From IMG/VR virus record IMGVR_UViG_2585427765_000010: a stretch of 5,220 nt of DNA. One strand, given 5' to 3'. Of this stretch, positions 1 through 5,220 are shown piece by piece; the first letter of the stretch is position 1; every line of letters starts with the position of its first letter. The position numbers were made by a program, and so were the translations under genes. Under the pieces are notes generated by a model. That model worked only from the letters and a program-made list of their open reading frames with translations, was not told the DNA's origin and searched no databases. This DNA comes from a virus. Lineage: Duplodnaviria > Heunggongvirae > Uroviricota > Caudoviricetes.

Positions 1-346
1 TCCTCAAAAGCAGGTGCTGGTTCATTCTGATCAAGGCAGTCAGTACACAAGCTATGAGTGGCAGTCGTTCCTGAAATCACACGGGCTGGAGGGCAGTATG
101 AGCCGTCGCGGTAACTGTCATGACAACGCAGTCGCAGAAAGTTTTTTCCAGTTACTGAAACGTGAACGGATAAAGAAAAAGATCTACGGAACGCGAGAAG
201 AAGCTCGCGGTGATATTTTTGATTACATCGAAATGTTTTATAACAGTAAGCGTCGGCATGGTTCGAGTGATCATATGCCACCAACTGAATACGAAAAACA
301 ATATTATCAGCGGCTCGGAAGTGTCTAGATTATCTGTGGCGATTCA
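1..346 (+). mobile_element. Right-hand end of an IS3-family insertion sequence (left part lies outside the window). The outer boundary is approximate; a candidate terminus is the ...GATTCA at 341-346, consistent with the TG...CA ends typical of the IS3 family.
   Basis: Contains the C-terminal part of an rve-type transposase ORF ending at 328. The sequence after the stop, read inward from 346 (TGAATCGCCACAGATAATCTAGACAC), resembles IS3-family terminal inverted repeats in style. The boundary is inferred, not matched to a known IS. Confidence 0.5.
2..328 (+). CDS. IS3-family transposase OrfB (integrase catalytic core, rve/DDE), C-terminal fragment; 5' end lies outside the window.
   Basis: The frame is open from position 2 (the ORF track starts at the first Met, 14). 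The translation contains the hallmark motifs VHSDQGSQYTS and GNCHDNAVAESFF (carrying the third catalytic acidic residue) and ends in a PPTEYEKQYYQRLG-type tail, typical of IS3-family OrfB. Stop codon TAG at 326-328. It does not match my recollection of IS3, IS2 or IS629 OrfB C-termini, so the specific IS is not assigned. Confidence 0.85.
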   Translation, partial: PQKQVLVHSDQGSQYTSYEWQSFLKSHGLEGSMSRRGNCHDNAVAESFFQLLKRERIKKKIYGTREEARGDIFDYIEMFYNSKRRHGSSDHMPPTEYEKQYYQRLGSV

Positions 347-2075
347 CGCATCGAAAATATCCACTAAATGTATTGCTATTAAGCGGGTCTGATGATGAAC
401 GTCCTGCTGTTTTTATATCAATAGGACATGTCAGGTTGCCGTAACCTTCCATTGCGGATGTGTCTATTATGACAGGGTAGTATTTGCCATCCACTGCACC
501 ACCAGGTGCATTAATGGTCATCGCTTTTGTTAACCCACCCTCAGGGATTTGCAAATTAGTTTTGGCGTCATCAAGGTTATTTGCGCCAGTGCCACCATGA
601 GAAACATCAAGTGGTATCCATTTTTTTTGTGTGTCGCTGTAACACCCCCATGTTGATCCGGTTAAACCCAGGCGCATGGATTTATCATGGTTATATAACC
701 ATGTTTCGCTATTCCATTGGTCAAGACGGTCCACTTCATTTTTGCGAGCGTGGCGTGTCCATTGCGGGCCTGTTGTCGGACTCCAGCGATAGGTATAAAG
801 CGAGCGAGTAGTCCATCCCTGAAATACACCTGTATACGCTGGAGTTCCATCTACCTGACTAATAAACCCCGTAAGACTGCTTTCACCGGATGCAATAGAC
901 GGGAAACCTGTTGCATCAGCCATGATGCGCATAAAGCCAATATAACCTGATGGATTTCCTGAGATGTCAGAGCAATCACGCGGTGATGATCCCAAACCGA
1001 TGTTAGTACCAACAATACCCTGGGCCTGGTTGCGATAATTAAGTGCGTCCGCCGCAGATTTCGCCGCGTTTGTTTCACTGGATTTAGCATTAGTTTCGCT
1101 GGCTTTAGCGTTTGTTTCGCTGCTCTTTGCTGCTGCCTCGCTATTTTTCGCGTTGGTTTCTGATTTTTTGGCTGCTGTCGCGGAGTTTGCCGATGCAGTT
1201 TGTGAGTCTGCTGCCGCCTGTGCGCTGTTATCCGCATTCGTCTCAGACGTTTTTGCGGCCTTCGCGGAATTTCCTGCCGCCGTTGCCGAGGAAGCTGCAC
1301 TACTGGCACTTGATGATGCGTTCGTTTCTGATGATTTCGCTACCTCTTTTGAGGCCGCCGCATCCCGGGCTGAGGTGGCAGCTTCTGACGCTTTCGTGGT
1401 CGCGGTGGATGCAGAAGTGGCTGCTGATTGTTGTGATGCTGCAGCATTCGTTTCTGACGTTTTCGCCGCACCGGCACTGGTGGCTGCCGCGCTTTTTGAG
1501 GACTCTGCTGCGGCAGCACTTTTTAATGCTTCAGTGGCCTTTGTTGATGCCGTTCCTGCGCTGGAAGACGCTGACTGAGCCGACGACGCGGCCTGTCCGG
1601 CTGACGTGCTGGCTGCGCGTGCTGAGCCTGCAGCATCAGTCGCATGGGTTGCCGCCTCACGGGCTGATGTGCTGGCATCGCTGGCTGACTTCTTCGCGGC
1701 TGCCGTGTCCTGTGCCACTGCGGACGCGTTACGCGCCACCTCTTCCACCATCAGTTCAAAACGGCGCAGCGCCTCCGGACGGGCATCATCCTCCGTCATG
1801 GCACCGAGAAAATCATTCAGCGTACCGGGTTGAGAATCTTCATACACGGTGATGGTCCCGGCATGTGACGGCGGGAATCCCTCCACCAACAGAATAACGC
1901 TGTACTGACCGTGCTCAACGTCCATGCTGTAACGCCCGGCTTCATCCGGATTTTCTGAGGCCAGCGTGTTCACCACCACCGTGGTGCTGTTACGTTTTGC
2001 TTTCAGCTGGATTGTGCAGTTCTGTACCGGTTTACCTGCACCGTCTTTCAGTACACCTGAAATCTTTACTGCCAT
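330..2075 (-). CDS. stf: Side tail fibre protein, Stf-like. N-terminal ~110 aa lambda Stf-like, central Ala/Ser/Thr-rich SETNA-type repeats, divergent C-terminal region; probably 3'-truncated by the IS insertion.
   Basis: The ORF track gives 330..2081 beginning at a GTG. The in-frame ATG at 2073-2075 gives MAVKISGVLKDG..., which matches the lambda Stf N-terminus as I recall it, so I place the start at 2075. A weak SD-like GGGGTG sits 5 nt upstream. Stop TAA at 330-332 falls inside the presumed IS terminal sequence. Confidence 0.85.
   Translation of the reverse strand: MAVKISGVLKDGAGKPVQNCTIQLKAKRNSTTVVVNTLASENPDEAGRYSMDVEHGQYSVILLVEGFPPSHAGTITVYEDSQPGTLNDFLGAMTEDDARPEALRRFELMVEEVARNASAVAQDTAAAKKSASDASTSAREAATHATDAAGSARAASTSAGQAASSAQSASSSAGTASTKATEALKSAAAAESSKSAAATSAGAAKTSETNAAASQQSAATSASTATTKASEAATSARDAAASKEVAKSSETNASSSASSAASSATAAGNSAKAAKTSETNADNSAQAAADSQTASANSATAAKKSETNAKNSEAAAKSSETNAKASETNAKSSETNAAKSAADALNYRNQAQGIVGTNIGLGSSPRDCSDISGNPSGYIGFMRIMADATGFPSIASGESSLTGFISQVDGTPAYTGVFQGWTTRSLYTYRWSPTTGPQWTRHARKNEVDRLDQWNSETWLYNHDKSMRLGLTGSTWGCYSDTQKKWIPLDVSHGGTGANNLDDAKTNLQIPEGGLTKAMTINAPGGAVDGKYYPVIIDTSAMEGYGNLTCPIDIKTAGRSSSDPLNSNTFSGYFRCVNRHR
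1055..1715 (-). repeat. Low-complexity coding repeat region inside stf (Ala/Ser/Thr-rich, repeated K-S/A-SETNA heptads), including near-perfect 21-bp tandem units at about 1066-1130.
   Basis: Protein shows ...AKTSETNA...KKSETNAKNSEAAAKSSETNAKASETNAKSSETNAAKS... . On the plus strand the DNA reads gcgtttgtttcactggattta / gcattagtttcgctggcttta / gcgtttgtttcgctgctcttt. Confidence 0.7.
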
Positions 2076-2084
2076 ATTCACCCC

Positions 2085-2112
2085 ACAAAAAAGCCCGCCT
2101 GAACCGGCGGGC
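2085..2112 (-). terminator. Rho-independent terminator downstream of lom, upstream of stf.
   Basis: On the minus strand: GCCCGCC-GGTTCA-GGCGGGC, a 7-bp GC-rich stem (plus strand 2093-2099 and 2106-2112) followed by TTTTTTGTGGGG (plus-strand A-run 2085-2092). Located 27 nt after the lom stop. Confidence 0.7.
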
Positions 2113-2139
2113 TGTCATAACACTGTGTTACCTGGCTAA

Positions 2140-2739
2140 TCAGAACTTATAACCGACACCCACGATGAACCCGTCAGTGCGCCAGTTGCCACTGCCGGAG
2201 CCTTCATAAGCAATATCAACGGCCACGGATTCGGTCGGGTTAAACTGCACGCCAGCTCCCCACGCCAGAGAGGTGTTACTGTGGCGAGCGTCATCACTTC
2301 CGGTCAGCACGTCGTGCGTTTTTCCCTTGTTGTCAGTTACGCGGAGATAATCCCCGGAAAAAGTCGACACACGGCTGTAAGCCACGCCTGCCATCGCATA
2401 CGCGCTGAACCATTCATTCACGCGTACAGACGGCCCCGCCATCACGCTGAACCAGCGGTTACGCACGGAATCTTCATGCCAGCGGGTATCGCTGTAACGG
2501 GTAAGCTGGCGATTCTTGTCTCCTGCATAGCTGAACGACGTCACCATCCCCAGTGTGTCCGTAAACTCATAACGGTATTTCACGTTAATCCCGTTCAGAT
2601 CATCACTGCCGGGAACGTTCGTCCGGGCATGAAGATACCCCGCGCTCAGCGTGGACTGATGTTCAGACGCCCATACAGGCGCACCGGATACGGCCAGACA
2701 AATGGCTGCGGACAAAATGGCGGCATAAAGTTTACGCAT
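2140..2739 (-). CDS. lom: Lom outer membrane protein (Ail/Lom/OmpX/PagC family beta-barrel), lambda lom homologue.
   Basis: 199-aa ORF with an N-terminal signal peptide ([24 protein letters not shown]|SEHQ) and C-terminal ...[10 protein letters not shown] (terminal aromatic typical of OMP beta-barrels). Near full-length match to lambda Lom as recalled. SD GAGAGG (plus-strand 2745-2750) 5 nt upstream of the ATG at 2737-2739. Stop TGA at 2140-2142. Confidence 0.95.
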
Positions 2740-2760
2740 AATTACCTCTCGCTTTTCTGC

Positions 2761-2787
2761 AATAAAAAAGGCGTCATTTCTGACGCC
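2761..2787 (-). terminator. Rho-independent terminator immediately downstream of J (tJ-like).
   Basis: On the minus strand: GGCGTCA-GAAA-TGACGCC stem-loop (plus 2770-2787) followed by TTTTTTATT (plus 2761-2769). Lies in the 66-bp J-lom intergenic gap. Confidence 0.65.
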
Positions 2788-2805
2788 CGTTCTGGGTTAT
2801 AAAAT

Positions 2806-5220
<2,415 letters not shown>

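Follow-up and report, generated by a model that had tools for sequence, protein, structure and literature searches.

Probable interruption of the side tail fiber gene of a lambda-like Escherichia coli prophage by an IS3-family insertion sequence

The 5,220-nucleotide stretch of DNA analyzed in this study (hereafter referred to as the window) carries J, lom, and stf on its minus strand, in the gene order of the lambda type (open reading frame [ORF] list and Pfam searches; Table 1). The same order is found in Escherichia coli E203449, where gpJ is encoded by 3,399 nt (L001 8806 to 12204; RefSeq annotation). Here, L001 denotes the E203449 locus, in which a window position equals the L001 position minus 6,000, and L002 denotes the corresponding locus of strain A35, in which stf is uninterrupted. 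The start of the window belongs to an insertion sequence (IS), and its transposase gene and stf converge. Base 329 alone separates the TAG of the transposase (326 to 328, plus strand) from the TAA of stf (332 to 330, minus strand), exactly as described in the first-pass annotation of this DNA; this 1-bp spacing of the two stops carries no significance of its own. An Rfam scan of the window gave no match.

Table 1. Features of the window, with positions counted from its first base
Feature	Position	Strand	Basis or remark
Right-hand 346 bp of the 1,229-bp IS3-family IS (ISEhe3-like)	1..346	+	Window begins within the element
Transposase orfB, 3' part (DDE/rve core, C-terminal end)	2..328	+	Pfam rve, rve_2, and rve_3; TAG at 326-328
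IS right terminal inverted repeat	314..346	.	Ends ...GTGGCGATTCA-3'
IS-derived tail of the Stf ORF	330..346	-	2 bases of the Val codon, Asn-Arg-His-Arg, TAA
Truncated stf	330..2075	-	581 aa counted from the ATG at 2075 (576 native residues, then 5 templated by the IS)
Target-site duplication CGC, right copy, 3 bp	347..349	.	Empty-site and junction sequences
lom (Ail/Lom outer-membrane protein)	2140..2739	-	Pfam Ail_Lom, E = 5e-119; RefSeq agrees
J, tail tip gene, 3' two-thirds	2806..5220	-	ORF list; window end cuts J

The stf ORF comprises 583 aa when read from a GTG start and 581 aa when read from the ATG at 2075, and it ends at the TAA at 332 to 330. Its N terminus contains the phage_tail_N domain (PF08400, 'prophage tail fibre N-terminal'; E = 4.7e-71) at residues 1 to 134 counted from the ATG (i.e., Pfam coordinates 3 to 136 on the 583-aa GTG-start ORF), and a solved structure ('Tail fiber protein', 9e7m) matches its first 94 aa (E = 4e-51). 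Pfam places no domain in the window ORF after phage_tail_N, and NCBIfam gave no model for the truncated Stf. An intact allele from strain AH04 encodes 1,200 aa, of which residues 1 to 576 align to the window ORF at 96% identity. The homology ends at residue 576, where AH04 reads ...FRC/GGWSD and the window reads ...FRC/VNRHR followed by a stop.

The first-pass annotation had assigned the element next to stf to the IS3 family, and the full-length copy in E203449 bears this out. Its orfB scored 363.7 bits against the NCBIfam model NF033516 ('IS3 family transposase'; cut-off, 160 bits), and RefSeq labels the gene as an IS3 family transposase and notes a programmed frameshift. In this copy, frames 1 and 3 hold orfA and orfB, respectively (i.e., a -1 arrangement), which overlap at 249 to 339; an A7G slippery site (AAAAAAAG) lies at nt 303, a position outside the window. 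The element has TG...CA ends (TGAATCGCCAC...GTGGCGATTCA) and imperfect 33-nt terminal repeats; the inverted-repeat pair at L001 5118 to 5150 and 6314 to 6346 is 73% complementary, with 11 of the outermost 11 nt identical. All of the IS3-family characters examined are present: rve domains, the -1 orfA/orfB arrangement, TG...CA repeats, a 3-bp duplication, and a length of 1,229 bp. The element occurs at about 10 places in E203449.

The description of ISEhe3 goes back to pPATH of Pantoea agglomerans; its ISfinder reference is AF327445. It is a member of the IS51 group of the IS3 family, with a duplication of 3 to 4 bp and the TG ends of the group (PMC10425158), and two copies of it were reported on plasmid pT5282-Ct2 (Cheng et al. 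2019, PMC6872532). The only two IS3-family genes of pT5282-Ct2 sit in elements that align with our IS gaplessly from end to end (89.8% identity over positions 1 to 1229). The element of the window thus resembles ISEhe3 in its length of 1,229 bp, its two ORFs with a -1 frameshift, its TG...CA ends, and its 3-bp duplication, while it differs from the pT5282-Ct2 copies at about 10% of its nucleotides. By the ISfinder convention, two copies represent the same IS at roughly 95% nucleotide identity or more. Since the observed identity to the pT5282-Ct2 copies is below this level, we rejected ISEhe3 itself as the identity of the element and provisionally regard it, by comparison with those copies, as ISEhe3-like (i.e., as a distinct related IS rather than an isoform). 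A search of the literature for an IS3-family element of 1,229 bp gave no result, and PGAP and PLSDB give only the label 'IS3 family transposase'.

The exact terminus of the element was fixed by comparison with uninterrupted stf alleles and with independent full-length IS copies. Megablast of window positions 1 to 2100 against 5,426 complete E. coli genomes covered the whole query in a single genome, namely, that of E203449 (NZ_CM128603.1), in which L001 6001 to 11220 corresponds to the window with 8 mismatches in 5,220 positions (99.85% identity). Seventy-six other E. coli genomes matched this query solely from position 347 or 366 onward, and the gene under these matches is 3.6 kb long and annotated as a 'prophage tail fiber N-terminal domain and S74 family endopeptidase-containing protein'. 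The match to the uninterrupted stf alleles begins at window position 347, and where the IS occurs at other E. coli sites, its match to the window ceases at 346 to 348. Full 1,229-bp copies on Klebsiella plasmids (99.9 to 100% identical) have the same first and last base. The allele homology, the plasmid copies, and the arm of the inverted repeat therefore agree on a right terminus at window position 346 (...GGCGATTCA), not upstream of position 326, a placement that would have left all stf codons outside the IS.

Alignment of L001 with the A35 locus gave three collinear blocks (L001 1349 to 2518, 3828 to 5117, and 6349 to 8691), which meet in L002 at 2714 to 2718 and at 4003. The second and third blocks abut at A35 position 4003, which is the IS insertion site, and the full IS occupies the 1,229 bp of L001 5118 to 6346. 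The empty site of A35 reads ...ccaccgc/atcgaaaat, and the left junction of E203449 reads ...ccaccgc/TGAATCGCCACGG... (the IS begins with TGAATCG). The right junction in the window reads ...GTGGCGATTCA/CGC/ATCGAAAAT (the IS ends with GATTCA). When the right flank of the window is paired with the left flank of E203449, CGC stands on both sides of the element. The right copy of the duplication is CAC in E203449 and in contig JAATCY010000075.1, owing to a synonymous G>A change at 348, and CGC in the window. The first-pass annotation had directed attention to the other end of the element; in E203449, that end shows a duplication of 3 bp and, beyond it, the remaining part of stf. It should be noted on the other side, against a simple insertion, that this geometry is taken from E203449, where 8 of the 5,220 positions differ from the window and the duplication itself is imperfect (CGC/CAC).

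With the terminus at 346, the hybrid end of the Stf ORF can be read codon by codon. The Cys codon (350 to 348) is native and lies partly within the target duplication. The Val codon of residue 577 (347 to 345) is a hybrid of a native G and the TG of the IS. The codons for Asn (344 to 342), Arg (341 to 339), His (338 to 336), and Arg (335 to 333) and the stop (332 to 330), which read AAT CGC CAC AGA TAA, are entirely IS sequence. Of the six terminal residues CVNRHR that the first-pass annotation had attributed to the IS, VNRHR can accordingly be retained (with a hybrid Val), and the Cys belongs to stf. The reading of stf enters the right inverted repeat for 17 nt and ends there at the TAA. Read inward, the IS terminus halts translation in every frame, namely, after 0 codons at offset 0, 6 at offset 1, and 4 at offset 2; an early, seemingly 'fortuitous' stop is thus what one would expect of any gene entering it in this orientation.

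The insertion lies at codon 577 of 1,200 (i.e., at 48% of stf), in the middle of the gene and not at its 3' end, where it had originally been placed. The proposal that the IS truncated stf and supplied its stop is in agreement with the intact alleles, which continue for 624 residues past the site; we found no intact homolog ending naturally at the same residue, the AH04 protein likewise running on for a further 624 residues. Judged by its sequence, the stf of the window is a truncated pseudogene of the lambda-type side tail fiber family. This explains the annotation of stf here as a 581-aa ORF or as a pseudogene, as well as the breaks of short-read contigs at this point.

On the basis of these results, we consider it very probable that a 1,229-bp IS3-family element (IS51 group, ISEhe3-like) transposed into codon 577 of stf in a lambda-like E. 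coli prophage, creating a 3-bp target duplication (CGC) and truncating Stf. Translation of stf would then run into the right repeat of the IS and end at the TAA. The predicted product would retain the N-terminal domain for tail attachment, the shaft rich in Ala, Ser, and Thr, and a portion of a conserved middle module, and it would lack the distal 624 residues, including the presumed receptor-binding part and the S74 domain needed for trimerization. The event is an ordinary IS-mediated pseudogenization of an accessory prophage gene, a well-understood form of prophage decay, and RefSeq already annotates it in this way.

In E203449, the distal part of stf persists as DNA on the far side of the IS. 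Codons 577 to 1004 follow immediately, and a second IS3-family element, codons 1005 to 1200, and a tfa remnant come after them. The second element (1,310 bp; GTAG duplication) interrupts stf at about codon 1004, 1.3 kb from the first IS, and matches the Rfam family ALIL (frameshift pseudoknot) at 120 bits, the sole Rfam match of the scan. It is an element of the IS629/IS3411 type with ALIL; i.e., it belongs to another IS3 subgroup, lies outside the window, and is uninvolved in the junction. In silico removal of both ISs and of one copy of each duplication from E203449 yields an open 1,200-aa ORF, which indicates that the insertions are the sole disruptions within the stf coding sequence of that strain. 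The suggestion that the distal tip of Stf is lost consequently stands for the protein and fails for the DNA, since E203449 retains the tip, interrupted again by the second IS.

The window does not reach the left end of the IS, and the nearest draft contig is likewise broken within the element; we infer that the genome of the window probably shares the left junction of E203449. An IS recombination or an adjacent deletion could instead have removed or moved the distal part of stf in that genome, leaving the tip absent from its DNA. The unseen left end, the multicopy nature of the IS, and the substrate that the second IS3-family element 1.3 kb away in E203449 provides would all accommodate such a rearrangement, and yet E203449, which is 99.85% identical and has the same junction, contains a simple collinear insertion. 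We therefore regard a rearrangement as improbable. A rearrangement and a simple insertion would have an identical effect on the Stf protein.

The restored 1,200-aa ORF contains a Peptidase_S74 domain ('chaperone of endosialidase') at residues 1057 to 1108, followed by a C-terminal coiled-coil segment. It is established for endosialidases and for T5 pb1 that their trimers need the S74 chaperone domain in order to fold. Since the truncated Stf loses 52% of the protein together with this intramolecular chaperone domain, it is presumably nonfunctional, and the prophage would almost certainly be unable to make a working side fiber. In searches against solved structures, the distal half gave one weak match (long tail fiber distal subunit 6f45; E = 7.6e-5), and the middle module (residues 346 to 797) gave chance-level matches only (E of at least 0.19). 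The cut may fall in the region termed 'Gp12-like RBD1' of a T-shaped fiber (PMC11990801).

The N-terminal attachment domain and the shaft remain intact, and in silico removal of the IS restores the ORF exactly. These features leave some room for a 581-aa Stf that is still useful, either as a stub fiber on the tail tip or through precise IS excision acting as a reversible host-range switch. Against this usefulness, the S74 chaperone domain and the distal half are missing, the cut falls within a conserved module, and E203449 would need two independent excisions to regain the gene. Precise excision of IS3-family elements is, moreover, rare. Continued usefulness of the truncated protein is therefore very unlikely in our estimation. 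We give an equally slight chance to the view that the insertion is reversible or selected, with IS traffic serving as an on/off control of the side fiber or with loss of Stf being favored in the lysogen; this view draws on the perfect 1,200-aa ORF obtained by excision and on the fact that two different IS3-family elements have entered stf within a single lineage. If it were correct, such control would bear on adsorption or host range in a prophage that is otherwise almost complete.

Residues 477 to 699, which surround the cut, are contiguous in 195 phage records, including the mEp460 side tail fiber, fibers of T5-like phages, and the lateral tail fiber of FritzHoffmann. The protein of FritzHoffmann, a plaque-forming phage, is 99.6% identical at the junction and, along residues 318 to 1173 of the reconstituted Stf, 85% identical. 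Because the module is contiguous in these phages, the cut lies inside a conserved module of working fibers. The ORF is open for 581 to 583 codons with a proper stop, as a natural short Stf variant abutting the IS, with no coding sequence interrupted, would also be. Uninterrupted stf alleles that are 97 to 99% identical to the window in DNA nevertheless run on past the site for 624 codons more, the 195 phage records are likewise unbroken there, and the inverted repeat of the IS supplies the final 4.7 codons together with the stop. The empty-site comparison refutes a naturally short gene, to which we assign next to no probability.

Three separate assemblies contain the junction: that of the window, the complete chromosome of E203449, and contig JAATCY010000075.1. 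The window and the nearest draft do resemble short-read contigs of about 5.2 kb that are broken inside a multicopy IS, of which E203449 has its 10 or so copies, as a misjoining of a repeat-collapsed IS to a prophage contig might produce, but the occurrence of the identical junction in a complete chromosome and an independent draft, with the IS ending precisely at its terminus and with the 3-bp duplication that an insertion should leave, argues that it is not an assembly chimera and makes an artifact extremely improbable. The shared IS junction marks a small E. coli lineage, represented by 1 of 5,426 complete genomes and at least two drafts.

In E203449, the prophage adjoins an icd fragment (i.e., an e14-type site) and has an almost complete set of lambda-like head, tail, lysis, and replication genes, with one small tail gene annotated as frameshifted. 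A scan for promoters and terminators around the junction gave 3 promoter matches, compared with 2.1 expected; as this is a chance level, there is no case for an outward promoter borne by the IS. The finding matters little beyond annotation, and it also illustrates how an IS3-type terminus closes incoming frames within a few codons.

A close parallel is lambda PaPa (orf401/orf314), in which stf, downstream of J and lom, is likewise truncated after its N-terminal part and J is intact. According to what Hendrix and Duda reportedly described in 1992, stf of lambda PaPa is truncated relative to that of Ur-lambda, with loss of the side fibers and not necessarily of infectivity. The two cases differ in cause, a 1-bp deletion (frameshift) in lambda PaPa and an IS insertion here. 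They also differ in fiber assembly, since Stf of the window type has a C-terminal S74 chaperone domain, whereas the lambda type depends on a separate Tfa. Lambda PaPa without side fibers still plates via J, with altered adsorption and O-antigen behavior (PMC11990801). Loss of Stf alone thus does not mean a dead phage, since lambda PaPa infects without side fibers; if the prophage described here is inducible, its virions should lack side fibers and adsorb by J alone, like those of lambda PaPa. The C-terminal S74 chaperone domain is a feature shared with the L-shaped/lateral fibers of T5-like phages (T5 pb1). FritzHoffmann (Bas20, Nonagvirus) displays the uninterrupted distal module in a plaque-forming phage, and its N-terminal attachment domain is different (only 35% identity over the first 110 aa), as expected of mosaic fibers carried by different tails.

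The stf gene, which encodes the side tail fibre, is interrupted a second time in E. coli E203449 (NZ_CM128603.1), where another, distinct IS3-family element breaks it near codon ~1004. This element contains an ALIL pseudoknot (Rfam, 120 bits) and its target duplication is GTAG; thus, this single fibre gene has received two independent IS hits. The pseudogene fragment annotated by RefSeq/PGAP covers only 984 nt (positions 7092 to 8075 of the E203449 locus, L001; window positions plus 6,000), versus 1,746 nt for the truncated stf ORF (window 330 to 2075), and ~760 nt of open stf frame, as far as the IS, carries no RefSeq/PGAP annotation in E203449.

The "empty-site" stf alleles nearest to the window are those of strains A35 (L002) and A3024 (L003) (99.1% identity; locus positions 2127 to 5728). 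Both are themselves annotated as frameshifted, and the tail genes are gone from the A35/A3024 prophage, in which a head decoration gene directly adjoins lom. Thus, there are several independent routes by which the stf type of the window decays. For comparison, the intact Stf (1,200 aa) was taken from strain AH04, not from A35 or A3024.

The window differs from E203449 at 8 positions, and the identical 8 distinguish it from JAATCY010000075.1, a draft contig with the same IS-stf junction. Since the differing positions coincide, these two sequences are, on sequence comparison, closer to one another than either is to the window. One difference (G/A at window 348; synonymous) lies within the right copy of the target-site duplication, while the other seven are grouped in 112 bp of gene J (window 3793 to 3904), a pattern resembling a small patch of recombination or gene conversion.

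The interval from the lom stop (2140) to the stf start (2075) contains a strong terminator-like hairpin (see the table below). Given this predicted hairpin, stf expression would rely on an antiterminated late transcript reading through it. The shaft of Stf includes a tandem repeat (21 nt × 2.4; window 1072 to 1122; TRF). The three long ORFs called over the shaft were rejected as genes and are regarded as by-products of its repetitive composition.

Features of the stf region in the window and of the E203449 locus
Feature	Position	Strand	Details
Terminator-like hairpin, strong	window 2092-2113	-	AGCCCGCCGG-ttcagg-CGGGCT, then TTTTT
Ala/Ser/Thr-rich repetitive shaft	window ~1040-1670		stf residues ~135-345; "SETNAK"-type repeats
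Long ORF called antisense over stf shaft	window 1112-1852	+	ORF list of window
Long ORF called antisense over stf shaft	window 1153-1578	+	ORF list of window
Long ORF called antisense over stf shaft	window 851-1309	-	ORF list of window
Second IS3-family element	L001 2518-3827 (outside window)		1,310 bp; IS629/IS3411-like

The host prophage of E203449, read in NZ_CM128603.1 2822000-2871000 (L005), is close to complete, and its cargo includes iss and an ompC-like porin gene. A frameshift is annotated in its gene at the position of lambda M, which is flanked by L and the tape measure gene, and an IS21-family element (IstB helper annotated as ISSso4-like) lies just past the tfa remnant. The prophage adjoins an icd fragment, i.e., an e14-type attachment site.

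Follow-up and report, generated by a model that had tools for sequence, protein, structure and literature searches.

Side and lateral tail fibres in related phages

Mosaic tail fibres and prophage genes disrupted by insertion sequences (IS) belong to textbook knowledge. The side tail fibre of phage lambda (Ur-lambda), Stf, is an accessory fibre whose gene follows J and lom; its distal part is His/Gly-rich, resembles P2 gpH and needs a separate chaperone, Tfa. Other fibres carry their chaperone within the same chain. S74 domains are autocleaved chaperones in T5 Ltf, DT57C LtfA/B and K1F (PMC4728585), and autoproteolytic chaperone release is described for K1F, T5 Ltf and GA-1 gp12 (cited in PMC4728585). 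Lateral fibres of siphoviruses bind O-antigen (PMC8594841, PMC11990801), and in T5-like phages the L-shaped or lateral fibres act as O-antigen-binding primary receptor fibres (PMC8594841). The two types meet in phage mEp460, whose side tail fibre (AFM76057, 1202 aa) has a lambda-like N-terminus and ends in Peptidase_S74 (PF13884, residues 1057-1108).

The window, by which we mean the whole 5220-nucleotide stretch of DNA analysed here, carries a stf open reading frame on the minus strand (330-2081). Its product has 581 residues when counted from the ATG at 2075 and contains all the peptides cited in the original prediction, which was made from the letters of the window. Upstream on the same strand are lom (2140-2739) and J (2806 to beyond 5220), and this J-lom-stf order is the layout of both lambda and mEp460. 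Very probably, the locus is the stf gene of a lambdoid prophage that was cut by an IS and is itself a mosaic of a lambda-type N-terminus and a distal cassette of the S74 class; positions 347-2075 would then represent the 5' 48% of a 1200-codon gene. The features are as follows.

1-346, plus strand: right end of a 1229-bp IS3-family IS, with the 3' part of transposase orfB at 2-328 (rve domains, nucleotide identity)
330-346, minus strand: IS-derived tail of the open reading frame, i.e. the last two bases of codon 577, N-R-H-R and a stop codon (frame compared with the intact ...YFRC|GGWSD)
347-349, no strand: 3-bp target-site duplication CGC (uninterrupted allele and strain E203449)
347-542, minus strand: module C, first 65 residues only, Stf 512-576 (conservation and AF2 model)
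543-746, minus strand: unit B, one copy of a repeat of about 63-70 aa, a small beta domain plus GGTGA connector, Stf 444-511 (unit HMM)
552-596, minus strand: GGTGANNLDDAKTNL motif, a short helix-and-turn connector that closes unit B, Stf 494-508; module junction (59 aligned units, match ends)
750-1004, minus strand: module A, a beta-rich knob-like domain, Stf 358-442, 'IGLG..PRDC.DISGNPSGYIGFMRI..GFPSIASGE..LTGFIS..' (conservation, AF2, fold matches)
1026-1673, minus strand: Ala/Ser-rich stretch with SETNAK heptads, read as a putative coiled-coil shaft, Stf 135-350 (composition and heptads)
1674-2075, minus strand: lambda-type N-terminal tail-attachment domain, Stf 1-134 (PF08400, E = 4.7e-71)

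Open reading frames in other frames within 330-1310 (62-152 aa, both strands) gave no family match above the cut-off and were treated as chance occurrences.

A lambda-like fibre with a foreign distal part

Where does the lambda-like part end? Residues 1-284 are 86.3% identical to lambda orf-401 (BLASTP, E = 1.5e-104), and the N-terminus of the mEp460 protein, which is near-identical to that of the window Stf, aligns over 94 residues with 9e7m_Ta, a chain of the lambda tail fibre (E = 1.2e-50). At the DNA level the similarity to lambda (87.7%) breaks off at window 1234, about residue 281. Protein similarity to the lateral tail fibre of FritzHoffmann (Bas20, Nonagvirus; QXV79286, 1060 aa) starts at residue 319. 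Between these points lies the Ala/Ser-rich stretch, whose composition and heptads suggest a coiled coil; its last 14 residues, the sole part of it that was modelled, form a helix in the AF2 model. There is also a tandem repeat (21 nt x 2.4, at 1072-1122), and the GC content drops from 0.60-0.63 in the Ala/Ser-rich stretch to 0.44-0.49 distally. The left joint of the exchange is at about residues 281-340, within this putative coiled coil. The original prediction had a swap starting from about residue 340; the exchange holds, and its joint lies further upstream. Residues 1 to about 281 would thus comprise an attachment domain of lambda type plus the first part of a coiled-coil shaft, and from the low-complexity coiled coil onward the protein would be the distal cassette of another fibre class, that of the lateral or L-shaped fibres with an S74 chaperone found in some lambdoid phages, T5-like phages and Queuovirinae.

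The mEp460 fibre is colinear with the window Stf and 94% identical over all 576 native residues. The two share the J-lom-stf context, modules A, B and C and, further downstream in mEp460, a tfa remnant; they differ in that the mEp460 gene is intact and the window copy is cut by the IS at codon 576/577. An intact protein with this degree of identity was already deposited and annotated, and the phage mosaic is of an ordinary, catalogued kind. At the protein level the Bas20 fibre is 80% identical over Stf 319-576, and at the nucleotide level 94% over window 347-968; in the reconstructed gene described below the similarity reaches the C-terminal S74 chaperone. However, its N-terminal attachment domain is only 35% identical and its coiled coil is shorter, and Bas20 is virulent and has neither lom nor a tfa remnant. 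A modular exchange of the distal fibre, as had been proposed, is borne out by this pairing of a similar distal part with a dissimilar N-terminus, by the abrupt DNA-level join with lambda and by the tfa 3' end left after the new cassette. More distant are the T5-like fibres (BF23 Ltf, DT57C LtfA, HildyBeyeler and others), in which modules A and B are 44-61% identical and the GGTGA connector (DT57C LtfA 450-473) and C-terminal S74 chaperone are likewise present, but which have other numbers of units and other distal receptor-binding parts. Their N-terminal attachment is also different, as it is through LtfC rings (PMC10713586). In the cryo-EM structure of DT57C (8hqz), LtfA is resolved at its N-terminus only, which makes the structure uninformative on modules A-C.

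Altogether, 160 cluster representatives match the distal part at E <= 1e-3, and tblastn found 475 phage records with weaker relatives (Escherichia 258, Salmonella 162), many of them T5-like genomes of about 110 kb, including BF23 ltfp. A first word-indexed homologue search had yielded 20 matches, mostly fragments.

The tfa remnant and the direction of exchange

Which part came in? A tfa 3' remnant of 33-45 residues is situated after the cassette in the related genomes of E203449, A35 and mEp460, and none is found in Bas20. As the remnant stands behind the cassette, it is most simply the scar of a replaced stf-distal part plus tfa. The remnant is the one feature from which the direction of exchange may be read. 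The reverse course, with the S74-type distal part ancestral in the lambdoid lineage and the lambda-type part incoming, or with virulent phages taking the cassette from prophages, appears unlikely but deserves consideration, as E. coli prophages often carry the cassette (Stf homologues number in the thousands, with the allele in 77 complete genomes) and the events carry no dating. On the other hand, a C-terminal piece of tfa would be useless to an S74-type fibre, yet three independent lambdoid genomes have it right behind the cassette and none is found in Bas20, and the GC content of the cassette is below that of most of the lambda-like neighbouring sequence (0.52-0.65).

The IS3-family insertion and the missing half of the gene

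The IS belongs to the IS3 family, as it has TGA...TCA inverted repeats, a 3-bp duplication and a DDE (rve) orfB, in which Pfam rve, rve_2 and rve_3 matches were found. It is 99-100% identical at the nucleotide level to elements annotated as 'ISEhe3 orfB' or transposase, and the RefSeq annotation of strain E203449 describes it as an IS3 family transposase with programmed frameshift. By the annotation in phage SfIV, the element is probably ISEhe3. The terminal inverted repeat ...GTGGCGATTCA finishes at 346, and both IS ends read TGAATCGCCAC. Strain A35 has the uninterrupted allele, CCACCGCATCG; the IS is flanked by CGC on the left (E203449) and by CGC (window) or CAC (E203449) on the right. The junction is exact, with IS sequence at 1-346 and phage-like sequence down to 347, and so native Stf ends at Cys576, and VNRHR and the stop are read from the IS. 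The 1229-bp element would have inserted between codons 576 and 577, where the reading frame gained five IS-encoded residues followed by a stop codon. Truncation of stf by the IS, part of the original prediction, is evident from the junction, the IS ends and the target duplication.

What has been lost? The rest of stf was located beyond the IS in E203449, and excising two IS copies from that strain leaves an open gene of 1200 codons. The rebuilt protein is 91% identical across all 1200 residues to a cluster representative of the same length, P0021, which also matches Stf 339-576. Peptidase_S74 is absent from the window reading frame, which stops at 581; it is present at the C-terminus of full-length relatives, including mEp460 and Bas20, and by its sequence the rebuilt E203449 gene appears to carry it as well. 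The S74 domain and the rest of the gene lie outside the window and are deduced from these relatives and from E203449, which differs from the window at 1 nt. More than half of the protein is missing (about 624 of 1200 residues), the S74 chaperone included. The IS had been expected to cut off the tip about 60 aa after the motif; the distance is right (66 residues past the motif end), but what is removed is no small tip. The full-length versions that were to be sought among relatives show that module C, a variable region and Peptidase_S74 come after GGTGA. In the intact protein, residue 576 would be followed by the rest of a beta-sandwich, the variable distal region and the self-cleaving S74 intramolecular chaperone. 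By analogy with the lateral fibres described above, the ligand of the variable region would be a surface glycan, for instance O-antigen, as the putative receptor of this fibre type.

The window Stf is a truncated member of the S74-chaperone lateral or L-shaped tail fibres. Because the C-terminal chaperone is lost and a domain is broken, this stf copy is probably a pseudogene, the product of which would not fold into a working trimeric fibre. Could the 576-residue product instead be a functional short fibre, with 340-576 a complete unit able to end a protein naturally? The reading frame is open from ATG to stop, the N-terminal attachment domain is intact and many database entries end in this region. 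Yet entries with no more than about 35 residues after their last match are at most 415 aa long, and most of the source-named ones are labelled 'partial'; the sole exception is P0143 (590 aa), whose match extends no further than the motif. Other representatives have at least 35 further residues, and those of at least 500 aa have at least 82. An autonomous domain found at natural C-termini would have spoken against the original prediction, but long relatives continue past 576 and their conservation runs through it. In addition, the cut separates two strands of one predicted domain, the stop codon comes from the IS and the S74 chaperone is gone. A functional short fibre is thus very improbable.

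The finding of a pseudogene of a known mosaic type has little biological weight. It is of practical use in annotation, where pipelines leave the region blank or label it 'hypothetical protein'; it should instead be annotated as the truncated middle part of an S74-type side tail fibre.

The distal part compared with lambda

Residues 338-576 (window 347-1061, minus strand) gave E = 1.0 or worse against lambda orf-401 and orf-314 (BLASTP), and their best match in the six frames of lambda 15000-23500 had E = 0.17 and was on the wrong strand (TBLASTN). An HMM of the GGTGA unit had no match in lambda, and lambda Stf is without this unit. The window Stf does not have a distal part of lambda type, i.e. 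one similar to the orf-401 C-terminus or orf-314 and paired with a tfa gene. The C-terminal 240 aa or so had been described as unrelated to lambda Stf, and the colinear alignment that would have contradicted this was looked for by BLASTP and TBLASTN and did not appear. That the lambda distal region simply diverged in place beyond recognition can hardly be the case: the two fibres do occupy one genomic slot and have a common N-terminus, and fibre tips evolve fast, but the change at window 1234 is a step from 87.7% nucleotide identity to nothing, a Nonagvirus fibre whose N-terminus is different has 80-94% identity to the distal part, the folding systems differ (internal S74 chaperone versus separate Tfa), a tfa remnant is left and the unit HMM finds nothing in lambda.

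Modules of the distal cassette

The distal segment of the lambdoid mosaic, 238 aa in length, has no match in Pfam, in NCBIfam or, by phmmer, in the PDB. It had been treated as one foreign region; foreign it is, but 340-576 consists of three modules. Conservation of module A extends to mEp460, Bas20 and T5-like fibres such as that of BF23. The AF2 model, which was run with a 41-sequence alignment, places its strands at model positions 29-103 with pLDDT 85-96, and its fold matches are to knob-containing receptor-binding proteins. (Single-sequence AlphaFold of 339-576 gave pLDDT 33 and was unusable.) Module C has the pattern 'IPEGGL..AP.G..DGKYYPVII...DPMN..TF.GY.RC|GGWSD...' and, as far as it is kept, forms the N-terminal portion of a conserved beta-sandwich; in intact relatives this domain reaches about residue 682, so that its first third is left in the window. 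Conservation in relatives is unbroken through residue 576, and the IS cut falls inside the predicted beta-sandwich between two strands: in the model (pLDDT 84.7), strands 231-237 and 247-253 flank the cut and belong to one strand-rich stretch (181-344).

The GGTGA unit and its connector

Unit B has the consensus R.NL..DR..Q....T...S......L.......WG.Y........PL...QGGTGA.....AR.NL (about 63 aa), with the GGTG, A, N and L columns near-invariant among 59 aligned units. The HMM built from these units matches Stf 444-511 (E = 1e-28), with GGTGA itself at Stf 494-498 (window 582-596). The window Stf has a single copy; in other fibres the unit is present up to about 11 times at a spacing of 62-65 aa. 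It is without a Pfam model.

Is the motif a junction that precedes the variable part, as first suggested? Among 326 local matches from 168 relatives, 204 end no more than 10 residues from the motif (query 170-179), and 82 of the 87 diverging close E. coli homologues depart at Stf 508-513. The latter makes the GGTGA motif a real module junction. For the other five the end had been scored at 576, which raised the prospect of a second break point there; the three inspected also diverge directly after the motif, and gapped alignment over-extension accounts for their apparent end. The connector would be a conserved structural joint between fibre domains, at which related fibres swap their distal parts.

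The unit is found in more than 150 cluster representatives, singly or in arrays of up to about 11, and spans the fibres of sipho-, myo- and podoviruses. In R-type pyocins the connector occurs by itself. In 6cl5_A, an R1 pyocin fibre construct, it occupies chain positions 255-277, where by our numbering the Shaft ends ahead of the lectin-like foot (PMC6116203). The R-type pyocin fibre (PA0620; PDB 6CL5, 6CL6) is otherwise different: it belongs to a contractile-tail particle, has a separate chaperone and is without sequence similarity outside the connector motif. We tentatively suggest that the unit of about 63 aa is a widespread fibre building block and its connector a preferred crossover for distal cassettes between otherwise unrelated phages, a proposal for which the chances are somewhat short of even. 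No Pfam, NCBIfam or named PHROG model represents the unit, and a full-text literature search for GGTGA as a tail fiber motif found no paper. Should the proposal be correct, the unit offers a usable landmark for predicting or engineering fibre chimeras. The sharpness of the exchange point, with 82/87 divergences within six residues, could guide chimeric-fibre design, and the point could help in host-range prediction for E. coli prophages. Chain 7z47_D (SU10) likewise contains a motif region.

A mosaic side tail fibre

The side tail fibre (Stf) gene lies between a transposase gene and lom in the following order.

2-328, plus strand: 3' end of an IS3-family transposase gene (rve, rve_2 and rve_3 domains)
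330-2081, minus strand: tail fibre open reading frame of 581 residues (real start, ATG at 2075)
2140-2739, minus strand: lom (Ail_Lom, E 5e-119)
2806 onward, minus strand: 3' 2.4 kb of the lambda J gene

The original prediction held that the distal part of Stf is unrelated to lambda Stf, and this is confirmed: Stf 1-284 shares 86.3% identity with lambda orf-401, the front portion of lambda Stf, whereas Stf 338-576 finds no match better than E = 1 in orf-401 or orf-314 and no meaningful match in any frame of lambda 15000-23500. The peptides it quoted are present in the open reading frame, with GGTGA at Stf 494-498. Similarity to lambda DNA (87.7%) stops at 1234, about codon 281, within an Ala/Ser-rich, heptad-like shaft, and GC content, 0.60-0.63 in the shaft, drops to 0.44-0.49 distally.

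What does the distal sequence resemble? The 'side tail fiber protein' of the lambdoid phage mEp460 (1202 aa) is colinear with and 93.9% identical to all 576 native Stf residues, and its gene shares the J-lom-stf context; it is the closest known system. The virulent Nonagvirus FritzHoffmann/Bas20 has a lateral tail fibre (1060 aa) that is 80.5% identical over Stf 319-576, with 94% nucleotide identity over 347-968, but the N-terminal domain of this fibre is only 34.5% identical to that of Stf. When 1.84 billion cluster representatives were searched exhaustively with HMMER, 160 relatives were obtained at E <= 1e-3, nearly all of 500-1600 aa. By tblastn the segment is present in 475 phage records, including many T5-like genomes of ~110 kb (BF23 'L-shaped tail fiber protein', HildyBeyeler), Queuovirinae and other mEp lambdoid phages. 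Peptidase_S74 (PF13884) forms the C-terminus of mEp460 Stf and of the Bas20 fibre, as well as of most full-length Escherichia coli homologues; this self-cleaving intramolecular chaperone is also found in T5 Ltf, DT57C LtfA/LtfB and K1F endosialidase (PMC4728585). Judged by these homologies to mEp460, Bas20 and T5-like S74 fibres, Stf is a lambda-type attachment end fused to a distal cassette that belongs to the class of lateral fibres with an S74 chaperone. Such fibres are primary receptor binders of siphoviruses, typically of O-antigen glycans (PMC8594841; PMC11990801).

A 21-nt x 2.4 tandem repeat at 1072-1122, which encodes SETNAK(A/S) heptads of the coiled-coil shaft, sits between the end of lambda similarity and the start of Bas20 similarity and is a plausible left-hand crossover substrate.

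Public annotation misses 347-1091: the RefSeq pseudogene call in E. coli E203449, which carries the IS-cut allele, spans Stf 1-328 only. In another assembly a stretch within this interval is the 200-aa 'hypothetical protein AC16_5397', starting at internal Met382.

The GGTGA unit as a junction

The GGTGA motif was proposed to be a junction preceding the variable part of the fibre, and homologues bear this out. Among the 120 E. coli proteins that best match the 576-aa protein, 87 extend at least 40 residues past the colinear alignment. For 82 of them, residue 508, 510 or 513 is the last to align with the rebuilt full-length protein; the remaining five were assigned an end at 576, and the three inspected also change sequence right after GGTGA.....AR.NLG. 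The motif is followed by at least three distinct distal types, in proteins of ~830, 906-916, 1000 and 1200 aa.

Module limits were taken from 326 local matches in 168 related proteins. Their distribution is non-random (129 begin between query positions 105 and 114, and 204 stop between 170 and 179), and this clustering defines the unit as Stf 444-511, with the consensus R.NL..DR..Q....T...S......L.......WG.Y........PL...QGGTGA.....AR.NL. The GG(T/S)G motif repeats every 62-65 residues in other fibres, up to ~11 times; the unit HMM finds a single copy in the window protein (E 1e-28) and none in any frame of lambda. None of 59 units has a Pfam match. The unit is uncurated in family databases and is the sole mildly new element here. 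Against solved chains, the connector part alone of the unit profile was matched.

7z47_D: putative tail fibre
8vbx_R: gp47
DT57C LtfA, residues 450-473: in a part not resolved in the structure
6cl5_A, R1 pyocin fibre construct: chain positions 255-277

By our numbering, which assumes that the 6cl5 construct starts near residue 323 like the R2 construct 6cl6, the pyocin match lies at the end of the Shaft, a region of 'helix-plus-turn' motifs directly followed by the lectin-like foot that binds the receptor (PMC6116203).

Fibre modules have long been known to be exchanged horizontally; the present case is a clean example with a precise junction, and no new kind of system.

Truncation by insertion sequences

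The IS occupies 1-346 and phage-like sequence reaches 347. The element in E203449 measures 1229 bp; both of its ends read TGAATCGCCAC, and the target duplication is 3 bp (CGC). In the uninterrupted allele of strain A35, sequence is continuous across the insertion site. The window frame reads ...YFRC, five IS-encoded residues and a stop, and the intact gene ...YFRCGGWSD.

Single-sequence structure prediction gave a pLDDT of 33. AlphaFold2 with a 41-sequence alignment gave a mean of 84.7 for residues 339-720 of P0173, a partial E. coli protein that does not differ from the rebuilt gene across this range. The model begins with the end of a helix, followed by:

Stf 367-441: beta domain
Stf 451-487: small beta domain
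Stf 501-507: short helix at the motif
Stf 519-682: strand-rich stretch, interpreted as a beta-sandwich domain

Is the cut region a complete domain, found at natural C-termini? Conservation and the model argue against this, as both run through residue 576. About 28-32 representatives remain aligned across it, the motif ...GY.RCGGWSD... is conserved across it, and in the model it lies between sandwich strands 231-237 and 247-253 (model numbering); residue 576 is no domain boundary. Proteins whose match ends within ~35 residues of the C-terminus are short, and most source-named ones are listed as partial; P0143 is the one exception, and it matches the motif only.

The remainder of stf in E203449 continues on the far side of the IS and is hit by a second, different IS3-family element outside the window (locus L004, 5519-6827; ~1.3 kb, ends TGAACCGCCCCGGG, 4-5 bp duplication), so the gene there is in three pieces. 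Removing both elements gives an open 1200-codon gene; the window product therefore lacks 624 residues, including the S74 chaperone. As this chaperone is known to be needed in trimer folding, the product has presumably lost function.

The E203449 chromosome matches the window at all but 1 nt, so the window isolate is closely related to, yet different from, E203449. The mismatch is at 347-349, in the target duplication at the right IS end, which reads CGC in the window and CAC in E203449.

A Tfa remnant

Directly downstream of the S74-type stf, outside the window, lies a Tfa C-terminus remnant of 33-45 residues, 70-78% identical to lambda Tfa 147-179/191.

E203449: L004 4792-4890
A35: L005 3992-4090
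mEp460: L001 6665-6799 (carries no annotation)

None was found in Bas20. Since the S74 fibre has its own chaperone, the remnant is most simply read as probably the right-hand scar of a replacement of distal stf and most of tfa, and it would also indicate the direction of exchange.

Neighbouring sequences

The opposite strand and other frames yielded nothing of substance. The last 147 residues of J (2806-3249, minus strand), which form the receptor-binding tip of the central fibre, have no counterpart in lambda or mEp460 at DNA level (similarity ends at 3248 and 3188, respectively), and J tips of Stx1a- and Stx2a-converting phages are 98% identical to them. The tip is a second mosaic joint within the same host-recognition region. 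GC-rich hairpins, each with a T run behind it, occur on the minus strand at 2086-2115, after lom, and at 2760-2790, after J; rho-independent terminators are annotated at the corresponding positions in mEp460.
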